Source: a virus (taxonomy: Duplodnaviria; Caudoviricetes). Taken from it: a DNA stretch of 64,000 nt. The notes below the pieces were generated by a model. It saw only the letters and a list, made by a program, of their open reading frames with translations. It was not told where the DNA came from and made no database searches. How positions within the stretch are numbered: the first letter of the stretch is position 1; every line of letters starts with the position of its first letter. Where the stretch lies: positions 96,001-160,000 of IMG/VR virus record IMGVR_UViG_3300031993_000012; one strand, written 5' to 3'. This document shows positions 1 to 64,000 of this stretch, one piece after another. Position numbers and translations under genes: made by a program.

Positions 1-314
1 TGTGTGTTTACGAGGAACTTCTCATTGATATCCTTCATATCCGAAAGACGGAACGGAGTACGATATTTGATATTAACGAACATCTCATCGTAGAATTTAT
101 GTGTAGAACTCATAAGTTTATCTGCATATTGTTCTTCACCAGCTTCTTTGTAACGGTAATATCCTTCGATATAATCACACATGTCAGTTAATATTCTATT
201 ATAATTCAGAATTGTGTATTCTGCTTTATCAGTATGATTATCAAATGCACGATTGATATCTTCGAATATTTCCTTGCTATGTTTAATGATTTCTGATATT
301 GATGATTTGAACAT
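1..314 (-). CDS. hypothetical protein, 3'-truncated by window edge
   Basis: ATG at 314 preceded by AAAGGAGG; frame MFKSSISEIIKH... stays open to position 1; not in ORF track. Confidence 0.75.
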   Translation of the reverse strand, partial: MFKSSISEIIKHSKEIFEDINRAFDNHTDKAEYTILNYNRILTDMCDYIEGYYRYKEAGEEQYADKLMSSTHKFYDEMFVNIKYRTPFRLSDMKDINEKFLVNT

Positions 315-329
315 TATCTTTTCCCTCCT

Positions 330-1739
330 TTAGCTAATGATTGCTTTCCATACACGTTCACTCTTGTCGATTGGACGAATCTTAAGAATCTTCGTGAGTA
401 AATCAGAAAGCTGACGCTGACCATCTGCAAGATACTGACGTGAATGTGGAACCACATAACGATCATCATGTGTATCAAGTACCGTGATATAGAAATCAAT
501 GAGTTCCAACTTTGAACAAACATAACCTGCGAGCATAGCTTGATCATTGGAATCCTTGATGGCATTCATTTCAACTGTGACATATGCAACAATTGAACGA
601 ACATCGATTGCTTTAAGATGTTTCGGTCGTTTAAGTGAAAACTCTTGATGGAACACATCGGGTGCCATTTTATCCGCATCTGGTGATGTATTGGCATCAT
701 TAGGATTAGCCGGTTGCATCTTTTTATTGTCCTTGGGTTCACCTGCGGTTGGATTTGTTGGTTGTGGTGTTGTAGATGGAGTTTGTATCGGGTCAGCATT
801 TTCAATCTGTGTTTGTGATTGAACATCTGCGCCAGATGACATTACTGGACGTGGAATCGTATTTGGGTCATCTAATTCCATTGTAGTATTAACATTTCCA
901 CCACCGGATGGATTACAACTCATACAACCAGCACCGGATTCTTCTGATATTTTATAATCAATATCAAGTTTCTGATCATCGTCATCATCGGATATATCCA
1001 TTTTATATTCTGAATCATTTGTTTTTTCATCTTCAGCATCATTATGGTCGCCCATTATAGAAGTTGCAGATCCCCAGTTGTCATCCCAATCCATATCAGT
1101 AATGGAGTCTTCTGGGGATATATCAGAATCTTTGAACTGTTGAATTTCATCACGAAGTTGTTGAATATCATATGTGAAATCACGATCGTATCCGTATTCG
1201 TGATTGTCATTATCCAGATAATCATCTACTACGTTTTTAACGTCTTTGAATTCTTTACTATCTTTATCCAGTAAATCATCAATTACGTTACGACCATTCT
1301 GTACATCAGTATCAGATATTTCAACGTCACCATCTTCACCCATAACACCCATTGTTGCACCAGCAATTTCTTGCATCTTATACGGATTTTCCAATCCTTT
1401 ATTGGTCATTGCATCAATTGGCATTTTGGTTTTAACAATAAAACCAGCATATTTATCAACCTCATCGGCATCATCAAAGATTGTTCCAGTTGATATTGCT
1501 TTGGTAAGATTGCTTTCCTGAACATATGATATATTGCGTGGACATAATATTTGAACCTCTTCCTCTCGATTCTTATAAACACGCACATCATTTCCAGGAT
1601 ATTGCATAATGTTGATTTTGTTCTTTTCCGGATATATTACGTTAGCCATCTCACATACAACATCGTATTTATGAGAATCCATTGCGGCTTTAATGTATTT
1701 CTCAAAAGAACTATTCATTATAGGAACACCTACTTTCAT
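330..1739 (-). CDS. putative virion/head protein with acidic low-complexity linker
   Basis: 469-aa ORF on the structural strand; carries putative protease-site motifs (VQES, ISEES, HQEF). Confidence 0.55.
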   Translation of the reverse strand: MKVGVPIMNSSFEKYIKAAMDSHKYDVVCEMANVIYPEKNKINIMQYPGNDVRVYKNREEEVQILCPRNISYVQESNLTKAISTGTIFDDADEVDKYAGFIVKTKMPIDAMTNKGLENPYKMQEIAGATMGVMGEDGDVEISDTDVQNGRNVIDDLLDKDSKEFKDVKNVVDDYLDNDNHEYGYDRDFTYDIQQLRDEIQQFKDSDISPEDSITDMDWDDNWGSATSIMGDHNDAEDEKTNDSEYKMDISDDDDDQKLDIDYKISEESGAGCMSCNPSGGGNVNTTMELDDPNTIPRPVMSSGADVQSQTQIENADPIQTPSTTPQPTNPTAGEPKDNKKMQPANPNDANTSPDADKMAPDVFHQEFSLKRPKHLKAIDVRSIVAYVTVEMNAIKDSNDQAMLAGYVCSKLELIDFYITVLDTHDDRYVVPHSRQYLADGQRQLSDLLTKILKIRPIDKSERVWKAIIS

Positions 1740-1761
1740 ATTATTTTAAAGGAGAATTATT

Positions 1762-2256
1762 ATGAATACAACAGAACTCATTTGCATTATATTGTCATCC
1801 ATCAGTATTGTCATCAGTATTATTACGATGATAATTGTATCGATTTCATCAAAACGTAATCGTGAAGATTTCACCGATATAAAGTTTTATATATATGAAA
1901 TCATGCGACGTGAATCCAATTTGTCATCGATATTCGATGAAATGCATGAGAGCGTTGAATCTTTATCAACGGGTTTTGATAACGTCCGCAAGTCGTTCAA
2001 TACCGCATTAGATGAAAAGATCAATATGAAACATTATCCATTACCAGAAGAAATCAAACAAATCGAAAGAGTAATGGTTGACCAAATAGAACAAATCGTC
2101 GGTCTCAACAGTAAACAACGAATACCAAATAAAGATATGTATGAAACCATTGTCACGAATGTATGTAAAACATTCCCGAATGTTGATATAGAATATATCG
2201 TAACGAAACTCACATCGTATATAGAAACCGGTCAGTTAGTAAGAAAAGATGAATAA
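1762..2256 (+). CDS. hypothetical protein with N-terminal membrane anchor
   Basis: AAGGAG RBS; hydrophobic residues 6-29. Confidence 0.7.
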   Translation: MNTTELICIILSSISIVISIITMIIVSISSKRNREDFTDIKFYIYEIMRRESNLSSIFDEMHESVESLSTGFDNVRKSFNTALDEKINMKHYPLPEEIKQIERVMVDQIEQIVGLNSKQRIPNKDMYETIVTNVCKTFPNVDIEYIVTKLTSYIETGQLVRKDE

Positions 2257-2260
2257 TTCT

Positions 2261-2279
2261 GCCGGGGTATATCCCCGGC
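2261..2279. terminator. GC-rich hairpin GCCGGGG-TATAT-CCCCGGC
   Basis: perfect inverted repeat right after a stop codon; member of a recurrent hairpin family. Confidence 0.65.
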
Positions 2280-2290
2280 GATTATTCTTA

Positions 2291-2310
2291 AATTCTACAT
2301 ATATATCATT
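2291..2310 (+). promoter_or_regulatory. putative early phage promoter (AATTCTACATATATATCATT)
   Basis: same motif precedes about 10 plus-strand units. Confidence 0.6.
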
Positions 2311-2315
2311 CTATT

Positions 2316-2518
2316 GAAGCAACTCAGGAATATTTTACGGAGGTGATTCCATGGAAGATATTATCATTATCAACGATAGTACGACTCCCCAGTCAGAAAT
2401 CGAAAATAATATCAAAGTATGGTTAGGATAAAACCATACAATGATTAATGAAAAAACTTCACAATTCATTGAGTAATTGTTCATACGTTATAAACCCATT
2501 CCAACCTGAGAATGCTTC
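2316..2518 (+). ncRNA. fold-back RNA cassette copy 1 enclosing a mini-ORF
   Basis: 5' arm GAAGCA-A-CTCAGG pairs with 3' arm CCTGAG-AA-TGCTTC; core 2450-2501 is 50/52 identical to 19474-19524. Confidence 0.65.
2351..2431 (+). CDS. 26-aa peptide MEDIIIINDSTTPQSEIENNIKVWLG
   Basis: GGAGGTGA RBS; 19/26 identical to peptide at 19378-19458 with many synonymous codon changes. Confidence 0.75.
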   Translation: MEDIIIINDSTTPQSEIENNIKVWLG

Positions 2519-2578
2519 TAATTAAATGTGTGTAGATAACGAAATAAAAATATCACTCGAAAGGAGGTTAAACAACGA

Positions 2579-2938
2579 GTGAAAGTGATTATGAAAGATC
2601 CATCATATAAGAAAGTGGATCCAAACACACGTCGTTGTATTGATTTAGGTATCAAAAAATTACAACAGAGAATCGACAGTTACCTAGTTCAAGAACGACA
2701 AATCAATCAGGTTTTCAATGATGATACATTAATTCATGATATCATTTGTGGTTTCTATGTATACAAGTGCAGAGCCAATAATAATCAGCTCCGTTTGTTA
2801 TATACAATGAATAATAACAAACTGATTATTATATCACACTTCATCAAGAAAACCGATGAGGCTGGACATAATCAAGCATACATTCCTCACTTTAAGAAAG
2901 TATGCGAAACGTTAAACCAGAAAGGAATAAGATCATGA
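2579..2938 (+). CDS. RelE/HigB (Gp49-like) toxin-fold protein
   Basis: LRLLYTMNNNKLIIISHFIKKT resembles the R-I-L-Y...H-x-F-x-K-K-T signature; AAAGGAGG RBS, GTG start. Confidence 0.6.
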   Translation: MKVIMKDPSYKKVDPNTRRCIDLGIKKLQQRIDSYLVQERQINQVFNDDTLIHDIICGFYVYKCRANNNQLRLLYTMNNNKLIIISHFIKKTDEAGHNQAYIPHFKKVCETLNQKGIRS

Positions 2939-3573
2939 ACACATTATCAATCAAGAAAGAAAAACTGATATTCGATACTAATGCGATTGATTTCAATTTG
3001 CCGTATCGAATTGATATCAACAACAACAGTTACGTGGGTGCATTCGATGTTATAACTGAAGACAATCTCTCATTTTCATACTTTGATGAGAATGATAACC
3101 AACAAACAATCACATTATTACCAACCGATGACATCAAGGTATATCCGTTTCGTGGTTTAGGTGGTGAGCATATTAATCAGGAACGTCAGAAAATAGTTGA
3201 GCCTGATATAAAGAATTTCTACATTCGTAATAGCGTGATCGAGACAAACGATCAGCCGTTACTTATAATGAAAAATGACGAATGGGTATTCAACACTGCA
3301 GTCATTAAGAAATATCTTAACATGAAAGATATCCTGGTACGAATCAATTGGGGTATCAGTTTTAAAGCCTTATATGCAACAGACACATATGCGGTTTTTC
3401 CACCGGAATGCGTGGCAATCAATTCAGAGGAAAACCTGCTGAGTTGTGTTGACAAAAGTGTTAAATCAGGATATAACCTGAAATCAATACATATAGATTC
3501 AACGCTTTGGAAACATCTCGTATATGCACACATCGAGATTGTTGATAGAGGTTGGTATGAAGGAGAGATATAA
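2935..3573 (+). CDS. hypothetical protein, N-terminus paralogous to next gene
   Basis: ATG overlaps upstream stop; AAAGGA RBS. Confidence 0.7.
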   Translation: MNTLSIKKEKLIFDTNAIDFNLPYRIDINNNSYVGAFDVITEDNLSFSYFDENDNQQTITLLPTDDIKVYPFRGLGGEHINQERQKIVEPDIKNFYIRNSVIETNDQPLLIMKNDEWVFNTAVIKKYLNMKDILVRINWGISFKALYATDTYAVFPPECVAINSEENLLSCVDKSVKSGYNLKSIHIDSTLWKHLVYAHIEIVDRGWYEGEI

Positions 3574-3574
3574 G

Positions 3575-3925
3575 ATGATATTTGGAAATAAAATCGAAGC
3601 CGTAAAAACATGCTTCAGTACTGAAAACTTCAAACCGGGATTCCCATACCTTATATTCGTAAATGGTATGGTAATTCATGGTACATATGTGAGAGGCAAT
3701 GACACTCAGTTGTTCTTCAACTACTTTAATGAAAGTGGTGAAGGAAAACAGATAGTGGTGATGGTTTACGATAAAGCCAACATTTATGAGCTTCAATCAT
3801 GCACTGAGAAGGATAGCGAAACATATAATGCATATGAAGCTATGAAAGCTATGAATGACCTCGACCAATTGGTGATATTAAAGTGCGCTAGAAAGGATAT
3901 AACGAATGATAGTTCTGACGAATAA
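3575..3925 (+). CDS. hypothetical protein
   Basis: AAGGAG RBS; PY-x-I-x-x-N...F-x-YF-x-E pattern shared with previous gene. Confidence 0.7.
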   Translation: MIFGNKIEAVKTCFSTENFKPGFPYLIFVNGMVIHGTYVRGNDTQLFFNYFNESGEGKQIVVMVYDKANIYELQSCTEKDSETYNAYEAMKAMNDLDQLVILKCARKDITNDSSDE

Positions 3926-4475
3926 ACCTCAGACTGAGGATGAGTATCAGTATTCGTCATCGTTCATCAGTGTTTGTGAGGACGCATATGTTATGCGTCT
4001 TCATAGCACTAATCCGGATGAAGATGATATTGATGTGATCATGCATGAAGATGAGATCCATGTGATGACAACATGGTCAAAAGGTTGTAAAATCGCATAT
4101 GAGTTTGCATCACTTATGCGAGATGGTAAATCAATCTATTCATTAGAACTCGATTACACTGATGGCGAATATCATGTATCATGGATCGAGGATTGGGATA
4201 GATTTAAGGATTATTTATCCTGGAACAAATCTAATCCAAATTGGAAGAATACTTATTCATATAAAATTCATTCTTACAAAAATGCGTATGTCAAAACCAA
4301 ACCAATAGTATCAGATACAATACCAGACGATTGGGATACTGTTAAATCCAGAAAATATTTGCTGGATTTCTTTAAAGAGGATCTGGAAATACTCAAACCA
4401 GAAATCGAATCAAAATACGAGCAATTAGAATACGAAGGCCATGATTTCGAATATATAGTAGGAGGTGACAAATAA
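3906..4475 (+). CDS. hypothetical protein
   Basis: 189-aa ORF in a tightly packed operon. Confidence 0.7.
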   Translation: MIVLTNKPQTEDEYQYSSSFISVCEDAYVMRLHSTNPDEDDIDVIMHEDEIHVMTTWSKGCKIAYEFASLMRDGKSIYSLELDYTDGEYHVSWIEDWDRFKDYLSWNKSNPNWKNTYSYKIHSYKNAYVKTKPIVSDTIPDDWDTVKSRKYLLDFFKEDLEILKPEIESKYEQLEYEGHDFEYIVGGDK

Positions 4476-4774
4476 TGAAACTGAAAGAGTTACTGGAATG
4501 CAAGCGTTCAACATGGGTAAAACAGGACAATGGTGTCGAAGGACGTACAATAATTGAACTGATCACATGTGATATTGATGACTATGCTGAAACACCTTAT
4601 GATCACATTGAAGATCTGGTACTGGTATATGCATCAGATTACAAACCGGAAACGTTTTTGAATGAATCATTATTGAACAGGAATGTTTTGGGATTCGCAG
4701 CACGTTACACCGATCATATAATAATAGAAATTGAGGATAAATACAATGAATGCAAATCAGAAAATAGTAAGTAG
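4475..4774 (+). CDS. hypothetical protein
   Basis: GGAGGTG RBS; TAATG overlap. Confidence 0.7.
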   Translation: MKLKELLECKRSTWVKQDNGVEGRTIIELITCDIDDYAETPYDHIEDLVLVYASDYKPETFLNESLLNRNVLGFAARYTDHIIIEIEDKYNECKSENSK

Positions 4775-5273
4775 TTTTGAATATTCCGGTATGGATATCG
4801 AAACATTCAAACATCACGCATTAAAATATTTAAAACAAGAGATATCAAAATCTAATTTCACCGTATTTCAGAGCGATTGGGGTTTCATGAATAATGATAC
4901 CCCTTTCACACTCATTGTTGCACGTGATAAGGATAACAAATTCGAAATAGTTTGGTGGCTCAATGATTGGGGTACATTCGAAATAGAAACTCCAGTTAAG
5001 CATTTAGTCGCCAAATATTGGAAACTTAAAACACATTCTGACAGACTAAATTTGCACGATTGGAAAAAACATACCGCAAAATCATTAATAACGAAATACG
5101 GATGTTTAGCATTAGCGAACACATTCGTATTTCAACACAAGCAATCCATACCCACAAAAGAGCTCGATTATGAACTCAAGGAATTATTAAAAGAATATGA
5201 CCTTGGATTCAATCCCGACGATTCCGGAATGTGGGAGGGAAAGATTGCTTGTCTGTATAAGGAGGATATATAA
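4746..5273 (+). CDS. hypothetical protein, paralog of 6318-6848
   Basis: shared F-x-IETP...A-x-x-W and D/E-L-x-x-E-L/I-K-x-LL blocks. Confidence 0.65.
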   Translation: MNANQKIVSSFEYSGMDIETFKHHALKYLKQEISKSNFTVFQSDWGFMNNDTPFTLIVARDKDNKFEIVWWLNDWGTFEIETPVKHLVAKYWKLKTHSDRLNLHDWKKHTAKSLITKYGCLALANTFVFQHKQSIPTKELDYELKELLKEYDLGFNPDDSGMWEGKIACLYKEDI

Positions 5274-5274
5274 A

Positions 5275-5817
5275 ATGGACAAGAAGAAATTTGTGCTCGT
5301 AGTAATAAAACATCACAGCGGTGATAAATATGTCACGTATATAACGGAACAATTTATCAAATTTAATATGAACTATCCAACATCACCAATAATGTTCGCG
5401 ATTGAGTTTAATCCATATTATTATGCAGACAAATGTAACAAGAACCAGTTCGGCAATGAGTGTTCTGAAATAACATACCATTTTGAATATCGCAATTTTA
5501 AATCTACTATTATAACAAATGAACCACATACGATTCGTGGAATTGAAGGTGGACCGAATGTAGAATATGAGATACCATTAACAAAATCATTCATTGATGA
5601 AAAATTGATTGATAATGGTGTAATTGAAAATGCTGAAAAATATAAATATATATGTTGGTCAGACGAGCGTGATGCGTTCATAGAACTCGTAGAATCTGAG
5701 TTTGAAAATGTTCCATTTAATAGAGTTGTAAACGTAATACACGATGGTTCTTTATATAAATCACCAATAACAAAAGATATATATGAAAGTATATACGGTT
5801 CAGAGGAGGAAATATAA
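5275..5817 (+). CDS. hypothetical protein, paralog of 5819-6325
   Basis: AAGGAGG RBS; starts MDKKKF. Confidence 0.7.
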   Translation: MDKKKFVLVVIKHHSGDKYVTYITEQFIKFNMNYPTSPIMFAIEFNPYYYADKCNKNQFGNECSEITYHFEYRNFKSTIITNEPHTIRGIEGGPNVEYEIPLTKSFIDEKLIDNGVIENAEKYKYICWSDERDAFIELVESEFENVPFNRVVNVIHDGSLYKSPITKDIYESIYGSEEEI

Positions 5818-5818
5818 A

Positions 5819-6325
5819 ATGGACAAGAAGAAATTCGCCGTTGTTACAACAACATGGAACGATAATAAGTATGTACATGTACATGATGTGGAAGAGATTA
5901 AGGAGTGGATGCACGGTCATGTGACTGTAATTGGCCGTACATTAACACCATTAGCATATTTAGCCGATGGTCCAGACAATCCCCTTGAAGAATCAACTCT
6001 TGACATTTCATACCATATTGAGTTCCAGGAATTCATTGGTGAATTAGTTGAGGCTGATACAAAGACAATCAAGATATGTGATAAGACCGTATCATTAACA
6101 AAGACGATACTTGATACCGCCCTCATTAATAGCGGTGTTGATAAGGATTTAGTTGTCACCAATGAATATCGTTTATGGCATAATGATAGAGGTTATTTCA
6201 TTGAATGCGCGTATAAAGGATTCAAACATTCATCAGTAGATAACCCAGTACTTACATTGATATATGATGATGAGATAACAGCATCGATCTTCATGCGAGC
6301 ACTTATGGGTGATGACAATGGTTGA
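5819..6325 (+). CDS. hypothetical protein, paralog of 5275-5817
   Basis: GGAGG RBS; starts MDKKKF; shared YH-x-E and LTK...D..LI..GV. Confidence 0.7.
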   Translation: MDKKKFAVVTTTWNDNKYVHVHDVEEIKEWMHGHVTVIGRTLTPLAYLADGPDNPLEESTLDISYHIEFQEFIGELVEADTKTIKICDKTVSLTKTILDTALINSGVDKDLVVTNEYRLWHNDRGYFIECAYKGFKHSSVDNPVLTLIYDDEITASIFMRALMGDDNG

Positions 6326-6848
6326 TGATTCAAAACTCACGCTCAGAGGATATGAGTTTGAAGCCGATACAGTTTCAACAATCGTATTCATGATGGAATT
6401 TGAAATTGCGAATTATGTTCGCATAGAGTTACAGAAAGATGAAACGGTTATATTTCAAACGGGTCAAACCTTTTCAGGTTGGAAAGGTCCATTGATGTTG
6501 AGTGTAACCAATAAAGGACGCCGATTCGACATCAAGTTGATTATAACCAAACAAACGAATTTCATCATCGAAACCCCAATGAGAAAGCATATCGCAACAC
6601 GTTGGTCCGTTAATATTCCAGTAAAACCCAGATTCATCAAAAACAAAAATGCATACGAATTGATGAAATTATATCCAGGACTTCCATATCCAAAACTCGA
6701 ATTCTTTGTACCAGTATATGATATCAAACCGTATGATCTTGAATCCGAAATTAAAAAACTTTTAACCAATTCATTATATTACGATAAAGATACAAAATGT
6801 ACGGGATATCATAATATGGCAATCATATTCAAAGGTAAAACCGATTAA
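6318..6848 (+). CDS. hypothetical protein, paralog of 4746-5273
   Basis: ORF in operon; shared motifs. Confidence 0.65.
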   Translation: MVDDSKLTLRGYEFEADTVSTIVFMMEFEIANYVRIELQKDETVIFQTGQTFSGWKGPLMLSVTNKGRRFDIKLIITKQTNFIIETPMRKHIATRWSVNIPVKPRFIKNKNAYELMKLYPGLPYPKLEFFVPVYDIKPYDLESEIKKLLTNSLYYDKDTKCTGYHNMAIIFKGKTD

Positions 6849-6888
6849 ATATATTGGGGCGGTATTCCCGCCCCAGAAAGGAAATATC

Positions 6889-8034
6889 ATGAGTCTATTA
6901 GACCGGTGGTACGCAGCACCGCAAAACATAACAACGGTTGATCCGATTGTTTCAAATGCAATACCAAGAGTTTTCAATCGAATTGATCATAGTTTTAAAC
7001 ATGATTGGGATACTGATACAACACGTTATTTGTCATTCATCAGACAACTATATACGGAATTTACGAACCTAAATTTGGGTGCAGTCCATATTAGTCAAAT
7101 CATTCCAATCAATACATGGTACAAAGGCGTATTTCTATCACCTGCATTTCCAAATATAATGGTGCTATCCTTATTAGGGGATGTATTCCCATCACAGCAA
7201 GGATTCATCAATGAATGTTCACCGCTTATAGAGCATTATAATATCAGATTAGCAACATCAGATGACATCAATTGTTTGGTAATGTTCGATGTACCATTGA
7301 AATTATATTATCCAATTATTGATGCATTCTTTAGAAATGATCTTCGTATGAGATGGCCGGAACAAGTAGTACCAAAAGAACCAAAACTTCCACCAAAGAA
7401 AGAAGTTAAATATTATCCATCACCGTTCCACGACGATGCATTTAGGATGATACATCAAATATATACCAAATATTTAAAAGGTATAGCATATAGAACATTT
7501 GATATCAAAAATATTTCCACTGTATACATAGCAAAAATGGAGACACTATCTAACTCATTACAATATAAATATGAACATGATATCGTTAAATCACACAACC
7601 ATCGCGAAATCATTAAGTTTTTCAAAATAGCAAAAATATTCAATCAAATTACAGACCATAGATTTCATCAAAACACTACTACGTATACAAAAATTCATTT
7701 CTGGATACGTCGAAAATATTCAGATGTTAGAATTTATAAGATTCTAAAATCTCATGATAATGATATATTGCAATGGTTTCTAAAATATACTGACACATTT
7801 AAGTATTTCGATGCTTTGCGTATCAAAAAATATGAAGATGAAATACGTAAACGAGAAGAGGCTGAATTAAAACCAAAACCAAAACCGGTAATAATACAAC
7901 TCGATGCTGAACCCACATATTATCCCAGTCACTGGGATAATTCTTTCCCTGTGATTCAAACTGGAGATGAAGTCATCGATAGACAATTACAATCAATCGT
8001 ATCGACTTTCATTGAGGATGTATATATTAATTAA
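6889..8034 (+). CDS. hypothetical protein
   Basis: 381-aa ORF; GAAAGGA RBS. Confidence 0.7.
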   Translation: MSLLDRWYAAPQNITTVDPIVSNAIPRVFNRIDHSFKHDWDTDTTRYLSFIRQLYTEFTNLNLGAVHISQIIPINTWYKGVFLSPAFPNIMVLSLLGDVFPSQQGFINECSPLIEHYNIRLATSDDINCLVMFDVPLKLYYPIIDAFFRNDLRMRWPEQVVPKEPKLPPKKEVKYYPSPFHDDAFRMIHQIYTKYLKGIAYRTFDIKNISTVYIAKMETLSNSLQYKYEHDIVKSHNHREIIKFFKIAKIFNQITDHRFHQNTTTYTKIHFWIRRKYSDVRIYKILKSHDNDILQWFLKYTDTFKYFDALRIKKYEDEIRKREEAELKPKPKPVIIQLDAEPTYYPSHWDNSFPVIQTGDEVIDRQLQSIVSTFIEDVYIN

Positions 8035-8049
8035 CAAATACAAAAAGAC

Positions 8050-8070
8050 ACCCGGGCATATAGCCCGGGT
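8050..8070. terminator. bidirectional hairpin ACCCGGGC-ATATA-GCCCGGGT
   Basis: between convergent genes; identical inverted copy at 44747-44767. Confidence 0.75.
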
Positions 8071-8112
8071 CTCTCTTAATACATTTATAAATACATTCCG
8101 TTTTTATTTTTT

Positions 8113-10230
8113 TTACTTTACAAGACCTGCGTTGCTGTCAGGAACGAGAGCAGTATTCTTAGCAATGATTCTTGCATCAACACCCTGAACAGTGATCATC
8201 TGATACTGTGAAGATGTTGTGATAAGTACTGCCTGTCCGCCAGGTGAGTTCGGATCCTGGTAACCAGCATTCTCAGGTGAGTTAGTAAGGTGACGAGCGA
8301 ATCTGAGGTGCTTATGTGTGATGTGGAACTTGTCCATCGGATAAGCACAGATCTTCCAGAAGTATTCCTTTGACTTCATGCCAGGCTTGTAGTCAGGATC
8401 ACTTGTCTGGTATGCATCAATGAGTGTGTATGCAGGAACACGGTTAGAAGCAACAACACGAATCGGAACTGACTCATCTGTCATTACACCGAATGCATGA
8501 TTCATCTTTACGCCGCCGATTTCTGTACTCTGCTGAGTTGTCCATGTAACGAACTTCTCAAGAAGACGTGCACTCTTCGGGTTGCTGTAGATAACGAAGC
8601 CGAGGTTGTCGAGCTTACCCTTATCGCAGAGCTCATAGATAGTAGAAGCAATTGCGTTATGAAGTGCATTTGTTCTGTACTCGAAGGGATCGCCAGCGAA
8701 TGAAGGCGAGATGAATGTAGGATCGAAGTCAACGTACTCTGTATGAGTATATGAATCGAGATTCCAGATATTGCTGTCAGCACCATCCCACTCGTTGAAC
8801 TCTTCGTCGAGCTTCTCAAGGATGTACTGATCCTCGAACATCTCCTGAGCTGTTACGAGCTCCTGAACGAGTCTGTTGTAGAGGTTGAAGTTAAGTGAAG
8901 CATTAGCCTCAGCAAAGTCTTCAACTGTGAATGGAAGCTGGAATCTGCATCCGTCGCCGATTGTCCACTTTCTGATCTCAGGATACTCACGGAAGCCGAT
9001 TGTTCTGAGGTTTGTTTCATTTGAAATATAGCCGTTGATATAGAATCCCTTGATTGTGCCACATGCAGAAGCATTGATAAAGCCCTTAACGAAATCAACA
9101 ACACCGGAGAGTCTGTCATCGAATGATGTAGTTCTACCAGTAGCCTTGTTCGTAGTAGGATCAACAACAGTAAGAACCTGTGTAGCATCGATACCACCGT
9201 TCAGGAATACACCGCCGTTCTGGATATCGATCTGGATACCGCCGCGAGGCAGTTTGATCTTAGCATTTGTGATTGCAGCTTCCTGTGAGTAGTATGTGTT
9301 AGCAGCCCATGTAGGAGCAGTACCACCGCCAGCAGGTACCTGAGTATACTGATCTGTACCAGAATCGTATGTGTAGTAATTTGTGTAATCAGTTGCCCAG
9401 TCTGCAGGCTCTTCAGTTGTAAGAACATAAGAAGCAGGAACATCAGCAACAATGTACTTGATGTGGAAATCGTAAGACAGTCTTGTTCTTGGAGTCTTTA
9501 CGAAGTTTACAGGATGATTGCCGTTCTCATCAAGGAGGTACTGAGCATCGAGAAGCTGGAGCTTCTTACCAGGTGCAGCAGCGATAGCAGCAAGAGTAAT
9601 AGGTGTTGTGTCATCCAGACGGAGACCCTTACCTGTGTACCAAAGCTTCTTCCAAAGCTCAGTATCGAAGTAGATTCTAGGAGTCTCGTACTCTTCACCA
9701 GTCTCATTGTTTACGAGATACTTTGTGAAGATACGCTGCTCGATGTTTGTTGAACCAGCTGTAGCAACCGGAATAATATCTTTACCGAGGAACTTGATGA
9801 ACTGCTTAACGAGAGCAGGGAAATCGAGAGTTGAGAGCGGAAGGTATGTTGATACGTTGTAACTTTCCTGAATGAAGTTAGTAACAGCGCCATCCCAAGC
9901 TTGTGAGAGTTCGTCAGCAACTGACTCAAGGTGCATACGCTCTACTTCACTCTCAGTAGGATAGTTTCTGATTTCGTCGCAGATAGGCTCAAGATACAGA
10001 GTCTTGTATTCCTGCATGATCTCAGGGTGATCAAGCATCTTTCTGAAATCAGTTGTAACATTGATGTCATGTGTGTCCTTCATTGTATTTACAGCAGTTT
10101 CCAGATAAGTATCAGCCTTTTCTCTGATTTCCATAAGATCTGAATCAGATGCATTATTAATCATAGACTGCTGTTCCTGGAACCAAGAACCACGATGGTT
10201 TGCACGTGCATATGCCATAATTAAATACAC
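8113..10230 (-). CDS. major capsid protein
   Basis: 705 aa; strongly biased codon usage typical of high expression; downstream of the prohead protease; N-terminal region ends near a putative IQE-S cleavage site; assignment by context. Confidence 0.7.
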   Translation of the reverse strand: MYLIMAYARANHRGSWFQEQQSMINNASDSDLMEIREKADTYLETAVNTMKDTHDINVTTDFRKMLDHPEIMQEYKTLYLEPICDEIRNYPTESEVERMHLESVADELSQAWDGAVTNFIQESYNVSTYLPLSTLDFPALVKQFIKFLGKDIIPVATAGSTNIEQRIFTKYLVNNETGEEYETPRIYFDTELWKKLWYTGKGLRLDDTTPITLAAIAAAPGKKLQLLDAQYLLDENGNHPVNFVKTPRTRLSYDFHIKYIVADVPASYVLTTEEPADWATDYTNYYTYDSGTDQYTQVPAGGGTAPTWAANTYYSQEAAITNAKIKLPRGGIQIDIQNGGVFLNGGIDATQVLTVVDPTTNKATGRTTSFDDRLSGVVDFVKGFINASACGTIKGFYINGYISNETNLRTIGFREYPEIRKWTIGDGCRFQLPFTVEDFAEANASLNFNLYNRLVQELVTAQEMFEDQYILEKLDEEFNEWDGADSNIWNLDSYTHTEYVDFDPTFISPSFAGDPFEYRTNALHNAIASTIYELCDKGKLDNLGFVIYSNPKSARLLEKFVTWTTQQSTEIGGVKMNHAFGVMTDESVPIRVVASNRVPAYTLIDAYQTSDPDYKPGMKSKEYFWKICAYPMDKFHITHKHLRFARHLTNSPENAGYQDPNSPGGQAVLITTSSQYQMITVQGVDARIIAKNTALVPDSNAGLVK

Positions 10231-10290
10231 TCCTTATTGTATATTTGGTGATTTTTTATACTCACCATAGTATTTATTTAGAAAGCAACC

Positions 10291-10872
10291 TTAATCTTCA
10301 TCAGTGTCTACTTTCTTAAGATTAGAATCAATCGAATTCAGCAGAGCTGTATACAGAGTATTCAGTTTATTATAATACATAATATTTTCCCCATAAGCAG
10401 TATCTACGAAATCATTGACTACGTAGCTTTGTCCAGTGAACAAAGCTTGTTTGAGGTCGGTGATAAATGGTTGAATTGCTTTAGTAACATCATAAGGAAT
10501 AACCGATTGAAGTTTATCGATATTCTGTAGGATAGACTCAATTTCTGCATTACGATTAATCATCTGCTGATAGAGTCTTTGGTTAAGAATGTTACTTGCT
10601 TTTTCAGATGCTGAATTATCATCTTTCTGATCTTCATCAGCATCACCATTTTCACCAGTATCACCATTCATAGTTTCTTCTGAATCCATAGGCATTTCAT
10701 CCATGTCATCAGAACTCGGTGGTGCACCGACGAGATCCTCGTCGCCTGTGGAAGCGGATTCCTCCGGCTGATCTGGTGGTGCTGGATTATCAGAAGGACC
10801 TGGGTCAAATGCTTCCAGTTCATCACCTTCAGCTTCCATCACCCATGTGAACAGATCTTTCATTGGATTCAC
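10291..10872 (-). CDS. acidic head assembly/scaffold-like protein
   Basis: very acidic N-terminus, VMEA motif, between protease and capsid genes. Confidence 0.5.
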   Translation of the reverse strand: MNPMKDLFTWVMEAEGDELEAFDPGPSDNPAPPDQPEESASTGDEDLVGAPPSSDDMDEMPMDSEETMNGDTGENGDADEDQKDDNSASEKASNILNQRLYQQMINRNAEIESILQNIDKLQSVIPYDVTKAIQPFITDLKQALFTGQSYVVNDFVDTAYGENIMYYNKLNTLYTALLNSIDSNLKKVDTDED

Positions 10873-10879
10873 CTCCGAA

Positions 10880-13657
10880 TCAAGCTATACTATTAGGATT
10901 TGTTATCTTGGTACGACGTGCAGTAGCTGCCATGTTAACCATCTTATTACGGGTTCTCATGTATTCGTACTTCTTCTTCAATGCTTCAGGAGTACCAATC
11001 TCATCAAGCTTATCGATTTTTTCATCGAGAATTTGAATCTCGGTAATCATTTCACCCTGAACTTCTTTCTTGAGACGATCTTTATCGATTGCTTTGAGAA
11101 CCTGAACACCGGCAACTGCAGCAGCCAGATATCCACTGACTGTCCAGCTAATGCCAATCAGACCAAGTTTGAGAGCAAGTCTTGATGCTTTATACAGCGC
11201 AGTACGATAACTTGGACTCTCGACTATTTGGGCTTTCACTTCATCCTCATCCCGTTTAATCAACGAATCAACAATGTTTGTCATCCATTGTTTAGCTCGC
11301 GACACTGGCTTGAGGGCTGCTCTTGTAGTGTTTATGCCTTTTTCAACTTTTCTCTTTGCCTCCTGTTGAGTCGCTAACAGTTTTCTGTCACGATCCATCG
11401 ATTTGGTAAGAGAGTCCTCCTTTGGAGGGTTAGCACCTGCTGCTTCCGATAGGGGCTCTACTGCTTCAAGAATAGAAAACATCTCATGAACGGATACCCC
11501 GTTCGAGAGTTTATTATCCTGAGAAGCAACAGTATCTGAAGAAGTGTTGCTATTATTATAATTGTTAGTCCCCCGTGAATCGGAGTTGTGGGAATTTGTT
11601 GTGTTTGTCGTAGTTTTATTCACATTTGATGTATTATGTGAATCCGATGAATGAGTGGTTGTTGTTGTATTATGAGAATCATTCTTCTTCTCGATACGTT
11701 TATCACGTGATTCATCTTTGCTATGAGAATTATCATTCTGAGAATTTGTGATATTATTGGAATCACGATTCGATGAAGAGTTATCAATTTCTTCATGTTT
11801 ATTCTGAGAATTATCGTTGGTTGTATTAGTTGTTGTATTTGTAACCGTATGTGTATCGGTACGTGTATTATTTGAATCTTTATTGAATGAATTATTATAT
11901 GTGATATTGTATACAACACCACCATTTTTACCATCTTTACTGATGGGACCTTCGTATCCTTTACCGAGCATTCCTTCAAGTCCTTTATCAGTTTCAGTAT
12001 CCATTCTTTCATCGATTGAATTGGTTAATTCATCATATGAATTCTTAGGTACTCCCGGAGGAACATTCACATCAGTGGTCGTGGGTTCTTTAGGTGTATT
12101 TCCGTCGGATAAATCATCACTTAACGCAATACGGCGTTTAATGTAATCAGGAATCTCACCAGTTTCCTGCTCAGCATAGAAAGTATGTGATTCACCGATC
12201 CAATTATCAATACCGATCTGAGAAAATCCTTCATTATATAATGCATCATTCATTGTTGAAATTTCATCATACAATAAAGATTGATAACCTTCACAATACT
12301 GAATGTCGAGTAATGACATATCACCGAATTCCTTTTCCATTATAGAAGTATACTCTTTAACGGTTTCAGATTTATTCAATGAATTATCTTCCTTCATTTC
12401 ATCAGTATCTTTATACTTCATTGCTTCACGAGAATTCTTATTGATTCTCGCACGAACGGTTTTAATGAACTGATCAACAGTCCCTTCTTTCTTCGACATC
12501 AGATTATACATCAATGTCAAATAAATGTGCGAGTCAAAGATATTGAATAATGTCAGTAATGTATTATTGTTGATGGAACAATTTTCATCATTCAATAAAT
12601 TCAGATTCATGAAATCTTCGATGAATTTAATTGTTGATTCTTTATCGGTTTTGAAACAACTGAACAGATCGTAATTTTTGAAACGACCAGCGCCTTTGTT
12701 TTGTTTGATGATTGACTCATACGAATCAACGTATTTCTTCATTGTATCCTCATCGATATCCGATGATGATTTCTTTGGATTGGTTAATGTTTTTACCAAT
12801 ATAAATGGTGCAACCGTTTGTCCGATGAAATCTGTCATTCCTGTATTAGGCTTGCTGAATAACATCATCAAATCTGCAGTTGAATTACATGCATTCAATG
12901 CATCAACGATTTTACCCGTTAATGCTTTGAACTGTTGAGATACGACCCATTTACCGTTTGCATATTTCAAATGTTTTGGACGATCTTTCTCGAAGAAATC
13001 AATCTCTGCTGCTTCCATCTTGGTTTCATCAACCATGATTTCAACATCTTTAAGATCAGCATGTTTCTTGATACGTTCACTCTCAACAACCTGATCCATG
13101 TTGTTTGGAAGTTGAATCTGGTCGTTATTGAATATACCAGCAACATAATTCTCTGGGTCGAATAACGTAATGTCGATATCATCGTTCAACGCCGATCTGA
13201 GTTCATACAATTCAAGTGGTTGTGAAAATGTTTCAATTACATCAGCATACTTCGAAGGATTAGTAAACAATTCAAATGTATAAATACCATTCACGAGTTT
13301 ACTGAAATCTTCGAAATTGTTTGATATTAATTCAAGTGCTTTACAACCAATGATTGCATATACTTTATCGGCGATATCCTGTGGTAATTGTCCGAGTACA
13401 TCTGGACCATTATATTCTCCTTCGTGTTCACGAATCTCATCCATCATTTCACTCAACTTACTGGGATCCTGAACAAGCTCCGGATCAACATTATTCAACC
13501 AACTGAGAATACCAAGTAATGTTCCATCGAGCTGGATGTCGGATTCTACAGTAGGAAAATTCTTTTTGGTGAAATTAGATGTAATGAAATCATTGACACT
13601 GGATATTGCAGTTGCAACATTATCGAAGTATTCTTTATTGATTATTATCTTTTCCAT
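10880..13657 (-). CDS. putative internal head/virion protein with Asn/Thr/Ser-rich region
   Basis: 925 aa in head cluster; several x-x-E-A/S motifs. Confidence 0.55.
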   Translation of the reverse strand: MEKIIINKEYFDNVATAISSVNDFITSNFTKKNFPTVESDIQLDGTLLGILSWLNNVDPELVQDPSKLSEMMDEIREHEGEYNGPDVLGQLPQDIADKVYAIIGCKALELISNNFEDFSKLVNGIYTFELFTNPSKYADVIETFSQPLELYELRSALNDDIDITLFDPENYVAGIFNNDQIQLPNNMDQVVESERIKKHADLKDVEIMVDETKMEAAEIDFFEKDRPKHLKYANGKWVVSQQFKALTGKIVDALNACNSTADLMMLFSKPNTGMTDFIGQTVAPFILVKTLTNPKKSSSDIDEDTMKKYVDSYESIIKQNKGAGRFKNYDLFSCFKTDKESTIKFIEDFMNLNLLNDENCSINNNTLLTLFNIFDSHIYLTLMYNLMSKKEGTVDQFIKTVRARINKNSREAMKYKDTDEMKEDNSLNKSETVKEYTSIMEKEFGDMSLLDIQYCEGYQSLLYDEISTMNDALYNEGFSQIGIDNWIGESHTFYAEQETGEIPDYIKRRIALSDDLSDGNTPKEPTTTDVNVPPGVPKNSYDELTNSIDERMDTETDKGLEGMLGKGYEGPISKDGKNGGVVYNITYNNSFNKDSNNTRTDTHTVTNTTTNTTNDNSQNKHEEIDNSSSNRDSNNITNSQNDNSHSKDESRDKRIEKKNDSHNTTTTTHSSDSHNTSNVNKTTTNTTNSHNSDSRGTNNYNNSNTSSDTVASQDNKLSNGVSVHEMFSILEAVEPLSEAAGANPPKEDSLTKSMDRDRKLLATQQEAKRKVEKGINTTRAALKPVSRAKQWMTNIVDSLIKRDEDEVKAQIVESPSYRTALYKASRLALKLGLIGISWTVSGYLAAAVAGVQVLKAIDKDRLKKEVQGEMITEIQILDEKIDKLDEIGTPEALKKKYEYMRTRNKMVNMAATARRTKITNPNSIA

Positions 13658-13659
13658 TT

Positions 13660-14505
13660 TTAAATCCCCCTTAAGATGGAGAGGGCTTCACGACGAATGT
13701 CACTCTTAAGAGGAATGACAATTTTTGATGTATCAGCTTGCTCACATATAATGGAAGCATCATTTGAAATGGTAATGATTTCATTTGGTGTGATTTCAAA
13801 TGATTCACAAACAACTGACATATTCTCATCCTGTTCACAACAATACTTTGCAAGTTCCTTAAGAAAGATTACTGTACCTTCCTGAACGGGGTCAATATCT
13901 GCGTTAGCTTCCTGATGAGATGGAAAGTCAACCATATCAAATGTAATGACTTTTGAGACTCTCATATTTGGAGCATTCATTGGTGCATTCGGAAGCATTG
14001 TTCCCATGAGTCGTACAGAGAAAGATGGTTGTGCACCAATATCAATAATCTCTGATGCAACTGCACGTCCACATTCAGTACGTGGATGCGTTGTGATCGT
14101 TGCTTTGTACAAATCACCAACGAATTCATCATCTGATATAAAGTGTGACGTCCTCATTGGTTCCGGGATTGTCATACGAATGTCAGAGTATTGTTGCCCT
14201 TTTATCTCTGGGTTCGGATGATTCAGTTCGCCCCTTAGCTTATGCATCCTGAGCAATTCCTGGTAACGTTCGTCGTTCTGAATTACTGAACGAGCATTCT
14301 CTTTGTCATATCTACGACGCATACGATTATAATGACCGAATGACCACAATGGTGATCTGAAAACACAGTATGGGAGACCTTCACAAGAAGTCTTGATTGT
14401 AAGACCTTTACGCTCAAGACCACTGTTGATGGGAGCTTCCTGAACAAAACATGCCGTTGCATATTTGTCTGTGGCTGTACTCTTTTTCACAAGCATTATA
14501 TTCAT
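13660..14505 (-). CDS. prohead core protease (T4 gp21-like)
   Basis: GELNHP, SH, FSVR and ITFDMVDFPSH motifs. Confidence 0.85.
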   Translation of the reverse strand: MNIMLVKKSTATDKYATACFVQEAPINSGLERKGLTIKTSCEGLPYCVFRSPLWSFGHYNRMRRRYDKENARSVIQNDERYQELLRMHKLRGELNHPNPEIKGQQYSDIRMTIPEPMRTSHFISDDEFVGDLYKATITTHPRTECGRAVASEIIDIGAQPSFSVRLMGTMLPNAPMNAPNMRVSKVITFDMVDFPSHQEANADIDPVQEGTVIFLKELAKYCCEQDENMSVVCESFEITPNEIITISNDASIICEQADTSKIVIPLKSDIRREALSILRGI

Positions 14506-14647
14506 CTACTTTCTATTTAGATTTTCAATGGATGTAAATCTCATTGAATGTTATCCTTTTGTCGTAATGATTAGTGGAGAACCAGGCTATTCTTATTATA
14601 ATATAAAATTAATACAACAGTAACATATTTAAGAAAGGACTGATTCC

Positions 14648-15769
14648 ATGGTTAAAGAACGTTTATGGGTAAAATTAGAATACCCGGATGTAATGAAAGA
14701 CACTTATATGATATCGAATCTTGGTGAAATCAAGAAGATTGATATCGATAAAGTCATCGATTTGTATCACGCTAATAATGGTGTTGAATATGCATTGTTA
14801 TTTGTTGATCCAGATGCACGTAGACGCAACTGTACTAAATATCCGAAACCGAAGAAATTATTCAGATTAGAATTATTAGTAGCTGTGACATTTGTTGAAC
14901 GTGATATGTCATTGGTCGACAAACCTTTGGACATAATGCATATCAATGGTGATAGTAGAGATTGTTCAGCAACGAATCTCAAATGGATTGAAGATGTTGA
15001 AGAATGGCGTGATATTAAGATCAAAGGTGTTATACCAAATGCATACCAAGTTAGCAGCTACGGCAGAATCAGAAACACCGCAAATGGTGAAGTGTTGAAT
15101 ACCAGATATGGTGGAGATGGTTACAGATTGATCTCATTGAAACTTACCGAAAGAACCGCAGCTGGATATGATTGGAAACCATTTAGAATTAATCGTTTGG
15201 TTGCAGAAACATGGTATGGTGAAAATCCGGGAAAAGATGTTAATCATATCGATAGTGATCATTGTAATGATCATTGGAAGAATGTTGAATTTACGACACG
15301 CTCAGAAAACCTTCGTCACGCAGTAGCGGCTGGTAATGTTTCAGCATTACCCGACGATGTTCTCCAGGATATATTTGAAGATTTAAAAAAGACAAATTCC
15401 CCGACTGAGACATACAGAAACATGTGTGAGATCCATCCGATATTACGTAAATATTCAATAGATAATGTGCAAGCTGTGAAACGTGGTTTCTATAATCATC
15501 GTCTTGGATTACCCGATGATTTCAGATTAGCTCCATGTAGACAAACCATTAGTGTTGAAGAAATGGATTTGATTCGTGATAAGTTAATTGAATTCAATGG
15601 TAGTGTCTCGCAGGCATTCAACAGTATTGATACTGAAGAACATCCAAGAATAAAATTCGATACCGTAAAAGATGTGAAACGTCGTCGTTCAGCATATGAG
15701 AAATCAAATAAGTACACGACTGATGATTTTGAACGTATAAGATTGATGTCTCCTAGAGGGAATAATTAA
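14648..15769 (+). CDS. free-standing NUMOD4-HNH homing endonuclease with two tandem units
   Basis: YMISNLG...HINGDSRDCSATNLKW and EEWRDI...YQVSSYGR...HIDSDHCNDHWKNVEFTTRSEN. Confidence 0.85.
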   Translation: MVKERLWVKLEYPDVMKDTYMISNLGEIKKIDIDKVIDLYHANNGVEYALLFVDPDARRRNCTKYPKPKKLFRLELLVAVTFVERDMSLVDKPLDIMHINGDSRDCSATNLKWIEDVEEWRDIKIKGVIPNAYQVSSYGRIRNTANGEVLNTRYGGDGYRLISLKLTERTAAGYDWKPFRINRLVAETWYGENPGKDVNHIDSDHCNDHWKNVEFTTRSENLRHAVAAGNVSALPDDVLQDIFEDLKKTNSPTETYRNMCEIHPILRKYSIDNVQAVKRGFYNHRLGLPDDFRLAPCRQTISVEEMDLIRDKLIEFNGSVSQAFNSIDTEEHPRIKFDTVKDVKRRRSAYEKSNKYTTDDFERIRLMSPRGNN

Positions 15770-15820
15770 TTATCTACATAACATCCGGGTTCGTCCCGGA
15801 TGTTATTCTATTATTCTTAT

Positions 15821-15840
15821 ATTCGATATTTATATTATTT
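15821..15840 (+). promoter_or_regulatory. putative early promoter ATTCGATATTTATATTATT
   Basis: same 19-mer near 48343 and 51920. Confidence 0.65.
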
Positions 15841-15898
15841 AGGTGGACAAATGAAAACACATTTGTTACACACTAATATTGAAAGGAAAGAAGTTAAA

Positions 15899-16564
15899 AT
15901 GAAAATCAGTGAAAACGTTAAAACGCTGATAGAGGATTATGCATATTATTTGAAATATAATGATGATGCTGAAAAGAATCCCGATACTGCGTTGAGAACT
16001 ATAACCGTTGTCGAGAGAAAAACCAACGAGTTTTATCATGTAATTGGTATCGAACATTTCTGTCAAACAAATGTGGTTACGATAAATCTTGAATCAAACA
16101 AGCCACATGATAAGTCTGCTGACAGATATGCATCAGTCAATGGAGATGAATTTGATGATCGTTTCCAATTGTTGGTGGAGTTCGAAAAAGTTCTGTTGAA
16201 TATCACGATAGCGGAAATGAATCGTGAAATATTCACGTTTATACATCCATACTTCATTACATATACGAGAGACTGGAGCTTTGATATTTCTGCAAAAGGA
16301 TGTAAAATAAGTATAAAGTTCTGGGGGAGTTATCCAGAGGATGATAGTTACGACAAGCTTGTGATCAATATTCACACCATTAACGATGTATCGATTAAGT
16401 TATACGGTCGTAATGGAACTACAAGTGTTGACGTGTTCAAGTATAAAAGCGGTAGCGTGACAATTGCTCCTGTTGCTACATATGGTCCATTGAGCGTTGA
16501 TGATATACATGCATTATGCGATAAGGTTGAAGAAATTATTAGGAGGAATAGTTATGAAAGGTGA
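15899..16564 (+). CDS. hypothetical protein
   Basis: GAAAGGA RBS; N-terminal half similar to next gene (EFY-x-x-IG). Confidence 0.7.
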   Translation: MKISENVKTLIEDYAYYLKYNDDAEKNPDTALRTITVVERKTNEFYHVIGIEHFCQTNVVTINLESNKPHDKSADRYASVNGDEFDDRFQLLVEFEKVLLNITIAEMNREIFTFIHPYFITYTRDWSFDISAKGCKISIKFWGSYPEDDSYDKLVINIHTINDVSIKLYGRNGTTSVDVFKYKSGSVTIAPVATYGPLSVDDIHALCDKVEEIIRRNSYER

Positions 16565-17087
16565 AAAGATTATTGAAAATTACAACCACTGTCAGAAGAA
16601 GAACAAACGTTGTGTATGCGTACACAATGAAACAGGAGAATTCTATGATTTGATTGGTATGCAAATAGATACCTTAACCGGCAAACGTCAGATGCTGTTT
16701 GAGAGTGCCTCTGGTGAGACATGTATCACTGCTACTGAGGATGATGTTGAGGATAAGTTCATGTTATTTGATGACTGGCGTGCATATGAAATCAAATATA
16801 AATATTGTGTGTATCCAGCACTCATAACAAATCTCACCAATGAAGATCTGAAAGAAGAAGTTGAAAAAGGTGAACCCATTAAAACACCCATTGCATACTT
16901 CAAATTCAAACAGTACAACATCGACTACACTTTCATCTATGAATGTATATTGACCAATCCGGCTGAGAATATTAACGATACATTCATTGTCCGCATGACT
17001 ATGGATGATTTAGAAGATGCTATAGCACATCCGGTAGAAGTTGCTGAAAGATATTATAATGGTAGAAAGAAGTATTTGAGCTGGTGA
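16554..17087 (+). CDS. hypothetical protein
   Basis: AGGAGG RBS. Confidence 0.7.
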   Translation: MKGEKIIENYNHCQKKNKRCVCVHNETGEFYDLIGMQIDTLTGKRQMLFESASGETCITATEDDVEDKFMLFDDWRAYEIKYKYCVYPALITNLTNEDLKEEVEKGEPIKTPIAYFKFKQYNIDYTFIYECILTNPAENINDTFIVRMTMDDLEDAIAHPVEVAERYYNGRKKYLSW

Positions 17088-17091
17088 TATT

Positions 17092-17412
17092 ATGAAGAAA
17101 TGCGATAAAACAATAACCGTTACAGATTATGGCGGTTATGAACACGAACAATCAATCAAAGATTTCATCATGGATTCGATACCACTGTTGTTGATGCTTG
17201 GAATGATTATACTTGGACTTGTACTATCACTGGATTATCAGAAGAACAAACCTAAATACGTCAGTGCAGTAATAGTTGGTGATCCTTCAATAGTCGTTCA
17301 TATTGACCACTATACATCTGATAACGGTAGATACATTTTATATGATAAAGATGGTTCTGTGTATAGTGCCGATAAGTCTAAAGTCGTATTCTATAATTAT
17401 GATAAGGAGTGA
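17092..17412 (+). CDS. small membrane protein
   Basis: one hydrophobic segment IPLLLMLGMIILGLVLSL. Confidence 0.7.
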   Translation: MKKCDKTITVTDYGGYEHEQSIKDFIMDSIPLLLMLGMIILGLVLSLDYQKNKPKYVSAVIVGDPSIVVHIDHYTSDNGRYILYDKDGSVYSADKSKVVFYNYDKE

Positions 17413-17418
17413 TGATGT

Positions 17419-18093
17419 ATGAGACATAAACTTCATACCATGTTAGAGAAGAAACTTACGGAGTTGGAAACGGCATACTTAGGTTCTATGTTTGAAACAT
17501 TGTTGGAATGTTCAGATGAAAACCAGAGATGGGATTATCATGCCGCTAGAAATGCAGCTCGAATGTATTCTAAGAATCTCGTGAAGAGACTTAGAAAAGA
17601 AAAGGTTATAACTAATTCAGATGAATGGATTTGTAAATATCTGAATTATGCTATTATCGTTCTCCAGAACGCAGGAACTCTTGTTTTCAAGAAACACAAG
17701 ATCGATCGTGTGTTGTTCGATAATCATAACCTTCGAGTGTATAAACCCATGACGGATGAAGAACTGACTGAATGTCGTGAATACTTTGGTTCATCATTCG
17801 TAGATAAAGTAACACAGGATGAGCATCCTGTGTTCAACGCAATGATGGACCATAGTAAGCGCCGTGAAGAACTCCGTGCAAAGCTTCCTGGAATGGAATC
17901 AATGTTCGATGTATGGGACAGAGAACGTGAATGGTTGAATTCAAATTCCAAAACAACTGAATCCAATGTGAATGTTTTGTATGCTGAACCATATGAGGTG
18001 GAAGATGATTTAGTAATATCTGAATCAGCAGCAAAAGCTTTATGTGAAAAGGTTGCAAGAATTCGTAAGCTCCAGGAAAAGAAGCGCTCATAA
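17419..18093 (+). CDS. hypothetical protein
   Basis: AAGGAGTGA RBS. Confidence 0.7.
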   Translation: MRHKLHTMLEKKLTELETAYLGSMFETLLECSDENQRWDYHAARNAARMYSKNLVKRLRKEKVITNSDEWICKYLNYAIIVLQNAGTLVFKKHKIDRVLFDNHNLRVYKPMTDEELTECREYFGSSFVDKVTQDEHPVFNAMMDHSKRREELRAKLPGMESMFDVWDREREWLNSNSKTTESNVNVLYAEPYEVEDDLVISESAAKALCEKVARIRKLQEKKRS

Positions 18094-18109
18094 CGGGCGC
18101 TTCTTTTTT
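18077..18109 (+). terminator. intrinsic terminator
   Basis: AAGAAGCGCTC/GGGCGCTTCTT stem followed by a T-run. Confidence 0.8.
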
Positions 18110-18122
18110 GCTATTTTTTGAC

Positions 18123-18185
18123 ATTCTACATATATTATTCTTATGGATAGATACGAAAGTATTTATTACATTATAAACGAAAGGA
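18123..18185 (+). promoter_or_regulatory. early promoter plus GNRA-hairpin leader, duplicated at 54516-54580
   Basis: TATATTATTCTTATGG then ATAGATAC-GAAA-GTATTTAT then TACATTATAA and GAAAGGA. Confidence 0.65.
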
Positions 18186-18193
18186 TGTTGTTT

Positions 18194-18556
18194 ATGGAAA
18201 TGAACAAACAAATCGCTGATCTTATAACAGATATTGTCACAATAGTCAAAAAGACAACTGACGGAATGCCAGTTGACGAACGTATACGTCGTTTGATGTA
18301 TACATTTATCACTGTAAAAGGTGATCCCAAACTAATTATGTTTGGAGAAACCAATGCCACTATATATGGAATGATGTATGGTATTGATTTAGATTATGCA
18401 AAAAAGATTTACAATAACGATCTCGAATTCACCATACTCCGTCAGTTGGGTCTCGATGAAGTTACGATTGCCAACGATTTAATTCGGTTCGGTGAAAACT
18501 TCCTTGAGGCATCAAAAATGTTGAATGAAAAGGTTGGTGAGATTAATAATGGATGA
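18194..18556 (+). CDS. hypothetical protein
   Basis: GAAAGGA RBS supports start at 18194. Confidence 0.7.
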   Translation: MEMNKQIADLITDIVTIVKKTTDGMPVDERIRRLMYTFITVKGDPKLIMFGETNATIYGMMYGIDLDYAKKIYNNDLEFTILRQLGLDEVTIANDLIRFGENFLEASKMLNEKVGEINNG

Positions 18557-18848
18557 TAAAACATTAGAACAGCTTCAAAATCAACCGTATGAATTAAGAG
18601 TCGCATTATTTGCGACTCTATTTTATATGGTGGATAAAAGTAAAGCATCAATGCCGATCACATTCGAAACCATTCAAATGGCTGCACACATATGTGATAT
18701 TGATGCTGAACTCGGGGCTAGAATGATCAAGGATGGTAAATATAAAACCTTGATCGAAGGATTAAACATTCCACCAGAAACTCAGAAACTGATGACCTTA
18801 GCTGCCTTATCATTATTTCCAATGGATATTGGAGGTGATAAGGAATGA
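18549..18848 (+). CDS. hypothetical protein
   Basis: overlapping operon ORF. Confidence 0.65.
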   Translation: MDDKTLEQLQNQPYELRVALFATLFYMVDKSKASMPITFETIQMAAHICDIDAELGARMIKDGKYKTLIEGLNIPPETQKLMTLAALSLFPMDIGGDKE

Positions 18849-19048
18849 AGTTTTATATTTCATTCTGTGGTTTCGAACCGGGTGGAATTATCATGCCAGT
18901 TGAAGCACGACTTGCACGTGCTGATGATAATCCGGTTGGCATGTGGACATATATCATCGAATCAATCTCATTGCATCAAGCAATTGATATTGCGACGAAT
19001 ATGTATGTTACTGAATTGAATCAAATGTGGGAGGATAGGAATAAATGA
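18845..19048 (+). CDS. hypothetical protein
   Basis: GGAGGTG RBS; ATGA overlap. Confidence 0.65.
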   Translation: MKFYISFCGFEPGGIIMPVEARLARADDNPVGMWTYIIESISLHQAIDIATNMYVTELNQMWEDRNK

Positions 19049-19293
19049 AAATAAATACCGACAATGCTAAAACCACGGGTATTGTTTTAGAGTTGGACCA
19101 TGGAGATATGGATAAGCATTGGTATATTATCCAACAACTGTTGGCGATACCAAATTTAGCAGAGGTTCATTTCCATGGAATAGATGGACGTGAAGCAATG
19201 AAGATTAGAAATTGTATCTCCAGATTTGTGGAGATATCTGATTTTTATGATATGGATATCCAGATTCGCAGGAAAGAATTAAACAACGATTAA
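19045..19293 (+). CDS. hypothetical protein
   Basis: GGAGG RBS; ATGA overlap. Confidence 0.65.
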   Translation: MKINTDNAKTTGIVLELDHGDMDKHWYIIQQLLAIPNLAEVHFHGIDGREAMKIRNCISRFVEISDFYDMDIQIRRKELNND

Positions 19294-19299
19294 TATATG

Positions 19300-19319
19300 T
19301 GCCCCCGTAATCGGGGGCA
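19300..19319. terminator. GC hairpin TGCCCCCG-TAAT-CGGGGGCA
   Basis: perfect inverted repeat after operon end. Confidence 0.65.
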
Positions 19320-19335
19320 TACACATATTAACACC

Positions 19336-19541
19336 ATATGAAAGATAGACAAATATTTTTTGAAAGGAAGTGTTTCCATGGAAGAAATCATTATAATTAA
19401 TGATTCTACTACTTCGCCAGAAGAGTTAGAAGATAACATCCGTGTGTGGTTAGGTTAACCAATGAACGGATACGAAAAAACTTCACAATTCATTGAGAAT
19501 TGGTCATACGTTATAAACCCATTCATGTCTATCTTTCATAT
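19336..19541 (+). ncRNA. fold-back RNA cassette copy 2 enclosing a mini-ORF
   Basis: perfect 16-bp terminal IR ATATGAAAGATAGACA/TGTCTATCTTTCATAT; core shared with copy 1. Confidence 0.7.
19378..19458 (+). CDS. 26-aa peptide MEEIIIINDSTTSPEELEDNIRVWLG
   Basis: GAAAGGAAG RBS; paralog of 2351-2431. Confidence 0.75.
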   Translation: MEEIIIINDSTTSPEELEDNIRVWLG

Positions 19542-19568
19542 ATAAATGAGTTGTGCTTTTTCGTATTA

Positions 19569-21767
19569 TTATACAAATGATTCTGTGACAGTAACATTAC
19601 CTTGATTGATGATATCTTGGATATGAGCATCAACATCATCTGCACGACCTGGGTCGTATGTTGTATTAACCTTTTCATTCTCGATATCAGTTGCTGTCAT
19701 TGACGAGAAATTGTCTTTAATCCATGTAAGATATTTTCTTGTTGCTGGATCAAGATGTTTTTCTTTAAGTGCATTCTCTGCCAATTTAGCAGCAGCGTGA
19801 TTACGTTCTGAATTGGTTGGATATGTGGAGAACATCAATGTGTGAAGTTCTTTCTCCAGAGCAGCCAATGCATTAAGTTTCTGGGTATTACCAACCGTAT
19901 TCGGAGTAAAGTTATTGCTCTTGCTTGTCATGGATTTGATATAGAATACTACAGGGAAATTGTATATACCTGCAAACATATCACACCATGATTCTTCGAA
20001 TGCTTTACCCTTCATATATTCGGCTTCGACTTTGCGATATGTTTTATCGAATGATTTGTTTAATGCATATTGTAAGAAATATGTAAATGTTGACATACTA
20101 AATACTACAGCACCGAAAGCACCTAGACCGGCCACCGTGGGTGCTGCTGATGAAAGACTAATGGCGTATGTTCCAAAACTCATGCCGCTAAGCATTGACG
20201 ATACAAACATTGCAATGCAAGGAGTTTTGTAATCACGATAACGTTTTTGTTCTTTTTTCTTTTTGTCAATGTATGCGGAATATACGAGAATTGTTTTATC
20301 GATTTCATCCTCGGTTTTGATATTGGATGTTTTATCAATAACACTCTTGATATCATTCGGATTATGTAATGATGATATGAGCATCATTTGTTTGATAAAC
20401 ACTTTACGTTTGATTGGATTCTCAACATCGAATATTCCCATATTCTTGATTGCATCACAATACTTGTTCATGATTTCACGTTTACGTTTTGCAGAACGAC
20501 ACGAAACCATCATGGCCATTGTTGTTGCAGTATTAATAATGAATGAATCGGTTTTTGCACGAATCATGTTTGCGATATTATGGAATATCTCATGTAATGA
20601 TACTGCAACAAATGCTTGACCAAACATGGATGGATCTGCGGGTGCATCAGAGAATAATCCATATTCATCAACGACAATAAATATTCCTGCACCATGAAGC
20701 TGGAATCCTTTTGATTTGGATATTGTCAATTGATGTGCATATGTTTCATCTGGATCATATGTGAGTGTACCGGCGTTCTCATATCCTTCATTGTTCTTGA
20801 TGAACTTATATGCGATATGGCAATCGAATTGTTCTTCTAATTCTTTAACGCCTTTATTGTAATTGGGACTGTTAACGAATTTCTGAATATTGATGTCTTT
20901 GGCAAACTTAACCTCTTTCTGTTCAGCACGTGCAGCATTGAAATACTTAACGGCTTTGAGAATGTGTTTGTTATCAAACTTCATGTGTTTGATGTCCTCA
21001 GGTTTTATTTGCCTCGCAGAAACTTTTTTTTTGGACTTCGATTCCTGAATGTATTGATCATTCGGGAATAATTTGAAACCCATTTCTGTGAATATATCAT
21101 ATCCAAGATGTGTTGAATTATTGTATTCTGTAACGAGATCCAATAACTCGGCGGATTCACCAACTGCGTTTGATACGTCGGTTTCTGTATCAGATGATGG
21201 TGCTTCTGCTGATGAATCTTCACCGGCACCATTTGATATATCATCAGCATCGGTGAAATATGTTGACTTTGGTTTCTCTTGAACGAGTTCTTTCTTTTCC
21301 GGAATAACACCATTACGTTTTAACTCTGCGACTTTTAACAACGCAGAACGTGTCATTGGTCGATCAACAATACCTGAATCATATACGAGTATTTCGTCAC
21401 CTTCATCGGTAACATGACGTGAAATGACTGTACCTTTATTTGGGTCACTGGAAGCAACTGCTTCATCGAGTTTGGATTTCTCCATTGCATCATGCTGATA
21501 TGTTGAAAGTTTATCATCGATGCGTTGTGAAATGTAATCAAGAACCGAACCAATTGCACATACAACAGATTGTGTATTTGCGAGTGCATTCTTACGGTTT
21601 GGCGCAATGATTGTATCATTTACAACTTTGATTGTTTGCTGTGAATCATCTTGGAGAATGTGTGATGGTGGAATACAATACATTGCTCCAACTGCTTCTA
21701 ATGCTGTGATGAGATCCGGTGATTCACTGATAACTCTTTCGATTTCTTTTCTATTGAATTTTGGCAT
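19569..21767 (-). CDS. putative virion zinc metallopeptidase-like protein with membrane segments
   Basis: HEIFH (HExxH), downstream EESWCDMFA and YPTNSER; hydrophobic stretches; IQES motif. Confidence 0.6.
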   Translation of the reverse strand: MPKFNRKEIERVISESPDLITALEAVGAMYCIPPSHILQDDSQQTIKVVNDTIIAPNRKNALANTQSVVCAIGSVLDYISQRIDDKLSTYQHDAMEKSKLDEAVASSDPNKGTVISRHVTDEGDEILVYDSGIVDRPMTRSALLKVAELKRNGVIPEKKELVQEKPKSTYFTDADDISNGAGEDSSAEAPSSDTETDVSNAVGESAELLDLVTEYNNSTHLGYDIFTEMGFKLFPNDQYIQESKSKKKVSARQIKPEDIKHMKFDNKHILKAVKYFNAARAEQKEVKFAKDINIQKFVNSPNYNKGVKELEEQFDCHIAYKFIKNNEGYENAGTLTYDPDETYAHQLTISKSKGFQLHGAGIFIVVDEYGLFSDAPADPSMFGQAFVAVSLHEIFHNIANMIRAKTDSFIINTATTMAMMVSCRSAKRKREIMNKYCDAIKNMGIFDVENPIKRKVFIKQMMLISSLHNPNDIKSVIDKTSNIKTEDEIDKTILVYSAYIDKKKKEQKRYRDYKTPCIAMFVSSMLSGMSFGTYAISLSSAAPTVAGLGAFGAVVFSMSTFTYFLQYALNKSFDKTYRKVEAEYMKGKAFEESWCDMFAGIYNFPVVFYIKSMTSKSNNFTPNTVGNTQKLNALAALEKELHTLMFSTYPTNSERNHAAAKLAENALKEKHLDPATRKYLTWIKDNFSSMTATDIENEKVNTTYDPGRADDVDAHIQDIINQGNVTVTESFV

Positions 21768-21781
21768 ATTATTTCACCTCC

Positions 21782-24700
21782 TTATGATGCATTATTGGTA
21801 TTGGTTGCTGTTGCTGGTGTATTCTGATTGTTGTTCGGAACTTCCTGTTTGTATGCTTGAACGATATCACGGTATACATTATAAGAATCCTTATAGAATT
21901 TATTAATCAGAGTATTAGTGGTACGAACTGCAAATATCTCTGCTAATTTCTTTACAACCTCATATACATCCTTGACAACATTGGTTGTATTGTTGTTATT
22001 TTGGTCGGATTGTTGTTGACCATTTTGCTGATTATTATTTTTATTCGCATCAGCGGGTGCTGGTGGTGTTGAAGGATTTGATGCTGTATTATTTGCATTT
22101 GGGTTATGTGGTTTAACTTGAACTTTCACACCATCTTCAGCATAGAAATTACCATCAACTGAATCAACAAATGATTCTTTTACAGTTGTTTGATCAACTT
22201 TCTGTTTGAGTGCATTCGCTGCGTCACTGAGTTGTTTTGAAATACTGCTGAAATTCTTCAAAGCATTCGTTGATTCTGTTATATTCTTACACAGATCCAA
22301 GAAGTCTTTACCTTTAACCGGCGTAGGAGTTTGATCCGGTTGTGCATCGACATTACCGTACAATACCCAGTTCTGAACTTTCAGATCAGTACTTTCGTTA
22401 CTGTCAAATGTAATCTTATCCTTTAATCCGTCAGGAAGTAATTCCTTAAACAATGCATTCTTATCAACTGACTGCTGATTACATGCTGCTTCAATTTTAT
22501 CTTTATAATTATGGATATTTGTCAATGCCTGAATATTAACATTGTATTTCGGGAAATTATTTACGGTGATATTCAGATTACCGCTGTCCAAAGATTGTGC
22601 AACCTGTTGATTGGTATTGTCGTTCTTTTCAACCCATGCAATTTCCAGACGATGTTTTTCAGCAAACTTTGTTGATACTTTCGCCAGATTGTCAGCACAC
22701 CAACGAACGAATTTCGATATTAAATTACCAAGTTGCAATTTAATGTTTTTCGCACCATTGACAATCTTACTATCGGATTTACGTGTAACATTGACTGTTG
22801 GTTTTGCATTTGCGGTATTATTCGTATTTGGTGTTTCTTCTTCCTGAACGAAGTATTCCACGTACATATATCCCGGTGCCATGGTATCCATCATTGTATC
22901 GGAATTATCAATAACACGTGTATTGTTATGATACAATTTCAGTATGCAACGAGTTTCAATCTCTCCAAGAACAGCCAATACATCTTTGACCATTTCATAG
23001 TTACATACTTCACCGTGACAATATGAATTTATAATACCGAGCATTACATTACCAACTGCGATAATGTGATTTGCAACTTCTTCATTTGATACCAAATGTT
23101 TATCACCGTATATATGATAAATAGTATCCAGTGTATTCAGAATTGGATGTACATTCTGATTACCGGGATTATCACGACGATAATTGGAATCATATGCCGG
23201 AGAACCATAAACGATTTTGTCCAACCAATCAACATCAGTGTGGAAATCGTTTAATCTGTACATATCTTCGAATATACGTTCACCGGTTTTATTATTGAAC
23301 CAACTATTATTGGAATCATGTCGTGGTTCATCATATTTGAATATCATGTTTGTTACCATACTTGCATCCGGTAAACATACATTATTCAATGTAACATACT
23401 TCGTGAGTAATTGTGCAATTGGTGATTTTGGATTCTTGATTACGTAATAAAGAGCTGCTTTTACATCGGTGAAACGTGGTGTCATATCACCAAGTACGAG
23501 TTCACGGAAATTGATACTGAATGGAATCTTCGAACGGAATATTGTATCATCCGTTTTAAGTAAACAACACTCGGTTACGAATGATTCATATGTAACTGAT
23601 GCTTTCTCCGATGTGAATGCTTTTAACTTTTTCTTTACATTCGACGGTGAATAATTATTGGAATCTCCATAGAATACATTAACCACTTTATTGGTATCAG
23701 CATCATCTAAGATAGTTTGGAAGTCACCTGGATTCGGCGAATTCTTTCCTGTCAGATTTACACCAACCTGTTTGAGTACGGTATCAACAAATGTTGAACA
23801 TATACGACGATACTTATCTTCACTGGGGGTTTTATCTTTACTGAATAATTGAGATAACATTGCACCCCAATCGAATTTGGTTTTCATTCCTAAGTAACCT
23901 TCGATGTATTTCTCCATTTCGGATACTGCTTTCGATGGAAGATAAATTGCATACACACCGATGTTGACATGTTTACCGCGGAATAAACGTTCATCGATAT
24001 CTTCGTATTTGAAACCGAACTTCACATTGTTCATGGTTCCATCGGGATTGAGTGATGGTCTACCATATGACCACATACGTTTCAAATTCGGATCAAATGA
24101 AATTGATGCATGTGAGAAATTACTTTTGGTTTTTGCACGAATTGCATTTGACAGAAGTGGTGTTTTACCCTCAGACAATACAATGAATACGGGCTTGTTT
24201 TTGGTTGTATTAACCGATTCCTGGTGAACTTGGTTATCACCGTCACCGAGTTCCTTGGTATTGTAACTTACATGAGGATCAACATAATTTGTCATGCCGA
24301 CGATTGTACATGTATTCAACAATATTGCGAACATGATGAAACCTTCGATTGCATTGGTGAATGTTTCACTGAGCAACGGACGATACTGTTGCCAAATGGA
24401 ATCTGAACGATCAATCAAACCCGGTAATGCACTTACAATGTTCTTCATTACACCGGAGAAATGCAGATCATTTACCTTACGAAGATCCTCTTTGACATTC
24501 ATCTTTTGAACACCGATTTCGTAATTGGATTTCAACGATGTTGGGAATACTTCATTATGTGCAATCTGCAATAAGTCAGTAAGAGTAAAATCGCGTGGAT
24601 TGATATACGTACCGGAGAATGCTCCAAGAACATTTGTGTCATCAAACGGTGTATCATCATGATCTGAGATAAAACGATATGCAGACTCAACCGAGAATTT

Positions 24701-24973
24701 CTGGATATCATCAATGTTGTACTGAAGCATACCAATACGGAATGCTTTTATCAAGTTTGATACATATGTAGAAATATCATTCGGTGTTATGAGTCTAACT
24801 GAATACTTATTACTGCAATAACCATAGTCACAGTTGGTTGCTGAATGTACAGAATCATTGAGCTTATCAAGAGCCATCTGATACAGCTTCATACTTGTTT
24901 CAAACTTCTCTTTGAAATGCGGAGTGAACTTGAAAGGTATTTTACCAGTCTGCTTTTCAGTAGTTATATTCAT
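21782..24973 (-). CDS. large virion protein with permuted papain-like (YiiX/NlpC-P60) domain
   Basis: FSHASISFD...SYG...ICSTFV...PGDF, His before Cys; HQES, YES and KES motifs. Confidence 0.65.
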   Translation of the reverse strand: MNITTEKQTGKIPFKFTPHFKEKFETSMKLYQMALDKLNDSVHSATNCDYGYCSNKYSVRLITPNDISTYVSNLIKAFRIGMLQYNIDDIQKFSVESAYRFISDHDDTPFDDTNVLGAFSGTYINPRDFTLTDLLQIAHNEVFPTSLKSNYEIGVQKMNVKEDLRKVNDLHFSGVMKNIVSALPGLIDRSDSIWQQYRPLLSETFTNAIEGFIMFAILLNTCTIVGMTNYVDPHVSYNTKELGDGDNQVHQESVNTTKNKPVFIVLSEGKTPLLSNAIRAKTKSNFSHASISFDPNLKRMWSYGRPSLNPDGTMNNVKFGFKYEDIDERLFRGKHVNIGVYAIYLPSKAVSEMEKYIEGYLGMKTKFDWGAMLSQLFSKDKTPSEDKYRRICSTFVDTVLKQVGVNLTGKNSPNPGDFQTILDDADTNKVVNVFYGDSNNYSPSNVKKKLKAFTSEKASVTYESFVTECCLLKTDDTIFRSKIPFSINFRELVLGDMTPRFTDVKAALYYVIKNPKSPIAQLLTKYVTLNNVCLPDASMVTNMIFKYDEPRHDSNNSWFNNKTGERIFEDMYRLNDFHTDVDWLDKIVYGSPAYDSNYRRDNPGNQNVHPILNTLDTIYHIYGDKHLVSNEEVANHIIAVGNVMLGIINSYCHGEVCNYEMVKDVLAVLGEIETRCILKLYHNNTRVIDNSDTMMDTMAPGYMYVEYFVQEEETPNTNNTANAKPTVNVTRKSDSKIVNGAKNIKLQLGNLISKFVRWCADNLAKVSTKFAEKHRLEIAWVEKNDNTNQQVAQSLDSGNLNITVNNFPKYNVNIQALTNIHNYKDKIEAACNQQSVDKNALFKELLPDGLKDKITFDSNESTDLKVQNWVLYGNVDAQPDQTPTPVKGKDFLDLCKNITESTNALKNFSSISKQLSDAANALKQKVDQTTVKESFVDSVDGNFYAEDGVKVQVKPHNPNANNTASNPSTPPAPADANKNNNQQNGQQQSDQNNNNTTNVVKDVYEVVKKLAEIFAVRTTNTLINKFYKDSYNVYRDIVQAYKQEVPNNNQNTPATATNTNNAS

Positions 24974-25045
24974 TCATTATCATTCCTTCCTAAAAATATT
25001 AATCATTTATATTGAGTATACCATATATGTTCGTAGACCCAATGT

Positions 25046-25061
25046 AGATTACATGCTGGTT
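25046..25061 (-). promoter_or_regulatory. putative late promoter AACC-N6-TAATCT
   Basis: same motif upstream of four late units. Confidence 0.6.
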
Positions 25062-25084
25062 TTTCAAACCATCTAGAATTCTTA

Positions 25085-25104
25085 AATTCCATATATATAT
25101 TATT
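25085..25104 (+). promoter_or_regulatory. putative early promoter
   Basis: AATTCCATATATATATTATT followed by a short hairpin. Confidence 0.6.
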
Positions 25105-25184
25105 AATATGAAGAAAGAGTAAAATATATTACTCTGGATTCACTCAAATATCAATCTATTTTCCATTATGAAAGGATGGTCATT

Positions 25185-25418
25185 ATGACAAGAAAAACAT
25201 TAGCTATGAACGGACTTATAGGCATCCGCACAGAGAACGGTGGGGTTCTCACAGGCACAAACGCTATGACGAAGGCTAGCGCTAAGGCACAGCGCACCTT
25301 CACTGGCTCGACAGTTACAGCCATCCGCGAGGACGGCTCAACATTTCAGACGACAAAGGCTCGTCTCCAGAAGGAAGCTGCTAAGCAGACCATTAAGAAC
25401 TTCATCGACAGATTCTAA
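25185..25418 (+). CDS. small basic protein, monocistronic
   Basis: GAAAGGA RBS; own promoter and terminator; codon bias suggests high expression. Confidence 0.75.
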   Translation: MTRKTLAMNGLIGIRTENGGVLTGTNAMTKASAKAQRTFTGSTVTAIREDGSTFQTTKARLQKEAAKQTIKNFIDRF

Positions 25419-25485
25419 TCATCGATGAGACTCTCCCATCTCAACAGGGGTAGTATAAAAATAATACTGTAATGATCAAACGAAT

Positions 25486-25516
25486 AAAAGCACATCCATC
25501 AAGGGTGTGCTTTTTT
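25486..25516 (+). terminator. intrinsic terminator
   Basis: AAAAGCACATCC/GGGTGTGCTTTT stem plus T-run. Confidence 0.8.
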
Positions 25517-25624
25517 GTTTATTTTTTGAACGGACGATTAAGTCAGAAAATTTCCATTACCATCTTCATGATGGTCCTGACGAAATTATCTCCGTAATTA
25601 CAGCGTTTTAATTTGTTTAATGTA

Positions 25625-25646
25625 GACCCCGGGATATCCCGGGGTC
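25625..25646. terminator. GC hairpin GACCCCGGG-ATAT-CCCGGGGTC
   Basis: perfect IR just downstream of the RNAP subunit stop. Confidence 0.7.
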
Positions 25647-25653
25647 ATCATTT

Positions 25654-26397
25654 TTAATCTTCGGTAAATTGAGCACGTACCAATCCAGTATTGTAATATG
25701 CTTCTGATACAATATCAGTTTTTATTCCCATTGCCTTTAAGAATAAATCGGTTTTCAATAATGTCGGTTTATCGAGTGAATTCGTTTTGATATCTTTCAA
25801 TGAACAACTTCCAGATTCAGATATCTTCTCTAACATGTTTTCATATTCAACCATGTTATCTCCACGAACACCACATACTTCTGACAATACATTCTTTGCA
25901 CCAAGACCAATGAGAATCTCATTCTCAATACCAGAGAAAGTACCACCTTTAGATTCACCCTTTGCGATACCGGTAAGATCATCTCTATCAAGGTCATTAA
26001 TAACACCAGTTGATTTTTTAGTCTGGAGCTGTTGTACGGTTTTGACATTCAAATATCCAACCAATACCGGAGTTCTTGTGCGAACCGGACGATTTGGATT
26101 TGATGATACATGAGGAATATACACATACTCATATAAATCAAGACCCATTTGTTTTGCAGCTTTTTCTACGTTTTCATATTTGAGTGTTTTCGATTTATCG
26201 AATTCCTCAATATCTAAACGCATATTGGCTTTTGGATCTGCAAGAAATGCTGACATCCATTTGGAGAATTGAGCATCATTCATTTTAGAGAATATCGATT
26301 TATACTTTGCAGTATTTGCACCAGAAGGATCTAATGCATTCATAGTACGATAAACAAGTGTCTCAATTTGACCACGTTTATTTTTTATATCTGCCAT
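25654..26397 (-). CDS. phage RNA polymerase beta subunit, C-terminal fragment
   Basis: VLVGYL...K...RDDLTG...GGTFSGIE..L.GLGA...L.E...RGDN parallels the RpoB C-terminal GGQRFGEME region. Confidence 0.75.
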   Translation of the reverse strand: MADIKNKRGQIETLVYRTMNALDPSGANTAKYKSIFSKMNDAQFSKWMSAFLADPKANMRLDIEEFDKSKTLKYENVEKAAKQMGLDLYEYVYIPHVSSNPNRPVRTRTPVLVGYLNVKTVQQLQTKKSTGVINDLDRDDLTGIAKGESKGGTFSGIENEILIGLGAKNVLSEVCGVRGDNMVEYENMLEKISESGSCSLKDIKTNSLDKPTLLKTDLFLKAMGIKTDIVSEAYYNTGLVRAQFTED

Positions 26398-26410
26398 TTA
26401 AATCACCTTA

Positions 26411-29182
26411 TTAACCGAAACTTCCTCTTTGTATTATATTTTTATCTTGTAAATTATCAACCTTTGCTGGCGTGAATGGTGTATCAATATCGAATACTCT
26501 GACATTGATATCGAATGGTGATCTGTTGAATCTCAATGCTGGTTTCATAGGCATATTGTTCATTTCAATTATAGGATAAACCAACAAAGTATCTTTATCA
26601 ATTATATATTTTTTGCCCCCTTCACCATGACCGGATGAAGTCCACATCTCAAGCTGATTAGGCTTAATTGTACTCAGTCCAGGTGAGAATTGCATTCGAT
26701 TCGCAGTTTTAGCTATGTTCTCAACAGTATATACGAGCTGTTCGCCATTGATGGTATCACCATTGTTTGTATTATTCTGTGGCTGTTGCTGTTGTTGATT
26801 ATTTTGTTGCTGCTGTTGCGGTGCTGGCTGTGGTTGACCGTTCTGAGCCTGCTGTTCAGGAATAGGATTCTGTTGCGGTGTTGGTTGTGGATTATTCTGA
26901 GTTGGTTGTGTTCCTCCAGTTGGAGCTGGTGCAGAACCATCACCTTGTCTGATTACACCTTTACTGAGAAGATCACCATGATCGTTGAATTTTGCTGGAG
27001 TTATAAGCGTTGAATTGTCTAAACCACCTTTTCCAACGACATCAAATAGCTGTGGGTTAAGTGTATTTACACGAACCTGATACGGTTCAGTTGTATATGG
27101 ATATACGTTACCTCCACTGTCAGATATAAGTGGACCATTAGTTGAAAACTCAAGTAATTGAGTACCAACATTCCATCTTCTACGTTTACCAGTCTTAGAC
27201 AAGTTATTCTTTATTAAATCAAACAACTGTGCACCTGTTATCGAACCAGCATTATTGGTTCCCACATTCTGTTGTTGAGTATTCTGTTGCGGTGTTGGTT
27301 GTGGATTATTCTGACTCTGTTGTTGCTGAGGTTGAGCGGTTTGTGTTGGATTCTGTTGAGGTTGTGTTTGCTGCGTTTGCTGCCGAGTTTGATCAGTTTG
27401 ACCACCACCATTATTAGCAGCACCATCCTTCTGAATAGAACCAGGTTGTGTGATCTTACCATTTGATACTTGTGCAGGTGTAATAACTGAAGCATCACTG
27501 ATAGTGAAACTACCACCAGAATAGTTGAATACATTATTATTGAATGCCATTGCTGCTATTTGATAAGGAGCTGTTACAAACGGATATACCAGACCAGTTG
27601 AAGGATCTGCAACATATCTACTACGATTATTACCTGGAACAAGCTGTTTATTTTGAGCATCCCAATCATAATATTGACCAGATGTGCTGAGCTTATTCTT
27701 CACCAAATCAAACAACTGCGTACCTGTTATCGGTGTAGCGGCGCCAGATGATGTTAAACCACCATTCTGATTCTGTTGAGGTTGTGCCTGTTTCGATTGC
27801 TGTTCAGGTGTGGGGTTTTGTTGTGGTGGATTTTGTGTACCATTTATATCATTCAATATATTCTGTGCTTCCGGTGATACTCTACGTCCATTCTGTTGTT
27901 GCTGTTGTTCAGGAGCGGGTTCATTAGTATTCTGACCGCCACCACCATTCTGGTTATCTCTCATCTGATCAACGAAAGAATCACTGAGCTGTTTAGCGGT
28001 ATCAGCATATCCTTTGTACCACTGCTCAACAATCTTCATTTTATCCTTACAGAACTTACGTTCATTTGCCGATGTATTACTGTCTTCGGACTTTTGTTTA
28101 TACCAATCAATTGCAGCACGTTTCTCTTTGATAACATTATTCCATATATCACTGAGATCATCATAGTTAGCTGCTTTCTTGATATCTTCAGTTGCTTTCT
28201 GGAAATATTCTGCTGGATCTGGCATTGGATCACCGATGATACCACCCTTTGGTGATTGTGATAGATTACCTTTATATGACTGAGTAACATTATTCGACGC
28301 TTGCTGTACTTTCTGTATTTGTGATTTACAATAGTCAGCTTCCTGTTTTGTCACGGGACCATTTTTCAATTTGTCTTTATAGAATCTAGTCAACTTGTCA
28401 TATGTTTCTACTGCTTTATCATATGCCTTTTGTGCGTCCTGTGGTGACTTGGCATTCTTTATAGTATCTATGATATTCTGGGTGTAACCCTTGAGATCTG
28501 AAATAGGTTCACCTTCAATACTAGAAACAGATGACGTCATTGAACTGATTAAATTACTCAAACGCTTTAAGATACCACCACCGGTTTTAAGCTTTTCTTT
28601 TTCTGCCTTAAGTTTATTCTGGTTAACTGCATCCTGTGCTTGACCAGCAACATTTTCCATTTGTTGAACATTGTTGCTGATTTGATCGATTGCTTGATTG
28701 ACTCTATTGGTGGCTTCTTGCAGATTGTCAATCGTCAATGATGAATTAGATTCAGCTGATCGTTCAGACAATTTCTGTTTAAACGCTTCTGCTTGTTCTG
28801 GAGTCATCTGAACTTTTCTGTTGACTTCCTCCATTATCTGAGCAATTCTCTCTGGTGTAAAAGTTACATTAGTCGCAGCATCGGAATATTCATTTGCAGC
28901 TTGGATGATTGTTTCTGCCGGTTTTACCATTGGGGGTGGAACCGGTGTTCGTTTTGGTACTTTATTGGTTTTACTTTTTATATTATCAACCATCTTACGA
29001 CACCATTCAATGAATCGTTGTATCAAGTTTCCATTGTTTGGTGAAGTTCGTTCAGGTGTTATTGTTGTAACACCAGCTTCCATGATTACCGTTTCAAACA
29101 TTATCTGTTTTTCATAATATTCCGATAATGCCATCAATACATTATATTCGGATTCAAGGATAATGTCTTGAATACTATTCAT
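26411..29182 (-). CDS. Gln/Asn/Pro-rich virion protein with three repeated C-terminal domains
   Basis: I(T/N)GxQL...TPA...GSI/GVI/GSF three times; N-terminal ILES/IMEA motifs. Confidence 0.6.
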   Translation of the reverse strand: MNSIQDIILESEYNVLMALSEYYEKQIMFETVIMEAGVTTITPERTSPNNGNLIQRFIEWCRKMVDNIKSKTNKVPKRTPVPPPMVKPAETIIQAANEYSDAATNVTFTPERIAQIMEEVNRKVQMTPEQAEAFKQKLSERSAESNSSLTIDNLQEATNRVNQAIDQISNNVQQMENVAGQAQDAVNQNKLKAEKEKLKTGGGILKRLSNLISSMTSSVSSIEGEPISDLKGYTQNIIDTIKNAKSPQDAQKAYDKAVETYDKLTRFYKDKLKNGPVTKQEADYCKSQIQKVQQASNNVTQSYKGNLSQSPKGGIIGDPMPDPAEYFQKATEDIKKAANYDDLSDIWNNVIKEKRAAIDWYKQKSEDSNTSANERKFCKDKMKIVEQWYKGYADTAKQLSDSFVDQMRDNQNGGGGQNTNEPAPEQQQQQNGRRVSPEAQNILNDINGTQNPPQQNPTPEQQSKQAQPQQNQNGGLTSSGAATPITGTQLFDLVKNKLSTSGQYYDWDAQNKQLVPGNNRSRYVADPSTGLVYPFVTAPYQIAAMAFNNNVFNYSGGSFTISDASVITPAQVSNGKITQPGSIQKDGAANNGGGQTDQTRQQTQQTQPQQNPTQTAQPQQQQSQNNPQPTPQQNTQQQNVGTNNAGSITGAQLFDLIKNNLSKTGKRRRWNVGTQLLEFSTNGPLISDSGGNVYPYTTEPYQVRVNTLNPQLFDVVGKGGLDNSTLITPAKFNDHGDLLSKGVIRQGDGSAPAPTGGTQPTQNNPQPTPQQNPIPEQQAQNGQPQPAPQQQQQNNQQQQQPQNNTNNGDTINGEQLVYTVENIAKTANRMQFSPGLSTIKPNQLEMWTSSGHGEGGKKYIIDKDTLLVYPIIEMNNMPMKPALRFNRSPFDINVRVFDIDTPFTPAKVDNLQDKNIIQRGSFG

Positions 29183-29195
29183 TATACTTCACTCC

Positions 29196-29669
29196 TTATA
29201 TGTATATTTTCTTTGAATAAAGATTATTCAATTGATCATATGATATACCGATGATGACCTTATGAGTCTGTGACCCAATTGCAATACGTTCCGTACCAGT
29301 AATCTGTATGAGTAACGCAGGCTGAGATTCCAGTTCATCCATCATACAATCGATTGTTATACCAGTTAATGATATACGATTACATTGTTCTTCGATTTGT
29401 GCTTTAATGGTTTTTGGTACCATATGATCATCAGCATATTTATGTAAGTACGATTCAATATCAATTCCAAGTTCCGGTATTGATGGATACTGACCGGGTT
29501 TCATGAATAACAATGCTTGAACAATATTTACACACATTTCAAACGTTGATAATACTTTTGGTTTGTATGCGGTATCATAATCAAGTGCAACATCATATCC
29601 AAGAGTCTGTACGGATGATGGATATTTCTTATTGATTTCTTGGAGCGTGATTCCTACTTCGTCTAACAT
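29196..29669 (-). CDS. baseplate wedge subunit (gp25-like)
   Basis: LLFMKPGQYPSIPELGIDIESYL resembles the gp25 L-x-T-x-x-G-E-x-P-x-x-P-x-x-G pattern. Confidence 0.6.
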   Translation of the reverse strand: MLDEVGITLQEINKKYPSSVQTLGYDVALDYDTAYKPKVLSTFEMCVNIVQALLFMKPGQYPSIPELGIDIESYLHKYADDHMVPKTIKAQIEEQCNRISLTGITIDCMMDELESQPALLIQITGTERIAIGSQTHKVIIGISYDQLNNLYSKKIYI

Positions 29670-29675
29670 GATTAA

Positions 29676-29966
29676 TCACCTCGCTTTTAATTGTTCACGT
29701 ATCATTTCACATATTACTGAAGTATCTTTACCGTTCATATGGAAATCATACAATTTCTCGATCAATAATGTCAATATGATTGATGTGGATTGCGTTGCAT
29801 TTGCAAATACCAATTCACTGGAAACTGACACATTCGATCGCATTATCGTTAATAAATATTCATCAGATTTATTTGAGATATCTCCTTTGGTGGATAATGT
29901 TATTATCTCAGGATATTTCTCAATAATCATTTTGATTGTTTTATGTGTTTTACTCATATGCATCAC
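29676..29966 (-). CDS. hypothetical protein
   Basis: operon ORF. Confidence 0.55.
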   Translation of the reverse strand: MMHMSKTHKTIKMIIEKYPEIITLSTKGDISNKSDEYLLTIMRSNVSVSSELVFANATQSTSIILTLLIEKLYDFHMNGKDTSVICEMIREQLKAR

Positions 29967-30718
29967 CCCTGGTCAGGACGATTGTTCGGTGACTCAACAT
30001 ATTCATCATCGAATTCGTCGTAATTTTTATCCAGTATTTTGATGTAATGCATTCCGGTTCGTTTGCATTCATTTCTCATCATTTGGTCTTTACGTGCTTC
30101 GATATCACGGTTGTGTTCCATGAATGATGTATTGAAATTACCTTGTTTGATTTCAACATGAAGATTCAATGATGGAATAAAGAAATCTGGAATGTACAAA
30201 TGTTGTGAACCGTCTCCCCATTTATAATGGAAATCAACCGGTGATGGTGCAATGATATCATCTGGGCTCCAATCCATGTCTTTCAGATGATTCAGAAAAT
30301 CAACTTCGTAATTACCGATTACACGGAATTTATGTTTATCATCCCATACATAATCACGTGCATCAGCGTGATTTATCATCATCTTCCGTTGTTGTTCACC
30401 ATCATTCAATAAATGTTCTTTACCATAAACATTCACCATTCTTGATTTCATCATTTTAACATATGCTTCTTTGCATTTTGGATCATCACACAGTCGAGCA
30501 TATTTTAATGTATCATCATTGAATGCGACTTTACGTTTACGACACATCAAACATAAACGTCCCATTGGTTTATTGACAAATAATGAATATGCGAATTCAT
30601 ATCCATCATCACAATCTTCGGGAATTTGATTGTTATGTTTGTAAACCACATGGTCACAATATTTGTGTTTATCATTAAATGAACGATCGCAGAATAAACA
30701 TTTTACCTTACGACTCAT
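29963..30718 (-). CDS. zinc-finger protein with PD-(D/E)XK endonuclease domain
   Basis: GGAGG RBS gives start MSRKVKCLFC; CxxC...HxxxxH and CxxC...CxxxxC; YIPDFFIPSLNLHVEIK. Confidence 0.7.
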   Translation of the reverse strand: MSRKVKCLFCDRSFNDKHKYCDHVVYKHNNQIPEDCDDGYEFAYSLFVNKPMGRLCLMCRKRKVAFNDDTLKYARLCDDPKCKEAYVKMMKSRMVNVYGKEHLLNDGEQQRKMMINHADARDYVWDDKHKFRVIGNYEVDFLNHLKDMDWSPDDIIAPSPVDFHYKWGDGSQHLYIPDFFIPSLNLHVEIKQGNFNTSFMEHNRDIEARKDQMMRNECKRTGMHYIKILDKNYDEFDDEYVESPNNRPDQG

Positions 30719-30760
30719 TTGTTTACCTCCTTTATAGTAGAATATTATAGTTTGGTCTTC

Positions 30761-30776
30761 AACCAATGTGTAATCT
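30761..30776 (+). promoter_or_regulatory. putative late promoter AACC-N6-TAATCT
   Basis: recurrent motif. Confidence 0.6.
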
Positions 30777-30820
30777 ATCATCATTGATAGAACTATACTA
30801 ACGAAAGTGGTGATACATCC

Positions 30821-31348
30821 ATGAGAGTAAATATCGTGGGTAAAGGTGTATGCCCTGTACTGGGAATAATACTGCCTGTGACTAATGTTGATGTAACCGA
30901 TGGAGTTCTGGAGACACTTATAAAGACACGTAATATCCGAGTATTTGACGTGATGACAGGTGTTCAAGTTACAACACGTAACTACAAGAATTTCCTCATG
31001 AGAAGAACTGTCGCTGCAGTTGCACAGACAGCCGCACCTATTGAACCAGTTAAGGTTCCCGCAACAAAGGTTGAAAAGAAGAAGAAGTCTACAAAGAAAC
31101 AGGTAGACGAGGTTCCTGCAACTGTAGAAGCTGTACCGGAAACTGTTCCTGAGGAAACTCCTTCTGAAACCGTTGAAACCACCAAGGAAACATACGAAAC
31201 TCCGGTGGTTGAAACTGTGCCTGAAGTATCGGAAGAATCAGTTGATACAACAGAAGAAACAACCGACGAAACATCAGATTCATCAACTGATACTGATACA
31301 ACGGAGTCAACCAACAATTACTCATCAAAGAAAAAGAAGAGAAAGTAA
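30821..31348 (+). CDS. hypothetical protein with Glu/Thr-rich tail and basic C-terminus
   Basis: 175-aa ORF with biased codon usage. Confidence 0.7.
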   Translation: MRVNIVGKGVCPVLGIILPVTNVDVTDGVLETLIKTRNIRVFDVMTGVQVTTRNYKNFLMRRTVAAVAQTAAPIEPVKVPATKVEKKKKSTKKQVDEVPATVEAVPETVPEETPSETVETTKETYETPVVETVPEVSEESVDTTEETTDETSDSSTDTDTTESTNNYSSKKKKRK

Positions 31349-31393
31349 TATGGAGGCGGGTATATCCCGCCTTCTACTTTTTATTGTTTGAAA

Positions 31394-31409
31394 AACCGAT
31401 TCGTAATCT
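31394..31409 (+). promoter_or_regulatory. putative late promoter AACC-N6-TAATCT heading the dockerin operon
   Basis: recurrent motif just upstream of AAGGAGG. Confidence 0.6.
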
Positions 31410-31431
31410 TATATTTAAAGGAGGTTACACA

Positions 31432-32622
31432 ATGGATTTCATTGATGAAAGTTATTTCGGTATAGATGAAGCAATGTCATTCATTCAAGAATCAAATGAT
31501 TCTACAATGAGATTACGTGCAGAAATCATTGAACCGATTATGAAAACATTGGATACCAAAAAAGGTTCTGATGAATATTTGAAATTCGGTACTGAATTCA
31601 TTGAAGCAAATGCGGATATGTTAGCACGTGAATTTCCAACAAAACGTGTTTCATTCCCAAAGAAATACGTTGATAATATTCTTGGTGTATTCGGATTTGA
31701 ATTGGAGTCGTTTAAGAAAACAATCAAATCTTTATGTGAAGATATTAATGGTAGTGATTTCAAAACAATCATTGCAACACCAACGAATATTATTCACGCA
31801 ATCGTTTTGTTTTATTCCGACATGACATTCAATCGTTATGTTCGTGATTCTGCACGTCAACAATTGGCATTAACCGTATATCATGTTATGTTCAATAAAT
31901 TTTATCATGGATTGCCTGATGAAAAAGTAATGGCTTACACGTATATGCATCTTAATAGAAACTGGGATATTGTTAAAGCCGAAGATATGATGACATGGAT
32001 TTCTGATAAAGTTGATTCTGCATACGCGTTTTATAAAACACAACTTACCATCAATACAACGATGAAAACAATCGTTATGTTTTTAAATCGTGTACGTACT
32101 CAGATACGTCAAGCAATGCAACAATTGGCAAATGTTTATTACAAGAATCAAACCGAAGGAAATCGTGTAAACGAAGATGCTGAAACTGGTCAACATGAAT
32201 ATATCGTAACTGATGATACTTCGCAAATACGTAATAAATTGATGCAATTGATGAAACGTGGTGACTCTTTGTATACAACCGAGAGTAATTTGTATACCGG
32301 GGTGGCGAAATTGAAAAACGTTTCTTCAAAAGCATTATACGAATTGGCACAGAAAGTTTCTCATCGTGATATTGGTGAATTGATTGATTTGATATTCTAT
32401 GTATTCATTGTAAAGGAAGGACATAAAATTGAAGAAATAAATTCGTCTGTATATATCGGTGAGATTACCAATTTACCAACGAAGGTTGATCGTTGTATTC
32501 CCGGTAAACCAATCGTTGCTCCATACGTAAAAAAGTATGGTGTTAAAAAAGAATTGATTGTCGCATACATATGTTTGATTGCAACATGGATAATGATGCG
32601 AATCAATGATGTTACTAAATAA
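31432..32622 (+). CDS. putative virion protein
   Basis: AAGGAGG RBS; N-terminal IDES/IDEA/IQES motifs. Confidence 0.6.
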   Translation: MDFIDESYFGIDEAMSFIQESNDSTMRLRAEIIEPIMKTLDTKKGSDEYLKFGTEFIEANADMLAREFPTKRVSFPKKYVDNILGVFGFELESFKKTIKSLCEDINGSDFKTIIATPTNIIHAIVLFYSDMTFNRYVRDSARQQLALTVYHVMFNKFYHGLPDEKVMAYTYMHLNRNWDIVKAEDMMTWISDKVDSAYAFYKTQLTINTTMKTIVMFLNRVRTQIRQAMQQLANVYYKNQTEGNRVNEDAETGQHEYIVTDDTSQIRNKLMQLMKRGDSLYTTESNLYTGVAKLKNVSSKALYELAQKVSHRDIGELIDLIFYVFIVKEGHKIEEINSSVYIGEITNLPTKVDRCIPGKPIVAPYVKKYGVKKELIVAYICLIATWIMMRINDVTK

Positions 32623-32636
32623 AAGGAGGTCTTATT

Positions 32637-34421
32637 ATGCCAGACAATCCAAGAATGCTTGGAGACTTATTCCCTGCAACCGGTGATGGTGAAGGTCGTG
32701 GTGTCATTGATGCTAATGATCTTAATGTGTATGATTATGCATTGGCAAATAATTGTGCACGTACTTTCATTGATTATCAGGAAGGACAAAAAGTTCCAAT
32801 CGATGTAAAGAATGGCGGTATCATTCCCGAGCAAGCTGCTGTTGCATCATTACATCAGAATGGTTTTGTTTCCGGTGTTGATCGTTATCTGTTAAAGAAA
32901 TATATTGATAAACAGGATAAACCCACTGGATACAATGTACAAACATTTATCGCAGAATTAGATGCTCAAGAAATCATTCCACCTGTTGATCCTGAAGTTA
33001 AAACATTGGATGAATACCGTGATGATGTTACTGATCATATTCTCGATCTTAAAGTATATCAGGCTGATGTTATGCTTACATTACAAACCATTTCTGCTAA
33101 GAGTCTCAATGATATGTGGGAGAAATCACAACGTCTTTGGGGTGAAGCATATAGAATGGATTATGATACAATCGCTCAGCTCGATGCTGATATGAATGCT
33201 GGTATTGACGCTACATATGAGCATGCCGATGACAGTGGATGGAAAGCTGGTCAACCGGATATTCTTTCCAGTATCAAAACAATCATTGGTACACCGGAAG
33301 ATGGTCTTAATAAAGCACAATGTGAAGAAATCCGTGATAAGTATTGGACTCCAACTGCGATAACATTCTCAGATCCACCAACACAAGAAGAGCGTGACAA
33401 GTTGGTTAAACGTTTGATCAGTATACCAGTATCAGAAGGTGTTGACTTTTATGATACATATAAGAATGCCGAACACAGTGGCGGTGGTGGCGATGATCCT
33501 GGTGAGTCACTCGTACCTGCTGATCCCGAAACTGCACCTGCAGCTTCTGGTGATCTCGCAACGTTCATTTCCAACTGTTCATCTACATATCAAACCACAT
33601 TCAACAATACTATCACATCATCACACCCGAATCAGATTATCACACTCAAAGGCAATGGTGGCTCAGATGCAATTCTTAACTGCTATGAAGTCAGTGGTGG
33701 CACATGGACTGCTGTATCTGGATTAACGAATGTTGCAGCAAAGGTTGGTGAAGCTGGAATTAAACCAGTCAGTGAAGTTCGTGAAAATCATTACAACACA
33801 AGCAGAACTCCCGCCGGAGCATGGCGACTTGGTAACTGGTCTACATGCGCTGATGATATTGGTGCTTTCGGTAAAGAAACACGTACTGGTTTGAAAATCA
33901 ATTATAAGAAACTCGAAGCAACTATGCATTGGATTGACGCAGGTAATTCACCACAGCAACAAGTTGAATCATATCCATCATGGTATAATACATTCTTCGA
34001 TACTGCTCAAAATCCATTCCATCTTATACAATGGAAACGTGCTGACTGGGCTACCAGTGTTTTCTATAAAAGTGATAAAACCACAACTATATCTGGTGCG
34101 GATACAGCATTCGATTATGGTAAATATTATGCAAATTTCAGTGGTGTTTCTACCAATGCTACCGAACGTTTGTATGATTATGTGGATACATCATATAGAA
34201 ATGCAATCGTTATTCGTTTTAATATGCCACCACATGTACAGAAACCAATTACACCAGATGAAGGAGCTGGTGCTGGTTCTGCATACTTCCTCCATAGTTC
34301 GAACAACGATTCTACACCTGCTGCAACCGGAGGATGTGTATCTGTACACAATGACAAAATGATTGCAATATTGAACTGGATCGATCGTACGAAGAGTCCA
34401 TTCATATTCATCGGCTTATAA
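32637..34421 (+). CDS. divergent dockerin fused to a C-terminal L,D-transpeptidase (YkuD-like) domain
   Basis: LGDL...GVIDANDLNVYDYAL and ASLHQNGFVSGVDRYLLKKYI (duplicated F-hand); GSAYFLH-x10-TGGCVSV catalytic motif; TPAGAW. Confidence 0.7.
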   Translation: MPDNPRMLGDLFPATGDGEGRGVIDANDLNVYDYALANNCARTFIDYQEGQKVPIDVKNGGIIPEQAAVASLHQNGFVSGVDRYLLKKYIDKQDKPTGYNVQTFIAELDAQEIIPPVDPEVKTLDEYRDDVTDHILDLKVYQADVMLTLQTISAKSLNDMWEKSQRLWGEAYRMDYDTIAQLDADMNAGIDATYEHADDSGWKAGQPDILSSIKTIIGTPEDGLNKAQCEEIRDKYWTPTAITFSDPPTQEERDKLVKRLISIPVSEGVDFYDTYKNAEHSGGGGDDPGESLVPADPETAPAASGDLATFISNCSSTYQTTFNNTITSSHPNQIITLKGNGGSDAILNCYEVSGGTWTAVSGLTNVAAKVGEAGIKPVSEVRENHYNTSRTPAGAWRLGNWSTCADDIGAFGKETRTGLKINYKKLEATMHWIDAGNSPQQQVESYPSWYNTFFDTAQNPFHLIQWKRADWATSVFYKSDKTTTISGADTAFDYGKYYANFSGVSTNATERLYDYVDTSYRNAIVIRFNMPPHVQKPITPDEGAGAGSAYFLHSSNNDSTPAATGGCVSVHNDKMIAILNWIDRTKSPFIFIGL

Positions 34422-34437
34422 TTAGGAGGTGATTTAT

Positions 34438-34878
34438 ATGCCGAGACTGTTAGGAGATTTCAACAATGACGGTATGGTTGACAGTAGAGATGGTACAGAT
34501 ATACTAACATATCTCAGCCAGGTTAGCATGTGTCGTGAGGCAGATCCATCCAGAACCGAAGAGGATATTGAAGCTGGTGATGTTATGCGTAACAGCGAAC
34601 TTTCTAACCAAGATAGATATGCGATATCAAAAGCATATGCAATCATGAGTACATACAACCGTGTATATCCTAAAACTCAACCTGCAAACTGGACTGATAC
34701 TGGTGCAGATGGATATAAGAAATATTGGTATGTTAATGAACAAGGTGAAGAAGTTTCATTGGCAGACGAACCATCTGCTCCAACATTTGAATCAAAAAAA
34801 TACTTTTACAAGATAACTGGAGTTGGTGATTTACTTGGTGATGATCCAGTAGCCGCTTTAGTTACTCATTTGCCGTAA
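34438..34878 (+). CDS. dockerin-domain protein with C-terminal aromatic PANW...APTF module
   Basis: GDFNNDGMVDSRDGTDILTYL...AGDVMRNSELSNQDRYAISKAYAIMST; AGGAGGTG RBS. Confidence 0.75.
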   Translation: MPRLLGDFNNDGMVDSRDGTDILTYLSQVSMCREADPSRTEEDIEAGDVMRNSELSNQDRYAISKAYAIMSTYNRVYPKTQPANWTDTGADGYKKYWYVNEQGEEVSLADEPSAPTFESKKYFYKITGVGDLLGDDPVAALVTHLP

Positions 34879-34964
34879 CAGCCAGATAATTCCATCAACT
34901 CAAACATTCCTGATTACAGCCGTCGGAACCTCCTTTGATCTGTTGGTGGGATTTCAATATATAC

Positions 34965-34985
34965 ACCCGGGGTTAATCCCCGGGT
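34965..34985. terminator. GC hairpin ACCCGGGG-TTAAT-CCCCGGGT
   Basis: perfect IR after operon. Confidence 0.7.
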
Positions 34986-35074
34986 ATTATATTTTTTTGA
35001 TTTGTATTTATATCATTATCGTGTACAAGAGAACTCATTTGTACAAAAATTTATTTCAATAGGAGGTTACGTTT

Positions 35075-35752
35075 ATGGGCGTACAGAATGACAGTAATTT
35101 TGAAGGAAGTGTATTTGAGAAATCATTAAACTTCCATAATGAAAACAAATCCATTGATGCTAAACTGTGTGAGTTACCACCATCAAATGGCGAATGGCAT
35201 CGGTATATCGATGAAAACATCGTTCCAACAAATCCTGCTTATACCGGTGAGAAAATTGTTGATGATAATAATGAACGGCCTTCGAAGGTTGAATATTATT
35301 TAAATATTGCAACGGTTGTTTCATCACGTTCAACATGTATCCGTAGAAAGTTCGGTGCTGTTATTGTTAAAGATGATACAATAATTGCAACTGGTTACAA
35401 TGGTGCACCACGTGGTCGTATAAACTGTTGTGCGTTAGGCACATGTTTCCGAAAAGAAAATAATATTCCCGCAGGTAAAATGTATGAAGCATGTCGTAGT
35501 TCACATGCTGAAATGAATGCAATTATGAACGCGGATCCAAATCGTCGTAAAGGAGCGACATTGTATTTGGTTGGTGTTGAAATGGATGGTTCATTCACAG
35601 AAGCAGATTGTTGTTCAATGTGTAAACGATTAATTCTTAATTCCGGAATAACAAAAATAGTATTCCGTACTAAGAACAAAAGCGTTAGAACCGTCGTTGT
35701 TCAGGAATGGATTGAAAACGATGATTCATTAACAATTCATGAGGGTTATTAA
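35075..35752 (+). CDS. dCMP deaminase
   Basis: RSTCIRR, TGYNGAPRG, HAEMNAI, CCSMC. Confidence 0.9.
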   Translation: MGVQNDSNFEGSVFEKSLNFHNENKSIDAKLCELPPSNGEWHRYIDENIVPTNPAYTGEKIVDDNNERPSKVEYYLNIATVVSSRSTCIRRKFGAVIVKDDTIIATGYNGAPRGRINCCALGTCFRKENNIPAGKMYEACRSSHAEMNAIMNADPNRRKGATLYLVGVEMDGSFTEADCCSMCKRLILNSGITKIVFRTKNKSVRTVVVQEWIENDDSLTIHEGY

Positions 35753-35753
35753 T

Positions 35754-37790
35754 ATGAATAAATTTGAACAATATTTGATCGATAATAGTATCGAAACAAT
35801 TGGCACACCACCACCGGATTTACGTAAAGAATTTCCGGAAGGTGCAGTATTATTCGATGTGCGTTATCGTAAACGTCCAAACGAATCATTCGAAGTGGTT
35901 TACTTAGACCCAGAAACAAAACGTTTGGAAGTTAAATATATTGCACCAATCGTCGATATATGGTTCACACGTGAAGATTATCGATATACATTAGATGGAT
36001 TCTGTGTTGATCAATATTTCCGTAATAAAATGCGTGAACAACATAAACCTGATGATGCATATCAAATGCCACAAATCAAAATCAAACATGCATATCGTGT
36101 ATTCTGTAAAGTTTCACAAATTCCGAAAATGATATATGAACATGCTGGAAATGCGAAAATGTATTCTGAAGATGGTTCACATCTGATTGATATGACATAT
36201 AAGGAATATTATGAACAGAATTGCGATGCACTTTATCATCCTGATTTCCAGAAACGTATGTGTCAGAATCCATGGTCATATAAATGTGATTTCCAACCAG
36301 ATGCATATTTCCGCATTCGTTGGTTACATGAATTCACAGATACTTGCGATGTGTCCAAGGTAACCGCGGGATTTATCGATATTGAGATCGATGTTATTGA
36401 TTATCAACCGGATCTTGGTAATCCGTATGATGTTCGTACGAATGTAAATACGGTTACATCAATATATCCACATGATAAAATCGTATATGTTGATTTGTTG
36501 GAACCGCGTAAAAAGTTAAATGGTAAAACACCGGAAGAACAAAAACATTTCGATGAATTATGTAAACAACAACAAATCGAATATGATTGGATTAAATCGC
36601 ATCAAGAAGAATTCATTCAAATGATTTTGGGTAATCCATCCAATAATAATTGTCCGGTTCATATTGATGCAGATGATGATAATCTGAAATATCTGGAAGG
36701 TTATGATGTCAAATTATTATTCTGGGAATCAGATAATAGAATATCATTTGGTGGTGCGGAAGCACGTTTAATCAATTCCGTATATGAACATGCAAACAAA
36801 CATCGACCAATGTTCGTATTCGCATGGAATGCACCATTCGATTTTAATTATCTTCCGAATCGTGCACAATGGTTGGGTTATGATCCAATTGATATCGTGG
36901 TTCCGCAAATATTCAAATCAAAAGAATATCGTTTCAGTAAAGATAACTCGGATAATTTCAGTATGAAAACAAACCGAGATTGGTTCTATGCATCAACATA
37001 TTCTCAATACTTATGTCAGGAACGTTTGTATGCAGCCATCAGAAAATCACAATCTGAAGAACCATCGTATCGTTTAAATGCAATTGGTAAAAAGGTTGCA
37101 AAGATTGAAAAGTTAACCGATACTAAGAGTGGTATATTCCGTGAGTTTGCATACACTGATTATATCAAATTCATATTATATAATATCCGTGACGTTGTTG
37201 TACAAGTTGCAATTGAAACCAAAGTAAACGATGCACAAACATTGTATTCACGTGCATATACATTCTCAACGGCGTATTCAAAATGTTTCCAAGAAACTCA
37301 CATTGTGCGTAATTCCAAAGACCAATTGTTTGAAGAATTCGGATATGTAATGTCGAATCGTGCGGTAATTGATCGTACAATTGATGGTGCATTCAAAGGA
37401 GCATATGTTGCAGATCCAGCAAAGAACAAACCAACTGGATTGGTTGCATCTGGACGTGCTTATAGTAGTATTATATATGGTGCGTCGGATTTGGATGCTG
37501 CAGCAATGTACCCGAATCAAAAGATGGCATATAATAAAGACAAATTGTCGTTGTTGTATAAATGTCGAATTGATAATGATTTATTCCGTAATAAATATTG
37601 TCACAATAATTCATATAATCAAGAATACATCTGGAAAGATTCTAAAGGAAATGAACATGAAGAGGATATGGCTGGACCAATCATGAATTCATTCAAGAAT
37701 CACAATTATATGTCATTGACATCCAATTGGTTTGGTGTACCGGTTATAACCGATATAATCCAATCGGTACGTAAAGAGTTAGTAATTTAA
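35754..37790 (+). CDS. family B DNA polymerase, N-terminal part (3'-5' exonuclease and motif A)
   Basis: DIEID (ExoI), WNAPFD (ExoII), YNIRD (ExoIII), GAYV..P, DLDAAAMYPN; motifs B and C absent. Confidence 0.85.
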   Translation: MNKFEQYLIDNSIETIGTPPPDLRKEFPEGAVLFDVRYRKRPNESFEVVYLDPETKRLEVKYIAPIVDIWFTREDYRYTLDGFCVDQYFRNKMREQHKPDDAYQMPQIKIKHAYRVFCKVSQIPKMIYEHAGNAKMYSEDGSHLIDMTYKEYYEQNCDALYHPDFQKRMCQNPWSYKCDFQPDAYFRIRWLHEFTDTCDVSKVTAGFIDIEIDVIDYQPDLGNPYDVRTNVNTVTSIYPHDKIVYVDLLEPRKKLNGKTPEEQKHFDELCKQQQIEYDWIKSHQEEFIQMILGNPSNNNCPVHIDADDDNLKYLEGYDVKLLFWESDNRISFGGAEARLINSVYEHANKHRPMFVFAWNAPFDFNYLPNRAQWLGYDPIDIVVPQIFKSKEYRFSKDNSDNFSMKTNRDWFYASTYSQYLCQERLYAAIRKSQSEEPSYRLNAIGKKVAKIEKLTDTKSGIFREFAYTDYIKFILYNIRDVVVQVAIETKVNDAQTLYSRAYTFSTAYSKCFQETHIVRNSKDQLFEEFGYVMSNRAVIDRTIDGAFKGAYVADPAKNKPTGLVASGRAYSSIIYGASDLDAAAMYPNQKMAYNKDKLSLLYKCRIDNDLFRNKYCHNNSYNQEYIWKDSKGNEHEEDMAGPIMNSFKNHNYMSLTSNWFGVPVITDIIQSVRKELVI

Positions 37791-37885
37791 TCGATGAATG
37801 GCGGGAATTCCCGCCATTCGTGATATATATTATATATGAGGCAACAGGTATGTAGCTTTTTAAATATAGGAGGTTGTATAACACA

Positions 37886-40198
37886 ATGAATGGCGATTTA
37901 TATGTACCGATTAAAGATGAAGAATACGGAAATCCAAATATGACTCAATCTGATTTTGGTGAATTAGCAAAACGATATTATTGTTTATATGGTATCAATG
38001 TCAATTTAGCCAGAGCAATTCCAGCATTGGTTGATGGTTTGAAACCAATCCATCGTCGTATATTGTATACCGTTTATAATAATTATCGTAAAGAACAATT
38101 CACTGTTGGTTCTGCAGTTGGTGATGTATTACACTTATCGCCCCATGGCGATCTTGGCTTAAGCCAGGTATTTGCATCAATGGCACAAGATTTCTCAAAT
38201 AATGTACCATATCTGGATACATCAGATGGTGGTAACTCAGGTAATGCGGTTAATGGTAACGATGCAGCGTCACCAAGATATCTTCAAATGAATGTATCTG
38301 AGTTCACGTTAGATGTATTCTTCAGCGAGTTTGATAAAAAGGTTAACATGATTCCATCATATGATGGTAAAACCGTTGAACCAGTTTCATTACCCGCAAA
38401 GATACCAACGATTCTGTTGAATGGTAGTTGTGGTATTGGTTTAGGATATGCAACTGATATTCCACCATATAATCTGAATGAAGTAATTAATGCGACAATC
38501 AAGTTGATTAAGAATCCAGATGCAAAGATTAAATTGATTCCAGATTCACCAACCGGATGTGATATTATCATTCTTGATAATGAACATTTCATGTTCCAAT
38601 CATCATTTGAAATTGATAATCGTAATTATGAAATCATTTTCAAGAATACTCCATATGGTGAATATTTGGATGACATCAGAGATCGTTTGAATGAAATCCA
38701 GGATTCGACAAATCCGATTCCGGAAATATTATCTGGTGATGATGAATCTCAATTGATTGAAGGTAAAATCAGATACGTAGTTAGATGTAGACCATGTAAC
38801 CTTTATCAGGTTTTGAATAAACTGTTTAAACGTGTATCCGGTTTCCGTAGTAACGTTTCATCGACAAACATGTTAGTCGTTGAACCCAATTTCAAAATGA
38901 AAGACATGAATGTCAAACAGATATTATTGTCATGGATAAATAATCGTGTAATGGAAAAACGTGCATGGTTACAACGTCAATTGATTATGCAGACACAACT
39001 GTTCAATCAGAATGTTGGTAAAGCATTTATGTTATCACCAAAGAATCTGAATACCACTATCAAATTATGTCGTCAAGGCAGTGATGAAGAAGAAACCATT
39101 CAGTTATTGGTTAAACATTATAAACCTGATGTATCATCATCACAGGCGAAGTTAGTTGCAGAAGTTCCATTACATAAATTATCCATTAAACGTTACGAAG
39201 AAACAGTTGCAGAAATCAATAAAATCAAAACTGAAATTGAACGTTTACGCAATATCATATCCACACCGGAGAATATCAAAGATGAAATCATCAAAGATAT
39301 GGAAAAGATAAAAGAAAAATATGGATATCCACGTCGTAGTACAATACTTAATACTGGTGAAAAGGAAGTTGTCAATGTTGGTGTTGTTCAAACATTAACC
39401 GACGGAAGTGTAATATTCTCTGAAACTGAGAATCCTGAGCATTTGTCATCTGATGTAATTCCAATCAATGGTACAGCTGTATGTTTGATTGATGATAAAG
39501 CAGGATATGTTTGGGTTGATACAACAAAAGTTCCACATGATAAACCAATCACAATGACATCAGTTGGTCGTGGTGGTGCCATGGGAAAATGTATATCAGT
39601 TGTATCAAATCCATCAAACAATATTGTGTTGTTATCCAATAGAGGCAGAATCAAGTATATGCCAATATCCAGAATACCTTCTAATACTGCAAGGAAACCG
39701 TTGGTGAAATTGGATAATGATGAATATATTGTATCTGCGTTAGAGGTTCCAGATGCATTAACGGATATATTGATATACACAAATGATGGTCAGGGCAAGC
39801 GTATCCAGACAACTGATTTGAATAAAGTAATGTCAGTTGATGCAAATGGACAGTTCATTATAAATGGATATGAAGTTGCAGGAATGTTCTGTGTTAATTC
39901 GAATAAACCATTCTTGGCATATGTAACGAAACTCGGGAGAATTAGAATCAATCATTCGAAATTCTTAACAGCAACCAAGAAGTTTGGTGAATGCAAACCA
40001 ATAATCAAACTGTCACCACAAGATGATTTAGCAGCTGTATTTTGCGTTGATAAATCGCAGAAGTTGACATTACATCATGCCGACAGTAGAGTATCTACAG
40101 TTAACATTGAATCATTACCAGTATTAACAATGGCAGCTCCGCCAGAAAGACCAAAACACGTATATGGAGTTAAAGTTGTACGTGTAACATTGCAATGA
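37886..40198 (+). CDS. gyrA: type II topoisomerase subunit A (GyrA/ParC)
   Basis: DGLKPIHRRILY, PHGD, AASPRY catalytic Tyr, IPPYNLNEV, beta-pinwheel-like C-terminus. Confidence 0.9.
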   Translation: MNGDLYVPIKDEEYGNPNMTQSDFGELAKRYYCLYGINVNLARAIPALVDGLKPIHRRILYTVYNNYRKEQFTVGSAVGDVLHLSPHGDLGLSQVFASMAQDFSNNVPYLDTSDGGNSGNAVNGNDAASPRYLQMNVSEFTLDVFFSEFDKKVNMIPSYDGKTVEPVSLPAKIPTILLNGSCGIGLGYATDIPPYNLNEVINATIKLIKNPDAKIKLIPDSPTGCDIIILDNEHFMFQSSFEIDNRNYEIIFKNTPYGEYLDDIRDRLNEIQDSTNPIPEILSGDDESQLIEGKIRYVVRCRPCNLYQVLNKLFKRVSGFRSNVSSTNMLVVEPNFKMKDMNVKQILLSWINNRVMEKRAWLQRQLIMQTQLFNQNVGKAFMLSPKNLNTTIKLCRQGSDEEETIQLLVKHYKPDVSSSQAKLVAEVPLHKLSIKRYEETVAEINKIKTEIERLRNIISTPENIKDEIIKDMEKIKEKYGYPRRSTILNTGEKEVVNVGVVQTLTDGSVIFSETENPEHLSSDVIPINGTAVCLIDDKAGYVWVDTTKVPHDKPITMTSVGRGGAMGKCISVVSNPSNNIVLLSNRGRIKYMPISRIPSNTARKPLVKLDNDEYIVSALEVPDALTDILIYTNDGQGKRIQTTDLNKVMSVDANGQFIINGYEVAGMFCVNSNKPFLAYVTKLGRIRINHSKFLTATKKFGECKPIIKLSPQDDLAAVFCVDKSQKLTLHHADSRVSTVNIESLPVLTMAAPPERPKHVYGVKVVRVTLQ

Positions 40199-40242
40199 TT
40201 ATAATGGGGAGAAATTCTCCCCATTAAATTTTATAAAGAAGG

Positions 40243-40464
40243 ATGGAATGTATCATGAGTATTTTTAAGAAGAAACCCTCGACAAACACAATCACAACAG
40301 AAGGAGAAACCAAACAGTTGACATTGTATTCGTATCTGATATACAATCGTGCGGAAAATAAGTTTACTGGAAGTATTAAACTTACAGAAGACCAAGCCCA
40401 AGAATTGAATATGCAGATGAAATATAACAATGTTGACAATCTTATATCTTTCATAAGGAGCTGA
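40243..40464 (+). CDS. hypothetical protein
   Basis: small ORF with AAGGA RBS. Confidence 0.55.
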   Translation: MECIMSIFKKKPSTNTITTEGETKQLTLYSYLIYNRAENKFTGSIKLTEDQAQELNMQMKYNNVDNLISFIRS

Positions 40465-40468
40465 TATT

Positions 40469-40720
40469 ATGAAACAACAAATCATTGATATGGGGATAAA
40501 ATATAATGTAAAGGTATTTGAGTATAATGACAATCTTGATGAACGCCAGAATCTCAGAAGTCTCATACATCTGTTATTTGCAATGAATCGTGATACTGAT
40601 TTTGGTACATATTCATTCGGTACGATTTATGGAAAACTCTCTGAGGAACAGATTGCTGATATACAAAAAATTGATATGGGGATAATGATTAAGAATGATA
40701 TAGATCATTATATAAAATAA
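40469..40720 (+). CDS. hypothetical protein, paralog of next gene
   Basis: KYNV...L-x-x-x-QI-x-DI-x-KID shared. Confidence 0.65.
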   Translation: MKQQIIDMGIKYNVKVFEYNDNLDERQNLRSLIHLLFAMNRDTDFGTYSFGTIYGKLSEEQIADIQKIDMGIMIKNDIDHYIK

Positions 40721-40734
40721 TAAAAATAAATGGA

Positions 40735-41043
40735 ATGGAATTGATTAGTATGGATGAAAAAAGATCGAGTCGTCTCATAGGCAAAATGACGACAATTGCA
40801 TTACTTGCAAAGAAATATAATGTTGTATATACACCGTTGGAAGATCCTAATAGTACATTATCACATGTAATCAAATTGATTAACCAACGGAATTTGTATA
40901 TGGAAGAACCAATGAAATGTGTTGAAGTTTTATTCCCTTCAGCATACAAAATGAAACCTCTCACTGTATTACTGACAGATTGTCAAATCAAAGATATAAA
41001 AAAGATTGATGATCGGTTGTTGTTAGAAGAAAGAAGTGATTGA
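40735..41043 (+). CDS. hypothetical protein, paralog of previous gene
   Basis: shared motifs. Confidence 0.65.
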   Translation: MELISMDEKRSSRLIGKMTTIALLAKKYNVVYTPLEDPNSTLSHVIKLINQRNLYMEEPMKCVEVLFPSAYKMKPLTVLLTDCQIKDIKKIDDRLLLEERSD

Positions 41044-43525
41044 TATTAAGTATAAAATTATTATTCGGAACACATGCGTTGTTGTCACTCCAGGTGAAGA
41101 TGCAATGGAACGTTTAGGTCCGATAGTAAACACATTGACATATGAAGATGAGTTTGTTGAAGAAACAATAACTCTTGGAATTATGTTGGATAAATCATCG
41201 AATGAACTGTATATTCACAAAGGAATCGATATACCATTCTTGAAGAAATTATTAATCAATTGCGATGTTGAATATGATATTGATTACGAAGGTGAAGATA
41301 TGGATTTCCAATTTGAGGAACTGATATCACCACGTAATGAAGAACAGAAAGACGTTATTGATTTCATTGCAGGAGAAAATGATTTTGTGGACAACCGAGA
41401 TGATTCTCGGTTGTTCGTTGTGAAAAAACCCGGATTTGGCAAAATGCAACCATTCTTTGCAAAGATTGCAACTCCAAAAGGATATGTCAAAATGGCGGAT
41501 ATTCGTCCCGGTAGTATCATATTTGACAACGGCGGTTTTGAATGTAAAGTATTGAAAACATTTGACCATGGTCCACAGAAAGTATATAAAGTAACTTTTT
41601 CAGATGGACGAGAAACGTATTGTGGTGATGAACATCTTTGGCGTGTAAAAGGAGATGGTGAATGGCATATCAAACCATTGTATGAAATTCGTAATTCATA
41701 TATGTCATACATGACACGTTGTAAATATCGATATGAGATTCCAAAGAATGGTTATATTGATTACCCATGGATCCCACAAAGAGTTGATACATTCACATAT
41801 GGAATTTGTATTGGTTTGGCAAATCATAATAAGAAACATTTGACATTCGATATCGAATATTATCAACTTGATAAAGTTCAATCGATTGTATTGGATTTAT
41901 GCAATATAAACGATTGGGAATATCGATTTGAAAATAATTCATTTGAGTTTCTTGATGAACATGGTCGTTATATTAATCATGATGATATATTCTACAAAGG
42001 TATTGATTCAATTCCGAATGAGATGAAGTATTCACGTTCACGTTTAGAATTACTTGGTGGAATACTTGAATCAATGGTATGGGCTAACAATGCAAGAGTT
42101 ATCTCATCAACCCAGAAAGCATTATTGAATGACATCATTGATATATTCCGTTCATGTCAATGCTATGCTAAATTAAAACTGAGTAAATACAGCAATGTTT
42201 GCAGTATTGAATTTGGTTTAAATACACACGTATTAATGGAAACATGTGAAGATTGTCGTAAGTATTTCAAACGTTGGTGGAATACATATACCAAACGTAA
42301 TAAAGAACCAATCTACATCAAAGACATTAAAGAATTTGGTACATATCAATGTAGATGTATTCAAGTTGATTCTTCTGATAAGTTATATCTGACAGATGAT
42401 TATATCGTTACACATAATACATATTGTACTGGATATGGAATTGGTTTGTATAAAAAGAAAGCATTGATAATAATGCATCGTGATACATTACGTGTACAAT
42501 GGAATGAATCGTTATTCATGATGAATGGATTCGATCATCAACATGTACATGAAATCGAAAAAACCGAAGAATTATATAACATCGCAATTGGTAACTATGA
42601 CGAAGAGTACGACGTGTATTTGATTACACATGCAACATTCCGTGCGGGATTAAAACGAATTGGTGATTTGAAAATCGCACAGAATATTATTAAGAATCTT
42701 GGTATTGGTATCAAAGTAATCGATGAAGCTCACTTGGAATTCAAAGATATATTGTTGATTGATGCTGTATGTAATGTAAAACGTAATATTTATCTTACTG
42801 CAACACCTGGTAGATCACAACGTGAAGAAAACCGAATATATTGGAATGTATTTAAATCCGCAACCTTCTATGAATCATCAAATGAACTTAATAACAATAT
42901 TCCAGATAAATGGATGAACTACGTTACAGTGAAACTCGATTCACAATGTCGTCCAAATATTTATCGTTATCAAGTTACCCGTGGTAAAGGTATGAGTCCA
43001 GCATCATACGGTAAATGGGTAATTGCATATGATAAAAAGAAACGTCATTTCAAGTGTTGCAAAGAGATAGTAATGGAGTGTTTTAAACGAGATTCAAATG
43101 CGAAAGTATTAATATTAATACCATTGATTGCGTTATGTGATTCATTAATGGATTTTCTAATTGAAGAATTGGATAAAGAAGATGAATTCAAATATGCATT
43201 ATCAATTCGAACCATTAATTCCAATAACAGTAAATCTGATAATGAATATAATAAGAAAGCAGATGTAATAATATCTACATTAGGTAGTATGGGTGTTGGT
43301 ACTGATGTTAAAGGATTAACTGACATAATTAACATGACTCCATATTGTAGTAAACTTACAGCTGAACAATCGTTAGGACGTGTTCGTTATGCCGGTAAAC
43401 CCGGACACTACTATGATGTCGTCGATACATCTGTACCAATGGATACGTTCTGGTGGCGTGCTCGTTCTAAAACATTAAAACGTTTATCGATGTCGCATTC
43501 CGAGTTATATTGGCATGAAGAATAA
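41036..43525 (+). CDS. superfamily 2 (DEAH, UvsW-like) helicase containing an intein
   Basis: Walker A PGFGK|T after splicing, IDEAH, LTATPGR, QSLGRVR. Confidence 0.85.
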   Translation: MIDIKYKIIIRNTCVVVTPGEDAMERLGPIVNTLTYEDEFVEETITLGIMLDKSSNELYIHKGIDIPFLKKLLINCDVEYDIDYEGEDMDFQFEELISPRNEEQKDVIDFIAGENDFVDNRDDSRLFVVKKPGFGKMQPFFAKIATPKGYVKMADIRPGSIIFDNGGFECKVLKTFDHGPQKVYKVTFSDGRETYCGDEHLWRVKGDGEWHIKPLYEIRNSYMSYMTRCKYRYEIPKNGYIDYPWIPQRVDTFTYGICIGLANHNKKHLTFDIEYYQLDKVQSIVLDLCNINDWEYRFENNSFEFLDEHGRYINHDDIFYKGIDSIPNEMKYSRSRLELLGGILESMVWANNARVISSTQKALLNDIIDIFRSCQCYAKLKLSKYSNVCSIEFGLNTHVLMETCEDCRKYFKRWWNTYTKRNKEPIYIKDIKEFGTYQCRCIQVDSSDKLYLTDDYIVTHNTYCTGYGIGLYKKKALIIMHRDTLRVQWNESLFMMNGFDHQHVHEIEKTEELYNIAIGNYDEEYDVYLITHATFRAGLKRIGDLKIAQNIIKNLGIGIKVIDEAHLEFKDILLIDAVCNVKRNIYLTATPGRSQREENRIYWNVFKSATFYESSNELNNNIPDKWMNYVTVKLDSQCRPNIYRYQVTRGKGMSPASYGKWVIAYDKKKRHFKCCKEIVMECFKRDSNAKVLILIPLIALCDSLMDFLIEELDKEDEFKYALSIRTINSNNSKSDNEYNKKADVIISTLGSMGVGTDVKGLTDIINMTPYCSKLTAEQSLGRVRYAGKPGHYYDVVDTSVPMDTFWWRARSKTLKRLSMSHSELYWHEE
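41444..42418 (+). mobile_element. class 3 intein (325 aa, Met1) with degenerate LAGLIDADG region
   Basis: starts MQP after GK; DEHLW, CRCIQVD, VTHN|T. Confidence 0.85.
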
Positions 43526-43575
43526 CCTTGTTATATATCTATAATTTCAAAAAACGATATATATATCATTATTAT

Positions 43576-43702
43576 GGTCTGAGGAAAAGATGTTTTCATA
43601 TATACGGACTGGTAAGTCAACCTTGGTACGCAAAGGCACTTATCAGAAAATATATATGAAACTCCGTATCTGATGACCGTCGGCATTTGTACCCAAGATG
43701 CC
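43576..43702 (+). ncRNA. putative structured 5' leader
   Basis: nested stems GGTC/GACC, TTTCATATATA/TATATATGAAA, CTGGTAAGT/ACTTATCAG, CCTT/AAGG, directly after an early promoter motif. Confidence 0.45.
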
Positions 43703-43746
43703 ATCCCAACAAAATTTTCAATACACATAAAAGGATGGTAATTAAA

Positions 43747-44487
43747 ATGAAAAAGGTTAATGTTAAAGTTTATCTGGAATTCATCGCATTGGTACTTATG
43801 ACAATCTCATTTGTCAGCGGTTGTTGCAAAGTTGGAAAAGGAGCAAGAATTCATGTGACTGACGAATTGGTCAAGAGTGAAGCTAATGTTCCGTATCCTG
43901 TTATTGCAACAGCATTAAGTACCTCGGTTGTACAGATAACTTACACTACCGAGGGTACATTCGGTATTCAGACAACAGAAACATCAGTAGAAGAATTAAG
44001 TGAAACTACTACTGAGGTTCAAGAAGCAGAGAATATCGCTGTACCTATTTCATACGCCGATCACACGAATATCGAGAATGACATGAATGTCGACGTTACG
44101 GAAATGTCATTCGAACCTAACGACTATGGATACTATCCATCTGTAGCAAATGGCTACATAACAGAAGAGGAACGTATATTCCTCTGTAACACGGTTGGAA
44201 CCGAATGGGGTTCTGATTGGGTAAGCTTGTACGATAAAGCAATGGTGGTCGATACTGTAATGACCAGAGTCGAGGAAGGCTGTTGGACAAACGGACTGGA
44301 ATCAACTGTTTACAACGTATTGACTGCTCCTAATCAATATAACCCCGAATATGCAGAGCCGTGGTATCACGATAACGTGACACAGTCATGCATTGATGCT
44401 GTGGAGTATTACTTCCAGCATCGCGATGATTTTCCGCATTACACATCTTTCTACGGAGATGGTGTGGAGAATCATTTCTATAACTAA
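43747..44487 (+). CDS. SleB/Hydrolase_2-like cell-wall hydrolase, probable lipoprotein
   Basis: signal ending VSG-C; LCNTVGTEWG, VVDTVMTRV, VLTAPNQY, NHFY. Confidence 0.7.
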   Translation: MKKVNVKVYLEFIALVLMTISFVSGCCKVGKGARIHVTDELVKSEANVPYPVIATALSTSVVQITYTTEGTFGIQTTETSVEELSETTTEVQEAENIAVPISYADHTNIENDMNVDVTEMSFEPNDYGYYPSVANGYITEEERIFLCNTVGTEWGSDWVSLYDKAMVVDTVMTRVEEGCWTNGLESTVYNVLTAPNQYNPEYAEPWYHDNVTQSCIDAVEYYFQHRDDFPHYTSFYGDGVENHFYN

Positions 44488-44507
44488 ATGATGAAGGGAG
44501 ATATACC

Positions 44508-44735
44508 ATGAAAAAGGGAGAGCAGATCTATCTGGTAATAATCGATTGTTCGCGAGTTAGCATTCTCACAATCGACCAAACGCCATTGAAAGTAACACGG
44601 TCGCAAAGGAATACGTTGATGAATTGGAAAAGCGAAACTTACATAACAGATGTAATCAAAGCGTTTTCAAATGACAACATACTACATCCGAAATTCTCTG
44701 TCGTACAAGACGGAGAAACTGTGTTCGAAAGATAA
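44508..44735 (+). CDS. hypothetical protein
   Basis: AAGGGAG RBS. Confidence 0.6.
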   Translation: MKKGEQIYLVIIDCSRVSILTIDQTPLKVTRSQRNTLMNWKSETYITDVIKAFSNDNILHPKFSVVQDGETVFER

Positions 44736-44746
44736 GCTTAGAGTAT

Positions 44747-44767
44747 ACCCGGGCTATATGCCCGGGT
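44747..44767. terminator. bidirectional hairpin, inverted copy of 8050-8070
   Basis: between convergent genes. Confidence 0.75.
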
Positions 44768-44782
44768 GTCTCGATCTCTTTA

Positions 44783-45190
44783 TCATGGTATATCGATGTC
44801 ATCGATGATATGGGTCTCATCAGGCTCTTTTGGGTGATCATCGGTGGCGATTTCATCGAACTCAATCAAAGGAAACTCATTAGTTGAAGGGACATCTTCA
44901 TCTGACTGGTTTCCTTTTTTGTTGAGTTGTTTACCAACTTGATTAATACCACATGCACCAGCACCAGAAGATATTCCGATGAATACCGCTTCAATGATAT
45001 TGTTACCCATTTCAACATCAGTGAAATAGTATCCACATACAGAAAGTATTATACCATACACAATCGCAAAGATTGGTAAGTAGTATGATATATCCTTTTT
45101 GAATAATGATGCTATATAACGTGTGGTAGAAACAAGAATGGTTACAAATGTCGATAACGTAATAATTGAGAATTCTAACATATAAATCAC
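44783..45190 (-). CDS. holin-like membrane protein
   Basis: three hydrophobic segments; YLPIFAIVYG and GISSGAGACGINQVGKQL resemble Firmicute phage holins. Confidence 0.7.
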   Translation of the reverse strand: MIYMLEFSIITLSTFVTILVSTTRYIASLFKKDISYYLPIFAIVYGIILSVCGYYFTDVEMGNNIIEAVFIGISSGAGACGINQVGKQLNKKGNQSDEDVPSTNEFPLIEFDEIATDDHPKEPDETHIIDDIDIP

Positions 45191-45256
45191 TCCTTATATA
45201 TTTGGACGGTTGTCCATTACTATAGGGTACTTATATTATCAAAGGAGGAAATTCAT

Positions 45257-46285
45257 ATGAATAGCAAATTACTTGTAGTTCATCATACTGATGCAGATGG
45301 TCATTGTGCTGCTGCATTGGTTAAGTACGAACTTGCAGGACCAGCGTATACTGAGTATTATGCATATAATTACGCTGGTGAAATCAAATGCGATGTTGAT
45401 CCAAGTACAATGGTGTATTTGGTTGATATATCAATGAATGATGATGTTGAAACATTCATCAAACATTGTATTGATATCAAATGTAAAATTGTACATATCG
45501 ATCATCATAAAACATCGGTTGATTATTATAAGGAAAACAAAATCGATGATCCGAATTGGGTATATTTCGTACATGATGAAAATGATGAACGTAATGGAGC
45601 CATCAGCGGTTGTCTGCTTACATTCATATATTCATGTATGAATTCGGATAAACGTCAGCATCCAATGGACGTTGATTTTGATTTGACTGAAATGCGTGAT
45701 CATCTAATATTTGATGGTAATACCGATAAAGAGTATCGTGTACCATTCATCGTACGGTTGATTGATGACCATGATGTATGGCGTCATAAAATGAATGAAA
45801 CGAAACCTTTCTCATATGCATATAAGAGAATGCCAAAAGAGTTCACAGATCCAGAAAACGAAGATTTGTGGGAGGCAATATACAACGATAACCATCGTGT
45901 TATCTTCCAAGCCATCCAATCCGGTGAACGTTATATCGAAGATGAAAATGAAAGAAATGCAATACTCCGTAGTATTGGTGGTTTTGAATCCGACATATTT
46001 GAAAACCATTGTTATTGTATGAATTCATTGACTGCTGGCAGTGATCAGTTTGGTGACGAATATGACAATCATGACATGGTTTGTAGATTCGCATATAATG
46101 GTAAGGGCTGGTCGTATTCATTATACAGTAGCAATCCAACTGTTGATTGTTCTGAGATTGCCAAGAAATACGGCGGTGGTGGTCACCGTGGTGCCGCAGG
46201 ATTCAAATTGGATTACAGTATCTTCGGTAGTCAACCTCCAAAGAAATCAATCTGGCAAAAGATCAAAGATTTCTTTATACATTAA
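45257..46285 (+). CDS. DHH/DHHA1 phosphoesterase
   Basis: HTDADG, VDIS, IDHH, GGGGHRGAAGF. Confidence 0.9.
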   Translation: MNSKLLVVHHTDADGHCAAALVKYELAGPAYTEYYAYNYAGEIKCDVDPSTMVYLVDISMNDDVETFIKHCIDIKCKIVHIDHHKTSVDYYKENKIDDPNWVYFVHDENDERNGAISGCLLTFIYSCMNSDKRQHPMDVDFDLTEMRDHLIFDGNTDKEYRVPFIVRLIDDHDVWRHKMNETKPFSYAYKRMPKEFTDPENEDLWEAIYNDNHRVIFQAIQSGERYIEDENERNAILRSIGGFESDIFENHCYCMNSLTAGSDQFGDEYDNHDMVCRFAYNGKGWSYSLYSSNPTVDCSEIAKKYGGGGHRGAAGFKLDYSIFGSQPPKKSIWQKIKDFFIH

Positions 46286-46289
46286 TAAA

Positions 46290-46313
46290 TATCCCCCGGA
46301 TATCCGGGGGATA
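46290..46313. terminator. bidirectional palindrome TATCCCCCGGATATCCGGGGGATA
   Basis: between convergent genes. Confidence 0.75.
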
Positions 46314-46318
46314 CAATA

Positions 46319-48274
46319 TTATATTTTTACAATTTCTTCGAGTGGTGTTTCACGCGTTTTCCGATTATTCAAAGTTGAACATAATCCTTTCTTAACAGAA
46401 TTGGATATGTCTTGGAATAATAATCCTGATAAAAAGTTTGATGTTTGTACAAGTGAACGGAAATTATCTTTTTTGTACGATAATGGATCTACTTGGGGAT
46501 TTTTACCGTATATCTTTGCGAATGTATCGTTGTCTTCCGTACGGCATGTACGACGTGTCAACATCTCATATATAATAGATGGTGAACTCAAATCAATGTT
46601 ATTCATTGATAAACATGTGAACATCATCTGTACTATGAGCGGATATGGTATTTGTGCAATCTTAGAATACAGGAATATTTGATTGATAAAGTATTCTACA
46701 TTTACAACATTCTGACGAATTGACAAACGCGTTATTGCAGAATTCGGTTCGTATGTAATTATGATATTATCAGGATCTTCTTGTGGCTCAGCATACAAAT
46801 TAAACGACATTAATGCAGGAATTGTCAATAATGTAGATGCTGTTGGTTTATCACTCTTATCATAGAATTGTACGGGTACAATGCCGAGACATGCAATGTA
46901 CGTAGTTTCACGTTCGAATCCTACGAGATCGACGTCATCACCCTCTGATTCATCTTTGATACGTGGAATGAATATTCTCATTTTTTCTTTATTGAATAAA
47001 TATCCATCTTTGATAAATAACTTATCAGCCTGAGATAGTACTGTTTGTTCAACTTTCATTGTACCTGCAGATTGTGCAAGATTATGTTTTGATTTCAGTT
47101 TAAGGTTAAGAATTTTATCGGTGAATTGCGTACATAATAAACCAACATGTGTTATATTTCCAAGATTATAAAATAATGGTCCTGCACATTTCGCACATAT
47201 ACGATCGTGTGTACAACAAACCGGTGAACACAATCTGACCGTTTTACCCATATAAGAATTAATGTTCTTTGGTGTAAGAGTTACTATTTTTGAACCTTCC
47301 ATTATATTACGATTATAAACATATTTCGCTGTAGATTTATCAATCAATAATGGGATCGTGGCTTTGGTTCCACAATCTGATTTTGGATTCGGGTCTAATT
47401 CTTCTGACTGGAGCAATGCCATCATTTGTTTTGACATATATCCAGCATCAGCAGTACCAACTGCAGAAGGATATGCACCAGCAACAACTGAATTGGCAAA
47501 TGCAGGAATATCCTTTCGATCAATGCCATCCATCATTGAAGATTCAACAACATCATATTTTTGCGTAATATCATTGAATACTGCACCACGCATAACATTG
47601 ATTGTTTTGTAATTATTGTCCAAATTATAAACACCGGAATTGAATAAATCATTTGATTCACCAGCGTTTTTCAAATTTGTTTTAACCATTCCAATTAATT
47701 CTTTTTCAATTGAATTGGTTGCAAGAATCTGTTTAACCGGGTCATTTGAATTGACATCATTTGAAAGTTGTTTAAATAATTCCACTTTACGTTTATTTAC
47801 GTTTTCCATTGGCATCAATAATGATGATGAAACCGCAGTTCCGATATAACAACAAATCCATGCTGCTAAATGATCACGGGTATCAATAACATTTGCTTGG
47901 TCTTCAGTTGTAATCTGATCTGCAATAACTAATTGCGCCAGCATGGTTTCAAATGATTCCATTCCTTTATTGCTTAATGGAATATTCCAATATTTTGTTA
48001 CTTGGATTATATGTGTTTTCTCCAATACAACTCGATTGAATAACAACATTCCAAGTGATGTTTCTGTTGGTCCAACAACATACGGATACTCTTCCGGTGT
48101 TAACATTATATGTGCATTACAATCAAAATTCGCATGTTTAAAAGTACCAGTTTCACGATCATGATATGATGCAAACATGTCTTCGATAAATGCTTTGTTG
48201 ATTTGTTCAATTGGGGTTGAAAGAAGTTTTTGTTTACCCAATTTAGTATTCTGGGCATCAGCCATTAGTATCAT
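46319..48274 (-). CDS. phage RNA polymerase beta' subunit, C-terminal fragment
   Basis: bridge-helix-like GTADAGY, DCGT, SPVCC...ICAKCAG zinc site, trigger-loop-like LNLKLKSKH. Confidence 0.85.
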   Translation of the reverse strand: MILMADAQNTKLGKQKLLSTPIEQINKAFIEDMFASYHDRETGTFKHANFDCNAHIMLTPEEYPYVVGPTETSLGMLLFNRVVLEKTHIIQVTKYWNIPLSNKGMESFETMLAQLVIADQITTEDQANVIDTRDHLAAWICCYIGTAVSSSLLMPMENVNKRKVELFKQLSNDVNSNDPVKQILATNSIEKELIGMVKTNLKNAGESNDLFNSGVYNLDNNYKTINVMRGAVFNDITQKYDVVESSMMDGIDRKDIPAFANSVVAGAYPSAVGTADAGYMSKQMMALLQSEELDPNPKSDCGTKATIPLLIDKSTAKYVYNRNIMEGSKIVTLTPKNINSYMGKTVRLCSPVCCTHDRICAKCAGPLFYNLGNITHVGLLCTQFTDKILNLKLKSKHNLAQSAGTMKVEQTVLSQADKLFIKDGYLFNKEKMRIFIPRIKDESEGDDVDLVGFERETTYIACLGIVPVQFYDKSDKPTASTLLTIPALMSFNLYAEPQEDPDNIIITYEPNSAITRLSIRQNVVNVEYFINQIFLYSKIAQIPYPLIVQMMFTCLSMNNIDLSSPSIIYEMLTRRTCRTEDNDTFAKIYGKNPQVDPLSYKKDNFRSLVQTSNFLSGLLFQDISNSVKKGLCSTLNNRKTRETPLEEIVKI

Positions 48275-48292
48275 TCCTTTCTTATATATAAA

Positions 48293-48308
48293 AGATTATC
48301 GATTGGTT
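48293..48308 (-). promoter_or_regulatory. putative late promoter AACC-N6-TAATCT
   Basis: directly upstream of the RNAP subunit RBS. Confidence 0.6.
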
Positions 48309-48366
48309 GATGGTGGGATTACCCACCATCTATAATTTTTGAATTCGATATTTATATTATTTAAAT

Positions 48367-48580
48367 GGAAGAGAACAAAGAAATATTTATCGAAAGGAGC
48401 TGTTTCTCATGGGTGAAATTGTGATATTCCCCGTACCTTCGGGTGAGAGTATCATTTGCGAATAATACAAATGATAATATGAACAGTGGTTGATCCCCAC
48501 GATAAAGAATCGATCGTTCAACGTAATCGCAGTTACGTTGTTCCATTCGCCATAAACCATCGACATCTTTGAACTCTTCC
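48367..48580 (+). ncRNA. fold-back RNA cassette copy 3 (divergent)
   Basis: GGAAGAG-AA-CAAAGA / TCTTTG-AA-CTCTTCC arms; AAATATTT, RBS, mini-ORF, ATAAACCAT near 3' arm. Confidence 0.55.
48409..48465 (+). CDS. 18-aa peptide MGEIVIFPVPSGESIICE
   Basis: GAAAGGAG RBS; same position in the cassette as the other two peptides. Confidence 0.5.
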   Translation: MGEIVIFPVPSGESIICE

Positions 48581-48611
48581 TAATATATTGTAATTCAAAG
48601 GAGGAAAATAA

Positions 48612-49817
48612 ATGGATTACAACAAACTTATTTTACCACTGATGATGATTTTGCGTAAAGCAAAACCTGATGAATCAGTAATTAATTCGTTGATAAAAAG
48701 TCGCGTATGGTATACTGTAGACATCAGCACTATTTATCACAGTATAACCCCTGTGTTTTCGGCGATATCTGATAAAGGTAGTAAATCAATGTATATAGAT
48801 GAAAGCGGTGAAGTATATACACAGTTTCGAACACCATTCGGCGCATCATCAGTCGATCTAATATGGTACAAGAAAGTGCCGCTCTTAATTTTGAAACGAC
48901 ACTTCAAAGATACCCATGCGTCAAATTATGAAATTATGACGCTCAACAATAAGTATTGTCGAGAGATGGTAATCGAATTTGTTAAAAAATGTGTCGCTGC
49001 ACAAAACAAATTTGCAGTAAACACATTCGCCGGTCAAATTGATATTGTCGATTACACCGGACGTAATGGTGAATATTTACATTGCGACAAAAAATCATTT
49101 GATGATGTCTTTCTGCCTGATGAACAACAGAATGCTATCATTAATGGTGTGAACGATTTCATCAATAAAATACCGTGGATGGAAGAAAATCATATTCCGA
49201 CCCATTACGGAATATTATTGTATGGAACACCCGGATGTGGTCGTACATCAATTATTAAAGCCATTATTAATAAATGGAATATTCGTCCACATTACATTCA
49301 GCAATTAGAGTGTTTGCCGCAATTGGTAATGTCACAGTTACCCACACGGAAAACACCAACAAATGAACTCCATATGGTTATATGTGAGGATATTGATTGC
49401 ACACTGTTTAATCGTCAGAAAGGTTTCAAAGAAACTAAATACGATGAAGAGTATGACGAATTTGAATGCAACGGAGCATTCTTTAATCCGAATCTGCGTA
49501 GGGGTAAAACATCTTTGTCACAGGTATTAAATGCAATTGATGGAATGGTGGCACCACATAATACATTATTTGTGTTTACGACCAATCACATCGAAGAATT
49601 AGATCCAGCTCTGATTAGACCGGGTAGAATGGATTTGCATTTGGAGATAAAACCAATATGCAAAGAAACGTTAAATAAATTCTGTCTTAAATTCTTTGGT
49701 AAATCAATACCGGAAGATTTTAAATGTAAAGAAGGAGTGTTATTCTCCACATTGCAAACGATCATAATGGGTAATGGTACCTATGATGATATATTAAACT
49801 ATATGAAAGAGGAGTAA
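48612..49817 (+). CDS. BCS1-like AAA+ ATPase
   Basis: GILLYGTPGCGRT, EDID, LNAIDG, TTNH, LDPALIRPGRMD. Confidence 0.85.
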   Translation: MDYNKLILPLMMILRKAKPDESVINSLIKSRVWYTVDISTIYHSITPVFSAISDKGSKSMYIDESGEVYTQFRTPFGASSVDLIWYKKVPLLILKRHFKDTHASNYEIMTLNNKYCREMVIEFVKKCVAAQNKFAVNTFAGQIDIVDYTGRNGEYLHCDKKSFDDVFLPDEQQNAIINGVNDFINKIPWMEENHIPTHYGILLYGTPGCGRTSIIKAIINKWNIRPHYIQQLECLPQLVMSQLPTRKTPTNELHMVICEDIDCTLFNRQKGFKETKYDEEYDEFECNGAFFNPNLRRGKTSLSQVLNAIDGMVAPHNTLFVFTTNHIEELDPALIRPGRMDLHLEIKPICKETLNKFCLKFFGKSIPEDFKCKEGVLFSTLQTIIMGNGTYDDILNYMKEE

Positions 49818-49822
49818 TTAAA

Positions 49823-50035
49823 ATGAAGAACAACAAACTCACAAAAGGATTAATCATCGTATCAACAATTGGTGCAATTGCATCAATCGCTCGTTTGGTA
49901 CTGATGCTGATTGACAGAAAGTCACAGCACACCGATGAAGTGTTATACTTCGATGGTTGTGATGAGGATTGTGATATTCCGACATATCCTGATTTCTATG
50001 ACCAGGCTGAAGAGGAGGATACTGATAATGAGTAA
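49823..50035 (+). CDS. small membrane protein with acidic tail
   Basis: GAGGAG RBS; N-terminal hydrophobic helix. Confidence 0.65.
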   Translation: MKNNKLTKGLIIVSTIGAIASIARLVLMLIDRKSQHTDEVLYFDGCDEDCDIPTYPDFYDQAEEEDTDNE

Positions 50036-50639
50036 AGAATTAGTAGATGATTTCATCAACAATACAGGAACAAAAGAAATCCCGGAAGATGAATTAGTAG
50101 CAATACATTCAATACCAATGTTTCTGCCGTTATACACAGAACCGGTTGGTATTCCTGTTCAGCCAATTATTGATATGACACCGGAAGAACGTATGCGCAC
50201 TTTTAAAGAGTTCATAAAAGATATTCGTTCGGTATGTTCGATGTTCAAGGATATCGCGCATCTCGATAAACTTAACAATCCGGATGAAATCTACGAGGAA
50301 ATCAAAGATACCGTTTGGCCATTCGCGGCTTCAATCGGTATAAAATTCAATCTGGCAGTTTCCGATAAATGGTTGGAGATAAGCTGTATACTTGTACAGG
50401 TTTACGGTTATCTTACCGAAATAACCAGATGGATGGCAGCGGAATACTCCATTACGTATGATCCCGATGATGACCAAGTTGTACAAGCGGCAGTATCGGA
50501 CGATGTTGATGAACAGCCTGGAGAATCTGATGAACTTGAGGATTCTAGATTCATGGATATGCTCGCAGCAGAGATGATGGGTGCAACCCAGGGTAACCCA
50601 TTCTCTGATAAAGAATTATTCGGTGAAGACAAAAAATAA
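50028..50639 (+). CDS. hypothetical acidic protein
   Basis: GAGGAGG RBS. Confidence 0.7.
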   Translation: MSKELVDDFINNTGTKEIPEDELVAIHSIPMFLPLYTEPVGIPVQPIIDMTPEERMRTFKEFIKDIRSVCSMFKDIAHLDKLNNPDEIYEEIKDTVWPFAASIGIKFNLAVSDKWLEISCILVQVYGYLTEITRWMAAEYSITYDPDDDQVVQAAVSDDVDEQPGESDELEDSRFMDMLAAEMMGATQGNPFSDKELFGEDKK

Positions 50640-50685
50640 TTAATATTATGGCGGGGTCTATACTCCGCCATTTTATACGAAAGGA

Positions 50686-51423
50686 ATGAATACAATGAAA
50701 GTATCATTAATCACAAACACACCACATCCTGAAGAAGTTATAACCATGGCAGCAAAGATGTGCTATTCAAACAAAACTATTGCTGAAATGACGCTTGAAG
50801 AACATGAAGGTTTCATCAAGCGTCTTATGGAACTCGGACATGAGTCTCCTATCGAACACGTATCTTTTACCTTTGGAATTGAGGGTATCTCGAGATCTAC
50901 GAGCTTACAGCTCGTCCGTCATAGAATAGCGTCATATAGTCAGAAGAGTCAGCGTTATGTCAAAGAGGATCAGTTCGACTACGTGGTTCCACCTACAATC
51001 GAAGGTCTTGGTGCTGAAGACAGATTCAGAAAACTGATGGGATATATTCAGTCTGAATACAATTCCATTAGAAACGACATCATTGCTGAACTTGAAGCAC
51101 ACGGTGCTGATAAGAAATCTGCTGAAAAGATAGCGAACGAAGATGCCCGTTACGTACTTCCGAATGCATGTCAGACTTCATTAGTATGTACCATGAATGC
51201 TCGTTCGTTGTTTAACTTCTTCAAACTGAGATGCTGCAATAGAGCACAGTGGGAGATTAGAGAAGTTGCAAATGAGATGTACAGAATCTGCTACCTTGTA
51301 GCACCGACGTTATTTATGTATGCTGGACCGAGCTGTGTTGTGAATGGCAAGTGTTCAGAAGGTAAGATGTCATGTGGACAGTTAGCTCAGAAGAAACGTG
51401 AGTTTGAAGAATTAAGAAATTAA
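50686..51423 (+). CDS. thyX: flavin-dependent thymidylate synthase
   Basis: GHESPIEH, RHRIASYSQKSQRY, EDARYVLP, AQWEIR. Confidence 0.95.
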   Translation: MNTMKVSLITNTPHPEEVITMAAKMCYSNKTIAEMTLEEHEGFIKRLMELGHESPIEHVSFTFGIEGISRSTSLQLVRHRIASYSQKSQRYVKEDQFDYVVPPTIEGLGAEDRFRKLMGYIQSEYNSIRNDIIAELEAHGADKKSAEKIANEDARYVLPNACQTSLVCTMNARSLFNFFKLRCCNRAQWEIREVANEMYRICYLVAPTLFMYAGPSCVVNGKCSEGKMSCGQLAQKKREFEELRN

Positions 51424-51498
51424 AATAAAACCCGGAGCAATGACATTTTCGAATTGTGCGAGAGACTTCAAAAATTAACAAACGGAAGGGGAGATTAT

Positions 51499-51882
51499 AT
51501 GAACGGAAACGGTTTTTCAATGAAAATGATGGATTTGTGTATTATGAATATCTTAAAGGATTCCGTAAGATATCCATATAACATGGAAAATACATTATTA
51601 AATTCTGTAATATGGCAACAATCGTTATGCATACCTATAATACATGATGCAATGTTGATATTAAACGATCGCAGTAAATATTATAAAATGTGGTATAATA
51701 CATACTACATTAACACGATGCTTGAACGTAAAGCTTGGAATGAACGAGAACGTATTCTTAGTAACGCCCGTGAATATATCTATAATCGCAAAAATGAAAC
51801 ACCAATAAATTACTATAATTTTGATATGGAACGTTTTGTGTATATGTTAATATCAAGCAAGCGTTTGTATCATCGTAGATGA
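51499..51882 (+). CDS. hypothetical protein
   Basis: GGGGAG RBS. Confidence 0.6.
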   Translation: MNGNGFSMKMMDLCIMNILKDSVRYPYNMENTLLNSVIWQQSLCIPIIHDAMLILNDRSKYYKMWYNTYYINTMLERKAWNERERILSNAREYIYNRKNETPINYYNFDMERFVYMLISSKRLYHRR

Positions 51883-51942
51883 AATATTGGGAGCCATTAC
51901 GGCTCCCAAGAATTTCATTATTCGATATTTATATTATTCAAT

Positions 51943-52015
51943 AGAATGATAACAAACGGGAAATAATTTCGAGAGGGGTGAAAATTATTATTCAGCTCCC
52001 GAATGTCATCATTCT
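51943..52015 (+). ncRNA. short fold-back leader with AA/AA internal loop
   Basis: AGAATGAT-A-ACA-AA-CGGGA / TCCCG-AA-TGT-C-ATCATTCT right after an early promoter. Confidence 0.45.
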
Positions 52016-52053
52016 TATATTAAATGGTTATTAAACCAGAAAGGAAAATCAAT

Positions 52054-52890
52054 ATGTATAATGAAAATTACAGTCGCTTAGACGCTTTGGAGGCCCAGAA
52101 CATTGCTCTCCGTAAACAGCTCGGAGAATTCGGATTCTTCGGACCGAACTATTTACCTCCAAGATTAACAGATATCCGTGAGGATATTGAGAATAAACTC
52201 ACAGTACGTGAATGGAAGCTCATAAACAATATGAGCATTTCGTACACACCTGATCAGATTAAAGAATGCGTAAGTATTCTGAATCGTCTGGTATCCGAAG
52301 GAGTGTTCGACACAACGGCACCGTATTATACTTCGTATTATAATTTCGGTAATCCCACACCATATCCACCAATGGGTGCTGGAGTGGTTGCAGATCCAGC
52401 AATCACAAAGGAACTCACACCTCAGCCTGAAGATACTAAGAATATGATCATAATGTCTGGTATGACGGAGCGCATAAGCGTACCTACTTATTCGGGTGTC
52501 GGATTCACCGACCATGGAACTCGTATCGAGATTGAGACTGATAAAGTTGGAGTCAATAGTTTAAGTTACATAAAGCTTAGACTCACTGAATCGATTAAGG
52601 ACAAAAACGTTGTTACGATCAATATTCCTGAAAAGTGTATCGAAGATGCACATAACACATTTAAGGGCCATTATGATTACATTGAATCAAATGTGCTTAT
52701 AACGTGCCCAACAACAATCACACTCATTAGTTCAGATATAAAATATGTTGATAATATTATCAACTGCACAATGAAATTATTTGCTAAGATATACGATAAG
52801 GATATTGCAGAAGTAAATAATGAAAATCCCGGACTCATCACAGCAGTAGAAGACGATGAGGAGGTTGTAACAAATAATGAATCTGATTGA
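52054..52890 (+). CDS. hypothetical protein
   Basis: GAAAGGA RBS. Confidence 0.7.
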   Translation: MYNENYSRLDALEAQNIALRKQLGEFGFFGPNYLPPRLTDIREDIENKLTVREWKLINNMSISYTPDQIKECVSILNRLVSEGVFDTTAPYYTSYYNFGNPTPYPPMGAGVVADPAITKELTPQPEDTKNMIIMSGMTERISVPTYSGVGFTDHGTRIEIETDKVGVNSLSYIKLRLTESIKDKNVVTINIPEKCIEDAHNTFKGHYDYIESNVLITCPTTITLISSDIKYVDNIINCTMKLFAKIYDKDIAEVNNENPGLITAVEDDEEVVTNNESD

Positions 52891-53173
52891 TGAATTACGT
52901 CGATTGGAGAAATTATTTGGTATTAACATCCATGACGTTTGCAGTGTTGCTGTATTCGATATGGATGAACCACATATTCAGGGGTGGCGTATTGCTACCC
53001 CTGATACAATGGTAATTGACATCGGCAAAACATACATATTTAAAAATGAAAAATATAATTACAGTTACATGATTAAATCATTAACTGATAGAGGATTCAA
53101 TGCAAATACCATCAGTAAAATGTTGGATATTGGTGTTGAACAAATAAAATTAATCGGAGGTATAGTAGCATGA
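52877..53173 (+). CDS. hypothetical protein, possible C-terminal HTH
   Basis: GAGGAGG RBS; GFNANTISKMLDIG. Confidence 0.6.
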   Translation: MNLIDELRRLEKLFGINIHDVCSVAVFDMDEPHIQGWRIATPDTMVIDIGKTYIFKNEKYNYSYMIKSLTDRGFNANTISKMLDIGVEQIKLIGGIVA

Positions 53174-53832
53174 TAGATGAGAATTATATAAAAATGGATG
53201 GAGAACCCGACAGCTTTGAAGGAGGCGCAATCAGATACTCGAAAAAAGGAAAAGGTCGTTATGATCTAATCCCGAACGATGTTGTATATTTCATATTAGG
53301 ATTTGCTGGTTTGTTGTTCAAAGAGAAGCCGGACACGATATTTTTGTTATCGGATGTATTGAAAGACGCGTATATAGACGACCGTCAAAGATACATAAAA
53401 GCCATAATTGATTTTGTGGCTTTAGAGTATGTTTATCATACCGATGAAGATGACAAGTACAATTTGGTCGCTGTTAATTATAATGATTGGTTGATCGGTT
53501 TTGTTAAAGCATTGCGCGATTTAGCCATACATTATGAGTACGGTGCAGAAAAATACGGTGTGGACAATTGGAAGCAGGGTATTCCAATTACCGGTGGTGA
53601 ACGTGGTGGTTCGTTTACTGATTCCGGACTTCGACATCTCACCCAGTGGTTTCTCGGTGAGACAGATGAAAAACATGGAGTTGCATTCATGTGGAACTTC
53701 ATGAATGCTGCACATTTACAGTTGCAACAAACATCAACAAGAGTCGAACAGATTCTCGAAGAACGTTATCAGAAAAATAAAAAGATAGCGAACGAAGATA
53801 TTCATGATTTCGATGATAATATAACCGATTAA
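53170..53832 (+). CDS. dNTP diphosphohydrolase-like protein (dATP/dGTP diphosphohydrolase, DUF5664-like)
   Basis: GAIR...GKGRYDLIP, YEYGAEKYGVDNWKQGIP, DSGLRHL, DEKH...WN. Confidence 0.75.
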   Translation: MIDENYIKMDGEPDSFEGGAIRYSKKGKGRYDLIPNDVVYFILGFAGLLFKEKPDTIFLLSDVLKDAYIDDRQRYIKAIIDFVALEYVYHTDEDDKYNLVAVNYNDWLIGFVKALRDLAIHYEYGAEKYGVDNWKQGIPITGGERGGSFTDSGLRHLTQWFLGETDEKHGVAFMWNFMNAAHLQLQQTSTRVEQILEERYQKNKKIANEDIHDFDDNITD

Positions 53833-53869
53833 TTTAAATGTACCCGGGCATTACGCCTGGGTTTCTTTT

Positions 53870-54451
53870 TTATTCTCCATCTGTTGGTTCAAATAATTTT
53901 ACGTCATATTCTTTGTCGTTGATTACGATACGACCGTAACCAATTGCTGCAGATGAATCACTTTCGGGATCATCTGGTTCGGGTGTTGATGGTGTTTCAG
54001 GTTCTGGTGGATTGGTTGGTTTATTACCGGGACGGTATCCATCATCATATACTCCAAGTTCATTTGGAATACCACTGATTTCACATACATTGAGGAAACA
54101 TCCTGCAGAGAAGTTTGGTCTGATACAGTAGTGACAATGTGAACCAAAGCTGTATCCAGTATCACCTTCGATACCAATTACATCTGTACAGTTTACTTGT
54201 GCACCAGTGTATGTTTTGATTTCTGACAGATGTCCATAATAATAGTAACGATTATCAGTACCAAGGATACATACGAATTGACCAAAACCTTGTCTGTGAT
54301 TGGAATCATTCTCCCATCCAGCATAGATAACTCGACCGCTGATAGTAGCATGAATCTCTTTAGAATCAATACCAACCAGATCGAGTCCATCATGGGCAGA
54401 ACCTTTGAATTGTTGAGTAACACGGAATTGACCGCAATACGGTGAGTTCAT
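53870..54451 (-). CDS. M23 peptidase (probable endolysin)
   Basis: HDGLD, YGHLS, GDTG.S.GSHCHY; Pro-rich linker. Confidence 0.85.
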   Translation of the reverse strand: MNSPYCGQFRVTQQFKGSAHDGLDLVGIDSKEIHATISGRVIYAGWENDSNHRQGFGQFVCILGTDNRYYYYGHLSEIKTYTGAQVNCTDVIGIEGDTGYSFGSHCHYCIRPNFSAGCFLNVCEISGIPNELGVYDDGYRPGNKPTNPPEPETPSTPEPDDPESDSSAAIGYGRIVINDKEYDVKLFEPTDGE

Positions 54452-54588
54452 ATACTCACATCCTTTCGTTATTTTTATCGATGAGTTGAAACCTAATGTA
54501 TACTAGAATTTGGCAATTCTACATATATATTATTCTTATGGACAGATGCGAGAGTATTTGTTACATTATAATTGAAAGGAATTCATAT

Positions 54589-55290
54589 ATGGATATTTGT
54601 TCAATGATCAAAGAAACAAAATTGAATGGTGGTGATATATGGATAACTTCAGATCTACACATGCTAAAACGTGGAAAGGATACTCCGAGAATAGTATCAA
54701 ATGATGAAGTTATCAAGAATATTACCAAAGCAGCCAGTACTATGATTACTGAAAATGATATGCTGATCTTTTTAGGAGATTTATTAGATGATACAATCCC
54801 GAGAACGATAGCAGTATGTGAATTTAGTGAATTCACAAAAATGATTAAATGCAAACGTAAGGTGTGGATAAGAGGTAACAATGACATGTTATCTGATAAA
54901 TTGTTGAAGAACAATGGATGGGATGTATGTTATTCAGCAGTCGGAAAATATAATAAACATGTCATTGTATTCTCTCATACATCATTGGAAATGGTCGGTC
55001 GCCCATGTATAAATATTCATGGACATATGCATCGAAACGATAACAATACAATGTATTATTATCATGATCCAATACGGTGTATAAATGTGGCGCCGATTAC
55101 ATGTAAAGGTTATTTTATTAATATAGACGTGATCGATCACATGATCGACGAGAAAGTATGGACGAACAATGTATCAGCATGGTCGGGTGAAGAGAAACCC
55201 GGCATGAGTAAATTTATCTATGAACAAGCAATGGATGAATTCAACGATGACGTGCTTCATGTTGTATTTGGAGGAGGTGAAAAAGAATGA
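54589..55290 (+). CDS. calcineurin-like metallophosphoesterase
   Basis: SDLH, LGD, GNND, SH, HGHMH. Confidence 0.85.
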   Translation: MDICSMIKETKLNGGDIWITSDLHMLKRGKDTPRIVSNDEVIKNITKAASTMITENDMLIFLGDLLDDTIPRTIAVCEFSEFTKMIKCKRKVWIRGNNDMLSDKLLKNNGWDVCYSAVGKYNKHVIVFSHTSLEMVGRPCINIHGHMHRNDNNTMYYYHDPIRCINVAPITCKGYFINIDVIDHMIDEKVWTNNVSAWSGEEKPGMSKFIYEQAMDEFNDDVLHVVFGGGEKE

Positions 55291-55457
55291 TTGATATAAT
55301 ATCAAGAGTTGTTGCAGGAATAATCGCAATTGTGTTTGCAGTATTAACAATATTAGCCGAACAGAAAGTGGAACGTACCAGAAGTGCACGTTCTACAGCA
55401 TCGATGCTTATATCATTATGCGTATATTGTGCATCAATGATTGCAGTATTAGAGTGA
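55287..55457 (+). CDS. 56-aa two-helix membrane protein
   Basis: GGAGGTG RBS; ATGA overlap; MIDIISRVVAGIIAIVFAVLTIL; not in ORF track. Confidence 0.6.
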   Translation: MIDIISRVVAGIIAIVFAVLTILAEQKVERTRSARSTASMLISLCVYCASMIAVLE

Positions 55458-55461
55458 GGAG

Positions 55462-55833
55462 TTGATTAAGATGAACGGATATACTCGAGCATTTTTACAG
55501 ACTATGGTGACAAGCTGGTACAGACCATCACTGAAAGACGACAACGAACGTGGTGCACACTGGTATATGACCGCATTAAGATTGTCGAAGATGATGAATT
55601 CGGTATTAGTACCGGATGATGTTGAAAGAGATGTCGTTGAAAAATTCATTAAAGATGGCCATTCTGTTATGATGAACGACGGAATGACCGCATTAGGTGA
55701 ATGGATAGAAAGTGAGTCAATTAATTTGGGAATTTTCCCAGATGTAGACACGATGAAAGAATTGTGTCGCCAAGCGTACATATATTCCGGAGCAATAATG
55801 GCTCAGATCGATCCTTTAATAATAGAGGAATAA
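55462..55833 (+). CDS. hypothetical protein
   Basis: operon ORF with GAGGAG RBS. Confidence 0.65.
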   Translation: MIKMNGYTRAFLQTMVTSWYRPSLKDDNERGAHWYMTALRLSKMMNSVLVPDDVERDVVEKFIKDGHSVMMNDGMTALGEWIESESINLGIFPDVDTMKELCRQAYIYSGAIMAQIDPLIIEE

Positions 55834-55893
55834 TAATTTATTTAGAACCCCGATTAACACCCGGGGTTCTCTTTTTGTAAAGAAGGTGATATA

Positions 55894-56427
55894 ATGTTAA
55901 CAGAATCATTGAACGTAGATTCATTCAGAATAAAATGTAAGTTCCCCAAATCAATAATGATGAATTTATTCATTCCTACATTCAGTAAGTTTGATCATAT
56001 TTGGCATATCAAATACAATGATGAACCATTGACGATTATTGATGAATCGTATGATGGTGAACATATGTATCTGTATTATTATACTGAATCAGGTGAACGT
56101 TTTGATATCGTAGATGGTGACATTATTCGTTTGGATCTTGAGATATGGAATGCACGTGGAGCCAGAAGGTTCATGGGTAAAACGAATCTCAATGCAGATG
56201 AGATAGTTTATGTATGTGAAACATGGAAGGTTGTAGAACAATCCAATGGTCACAATAAATTTGAGATGATCGAAACAGATGATGTCATTATAACTGAATT
56301 GCTTAAACCACGATGGGATATGAACATGTTCCAGAAGAAGATCAAGATGGAATCAGAACCCTCGGTTATCGATGTTGACTTTGTTGAAGTTAACGAGAAT
56401 CAAATTGAAATGAAAGGAGACAATTAA
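55894..56427 (+). CDS. hypothetical protein
   Basis: AAGGTGA RBS. Confidence 0.65.
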   Translation: MLTESLNVDSFRIKCKFPKSIMMNLFIPTFSKFDHIWHIKYNDEPLTIIDESYDGEHMYLYYYTESGERFDIVDGDIIRLDLEIWNARGARRFMGKTNLNADEIVYVCETWKVVEQSNGHNKFEMIETDDVIITELLKPRWDMNMFQKKIKMESEPSVIDVDFVEVNENQIEMKGDN

Positions 56428-56428
56428 T

Positions 56429-56752
56429 ATGAATGAAACATTATTAGCAGAACTTGTATCCGAGTTACATAATATCAATTTGAATCTGATTGAATTAAAG
56501 GATGCAATTATCGGAGGAAAGAATACTGCATCGGATAAACATGAACAAAAACATGAAGAACCAATTAATATTGATTTAGAAGGTTTATTCTCGAATACAT
56601 TATCATCATATTGTATTTGTGATGAATGTACTGAAAATAATGATGGATGTTGTTCCAAGAATATGCCATTGTATAATAAGTGTCAGGTATGTATGTATTA
56701 CATAAATGATGCTGTCTACAGACCTATACTCGAAGGAACAGAACAGATTTAA
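56429..56752 (+). CDS. hypothetical Cys-rich protein
   Basis: AAAGGAG RBS; CxCxxC...CC...CxxC. Confidence 0.65.
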   Translation: MNETLLAELVSELHNINLNLIELKDAIIGGKNTASDKHEQKHEEPINIDLEGLFSNTLSSYCICDECTENNDGCCSKNMPLYNKCQVCMYYINDAVYRPILEGTEQI

Positions 56753-56756
56753 ATAT

Positions 56757-56779
56757 ACACCCGGGTATATCCCGGGTGT
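56757..56779. terminator. bidirectional hairpin ACACCCGGG-TATAT-CCCGGGTGT
   Basis: between convergent gene and RT stop. Confidence 0.75.
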
Positions 56780-57864
56780 TATTTTCTTATTTTAAGTTTG
56801 TATGCAGTACCAACATCTTTGATACTGACTCTCCAATGTTTATATACAGGAAATACATACTTTCGTTGGAGATTATATCCATTTGAGTGATATGCGAATC
56901 CTCTCAATGAACCAATGCAACACCGACGATGCAATGTCATCATTTTTCCGTTATAGGCAATACATTTAATCTTTAAATTATTTTTTATTCTCTTCCGTAA
57001 TAATACACGATCTGGAAACAAATTATATCCAACAAAATCTAATCCTTCTTCCAATGTCCTAATCAGATAATTCGGTTTAACAACCAATCCTTCATCTAGT
57101 AGTATACTGATAACAAGATCAGCTAATAATCTCAACTCCCCAGTATTGTCTCCAAACAATACCATGTCATCCATATATCTGTAATAATGTTTGATGCGAT
57201 ATCGTTCTTTCATCAGATGATCGAATTCTGTCAAATACAGATTACCACTGAATTGTGATAGATAGTTACCAATGGGAACTCCTTCGTTAGGTTCAACTGA
57301 ATCTATGACGTTAAATATCAATCCAAGTAAATCAGGATCTTTGAATAATTTATAATATTTCTCCTTCAATCGTTCATGGTCAATTGATGGATAGAATTTA
57401 CGAATATCCATTTTAAGATAATACCTCATGTCGGGTAATCCACGTTTGTAATAGTAGTATGTAGCAGCATGGATACGTTTCATACATGCAAGCGGACCTT
57501 TTCCTTTGATAGAAGAATATGTATCATATATGAAGTGACGTTCCATAATAGGACCAATGATTTGTAGGATTGCCCATTGTACTATTCGATCTGGATAGTA
57601 CGGGAGCTTGTATATCTTCCGGAGTTTCTCACCTTCCTCACGTTCAAATACGTCGTATTGAGATGTCTGGAATGTGCGATTGAGTAATGATTCTTGGATT
57701 TGTTTCAGATAATAGTCTGGATTGGAATTAACCATCTTGACTTCCTTATAGAATGCTTTTCCACGAGATGCATTATAATGTGCAAGTCGTAAATTATCCA
57801 TATCACAAATAGCATCAAAAAGTGTCACCCCGGGATCACCCGGGTAGTAACGATATCTAATCAT
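56779..57864 (-). CDS. DGR reverse transcriptase
   Basis: YPDRIVQWA, KMDIRKFYPSI, GVPIGNYLSQ (DGR-type SQ), YRYMDD, DFVGY; adjacent TR. Confidence 0.95.
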   Translation of the reverse strand: MIRYRYYPGDPGVTLFDAICDMDNLRLAHYNASRGKAFYKEVKMVNSNPDYYLKQIQESLLNRTFQTSQYDVFEREEGEKLRKIYKLPYYPDRIVQWAILQIIGPIMERHFIYDTYSSIKGKGPLACMKRIHAATYYYYKRGLPDMRYYLKMDIRKFYPSIDHERLKEKYYKLFKDPDLLGLIFNVIDSVEPNEGVPIGNYLSQFSGNLYLTEFDHLMKERYRIKHYYRYMDDMVLFGDNTGELRLLADLVISILLDEGLVVKPNYLIRTLEEGLDFVGYNLFPDRVLLRKRIKNNLKIKCIAYNGKMMTLHRRCCIGSLRGFAYHSNGYNLQRKYVFPVYKHWRVSIKDVGTAYKLKIRK

Positions 57865-58008
57865 ATTTATTCTCCTTTATATTGTTTTTGCTTATGTGAA
57901 TAACAGAGTCTTCGAAAACCTACCAACACCGTTTGTTCGTGCCATTTGTTCGTCGTATAGACTGGTACATGTTAGGTATAGCTGTTTGCCATGTATGATA
58001 ACATGACG

Positions 58009-58122
58009 ACATAAGTACGTGTGCCGATATTACGATTCCGATTCGAGGTAGCATTATTCACATTCCAATAGAAAACACTGGCATTCGACGAATTATTCCA
58101 ATTACTGCCCAAATGAGCTGTT
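58009..58122 (-). repeat. DGR template repeat (TR)
   Basis: aligns to 58379-58491; rich in AAT codons (TAHLGSNWNNSSNASVFYWNVNNATSNRNRNIGTR). Confidence 0.95.
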
Positions 58123-58227
58123 AATCTATTTTCGATAAGACTACTAGCGGACTAAATATCAACCTAATATACCATGCGTAAAATCGTCAATCTGTAAAGA
58201 TCATGGGGATACGCTCTTATCTCAGTT

Positions 58228-58243
58228 CGATTAAATGTATGTT
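58228..58243 (-). promoter_or_regulatory. putative late-type promoter AACA-N6-TAATC upstream of TR
   Basis: matches the motif at four other late units. Confidence 0.45.
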
Positions 58244-58254
58244 ATAAATTTGGT

Positions 58255-58327
58255 GAACCCCAAAGAACATGAAGTCCTTTGGGGTTCGTGTAAAATCGAA
58301 TCCGTATATCGTGGATTCGATTTTACA
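58255..58327. other. two tandem hairpins downstream of VR
   Basis: GAACCCCAAAG/CTTTGGGGTTC (11 bp) and TGTAAAATCGAATCC/GGATTCGATTTTACA (15 bp). Confidence 0.75.
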
Positions 58328-58364
58328 ATTATTATTTATAAATATACACCGAGACTTATTAAAT

Positions 58365-61300
58365 TCACGAAGGAATATACATAAGCCGCGCGCCGAGAAC
58401 ACGACTCCGAGCCGAGGCAGCACCATACACATACCAATAGAAAACACCGGCACGCGACGAATCATTCCAACAACCGCCCAAACGAGCCGCCCTATAACCA
58501 TTAAGATTAGCCGTTTTATAGAAGTAATCGCCAACTGTCGTAGAAGCCGAAGCACCACCGCTACCAGCAGTTGATGGCATGAATACCCAGTCATATTTAT
58601 CATTACCCCAACCGAAGTATTTAACATAACCATCTGTATTAGCAACAGTAAATCCGGCTGATTCATAGTTAGATGTATTGGTATCAGAGAAGTTCATATC
58701 TGTACATACATATGGAACACCACCACGTTGTGAACCATTGCCATATATGTTAATTCCATCAACCCATTTCCATATGTTACCCCACATATTTTCAATACCA
58801 CGATAGTTAGCAGATGTGGTTGTTGAAGATGTGTACGTTGTTTCTGTTCCACCTATTTCATTAATAGTAGAAGCAGCACGACCCGTTGTATTTCCAACCG
58901 TACTACCAACATATGATGCACAGTTATACGACGAGTTATCAGTAATACCAACTACACCGTTAGCGATAGCAACCTGTGAGTTACAACCATATTCAACAGT
59001 AATCAACATCTGAATTGCCGATGCGAGTTTGAATGTAAGAGCATACCATCCAGCTCCACGGTTCTTCGCAATCTTCATGGCATTCGGACGTGTGAGTTGT
59101 TGTGTTAAACCAGATGCAGGTTTAACATGAACTGTTGTACCACTGTTATCAACATAACCAATTGATGCTAACAAATCTCCTGTGGATGCAGTAAAGTCAA
59201 CAGTTTGTGCATCGGTTGTATTATATGCTGATGCAGATGTATCGTATGTTGAACCTTCGAATGCAGAACAAAGAACATAGTTAACCTCATCACCGTTAGC
59301 ATTAATAAATGCAGGATGGAGTTTGTAACCGTCGAGTTGTATATCAGAGATGCTGTAGGTTGCTTCGTGGATGTCGTAACCATAATCAGGATTATTAGAA
59401 TCAACAAGTTGTTTATCGGTAATATTGACTTTGTAATAGAACTTCGGAATGTATACCATTACCTGTCCATTAGAACCATCTTCTGTATATGATGTATCTC
59501 CGTAGTATGCGGTGATTGTACCATCGTCTGATACATTGCAACGACCCATCATATTATATGCACGAAGATTCAATACTGATCCTGTTGTGGATGTTGTGTC
59601 GTTTTCATAATTGATTGTACGTGATGCTGAAATAGATGGATAGTCGTAAACGAAATGTGTTGTGTTAGGTGCACCCCATGGATATCCAGTTACTTCATTC
59701 TCCGACCATGGAACATATACAGTTTCGAGGCTGGTTGCAGAAGTGAAGAGGTTTTGTGAGAGTGAAGTTGGAGTTGATTTAAACTCAATGGATTTTATAT
59801 TCGATGAAAGGTACATCCATGTTAGTGAGTCATCAGGTTTGTTATTGATAATTATGTCAGTTGGCTGGTGATTATTATTATAACGAATTACTTCGACAAA
59901 TGGTGGAGTTGGTGCAGGTGGTACATTTACGACTATACTATTATAAAGAGTTGTATCATATGTATCATTTTCAGTAATCTCTGTTGGATATGCAGTTTGT
60001 GGAACCAATGCACCAGAGTTAACAACTTTACCCTCATCTGATGATGAATATGTATTTGGAACGTTTACGGTTATTTCATCATAACCAATGGTATTAAGAT
60101 CGTTGTATGTAATCGAAGTTAAAGATGGTTTAACGGTTGTATTGACATTGAATGTGTTATGACCAACAGTAGTCGGAATCTGAACTTGTGCCTGAACACT
60201 TGAGAGTGTGTCTGCATAATCACCGATACGCATCAATGGTTCGTTGACTATGCCAGTTGTGGGTTCTGCCAATACGTACCAAACTGTGACGGGTGTTCCT
60301 GCAGCGTATTGCTGTTGGAGATATGTTTTGAAGTCATCAACTGTACTTATTAAATCGGGACGGATTCTGAATTGCGAATTTCCACTCATCGCGATTCCAA
60401 TATCTTCTGTTGTACTTGAAATATTGGCGTTAACATATCTATCGCTTATAATTGTCGCCCAGCTTCTTGCATCATCGATGCTTAGATAGAAAAATCGTGT
60501 ATTTCCACTACCTGATGTCTGTAACGCTTCTGTTCCTGTGAACTCATACTTCTTAATCTTCCTCGTGGATTGAACATTACCGAGATAAATATTATTAACA
60601 TCAGTATTATCTGATATTGAAAGTTTGTATCCATACGGCTCATAGGGTAAGGCTGTACTGCCTACATTAACCATAACCCAAAAACCATTTGAAATTATTT
60701 GTGATTCACTCTTTTTGTCTGCTCCTGCTCTAATTGCAAAATCGATTTGTGTCGTTCCCTCAGGTGCTGTAAACGTTGACCCGGTATAATCCGTATCACT
60801 TAAAGATGAGATATATGTGTCACCGTTCCAAAAATATACACTCATTGACGGATTTTCGATTGACATTGAGCTGATTGTAAATTCAGTCCCTGCCGATATT
60901 GGTATTTTTGGAGATAACCATTCACCGTTTGTATTGGTCGACGTCCATTGACCATTATACGCAAAACGATAACCCACCAACCAACCGTTTACTGCTCTAA
61001 TAGATTGACATAAATTTCCCGTCTTGTCACCGGTACCATTTACAGCAACTGGACTACTCGGAGTAGGAGTTCCATTCTGTACAGTCTGTCCAGTGATAGA
61101 ATACGATATTAATGGATCACCAATTGATTCGAATTCAATTGGTAAAGTATCGGATGTGATAGTTTTGTTTACTCCAAGCTTATAATATGATATTGATGTT
61201 GATGATGGTTTAACAGTTAAATCATAATCAATAAGATTATTACCGGTTACAGTTGGAAGGGTAATATCAGAATTCGTTAATGTTAACTGGTCGGAGTAAT

Positions 61301-62420
61301 CACCAATCTTCATGAGTGGTTCATTGAGCGTGGTTGTTTGTGGTGTTGCTAATACATAATACACGGTAACGGGTGTTCCCGCAGTGTATTGCTGTTGCAA
61401 GTAAGATTTAAAAGCATCAACCGTTGAGTATGAGCTATCGCGTATATATAGAATCATGCTAGTTCCTGATCCAGCATAAAAAGTTGACGATTTATCAGCA
61501 ACATAACTCCAGAGACTAACATTCGCCTGAGATCTGTAGTGCGTCGAAATAGTTGTTTTAATTGTCTGTCTCAGATAATCACTTACAGCAATATTAAACA
61601 AGTTAGCATCTAAATGCCCTGATGTGATATCTTCCTGTCCTGTCAGCACCAACTTCTTAATTTTTCTTGTAGTTTGATAATTACCGAAGTAAGCATTGAT
61701 ATCATTACCACCATTGATAGATGTAGGTAAATAATAACCGTATGGTTCATATGGTAACGGTGATGATCCTTCATTAAGTATCGTGTCATAATCTTCGGGG
61801 TGTGATCCATTAAGATTACGATACGCAATAGTTATGTAACCTTCATCAGATGTTACTGTTCGAGGAATATTATCTGATACACCATTCGTGACAGTCGATG
61901 CTCCTGATGAAACATTACCCGGTAATATAAACAATGGAGCGCCTGAAGACGTAATCGGTGCATTTGTAGATAATGTAAAATCACCAGATCCAACATATAT
62001 GCCGATATATGTGAGATTAGTGCTTATACCAGCATATTCTTCATTCCACAAATTATTACTCTTGATACCAACACCAATCACATCGACCGGCGCCGTGGGC
62101 GTCGGTGTCCCATCCTGTACCGCATTACCATCAACCGTCATTGATACAATTGGTGAACCGTTTGCATCAATTTCAATTGGATATTCATTTCCAGTAACAG
62201 TATCCAATGTTCCATTTCTATAAGTACCATTTTCATTGATACTTATTGAAGTTAAATCCTTTTTGATTGTTGCTATATCTTCCGGATAGTCACTGAATTT
62301 ATCTCCGTCATTAACAGTACCACCCTTTGCGATAATAGCGTCTTTAATAGCATCACGAGCAACAATCAGATTTTCAGTTTTCTGTTGTAACTCCGCAATG
62401 TTTTCATTTATTGTTGGCAT
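58365..62420 (-). CDS. DGR target: tail fibre/receptor-binding protein with C-terminal C-type-lectin-like domain
   Basis: GGAGGTG RBS at MPTINE; two long internal repeats (GTPTP...PYEPYGY...YLQQQY.AGTPVTV.YVLA.P); GIENMWGNIWKWVDG and GGCW...GARL typical of DGR CLec folds. Confidence 0.85.
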   Translation of the reverse strand: MPTINENIAELQQKTENLIVARDAIKDAIIAKGGTVNDGDKFSDYPEDIATIKKDLTSISINENGTYRNGTLDTVTGNEYPIEIDANGSPIVSMTVDGNAVQDGTPTPTAPVDVIGVGIKSNNLWNEEYAGISTNLTYIGIYVGSGDFTLSTNAPITSSGAPLFILPGNVSSGASTVTNGVSDNIPRTVTSDEGYITIAYRNLNGSHPEDYDTILNEGSSPLPYEPYGYYLPTSINGGNDINAYFGNYQTTRKIKKLVLTGQEDITSGHLDANLFNIAVSDYLRQTIKTTISTHYRSQANVSLWSYVADKSSTFYAGSGTSMILYIRDSSYSTVDAFKSYLQQQYTAGTPVTVYYVLATPQTTTLNEPLMKIGDYSDQLTLTNSDITLPTVTGNNLIDYDLTVKPSSTSISYYKLGVNKTITSDTLPIEFESIGDPLISYSITGQTVQNGTPTPSSPVAVNGTGDKTGNLCQSIRAVNGWLVGYRFAYNGQWTSTNTNGEWLSPKIPISAGTEFTISSMSIENPSMSVYFWNGDTYISSLSDTDYTGSTFTAPEGTTQIDFAIRAGADKKSESQIISNGFWVMVNVGSTALPYEPYGYKLSISDNTDVNNIYLGNVQSTRKIKKYEFTGTEALQTSGSGNTRFFYLSIDDARSWATIISDRYVNANISSTTEDIGIAMSGNSQFRIRPDLISTVDDFKTYLQQQYAAGTPVTVWYVLAEPTTGIVNEPLMRIGDYADTLSSVQAQVQIPTTVGHNTFNVNTTVKPSLTSITYNDLNTIGYDEITVNVPNTYSSSDEGKVVNSGALVPQTAYPTEITENDTYDTTLYNSIVVNVPPAPTPPFVEVIRYNNNHQPTDIIINNKPDDSLTWMYLSSNIKSIEFKSTPTSLSQNLFTSATSLETVYVPWSENEVTGYPWGAPNTTHFVYDYPSISASRTINYENDTTSTTGSVLNLRAYNMMGRCNVSDDGTITAYYGDTSYTEDGSNGQVMVYIPKFYYKVNITDKQLVDSNNPDYGYDIHEATYSISDIQLDGYKLHPAFINANGDEVNYVLCSAFEGSTYDTSASAYNTTDAQTVDFTASTGDLLASIGYVDNSGTTVHVKPASGLTQQLTRPNAMKIAKNRGAGWYALTFKLASAIQMLITVEYGCNSQVAIANGVVGITDNSSYNCASYVGSTVGNTTGRAASTINEIGGTETTYTSSTTTSANYRGIENMWGNIWKWVDGINIYGNGSQRGGVPYVCTDMNFSDTNTSNYESAGFTVANTDGYVKYFGWGNDKYDWVFMPSTAGSGGASASTTVGDYFYKTANLNGYRAARLGGCWNDSSRAGVFYWYVYGAASARSRVLGARLMYIPS
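58379..58491 (-). repeat. DGR variable repeat (VR) at the 3' end of the target gene
   Basis: 24 substitutions relative to TR in the aligned core, all at TR adenines. Confidence 0.95.
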
Positions 62421-62421
62421 A

Positions 62422-62628
62422 TTAAATAACACCTCCTAATGCAAGATTTATTTCAGTTAAATCGAGATTGATATCATCGATTACCTGATTGATGGATAAA
62501 ACATTTGCAGGTTGTTTTTCCAATCCATCAGTTGATTTTGCCGTACCTCCAACAGAAAGTACGGCATTACCAATATTGATTCTGGTTTGATTTACACGTT
62601 CTAATTTATCGGCGATTGTATTAGGCAT
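62422..62628 (-). CDS. small protein similar to the tail-fibre N-terminal segment
   Basis: GAGGTG RBS; RINIGNAVLSVGGT vs RDAIKDAIIAKGGT. Confidence 0.65.
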   Translation of the reverse strand: MPNTIADKLERVNQTRINIGNAVLSVGGTAKSTDGLEKQPANVLSINQVIDDINLDLTEINLALGGVI

Positions 62629-62646
62629 AATATCACCTCTCATTTA

Positions 62647-63999
62647 TTAATATTCAATGTATGTATATGACGATGGAGACGGATAATTGGTTTTTGTTGT
62701 GTATGCTGTCAATGTTCCTGATGGTACATAAATAATACAATCAGTTGGAACACCTGTCCATGCAGCACTGCTAGAGACAGTCGGTGGAGTTGTTGAAGTA
62801 AATTTGATCGATCCCAATCCATAACAATACTGGAAAGCATAACTACCAATACTAGTAACTCCATCAGGTATTGTAATAGATTGTAATGAAAAACAATACT
62901 GGAAAGCATTACTATCAATACTAGTAGCTCCATCAGGTATTGTTATTGATGTTAATGAAGTACAATTTTGGAAAGTGTATTGACCAATACTAGTAACTCC
63001 ATCAGGTATTGTAATAGATTGTAATGAATAACAACTATTGAAAGCATAATTACCAATACTAGTAACTGAGTTAGGTATTGTAATAGATTGTAATGAATAA
63101 CAATACTGGAAAGCATAACTACCAATACTAGTAACTCCATCAGGAATAGTAATAGATGATAATGAAAAACAATAATTGAAAGCACTCTGACCAATACTAG
63201 TAACTGTATCAGGAATAATGATTGAGGTTAATGATCTACAACTAGCAAAAGCATTACCACCAATACTAGTAACTCCATCAGGTATTGTTACAGATGTCAT
63301 TGAAGAACAATCACTGAAAGCACTACCACTAATACTAGTAACTCCATCAGGTATTGTAATAGATTGTAATGAATAACAACTATTGAAAGCATAATTACCA
63401 ATACTAGTAGCTCCATCAGGTATTGTTATTGATGTTAATGAAGTACAATTTTGGAAAGTGTATTGACCAATACTAGTAACTGAATCAGGTATTGTGATAG
63501 ATTGTAATGAATAACAACCTTGGAAAGCATAATTACCAATACTAGTAACTGAATCAGGTATTGTGATAGATTGTAATGAATAACAATACTGGAATGCTCT
63601 ACCACCAAAACTAACATTATTACCAATCTCAATACTAATCAATGAATTCTGATATACTCTATCATTATTCACATTTGGAGATGAGGATTTCCTAAGTATA
63701 TTAGAATAATAGCTACTATCACCATTCAATGTAATACTACCAGTTGTTACTGAAATGGATATAGTATACTCCCCTGCAGATGTATATTCATGAGGTGTAT
63801 ACACTGTAGAAGTATTTAATGTAACACTCTCAACTGTACTACCATCACCCCAGTCTATTGATACGGTAGTGCCACTACTATTACCAGTCAATCCCAGATA
63901 TGGTTTTAATCTTCCCTCTCCAAGTCTTATGTGTAATCTTGTACTACCATCATCGGTTACATACATCTGACCAATATCAAGTTTTCCATTATTGGTAAC
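62647..63999 (-). CDS. BspA-type leucine-rich-repeat protein, 5'-truncated by window edge
   Basis: 12 copies of the 23-aa AF..C.SL.SITIPD.VTSIG repeat; frame open to window end. Confidence 0.9.
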   Translation of the reverse strand, partial: VTNNGKLDIGQMYVTDDGSTRLHIRLGEGRLKPYLGLTGNSSGTTVSIDWGDGSTVESVTLNTSTVYTPHEYTSAGEYTISISVTTGSITLNGDSSYYSNILRKSSSPNVNNDRVYQNSLISIEIGNNVSFGGRAFQYCYSLQSITIPDSVTSIGNYAFQGCYSLQSITIPDSVTSIGQYTFQNCTSLTSITIPDGATSIGNYAFNSCYSLQSITIPDGVTSISGSAFSDCSSMTSVTIPDGVTSIGGNAFASCRSLTSIIIPDTVTSIGQSAFNYCFSLSSITIPDGVTSIGSYAFQYCYSLQSITIPNSVTSIGNYAFNSCYSLQSITIPDGVTSIGQYTFQNCTSLTSITIPDGATSIDSNAFQYCFSLQSITIPDGVTSIGSYAFQYCYGLGSIKFTSTTPPTVSSSAAWTGVPTDCIIYVPSGTLTAYTTKTNYPSPSSYTYIEY

Positions 64000-64000
64000 A

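Follow-up and report, generated by a model that had tools for sequence, protein, structure and literature searches.

Two intergenic regions of this phage DNA, at positions 2316-2518 and 19336-19541 of the window (the whole 64-kb stretch that was analysed), raise the question of what selection maintains in them: a peptide, an RNA fold or a piece of mobile DNA. A sequence-only reading had described them as fold-back RNA cassettes of one architecture, each with a hidden mini-gene, and had proposed a dual-function RNA and peptide system that belongs to no known family. Both cassettes are present, and their parts are listed in Table 1.

The cassette family

The family was described as a pair. This holds for the 182-kb genome record insofar as only copies 1 and 2 carry their sequence type; a third, diverged copy lies in the window at 48367-48580. 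One more copy is found in the relative G001; G003 carries at least five, and a 250-kb phage at least four. In places the cassettes stand in tandem, and some copies have common arms.

Cultured phages (INPHARED) gave no match with blastn or tblastn. Exact words of the core were not found in JGI metagenomes, nor in IMG/VR, where one 17-mer match in a GC-rich contig is due to chance. A first peptide-pattern scan of IMG/VR was empty because the patterns were too narrow, and later scans recovered copies. Rfam gave nothing at the gathering score across the 64-kb window and nothing on the cassettes when copies 1 and 2 and six related loci were scanned by E-value, in line with the earlier statement that no known family is recognised. 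The proteins neighbouring the cassettes matched no Pfam or PHROG family; for the 115-aa downstream gene, a RelE-like identity had no Pfam support. As far as such comparisons reach, the cassettes are an undescribed micropeptide family in related giant cattle-gut phages (uncultured, about 250 kb).

Table 1. Positions of cassette parts and neighbouring features in the window
Feature	Position	Strand	Sequence or peptide	Basis or remark
Terminator-like hairpin upstream of copy 1, GC-rich	2260-2280	+		Ends gene 1762-2256; terminator scan, sequence
Copy 1, promoter-like phage motif	2292-2310	+	ATTCTACATATATATCATT	Class consensus ATTCYAYATATATATTATT
Copy 1, P1 5' arm	2316-2328	+	GAAGCAACTCAGG	Starts 5 nt past promoter motif
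Copy 1, Shine-Dalgarno	2339-2343	+	GGAGG	ATG 7 nt downstream; sequence
Copy 1, mini-ORF, 26 codons + TAA	2351-2431	+	MEDIIIINDSTTPQSEIENNIKVWLG	Purifying selection
Copy 1, stop-codon hairpin H2	2417-2439	+	GTATGGTT / AACCATAC	TAA within loop AGGATAA
Copy 1, core	2450-2501	+		Probable gene-conversion tract of copy-2 type
Copy 1, H3	2461-2480	+	ACAATT-CATTGAGT-AATTGT	Inside core
Copy 1, P1 3' arm	2505-2518	+	CCTGAGAATGCTTC	Pairs with 2316-2328 (folds, duplex)
Empty counterpart of G001 cassette site	15821-15870	+	GGACAAATG-aaaaca-CATTTGTTAC	Promoter motif and plain 5' hairpin
Hairpin closing operon upstream of copy 2, GC-rich	19300-19319	+		T-run absent; sequence
Copy 2, P1 5' arm	19336-19351	+	ATATGAAAGATAGACA	Without intact upstream promoter motif
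Stretch absent from related strains, site 2	19342-19563	+		Empty-site alleles, metagenome contigs
Copy 2, mini-ORF	19378-19458	+	MEEIIIINDSTTSPEELEDNIRVWLG	Codon comparison
Copy 2, stop hairpin	19447-19461	+	TGGTTA-GGT-TAACCA	Stop codon at stem top
Copy 2, core	19474-19524	+		With H3 and tail TATAAACCCATTC
Copy 2, H3	19486-19502	+	CAATT-CATTGAG-AATTG	Inside core
Copy 2, P1 3' arm	19526-19541	+	TGTCTATCTTTCATAT	Perfect 16-bp inverted repeat with 19336-19351
Copy 3, promoter-like motif	48343-48361	+		Motif scan
Copy 3, diverged, 17/18-aa branch	48367-48580	+		18-aa peptide
Copy 3, P1 arms	48367-48380; 48567-48580	+	GGAAGAGAACAAAG; CTTTGAACTCTTCC	RNAduplex z = -5.0
Copy 3, ORF	48409-48465	+	MGEIVIFPVPSGESIICE	Related to G003 and 250-kb phage peptides
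Copy 3, stop hairpin	48451-48475	+	ATCATTTG / CAAATGAT	Same place as copy 1 H2

Architecture and folding

The whole-cassette folds of copies 1 and 2 are closed by their arms (z = -3.0 and -5.6 against dinucleotide shuffles). In copy 1 the arms are paired in both the MFE and the centroid fold, and the arm-arm duplex reaches -18.1 kcal/mol in RNAduplex (z = -2.7). When folded independently, 13 of 13 cassettes close via the stem P1. The 26-codon ORF had been reported to end at a hairpin, and this is what copies 1 and 2 show. In 11 of the 13 cassettes the stop codon lies unpaired in a hairpin loop; of the other two, copy 2 has it at the stem top of its hairpin, and copy B1 of G003 has it unpaired just before a hairpin.

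The arms differ wholly between sites, apart from the innermost 3-8 bp, which are common to some copies of the 17-aa branch. The sequence of P1 is different at every site of the 26-aa branch (13, 16 and 15 bp) and in copy 3 (12/14). Its pairs are almost all Watson-Crick, with very few G-U pairs; such a stem would also suit a DNA-palindrome origin or role. H2 does contain G-U pairs, which favours its acting as RNA rather than as DNA. In L018, one of four metagenome loci orthologous to copy 1 (L018-L021), H2 carries a compensatory change from A-T to T-A (TTTGGTT / AACCAAA); copy 3 and the 17-aa branch have unrelated stems at the H2 position. The H3 stem ACAATT/AATTGT is replaced by CGGAT/ATCCG in G001. 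Both peptide types retain a tail motif, A-Y-AAAC, close to the 3' arm; it reads TATAAACCCATTC in the core of copy 1, and in copy 3 the motif CATAAACC precedes the 3' arm.

Formal pair counts refer to six copies of the 17-aa branch only, because MAFFT alignments of the whole family lose register in the arms and, for the 26-aa branch, also in H2 and H3. In these six copies 97.5% of the cells are paired, versus 26-48% when the partners are slid, and at eight pairs both partners have changed. Covariation scores 0.38 versus 0.16 in shuffles, and none of 500 shuffles reaches 0.38. The predicted closing stem and two hairpins are hence conserved by structure, and the claim that unrelated arms keep pairing under structure-level selection is supported by these compensatory changes. 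The RBS had also been placed in a small hairpin. Copies 1 and 2 have this hairpin in their predicted folds, and it is absent from L018-L021 and G001, so it is not a conserved part of the cassette.

Selection on the mini-ORF

A Shine-Dalgarno sequence and a start codon are present in all copies of the family. Between copies 1 and 2 the peptides are identical at 19 of 26 residues and the ORF nucleotides at 56 of 81. The nucleotide differences fall mostly on third codon positions (15, versus 6 at the first and 4 at the second), and 11 codon changes are synonymous versus 7 non-synonymous (dN 0.22, dS saturated). Between copy 1 and its orthologue L018 there are 6 synonymous changes and not a single non-synonymous one. 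Pairs within the 17-aa branch differ by 3-9 synonymous versus 1-2 non-synonymous changes, up to 9 versus 1. The ORF of copy 2 is nearer to that of the G001 copy (63/83) than to that of copy 1 (59/82). This codon pattern indicates that the mini-ORF is under purifying selection at the protein level, as the sequence-only reading had concluded from the first two copies. Together with the conservation of stand-alone copies (see below) it argues for the peptide as the selected product.

The peptides are acidic, with a net charge of -3 to -6, and with no hydrophobic run longer than 4-5 residues they cannot span a membrane; the earlier judgement that they do not resemble type I toxins was correct. Runs of Ile occur in both types, IIII among the 26-aa peptides and III among those of 17 aa. 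Ile is frequent in this genome, which is AT-rich, and such runs may be no more than beta-strand segments. A predicted tryptic peptide is MEDIIIINDSTTPQSEIENNIK.

Promoter context and the leader

The 182-kb record contains the promoter motif about 20 times, nearly always before a gene and behind a terminator, and the motif also precedes the L018-L021 orthologues and the G001 copy. Among its 19 best matches at least 14 have a hairpin within a few nucleotides after the motif. Strong long-range 5'-3' pairing was found only at the cassette-bearing promoters (z = -2.7 and -5.0; -6.3 in G001). The 5' arm of P1 starts 4-7 nt past the motif in 7 of 13 copies and, from the promoter spacing, would lie roughly at the predicted transcript start. 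The 5' arm, the spacer AATATTTT that separates it from the RBS, and the RBS itself are the standard leader of the promoter class. P1 then appears to replace the 5' hairpin that nearly all transcripts of this class are predicted to carry.

Such a location suggests a cis-acting leader peptide: translation of the mini-ORF, or stalling on it, would remodel the leader RNA and so determine how strongly the downstream gene is expressed or how stable its message is, as 5' stabilisers and leaders of the ermC type do. Most copies indeed sit in the 5' leader between the promoter and the RBS of a gene, as copy 3 does, which is followed by an RBS and a 401-aa gene at 48612. Several near-identical peptide genes occur per genome, many of them in leaders, and the same peptide precedes unrelated genes like a common regulatory signal. 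The peptides are rich in Ile and conserved in sequence as arrest peptides are. Moreover, the 5' strand of H2 is in every case made up of the last codons, so that a terminating ribosome must melt this hairpin.

Yet some cassettes keep the peptide where no downstream gene is seen. Copy 2 and B2 of G003 have none in the same orientation, and the counterpart of B2 in the 250-kb phage, with near-identical arms, has none in the sequence read. Lacking an intact promoter motif, copy 2 would be transcribed only by read-through of the hairpin that closes the upstream operon and has no T-run; in the relative L005 the same hairpin keeps its T-run and a convergent gene follows directly. No terminator/anti-terminator pair was seen between the 3' arm and the next gene, and no part of the cassette that is complementary to the downstream RBS. 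P1, finally, lies beyond the ORF, and translation would therefore not open it. We consider a leader peptide unlikely on these grounds, though by no means far-fetched.

Gain and loss at hairpins

Four sites are filled in one phage and carry a plain hairpin or no insert in relatives. The empty sites 1, 3 and 4 are plain hairpins, and at sites 1 and 3, which are empty in G001, the stems are homologous to the outer arms of the cassettes. The empty counterpart of the G001 cassette site lies in the window itself (15821-15870), and both sites are followed by orthologous genes (42% identity, E = 2e-52). The relative L005 lacks the insert at site 2. Two metagenome contigs cover the junction: in a contig of run X2, 19341 is joined to 19564 with 21 other letters between them, and in a contig of run X5 it is joined to 19550 with GCTG between. 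GCTG is present in the empty alleles of site 2 and absent from the filled one. Site 1 is spanned by contigs of runs X3-X5.

A possible interpretation is that the cassette is a non-autonomous mobile DNA element, or a passively shuffled module, which lands in hairpin loops, obtains its arms from the target or through the insertion, and persists chiefly because insertions into loops are tolerated. The filled and empty sites and the homologous outer arms agree with this view, and most arms are Watson-Crick repeats of 13-25 bp without mismatch. The tandem copies, some with common arms, also fit, as does a metagenome contig that fuses two promoter copies (18119 to 2290). However, neither terminal repeats nor a target sequence is conserved, and no target duplication is clear. 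The empty alleles of sites 2 and 3 lack a counterpart to part of the 3' arm, which speaks against a simple cut-and-paste into the loop. The record, 68% complete, has no Y1_Tnp (IS200/IS605-type) match. The strong purifying selection on the peptide means that the cargo is not junk. As a full explanation, mobility is thus rather improbable; as a component, it is compatible with the micro-gene that we prefer below and does not exclude it.

The core: probable gene conversion rather than constraint

One substitution and one 1-nt indel separate the core of copy 1 from that of copy 2 (50/52 identical), and each half of the core occurs exactly twice in the window versus 0.00-0.01 occurrences expected by chance. 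This near-identity had been reported correctly, together with the remark that the noncoding core is more conserved than the ORF. Across the orthologues the reverse holds: L018-L021 are 93-96% identical to copy 1 in the ORF and only 73-81% after it. Copy 1 groups with L018-L021 in its ORF and with copy 2 in its core, where it bears TCATACG, a marker of copy 2 and G001. Since the two parts group with different relatives, the identity of the cores is best explained by a recent gene-conversion tract of about 52 nt. In general, this is a caution that near-identity of paralogues in a noncoding stretch can arise without functional constraint.

Several other candidate functions of the core were rejected. 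A second ORF exists in copy 2 as an in-frame stretch of 27 codons (ATG at 19462), which in copy 1 is cut by a 1-nt insertion; G001 lacks the ATG and has a double stop, and the orthologues carry small, compensating indels that break any reading frame. The core is therefore noncoding, and read-through of the stop codon is implausible. Ribosome hopping of the T4 gene-60 type would need a matching landing codon with an open frame after it, and none was found. As a sigma-70 promoter the core has hexamer spacings of 12-15 nt, which are variable, and the scan gave no match.

These findings also bear on the possibility that the cassette is a structured noncoding or dual-function RNA, whose fold acts in trans through the H3 loop (CAUUGAG) and the CA-rich tail, with the ORF being secondary. 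The compensatory changes that maintain P1, H2 and H3 and the tail common to both peptide types would be expected of such an RNA. But the H3 loop and the core sequence differ between the peptide branches, the core evolves faster than the ORF across orthologues, its 50/52 identity is attributable to gene conversion, and Rfam has no match. There is no sign that the RNA acts beyond carrying the ORF, so that the dual function proposed earlier is not upheld, and an RNA acting in trans seems very unlikely.

A possible clamped mini-messenger

The remaining interpretation, to which we would give an even chance, is that each cassette forms a micro-gene complete in itself, about 200 nt long and clamped at its ends, which is selected for its peptide, is gained and lost at hairpins and would be expressed as a clamped mini-messenger. 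It consists of a strong Shine-Dalgarno sequence and an ORF of 17-26 codons for a small acidic, Ile-rich peptide. Its family-wide features are P1 joining the first and last nucleotides, H2 at the stop codon, and H3 with the CA-rich tail (A-Y-AAAC). Starting at about the transcript start, P1 could substitute for the 5'-terminal hairpin, and by clamping both ends it may shield the 5' end from end-dependent RNases. Conceivably, a double-strand-specific RNase acting at P1 could free a stable mRNA of about 200 nt from the downstream message. The cassettes come and go at leader and intergenic hairpins, and copies of the same genome exchange sequence by gene conversion.

A more far-reaching version, possible but doubtful, is that of a mobile micro-gene which travels in its own RNA clamp and colonises promoter-proximal and other hairpin loops of giant phages. 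Here the clamp would let the insertion spare the host transcript and would free a very stable mini-mRNA, and the acidic, beta-hairpin-like peptide might act in host takeover or counter-defence as an effector whose action depends on dosage.

A type I toxin-antitoxin-like mRNA, in which 5'-3' pairing silences the message for a toxic peptide until processing and an antisense RNA exerts control, is scarcely credible: the long-range pairing, the small ORF and the RBS hairpin of copies 1 and 2 recall it, but the peptides are acidic with hydrophobic runs too short for a membrane, the RBS hairpin is not conserved, a sigma-70 consensus scan finds no antisense promoter within the cassettes, and the genes are multi-copy and stand behind phage promoters.

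Micropeptide genes of 17-26 codons escape gene callers. The cassettes suggest that such genes can ride inside the stem which normally caps the 5' end of phage transcripts and can be swapped between relatives. If the clamp yields unusually stable or separately processed mini-messengers, this would be a new organisation of phage accessory genes, and the clamp could then also serve as a design for the expression of small peptides.

Comparison with known systems

Type I toxin mRNAs such as hok/Sok of plasmid R1 and aapA1/IsoA1 of Helicobacter have a long-distance interaction between their 5' and 3' ends. The cassettes resemble them in the small ORF, the compact mRNA of about 200 nt and the paired ends. 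They differ in their acidic, non-membrane peptide, in that RBS occlusion is not conserved, and in being multi-copy phage genes behind a phage promoter; the sigma-70 scan revealed no antisense promoter inside the cassettes.

The 5' stabilisers of Firmicutes (the ermC leader, the cryIIIA STAB-SD and the stabiliser of phage SP82) combine a stem a few nucleotides from the 5' end with a strong SD or short translated ORF on a longer message, a layout that the cassettes would share if their transcripts start as predicted. They require no particular peptide, whereas the cassette peptide is under strong purifying selection, and stand-alone cassettes exist. Attenuators of the trp/ilv or ermC type have alternative hairpins that reach a terminator or the downstream RBS; these were not seen in the cassettes. 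The same holds for the shared terminal sequences or inverted repeats of MITEs and of elements derived from IS200/IS605.

Phage morons and very small phage peptides, e. g. Stp of T4 (26 aa), are similar in that small accessory genes, with products of a few tens of residues, are variably present between core genes. There is no sequence relation to the cassettes, and those genes are not known to have the nested, stem-clamped RNA or the multi-copy state.

A further parallel is offered by the PeSL (promoter-early stem-loop) cassettes of T4-type phages, where a terminator next to the promoter forms the stem-loop and the cargo gene is flanked by two PeSLs (Arbiol et al. 2010, PMC2839356; Comeau et al. 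2014, PMC4122927). Both systems have a short repeated phage promoter with a stem-loop, which in PeSLs stands between small genes of unknown function. In both, small genes are gained, lost and exchanged at such modules among related phages, here at the four filled and empty pairs. In contrast to PeSLs, a separate GC-rich terminator precedes the promoter here, and the variable stem follows the promoter, in the predicted 5' end of the transcript. Moreover, this stem encloses an entire micro-gene, and the cargo is one conserved peptide family in multiple copies.

Cassette copies in the window and in related phages

The two cassettes of common architecture picked out by the sequence-only reading are both present (copies 1 and 2), and a third copy belongs to a branch with a shorter peptide (copy 3). 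In predicted folds the arms close a multibranch structure (z = -3.0 for copy 1, z = -5.6 for copy 2). The parent record is a 182-kb IMG/VR phage, 68% complete. Its DNA is present in a bovine gut metagenome, possibly its source, and contigs of four further runs, three of them with a bovine gut label, match it at 85-99% identity. Neither Pfam nor PHROG has a family for the cassette neighbour proteins, including that of the 115-aa gene downstream of copy 1, and Rfam has none matching the cassettes. The RBS of this 115-aa gene lies within a hairpin loop.

Positions of cassettes and associated features (window coordinates unless a contig or locus is named; G000, contig carrying the window; G003, related phage)
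Feature	Position	Strand	Details
Copy 1	2316-2518	+	arms GAAGCAACTCAGG and CCTGAGAATGCTTC; SD GGAGG; 26-codon ORF 2351-2431
Copy 2	19336-19541	+	inverted repeat of 16 bp, perfect; ORF 19378-19458
Copy 3	48367-48580		arms GGAAGAGAACAAAG and CTTTGAACTCTTCC; 18-codon ORF MGEIVIFPVPSGESIICE
Copy 3 stop hairpin			ATCATTTG/CAAATGAT; stop codon in loop
Copy 3 tail			motif CATAAACC 5' of 3' arm
Hairpin with RBS of 115-aa gene	2553-2580		CACTCG...CGAGTG
Plain hairpin, site 4	15821-15870		5' of orthologous gene
Promoter copies with AATATGAAGAAAGA...TCTTCA leader	25086-25200; G000 contig 8793(-), 17373, 59845, 60560, 168880		
Shortened cassette	L059 ~2350-2540 (G003)		13-codon ORF MGEIITGEEIFLG
Tandem cassettes	L053 1230-1639 (G003 contig 47397-47806)		17-aa form; 21 nt between
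tRNA-Lys(ttt) with insert	G000 contig 35964-36570		inverted repeat CGCTTTAAAGGA / TCCTTTAAAGCG, perfect 12 bp
Stem with unrelated ORF	L046 (G003 contig ~178540-178835)	-	15-bp stem GTATACAGAGAATC / GATTCTCTGTATAC; 33-codon ORF MKITNQMPSILTMLAEIAKPCTTMVLKAIAIDQ
Reverse transcriptase	57025-57630	-	Pfam RVT_1, E = 1e-16

A peptide-pattern scan of JGI metagenomes yielded four orthologues of copy 1 (L018-L021), alike in promoter, arms and peptide. The related phage G001 (protein identity 59-71%) has one 26-aa cassette at a different site, with arms GGAATACACAAACGA and TCGTTTGTGTATTCC (perfect 15 bp) and the peptide MDEIIIINDSTMSQSDVEENIRIWLD. At least five copies occur in the distant relative G003 (258 kb) and at least four in a 250-kb phage; their peptides are of the 17-aa form MGEIYIPDTTGSIIICE and variants, one of which opens MEEI as in the 26-aa form. 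The shortened member in G003 keeps leader hairpin and tail unchanged and has no separate stop hairpin or core hairpin. The tandem pair in the same phage is followed by a terminator, with no downstream gene.

Selection on the peptide

Copies 1 and 2 share 19 of 26 residues, as counted before, and 56 of 81 ORF nucleotides; 15 differences fall on the third codon position, 6 and 4 on the other two. Eleven codon changes are synonymous and seven non-synonymous (dN = 0.22, dS saturated). Between copy 1 and L018 the numbers are six and zero, and pairs of 17-aa copies show 3-9 synonymous against 1-2 non-synonymous changes. This synonymous excess bears out the proposed protein-level selection; since the Shine-Dalgarno sequence and start codon are also kept in every cassette, the mini-ORF is a real coding sequence and forms a translatable micro-gene kept by purifying selection. 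With net charges of -3 to -6 the peptides are acidic, and each has two short Ile-rich hydrophobic segments flanking a polar stretch. Judged by these sequences they cannot span a membrane, and a type I toxin therefore fails as an explanation, in line with the earlier remark that the peptide is unlike such toxins.

RNA structure and the noncoding core

When each of 13 cassettes was folded independently, the closing stem P1 formed in all, and the stop codon was unpaired in a hairpin loop in 11. For the two exceptions, copy 2 and G003 B1, the script had taken the wrong ATG; the true stop of copy 2 is located where the hairpin stem ends at its top, and that of G003 B1 is unpaired just 5' of a hairpin. 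Covariation was assessed in the six alignable 17-aa copies, with P1, leader hairpin and stop hairpin taken together. In this set 97.5% of the cells are paired, compared with 26-48% with slid partners, two-sided changes occur at eight pairs, and the covariation score is 0.38 versus 0.16 in shuffles, 0.38 being reached by none of 500; covariation is seen in six of the ten P1 pairs. At the three sites of the 26-aa branch P1 has unrelated sequences; the stop hairpin GTATGGTT/AACCATAC is replaced by TTTGGTT/AACCAAA and ATTTGG/CCAAAT, and the core hairpin ACAATT/AATTGT by CGGAT/ATCCG (loop CATTGAG). The architecture is thus maintained by compensatory change, as expected under the structure-level selection suggested earlier. 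The G-U pairs of the stop hairpin speak for a role at the RNA level; P1 is almost purely Watson-Crick, so that a DNA-level role or origin of this stem is possible.

The 52-nt core after the ORF is the same in copies 1 and 2 apart from a single substitution and a 1-nt indel, and its two halves are each found at exactly two places in the window, where none is expected by chance. It had been read as more conserved than the ORF, with a dual-function RNA plus peptide as the proposed system. The inference from this conservation does not hold against the orthologues of copy 1: identity is 93-96% in the ORF versus 73-81% after it, where small compensating indels occur. ORF, linker and arms of copy 1 group with L018-L021, whereas the core groups with copy 2, and copy 1 carries the marker TCATACG typical of copy 2 and G001. 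Such a mosaic is the mark of a short tract of gene conversion, with a copy-2-type sequence as donor and copy 1 as recipient. The core does not code for protein: its frame is open in copy 2 only; a 1-nt insertion cuts it in copy 1, and G001 has no start and a double stop at that place.

Promoter class and leader

The promoter motif ATTCTACATATATATCATT ends 5 nt upstream of copy 1. About 20 copies occur in the record, nearly all 3' of terminators and 5' of genes. Among the 19 best matches, at least 14 have a hairpin within the next few nt, its sequence varying, and after it an A/T-rich spacer, a GAAAGGA-type RBS and ATG. The succession of 5' arm, AATATTTT and RBS noted earlier as a cassette feature is indeed present, but because other motif copies show the same order it simply represents the usual leader behind promoters of this class. 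The distance of about 190 nt between the 5' arm and its partner is the unusual feature; of all the promoter copies, only those at copy 1 (z = -2.7) and copy 3 (z = -5.0) have strong long-range pairing.

Six promoter copies have another leader in common (the AATATGAAGAAAGA...TCTTCA hairpin and further conserved segments), with unrelated genes downstream. A contig of run X4 fuses window 18119 to 2290, i.e. the promoter copy at 18123 to that at 2292; either promoter repeats recombined in a related strain, or the repeat caused an assembly artefact.

Filled and empty sites

Cassettes are present or absent at the same site among relatives. At site 1 (copy 1), G001 shows a plain hairpin (GAACAACC, 20-nt loop, GGTTGTTAC) behind the promoter, and then the same gene as lies downstream of the cassette in L018; at site 3 (copy 3), it has the promoter with a small hairpin, the stem of which is homologous to copy 3's outer arms. 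At site 2 (copy 2), the terminator directly adjoins the convergent gene in the related locus L005, and contigs from two other metagenomes connect 19341 to 19550 or 19564. Conversely, the window has a plain hairpin at site 4, where G001 carries its cassette. Cassettes thus occupy the place of a hairpin loop and are gained or lost. Empty alleles lack a counterpart to part of the 3' arm. Two copies in the 250-kb phage have common arms behind a separate 5' hairpin; P1 can therefore also travel with the cassette. A mobile element would be compatible with a maintained mini-gene and does not exclude it; the copies have no shared termini and no clear target duplication, and the record (68% complete) contains no Y1 transposase. 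No link was found between the reverse transcriptase in the window and the cassettes.

A similar layout, an insert in a hairpin loop with extended stem, is seen in a tRNA-Lys(ttt) called by ARAGORN about 59 kb before the window start: its anticodon loop contains a 530-nt insert that is clamped by the inverted repeat and begins with an RBS and ORF. The two adjoining tRNAs were also called with short inserts. In G003, a stem downstream of the same kind of promoter encloses an ORF unrelated to the cassette peptides; the clamp may thus carry other cargo too.

Possible mode of action and known systems

From the position of a -10-like TATTAT, ending 6 nt upstream of the 5' arm, transcription would start at about the first base of this arm. 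P1 would then pair the extreme 5' end, like ordinary leader hairpins, and could shield the RNA from end-dependent decay. Its 13-25 bp might be cut by a double-strand-specific RNase, freeing a stable mini-mRNA. The main rival is a leader peptide acting in cis, as the promoter-proximal placement might suggest; however, stand-alone copies are conserved, and no structural link leads from the cassette to the downstream RBS.

The 5'-terminal stabiliser stem-loops and leader ORFs of Firmicute mRNAs are among the closest systems to such a mini-gene. The PeSL modules of T4-type phages are likewise close (PMC2839356, PMC4122927). Unlike the cassettes, neither is known to have a conserved multi-copy micropeptide gene inside a 5'-terminal stem, nor are type I toxin mRNAs, whose likeness is limited to the 5'-3' pairing. 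Judging from the libraries that were searched, the family is undescribed, and we class it with the phage promoter/stem-loop mini-gene cassettes, as a new variant.

Follow-up and report, generated by a model that had tools for sequence, protein, structure and literature searches.

Dual-function small RNAs that contain a translated small open reading frame (ORF) are exemplified by Staphylococcus aureus RNAIII, which encodes the 26-residue delta-haemolysin, by SgrS/SgrT and by Bacillus subtilis SR1/SR1P, and leader-peptide attenuators by, for instance, the ilv and thr leaders. In T4-type phages, promoter-early stem-loop (PeSL) cassettes have been described (Arbiol et al. 2010; PMC2839356; PMC4122927) as DNA-level regulatory modules read by the host sigma-70 polymerase, in which a terminator hairpin and an early promoter are repeatedly combined around small accessory ORFs. 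In the giant phages 201phi2-1 and phiKZ, small RNAs derived from 5' untranslated regions have been defined by premature termination and described as non-coding; these units of less than 250 nt begin at operon transcription starts, and some are conserved between giant phages (PMC11512511).

Elements of these systems are recognized in the DNA analyzed here, a window of 64,000 nucleotides that forms part of a 182-kb IMG/VR record (G000), 68% complete, which encodes a phiKZ-type prohead protease (Peptidase_S80) and whose metagenome runs come from cattle gut or rumen. At least four cassettes with clamped ends were found in this AR9/phiKZ-like rumen jumbo phage. A first-pass annotation had singled out one of them as copy 2 of a cassette, a label that proved apt since copy 1 was located at 2316-2518, and a third copy of this A type is present in G001, the closest relative in IMG/VR (L007:1461-1669). 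Copy 2 is a 206-nt unit closed by a perfect 16-bp inverted repeat (19336-19351 / 19526-19541), with the following parts:

19336-19351, plus strand: 5' arm of the closing helix (P1), from the repeat search, the fold and the duplex energy compared with random pairs
19362-19372, plus strand: ribosome-binding site, purine-rich and partly within a small 4-bp hairpin
19378-19458, plus strand: 26-codon ORF and stop codon, for an acidic peptide with a run of four Ile, from the codon-position pattern between copies
19447-19461, plus strand: hairpin spanning the Trp and stop codons, seen when each of the three A-type copies is folded separately
19486-19502, plus strand: hairpin with a conserved loop, whose stem differs in the G001 copy and still pairs
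19505-19519, plus strand: 15-nt 3' signature, common to all four clamped cassettes of G000
19526-19541, plus strand: 3' arm of the closing helix (P1), from the same evidence as the 5' arm

The closing repeat is as perfect as it had been described, its two 16-nt arms being 100% complementary and separated by 174 nt. Their duplex energy is -20.4 kcal/mol, a value that none of 3000 random 16-mer pairs taken from the same genome at the same spacing reached (mean -3.5, sd 2.4). The 219-nt stretch around the arms folds with -57.6 kcal/mol (z = -5.5), a stability that none of 200 shuffles attained, and retains the closing helix, and folds of copy 2 generally show stable independent hairpins, with no T-run terminator behind the ORF. 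In the MAFFT alignment of the three A-type copies the helices lie out of register in formal pair counts. The helix of copy 2 runs 4 bp further upstream than the position that corresponds to +1 in the other cassettes, which fits a transcript starting further upstream. Also correct was the peptide quoted in the earlier reading, which is the 26-residue product of the ORF; this ORF has a ribosome-binding site. An Rfam search of the whole window gave no match at the gathering score, and blastn against deposited phages gave none either. In copy 2 only, an alternative long-range pairing of 15 bp (19470-19488 with 19551-19566) joins the start of the 3' block to the region of a displaced T-run described below, and could help to end the transcript.

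Comparison with the other family members, of which those of G000 are given here, indicates which parts are held in common:

2316-2518, plus strand: copy 1, in leader position, with an early promoter (+38 bits) and predicted +1 at 2316; the next gene starts at 2591
48367-48580, plus strand: cassette B, with a clamp, a 5' linker like that of copy 2, the signature at 48544-48558 and an 18-codon ORF as cargo
G000:174547-174771, beyond the window: cassette C, clamped and 225 nt long, with a 47-codon ORF, the 3' signature and its own early promoter

Copies 1 and 2 share 76% identity over 173-178 nt, and the order of parts is the same in the three A-type copies: 5' arm, linker, ribosome-binding site, 26-codon ORF, Trp/stop hairpin, conserved-loop hairpin, single-stranded block and 3' arm. 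Each of these copies has arm sequences of its own, yet 12-16 bp are formed, so that the clamp is maintained while its sequence changes. Over the five cassettes examined, the end-to-end duplexes range from -16 to -23 kcal/mol with differing sequences, and again 0 of 3000 random pairs reach them. When both strands of the 182-kb record were searched for the strict 15-nt signature, four matches were obtained, all of them within cassettes (4/4) and 5-9 nt before the 3' arm; the G001 copy also has it, with one extra A. The clamp and the 3' signature are thus common to cassettes with three unrelated ORFs. Copy 2 itself is a mosaic, its 5' linker and ribosome-binding region matching cassette B (82% over 39 nt) and its signature and 3' arm matching cassette C (81% over 32 nt), where changes in one arm are matched in the other and the pairing is kept. 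A hairpin similar to that at 19447-19461 also occurs in cassette C, there in another reading frame.

Searches beyond these cassettes were less productive. A supposed third copy at G000:175581 was discarded, being a 14-nt match to the 3' block that lies within a coding region and is attributed to chance. Scans of IMG/VR with exact motifs and peptide patterns returned G001 as the only relative, a single metagenome scan gave five chance matches with stop codons present and no RNA motif, a peptide profile gave no credible match in five more distant relatives (about 60% identity in a conserved 701-aa protein), and clamp and signature scans of the complete relatives G008 and G009 gave chance matches only. 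Of phage-encoded RNA enzymes, neither RNase III nor RtcB turned up in the record, which says nothing at a completeness of 68%. Two side observations concern repeats and variants: a tandem array of ten 69-nt units occupies window 62765-63685, and run X2, one of the metagenome runs considered below, has a loose end at window 19477 that represents a further cassette variant, with a different ORF end and another stop codon joined to the same 3' block (30 letters visible).

The genomic site of copy 2 differs from those of its relatives in what surrounds it, the relevant features being:

18114-18149, plus strand: nearest AR9-type early promoter upstream of copy 2 (18.0 bits with the position weight matrix, PWM; predicted +1 at 18145)
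19298-19321, no strand assigned: GC-rich hairpin before copy 2 (stem 19298-19307 / 19312-19321, -19.6 kcal/mol)
19327-19556, plus strand: segment present in G000 and absent at the same site of G001 (G001 67380-67520 compared with window 19250-19600)
about 19557-19563, plus strand: displaced T-run of the old terminator, identified from the homologous junction in G001; some 235 nt now separate it from its stem
19569-21767, minus strand: convergent 732-aa gene, product function not assigned, with its stop codon at 19569, 28 nt past copy 2

The promoter at 18114-18149 is directly preceded by a canonical terminator (18075-18109), has a 5'-terminal hairpin at its +1, and heads an operon whose four small ORFs (18143-19293) stop shortly before copy 2. 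The hairpin that follows this operon had been taken for terminator-like; its stem is real, but no T-run stands behind it and the terminator scan did not call it. In G001, its counterpart is a bidirectional terminator, and the homologue of the 82-aa ORF is followed there by this single hairpin with six T and at once by the convergent stop codon. The segment of about 230 nt that G000 has in addition corresponds to the cassette with some 9 nt on its left and 15 nt on its right, and no target-site duplication was seen at the junctions in this comparison. Since the hairpin is left without a T-run and the old T-run now lies behind the cassette, it no longer resembles an intrinsic terminator, and upstream early transcription from the promoter near 18114-18145 can be expected to enter copy 2 by read-through.

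Downstream, the earlier description holds in that only the 3' end of a convergent gene follows. The minus strand is filled up to 24973 by the 732-aa ORF and a 1063-aa ORF, and in the ORF list of the window no plausible plus-strand gene occurs 3' of copy 2 for 5.4 kb. The transcript of the 732-aa gene must traverse the cassette in antisense to reach the hairpin, and the antisense strand of copy 2 folds equally well (-85.5 kcal/mol with flanks). This placement is not peculiar to copy 2: cassette C, which has a canonical terminator and an early promoter, is also followed only by a convergent gene, the stop codon of this 429-aa gene lying 14 nt past the 3' arm. Cassette B is followed after 32 nt by the start of a 401-aa gene. 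Of the five cassettes examined, two, namely copy 2 and cassette C, hence have no co-directional gene behind them, which provides what we consider the strongest support for the unit probably being a product in itself, and given the shared setting of cassette C, stand-alone placement is a normal state of the family. The view that copy 2 is not just a 5' leader consequently gains from several sides, namely the missing downstream gene, the coding signature of the ORF, the perfect clamp, the retention of the unit in three related strains with no frameshift, and the similar placement of cassette C. A leader role for copy 2 was rejected given the 5.4 kb free of plus-strand genes and the lack of a promoter directly upstream.

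As regards transcription, about 25 sites in the record display an AT-alternating motif followed by six bases and then G, and these sites score at least 14 bits with the PWM. This motif is the early (virion RNA polymerase) consensus of Bacillus phage AR9, experimentally mapped with G as +1 (PMC5312081), so that +1 is placed six bases downstream. AR9-type early promoters precede copy 1, cassette C and the G001 copy and are missing at copy 2: the best score upstream of copy 2 is -16 bits, compared with +38 for copy 1 and 24 for cassette C, and a single deviation from the AR9 consensus is enough to abolish an early promoter (PMC5312081). Around copy 2, sigma-70-like promoters occur at chance level only, and the opposite strand there has no promoter motif. 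A near-match to the AR9 late promoter at 19330-19340, whose spacing is one base short and which ends at the G that is +1 in related cassettes, was given no weight, because the motif is not enriched upstream of genes of this phage. The claim that copy 2 stands alone is therefore right for what lies downstream and not supported if a stand-alone transcription unit is meant. Lacking an early promoter, copy 2 probably depends on the upstream operon, and it would most likely be read through as the last cistron of the early operon starting near 18145.

Stems at the 5' terminus stabilise mRNA in Firmicutes, and nearly all predicted early transcripts of this phage start with a stem exactly at +1, usually as a hairpin of 20-30 nt. 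Six early promoters (G000 8769, 17397, 59869, 60584, 121110, which is window 25110, and 168904) are followed by near-identical leaders that open with a hairpin of about 30 nt and form a repeated 5' leader family.

Related strains provided a view of how copy 2 is kept or lost. Contigs from runs X2, X3 and X4, of three other studies, cover 19142-19497 at ~94% identity with 22-23 substitutions; the three or four single-base indels that they contain all lie outside the ORF, and no frameshift affects copy 2. These contigs break at 19497/19498, where copies 1 and 2 become identical. In one X7 contig, 19341 is joined to 19564 through 21 other letters, so that the cassette is missing with a few flanking bases kept; this run also shows ends identical to copy 1. 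The ORF is free of frameshifts in X2-X4, and the cassette is absent from one X7 contig and from the homologous site of G001; it is dispensable in some relatives. In G001, the operon closed by the 82-aa homologue has the only cassette of that genome at its head, 1.3 kb upstream, and at the place of this cassette G000 has a NUMOD4/HNH homing-endonuclease-like ORF (window 14648-15768). The copy 1 site in G001 (54692-55582, L023) shows a terminator, an early promoter and a short 5' hairpin with no cassette, together with an extra ORF of ~300 aa that has no G000 counterpart. Gene content between the terminator-promoter modules differs widely between G000 and G001.

Such differences, which are bounded by modules at the copy 1, HNH and copy 2 sites and extend to the presence or absence in X7, suggest that cassettes move or are exchanged among terminator-promoter modules, as in T4-type PeSLs, whose close relatives likewise differ by insertions, deletions and replacements between modules. 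The coupling of a stem-loop terminator to a strong early promoter, repeated around small accessory ORFs, also characterizes copy 1, cassette C and the cassette of G001; copy 2 retains the hairpin and has lost the promoter part. Unlike PeSLs, the promoters here are of the AR9 virion-polymerase type, and the conserved unit adds a transcribed chassis around the ORF, with a clamp from +1 to the 3' arm and the 3' signature. The small RNAs of 201phi2-1 and phiKZ are matched in size and in the start at operon transcription starts, but the present units contain an ORF predicted to be translated and are clamped from end to end, and copy 2 does not lie at a transcript start. A transposon of the MITE kind with terminal inverted repeats was dismissed, as the arms differ between copies with pairing kept and there is no duplication at the junctions.

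Likeness to attenuators is given by the short ORF with a one-residue run (four Ile) in the structured 5' region of copy 1, cassette B and the G001 copy. On the contrary, no gene that could be attenuated follows copy 2 or cassette C, conservation extends over the entire peptide and not the Ile run alone, and no alternative terminator/antiterminator pair was found in the cassette folds. A type I toxin-antitoxin system was also rejected, the peptide of copy 2 being acidic and without a membrane-spanning stretch, and the opposite strand showing no promoter motif.

Whether the ORF or the RNA is constrained was evaluated by comparing the three DNA copies. Their differences at codon positions 1/2/3 amount to 6/4/15, 8/5/16 and 4/4/14, the third position taking 14-16 of 22-29 differences, and synonymous changes number 7-11 in frame versus 1-4 in either of the remaining frames. 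The protein database contains another two variants of the peptide, both on very short contigs, and the five variants differ by mostly conservative exchanges, with one Trp-to-Gly change among the database variants. On account of this third-position bias, the in-frame synonymous excess and the conservative variants, the 26-codon ORF is, by comparative measures, a real coding sequence; the signature is drawn from comparison between copies and speaks for the family, not for the copy 2 lineage alone. The RNA level nonetheless shows features of its own. Copies 1 and 2 share 96% identity in the 3' block and ~71% in the ORF region, a difference that points to RNA constraint (or gene conversion) and that a pure peptide-gene model leaves unexplained. 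The native codons also give the ORF more structure than synonymous recoding does (z of copy 2, -2.2; of the other copies, -1.4 and -1.0), from which the RNA fold would also appear to be under selection, and the most variable stretch of the peptide coincides with a mid-ORF hairpin found in all three folds. The peptide and the RNA thus both appear constrained, as in dual-function RNAs, with which the cassettes share a structured RNA of at most a few hundred nucleotides and a short ORF, here with comparative coding evidence, next to conserved non-coding parts. They differ from them in having no target pairing found in the phage genome and no sequence or Rfam relation, and in being phage-borne, multi-copy, equipped with swappable ORFs and known from sequence alone.

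Several explanations were weighed against this background. We consider it an even prospect that copy 2 is a working extra micropeptide gene expressed by read-through, with a clamp that stabilises and insulates the message and an acidic peptide that acts as a trans-acting effector. The folded RNA could instead be the trans-acting product, for example by offering a host or phage protein a decoy or docking site, or by base-pairing as a small RNA through the single-stranded 3' signature; in both forms the small ORF would be interchangeable cargo or a second function, which would make it a dual-function RNA. Both forms are held to be rather unlikely. They would account for the sharing of signature and clamp among cassettes with unrelated ORFs, for a 3' block far better conserved than the ORF in copies 1 and 2, for the recurrence of the ORF-end hairpin in another frame of cassette C, for a codon choice that favours structure, and for the overlap of the mid-ORF hairpin with the most variable peptide part. 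Nevertheless, the third-position pattern means that the peptide sequence itself is conserved, no Rfam family is matched, and in the phage genome the 3' block finds no more complementary matches than expected by chance, with about three antisense 12-mers where shuffling gives a mean of 2.6.

Another explanation regards copy 2 as a non-functional passenger: recombination between terminator-promoter modules would have produced it recently, its promoter would have been lost, and it would now be silent or irrelevant and heading for deletion. The missing early promoter, the empty site in G001, the X7 contig whose short remaining flanks look like a deletion scar, and the wide differences in gene content between such modules of G000 and G001 agree with it. 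We judge it improbable all the same, as the clamp pairs at 16 of 16 positions despite divergence from the other copies, the ORF, ribosome-binding site and signature are intact, three strains ~6% divergent carry no frameshift, and, when measured against synonymous variants, no other copy folds as stably as copy 2. A role in cis appears very improbable. Copy 2 might then serve as a structured 3' end for the upstream early operon, as an antisense 3' UTR or terminator region of the 732-aa gene, or in the collision of convergent transcription, for which its position precisely between the stem and the T-run of the terminator common to the two convergent units, and the equally good antisense fold, would be suited. 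For such a role, however, neither the family signature nor an intact ORF preceded by a ribosome-binding site is required, G001 and the strain of run X7 manage without copy 2 at the same junction, and other family members are located at 5' ends.

Under the micropeptide-gene explanation, copy 2 would be a self-contained micro-gene and not a leader, and the cassette may be viewed as a gene in its own right since copy 2 and cassette C have nothing downstream to regulate. Its RNA domain of ~205 nt, with the two ends clamped by the 16-bp helix, would hold the ribosome-binding site, the translated 26-codon ORF, three to four hairpins and the single-stranded 15-nt signature. As the main product, the acidic peptide would exert its effect in trans at an early stage of infection, and the RNA chassis would protect the message and insulate its folding, a stabilising role being proposed for the clamp. 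Copy 2 probably originated by recombination among the terminator-promoter-cassette modules of the phage, landing between a terminator stem and its T-run without keeping a working early promoter, and would be transcribed by read-through from the operon starting near 18145.

More speculatively, and with little confidence, the clamp from +1 and the 15-nt signature might form a portable RNA chassis, loaded with interchangeable micropeptide ORFs by this group of AR9-like rumen phages and recognised by a dedicated factor. What this factor would do is put forward just as tentatively, its role being, for example, excision from longer transcripts, protection, localisation or timed translation. If this were true, the cassette would work wherever it is inserted, also without a promoter at the tail of an operon as in copy 2. 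Annotation usually misses very small phage genes, and here a gene of 26 codons is recognisable through its RNA packaging. Were the chassis a general module for expression or stability in AR9/phiKZ-like Firmicutes phages, it would offer a route to more hidden micropeptides, a candidate portable stabiliser for synthetic constructs, and a defined group of early peptides with which host targets can be probed.

Follow-up and report, generated by a model that had tools for sequence, protein, structure and literature searches.

Dockerin-like modules on two late-type proteins of an uncultured rumen jumbo phage, one with a predicted peptidoglycan hydrolase domain

Related systems and the setting of the locus

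In the bacteria chiefly responsible for fibre breakdown in the rumen, cellulosomes are assembled by the pairing of cohesins with dockerins. Most known cellulosomal enzymes carry the dockerin at the C-terminus and are exported by the Sec pathway, and dockerin-like modules that have no known partner are widespread outside cellulosomes as well. The dockerins most like those described here are the group-4 dockerins of Ruminococcus flavefaciens, in which a long linker separates two Ca-loop/helix repeats, with a YAxxST ending and one more helix at the C-terminus; structure 8AJY (ScaH/ScaE) presents one of them in complex with the cell-wall-anchored cohesin of ScaE (PMC12270676). Phage lytic proteins rarely have YkuD as their catalytic domain: the PhaLP paper, the text of which makes no mention of dockerin, lists it only 10 times. 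No paper establishing a dockerin-docking mechanism for phages was found in the literature.

The locus belongs to an uncultured AR9-like rumen jumbo phage. The window that was analysed comprises 64,000 nt (positions 96,001-160,000) of the record IMGVR_UViG_3300031993_000012, the whole of which is 182 kb long and 68% complete. Members of this phage family come from rumen metagenomes of cattle and buffalo, and comparison of the region and of proteins B and C with 50,697 cultured-phage records (megablast and tblastn) returned no match.

A first-pass annotation of this DNA had described two consecutive genes, each beginning with a dockerin-like module, within a late-promoter operon. Both open reading frames and both modules were found, as the second and third genes of an operon on the plus strand formed by gene A (31432..32622, 396 aa), gene B (32637..34421, 594 aa) and gene C (34438..34878, 146 aa). 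At the 5' boundary lies an intrinsic terminator (31352..31374), a GC-rich hairpin followed by a T run which ends the upstream 175-aa gene, and a second terminator of the same build (34965..34985) closes the operon. An AR9-like late promoter motif, AACC-N6-TAA (31394..31406), is placed 38 nt ahead of the start of gene A and its core is kept in four relatives (L003, L005, L013 and L014); the late consensus of AR9 is AACA-N6-TA/G (PMC5312081). Eight genes, against an expected 0.5, have the motif AAC[CT]-N6-TAA 36-52 nt upstream; apart from the A-B-C operon they include those for the tape measure, for structural proteins of the virion, for a virion RNA polymerase subunit and for an M23 peptidase. 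Since this motif is common to virion genes, the operon is probably expressed late in infection, in agreement with the first description. A sigma-70 promoter match at 31388-31415 was discarded, as its -35 element is not kept in the relatives and such matches occur at chance rate. A gp25-like match at 29196-29669, considered as a sign of a structural neighbourhood, was also rejected because its score is far below the cut-off. The operon adjoins replication genes and is outside any tail module.

Gene A is co-transcribed with the two other genes and matches phrog_2921, a family without assigned function, with no match in Pfam or NCBIfam. Its identity across relatives is 83-96% against 37-75% for B and C, and it probably does not belong to the dockerin pair. 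Next to B there is no small gene for a multi-TM holin, and the one hydrophobic segment of gene A, near its C-terminus (residues 376-394), is borderline. The B-C pair itself is conserved among rumen jumbo phages, and B and C are the fastest-diverging genes of the conserved block.

The dockerin modules of B and C

The clearer of the two modules is that of C. The most likely start of this gene is the ATG at 34438, which stands behind an AGGAGG ribosome-binding site, with an in-frame GTG at 34429 as the upstream alternative. Residues 1-79 (34438..34674, plus strand) form a Ruminococcus-type dockerin. Against Pfam Dockerin_1 (PF00404, gathering cut-off 22.9 bits) C scored 23.4 bits in a six-frame scan and 22.3 bits when read from the GTG, which adds three N-terminal residues; all eight relatives of C matched the family (best E 1.7e-7). 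The best PDB sequence match was the ScaH dockerin of 8AJY (E 7e-6, both repeats covered), so that the likeness to ruminococcal dockerins proposed at first holds for the nearest solved relative. Moreover, the Atlas clusters nearest to C all carry Dockerin_1 and are mostly from Bacillota, and the Atlas model of C aligned with dockerin clusters at TM 0.75-0.81. The AF2 model of C, made from an 8-sequence alignment, was too poor for use (pLDDT 44).

The first-pass annotation had also claimed for C the ligand positions 1, 3, 5, 9 and 12 and a YAIMST ending. Both GDFNNDGMVDSRD and YAIMST are found in C, and the first Ca loop is canonical (D-x-N-x-D-G-x-x-D-x-x-D); the claim fails for the second loop, which is degenerate, keeping positions 1, 5, 9 and 12 with Met or Leu at ligand position 3. 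Residues 80-146 (34675..34878, plus strand) make up a small domain conserved in the family alignment (A1) and without a family match in the profile sets searched. Its C-terminal LVTHLP is invariant, and in the distant relatives the final residues are SDLP or AQLP. C had one weak match in PHROGs (E 0.27) and none in NCBIfam. No longer protein bearing the dockerin of C was found in the search, and a scan of IMG/VR with the dockerin alone returned only the family itself.

In B the module covers residues 1-111 (32637..32969, plus strand), with a beta-hairpin in the inter-repeat linker and an extra C-terminal helix. As had been noted, it is the more divergent of the two: both Ca loops are non-canonical, the first being variable or carrying an insert and the second reading S-x-H-x-N-G-x-x-S-x-x-D, and the Dockerin_1 score is 12.6 bits (E 0.026), far below the cut-off. 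In the proposed Dockerin_1 check C thus lies at the cut-off and its relatives match, whereas B falls short by its own sequence and 5 of its 13 relatives matched at E<=1 (best E 1.8e-4). Nevertheless, at E<=1 the six-frame scan of the 182-kb record matched Dockerin_1 nowhere but in B and C, which makes chance implausible as an explanation, and profile-profile comparison of the two N-termini (hhalign) gave 87.5% probability with E 3.6e-6. The AF2 model of B has a pLDDT of 91 overall and 74-95 in the dockerin region. Residues 6-111 of the model aligned with chain D of 8AJY at Z 10.0 and rmsd 2.8 A over 82 of 84 residues (VIA-align), with an identity of only ~16%, and with several dockerins of C. 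thermocellum and A. cellulolyticus at Z 7-8.6. As modelled, the N-terminus of B has a dockerin fold, and B and C alike show the arrangement in two repeats.

The phage modules differ from the group-4 dockerins of R. flavefaciens in their extreme N-terminal position on signal-less proteins, in their degenerate second Ca loops and in the beta-hairpin insert of B. No Sec signal peptide or transmembrane segment was found in B or C (maximum Kyte-Doolittle 19-residue mean below 1.0), as the first reading had it, and the dockerin begins at about residue 5. Thus the Sec export expected of a cellulosomal component is absent from B and C, in which the dockerin is N-terminal and no signal precedes it.

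The dockerins also change faster than the domains they are joined to. Their identity in B is 53-58% against 80-86% in the other domains of the protein, and in C 46-77% against 60-91% for the remainder. The complete two-repeat architecture, including YAxxST and the extra helix, is nevertheless kept in the two proteins across phages at 37-45% identity. Faster change than in the cargo, with the fold retained, would be expected of a module that binds a partner rather than of a mere switch.

The helical and YkuD domains of B

Residues 112-301 of B (32970..33539, plus strand) comprise, from the AF2 secondary structure, an all-helical domain (112-280) and a Gly/Pro-rich linker (281-301). This part is modelled with pLDDT above 90 except in the linker and gave only generic helical matches (Z<=6.9). 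It is followed by a YkuD-fold domain of the Csd6/Pgp2/Bd1075 type (residues 302-594; 33540..34421, plus strand), with a large insertion at about residues 440-500. B matches Pfam YkuD (PF03734) with 24.9 bits, the cut-off being 23.4, as do all 13 relatives. There was no match to B in PHROGs or NCBIfam, and the whole model returned nothing from PDB and BFVD at E<=0.001 with Foldseek; its domains were resolved by VIA-align, in which the catalytic domain aligned with many YkuD-fold structures at Z 9-13. The top structures were Csd6 (Z 12.9), Pgp2 (Z 12.6) and Bd1075 (Z 11.3), with transpeptidases at Z<=10.9. A profile of 104 sequences found only Bd1075, Csd6 and Pgp2 in the PDB (E 1.4e-7, 2.3e-6 and 3.5e-5, respectively), and no canonical transpeptidase was matched by the family profile at E<=0.01.

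The putative catalytic residues His553 and Cys567 are invariant in the family alignment and nearly so across the 104 sequences. Canonical L,D-transpeptidases such as Ldtfm, LdtMt2 and YkuD of B. subtilis have the motif H-x(14-17)-[S/T]-H-G-C-h-[N/R]. The active site of B reads H553-x13-T-G-G-C567-V-S, with neither the His two residues before the Cys nor the Asn or Arg two residues after it, and shares T/S-x-G-C-[VI]-[AVS] with the L,D-carboxypeptidases. By motif and model the C-terminus of B groups with these enzymes and not with the cross-linking transpeptidases, and the predicted activity is that of an L,D-carboxypeptidase. Enzymes of this type cleave behind the L-centre of residue 3 of the stem peptide; in tetrapeptide stems the bond expected to be cut joins residue 3 to D-Ala4. 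H. pylori Csd6, C. jejuni Pgp2 and Bdellovibrio Bd1075 have the same His...T/S-x-G-C-[VI] active-site pattern; these are exported periplasmic cell-shape enzymes of diderms with NTF2-like partner domains, whereas B, a late-type phage protein, combines a dockerin and a helical domain with a catalytic domain that carries the insertion at ~440-500.

The nearest outside relatives of the catalytic domain are P0027 and P0028 (E 3e-11 and 7e-10; loci L016 and L017), phage-borne YkuD proteins of which P0028 comes from buffalo rumen. Both are without a dockerin and are encoded within baseplate modules, where their neighbours are a lysozyme/CHAP protein and a wedge subunit. The setting of this YkuD subfamily is thus one of tail and baseplate genes, together with other wall-degrading enzymes. 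One of the two has a weak, sub-cut-off N-terminal match to a baseplate-spike OB domain. In its own record B (P0001) is the sole YkuD protein. The phage also encodes, 81 kb from B, a conventional endolysin with an Amidase_2 domain and an SH3b-like tail, so that B is probably an extra wall enzyme. Like modular endolysins and virion lysins, this Amidase_2 protein included, B is of late type and combines a wall catalytic domain, a linker and a targeting module; unlike them, its targeting module is a protein-protein docking module and not a carbohydrate- or peptidoglycan-binding domain. A Bacillota VanY-Big_2 cluster is also comparable, being a peptidoglycan peptidase with a dockerin-like region (model TM 0.80 over 73 residues), but it is bacterial, has the VanY fold and bears automatic labels, with Dockerin_1 unlisted and the dockerin assigned by structural match only. 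On these models, dockerin-like modules may already occur on bacterial wall enzymes.

Possible roles, host and significance

The reading that we prefer, while holding it only tentatively, is that the dockerin tags let B and C clip onto cohesins at the surface of a Gram-positive host, with the enzyme of B acting on the wall. The operon would be transcribed late and the two proteins made in the cytoplasm without export signals, each led by a dockerin of the Ruminococcus group-4 kind, B continuing through its helical domain and flexible linker to the putative peptidoglycan hydrolase. The dockerins would most likely be functional only outside the cell, at millimolar Ca2+, either after lysis or on the virion. 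There B and C could attach to surface cohesin modules of a cohesin-bearing host; the enzyme of B, placed beside the wall, could thin or remodel it and in this way aid penetration or lysis from without, and C could occupy or mark the same cohesin sockets. Enzyme delivery to the cell wall had been suggested in the first annotation, and to this the predicted peptidoglycan-active domain of B gives substance, the delivery itself being a proposal.

Several points speak against this preferred reading. An L,D-carboxypeptidase alone trims stems without cutting cross-links, so for B to weaken the wall it would have to act as an endopeptidase, or the host would need abundant 3-3 cross-links. An N-terminal dockerin on signal-less proteins is unlike most cellulosomal enzymes. 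In addition, the degenerate second Ca loops, the low Dockerin_1 score of B and the wide occurrence of partnerless dockerin-like modules outside cellulosomes count against it, and so do the searches for a cohesin. No Pfam cohesin was found at E<=1 in the 182-kb record, a search by which divergent beta-sandwiches would be missed. The host is likely a member of the Bacillota. The only taxonomic link to a host is a Spirochaetaceae MAG in which two contigs of a related phage were binned, their GC matching that of the MAG (35.5% vs 36.4%). Among 61 Spirochaetaceae genomes (the MAG and 60 others) none had a cohesin over the Pfam cut-off, with one sub-cut-off match at 20.7 bits, and the only dockerin in them was that of the phage contig. 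A CRISPR-type link was sought between 20 kb of the window and 151 genomes of the family of this MAG; two 30-nt matches inside gene C were attributed to chance, as they fall in a chromosomal ferritin-like coding region without flanking repeats.

Three other explanations have to be weighed against the docking of both proteins onto host cohesins. The dockerins might be particle anchors that fit a cohesin-like socket in the tail or baseplate of the phage itself, B being a clip-on virion peptidoglycan hydrolase for penetration. This would suit the general arrangement of tailspikes and virion lysins, usually an N-terminal anchor followed by a C-terminal enzyme, as well as the absence of signal peptides, the promoter type shared with virion genes, the baseplate setting and weak spike-OB match of the closest relatives of the catalytic domain and the position of P0001 as the only YkuD protein of the record. 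We consider it unlikely, since an anchor would be expected to be conserved and the dockerins are the parts that diverge fastest in both proteins, the operon lies next to replication genes and outside any tail module, and no cohesin match was obtained in the record, incomplete as it is. The complex prediction for B and C gave a score of 0.00 and was counted neither way. Equally improbable to us is that the modules are EF-hand-type Ca2+ switches or stabilisers with no cohesin involved, through which the proteins stay inactive at the low Ca level of the cytoplasm; in that case B would be an accessory lysis enzyme released with the endolysin and C an unrelated small late protein. The degenerate loops (Met at position 3 in loop 2 of C, S-x-H-x-N in B), the Pfam score of B, the lack of a partner in the phage record or in the MAG linked to its relative and the previous, if rare, use of YkuD in phage lytic proteins are all consistent with such a switch. 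The retention of the full two-repeat architecture with YAxxST and the extra helix, in a module that evolves faster than its cargo, is more like a binding interface and argues against it.

The remaining explanation makes B, C or both receptor-binding proteins of the virion and the host cohesins, the anchor of the cellulosome, its primary receptor. The resemblance to the dockerin type that binds the wall-anchored ScaE cohesin, late-type expression and rapid divergence, as in receptor-binding parts, point this way, yet B and C are unlike any fibre or spike and give no sign of virion attachment, the receptor-binding end is usually C-terminal where the dockerin is N-terminal here, and no third dockerin is present in a fibre gene of the record. 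We regard this adsorption role as highly improbable.

The docking reading that we prefer can be carried further, at the level of a possible but doubtful scenario. B and C, released at lysis or borne on virions, would fold in extracellular Ca2+ and clip onto ScaE-type cohesins anchored in the wall of Ruminococcus-like cellulolytic bacteria. The cellulosome anchor would serve as a landing site for wall attack, for adsorption or for receptor masking, and the dockerins would evolve in an arms race with the host cohesins. The cellulosome as a receptor is a hypothesis here.

B would be the first phage lytic protein found in this analysis with a protein-docking rather than a wall-binding targeting module, joined to a YkuD-fold enzyme of the L,D-carboxypeptidase type that is rare in phages, and the dockerin module could serve in the engineering of designer cellulosomes or targeted lysins. 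If the proposed docking is true, the anchor of the cellulosome would also be a point of vulnerability to phages, and phage pressure could help to explain the diversity of the cohesin-dockerin specificities of ruminococci.

The A-B-C operon and its promoter

The window covers bases 96001-160000 of a 182-kb IMG/VR virus record that is rated 68% complete, and a 254-kb contig with the same proteins is also present in the protein database. The source is a jumbo phage in which the multisubunit RNA polymerase genes are split (phrog_3233, phrog_2962) and the ribosome-binding sites are strong AGGAGG motifs. Three closely packed plus-strand genes, A (31432-32622, 396 aa), B (32637-34421, 594 aa; stored as P0001) and C (34438-34878, 146 aa), are enclosed by two intrinsic terminators, placed at 31352-31374 on the 5' side and at 34965-34985 on the 3' side. 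The stored protein P0002 is the frame of gene C with the start taken at a GTG nine bases upstream. Gene A belongs to phrog_2921, of unknown function and 83-96% conserved. A borderline hydrophobic segment is found at its end (residues 376-394, window 32557-32613, Kyte-Doolittle 1.59), and the product may be a tail-anchored membrane protein co-transcribed with B and C.

The genome has 17 copies of the motif AAC[CT]-N6-TAA, of which eight lie at 36-52 nt upstream of same-strand gene starts against 0.5 expected. Four of these eight genes have matches in virion-related families (tape measure, two virion structural proteins and a virion RNAP subunit); an M23 peptidase and the first gene of the A-B-C operon complete the six of the eight that were examined. 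Examples are found at 31394, 48308 (minus strand) and 54487 (minus strand) and also upstream in locus L022, and distant relatives keep the core ahead of gene A. The motif is closely similar to AACA-N6-TA/G, the sequence that the non-virion RNAP of AR9 recognises in late promoters (PMC5312081). The first-pass annotation had described a late-promoter operon, and a motif common to virion-related genes and to the operon was indeed found; that the operon itself is expressed late we reasonably infer from the virion-related genes that the motif precedes, its conserved core and its nearness to the AR9 late consensus. Two more motifs recur upstream, TCTACATATATATTATTC and TTTATATCATTAT, and resemble additional promoter classes; TTTATATCATTAT is followed by a TGTACAA...TTGTACA inverted repeat, as in front of the dCMP deaminase (35000-35060). 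On the minus strand at 46319-48265 lies the RNAP beta-like subunit of phrog_2962, whose C-terminal third also matches the virion structural family phrog_2926, as would fit a virion RNAP that is packaged.

Dockerin modules and the enzyme carried by B

The folds assigned to B and C, dockerin in both and YkuD in B, are firm. The product of C scored 22.3 and 23.4 bits against Pfam Dockerin_1 (gathering score 22.9), and all eight of its relatives match this family (best E 1.7e-7). When the PDB was searched with the C-family profile the significant matches were almost all dockerins, the top one being the ScaH dockerin of R. flavefaciens (8AJY, E 7e-6), with an alignment that spans both repeats and the YAxxST ending. 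The sequence of B itself reached just 12.6 bits, with five of 13 relatives matching. Nevertheless the profile of its N-terminus matched the C dockerin profile (87.5% probability, E 3.6e-6), and residues 6-111 of its AlphaFold2 model (104-sequence alignment, mean pLDDT 91) superimposed on 8AJY chain D with Z 10.0 and an rmsd of 2.8 A over 82 of 84 residues, clostridial dockerins coming next (Z 7-8.6). In a six-frame scan of the 182-kb record Dockerin_1 signals were obtained for B and C only. Loop 1 of C carries the full canonical set of five ligands, and in its loop 2 position 3 is Met or Leu; loop 2 of B is conserved yet non-canonical (S-x-H-x-N-G-x-x-S-x-x-D). Both proteins lack a signal peptide and membrane segments. 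Dockerin-like N-termini on both genes, more divergent in B, with ligands kept in C and no signal peptide in either, had all been proposed from the sequence; these points hold, the canonical ligands of C for loop 1 only.

Behind the dockerin, B has a helical domain with no informative structural match (residues 112-280), a Gly/Pro linker (281-301) and a YkuD-fold domain (302-594; Pfam 24.9 bits, cut-off 23.4) that is matched in all 13 relatives. The top three structural matches of the last domain are Csd6 (Z 12.9), Pgp2 (12.6) and Bd1075 (11.3), all three L,D-carboxypeptidases, and these were the only PDB matches of the 104-sequence B profile; cross-linking L,D-transpeptidases rank below (Z 10.9 or less against the B model). 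Neither the His nor the Asn/Arg that mark the transpeptidase motif is present in the T-G-G-C-V-S of B, which resembles the aligned motifs of Csd6, Pgp2 and Bd1075. Because of this closeness, the motif unlike that of transpeptidases and the invariant His553 and Cys567, the enzyme is read as a putative stem-peptide hydrolase, and a role as cross-linker is not favoured.

YkuD relatives and other wall enzymes

Among 1.84 billion representative proteins the full-length B family forms about five clusters, and the next matches share the catalytic domain only. The two closest of these, P0027 and P0028, are encoded in tail/baseplate modules of other phages (L017:8001-9335 and L016:8001-9218, the latter from a buffalo-rumen sample), where a T4_baseplate and a LysM protein precede the YkuD protein, with a lysozyme/CHAP protein and a wedge subunit behind it. 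For one of the two YkuD proteins a weak spike-OB match was obtained. This YkuD subfamily is therefore found among tail/baseplate genes, beside wall-degrading enzymes, and the two proteins resemble virion-associated L,D-peptidases, a group that to our knowledge has been little described. B is the sole YkuD protein detected in the 182-kb record. The gene of a conventional endolysin lies outside the window, 81 kb upstream of the operon (G000:C1:51117-51929; L015:1117-1926). In its product an Amidase_2 domain is joined to an SH3b-like tail at the C-terminus, and the closest clusters, made up of phage and Bacillota amidases, hint at a Gram-positive host. A stand-alone M23-type metallo-endopeptidase (53870-54451, minus strand, 193 aa), behind the AAC[CT]-N6-TAA late-type promoter, is the third wall-active enzyme of the phage.

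Conservation, host and possible docking partner

The operon, its conservation and the fast evolution of its dockerins are established. In cattle and buffalo rumen metagenomes (PRJEB21624, STEW19, TONG22) and in IMG/VR relatives the order 175-aa gene, A, B, C, dCMP deaminase, DNA polymerase and GyrA is conserved. The operon is also present at locus L014, with the starts MARALGD and MARIFGD. The adjoining slot at 26411-29182 is variable: a 923-aa coiled-coil-like gene (minus strand) occupies it here, this gene is absent there in relative L005 and a 430-aa gene takes its place in L003. Over seven loci the identity is 83-96% for A and 80-93% for GyrA, and 37-75% for B and 38-70% for C, the dockerin being the least conserved part of both. 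P0020, a relative of B, has its catalytic domain swapped: it resembles one lineage in the dockerin and middle domain (55% and 81% identity) and another in the linker and catalytic domain (35% and 41%). This mosaic indicates domain shuffling within the B family.

Strong Shine-Dalgarno use, the SH3b-like-tailed endolysin and Bacillota-type dockerin neighbours point to a Gram-positive Bacillota host. The sole taxonomic link is at odds with these signs, as two or more contigs of a related jumbo phage (L008/L025/L031; G001 C1, C148; 74-77% DNA identity) are binned in a public MAG labelled 'uncultured Spirochaetaceae'. Either this is a host hint or the contigs were mis-binned; the MAG and the contigs have the same GC (about 35.5%), no cohesin over the cut-off was found in this MAG and 60 other genomes of its family, and the only dockerin in these 61 genomes is the phage contig's own. 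Composition-driven mis-binning is the simplest explanation.

Dockerin domains have been described on a putative ANME virus contig (PMC13452462, 2026). The PhaLP paper gives YkuD as a rare lytic domain, dockerin being absent from its text, and no paper was found that shows the dockerin of a phage bound to a cohesin of the host. Half of the Atlas cluster 'putative dockerin domain-containing proteins' is viral; databases therefore already list genes of this kind, with no function assigned. The dockerins might plug into a socket of the phage's own, a live alternative, and in the 68% complete record no cohesin was detectable; a partner-less calcium switch is likewise a live reading. Attachment of the B and C dockerins to host cohesins would be the best-fitting mechanism, and we propose it tentatively. 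That both proteins keep the fold of their fastest-changing part suggests a surface for interaction on which diversifying pressure acts.
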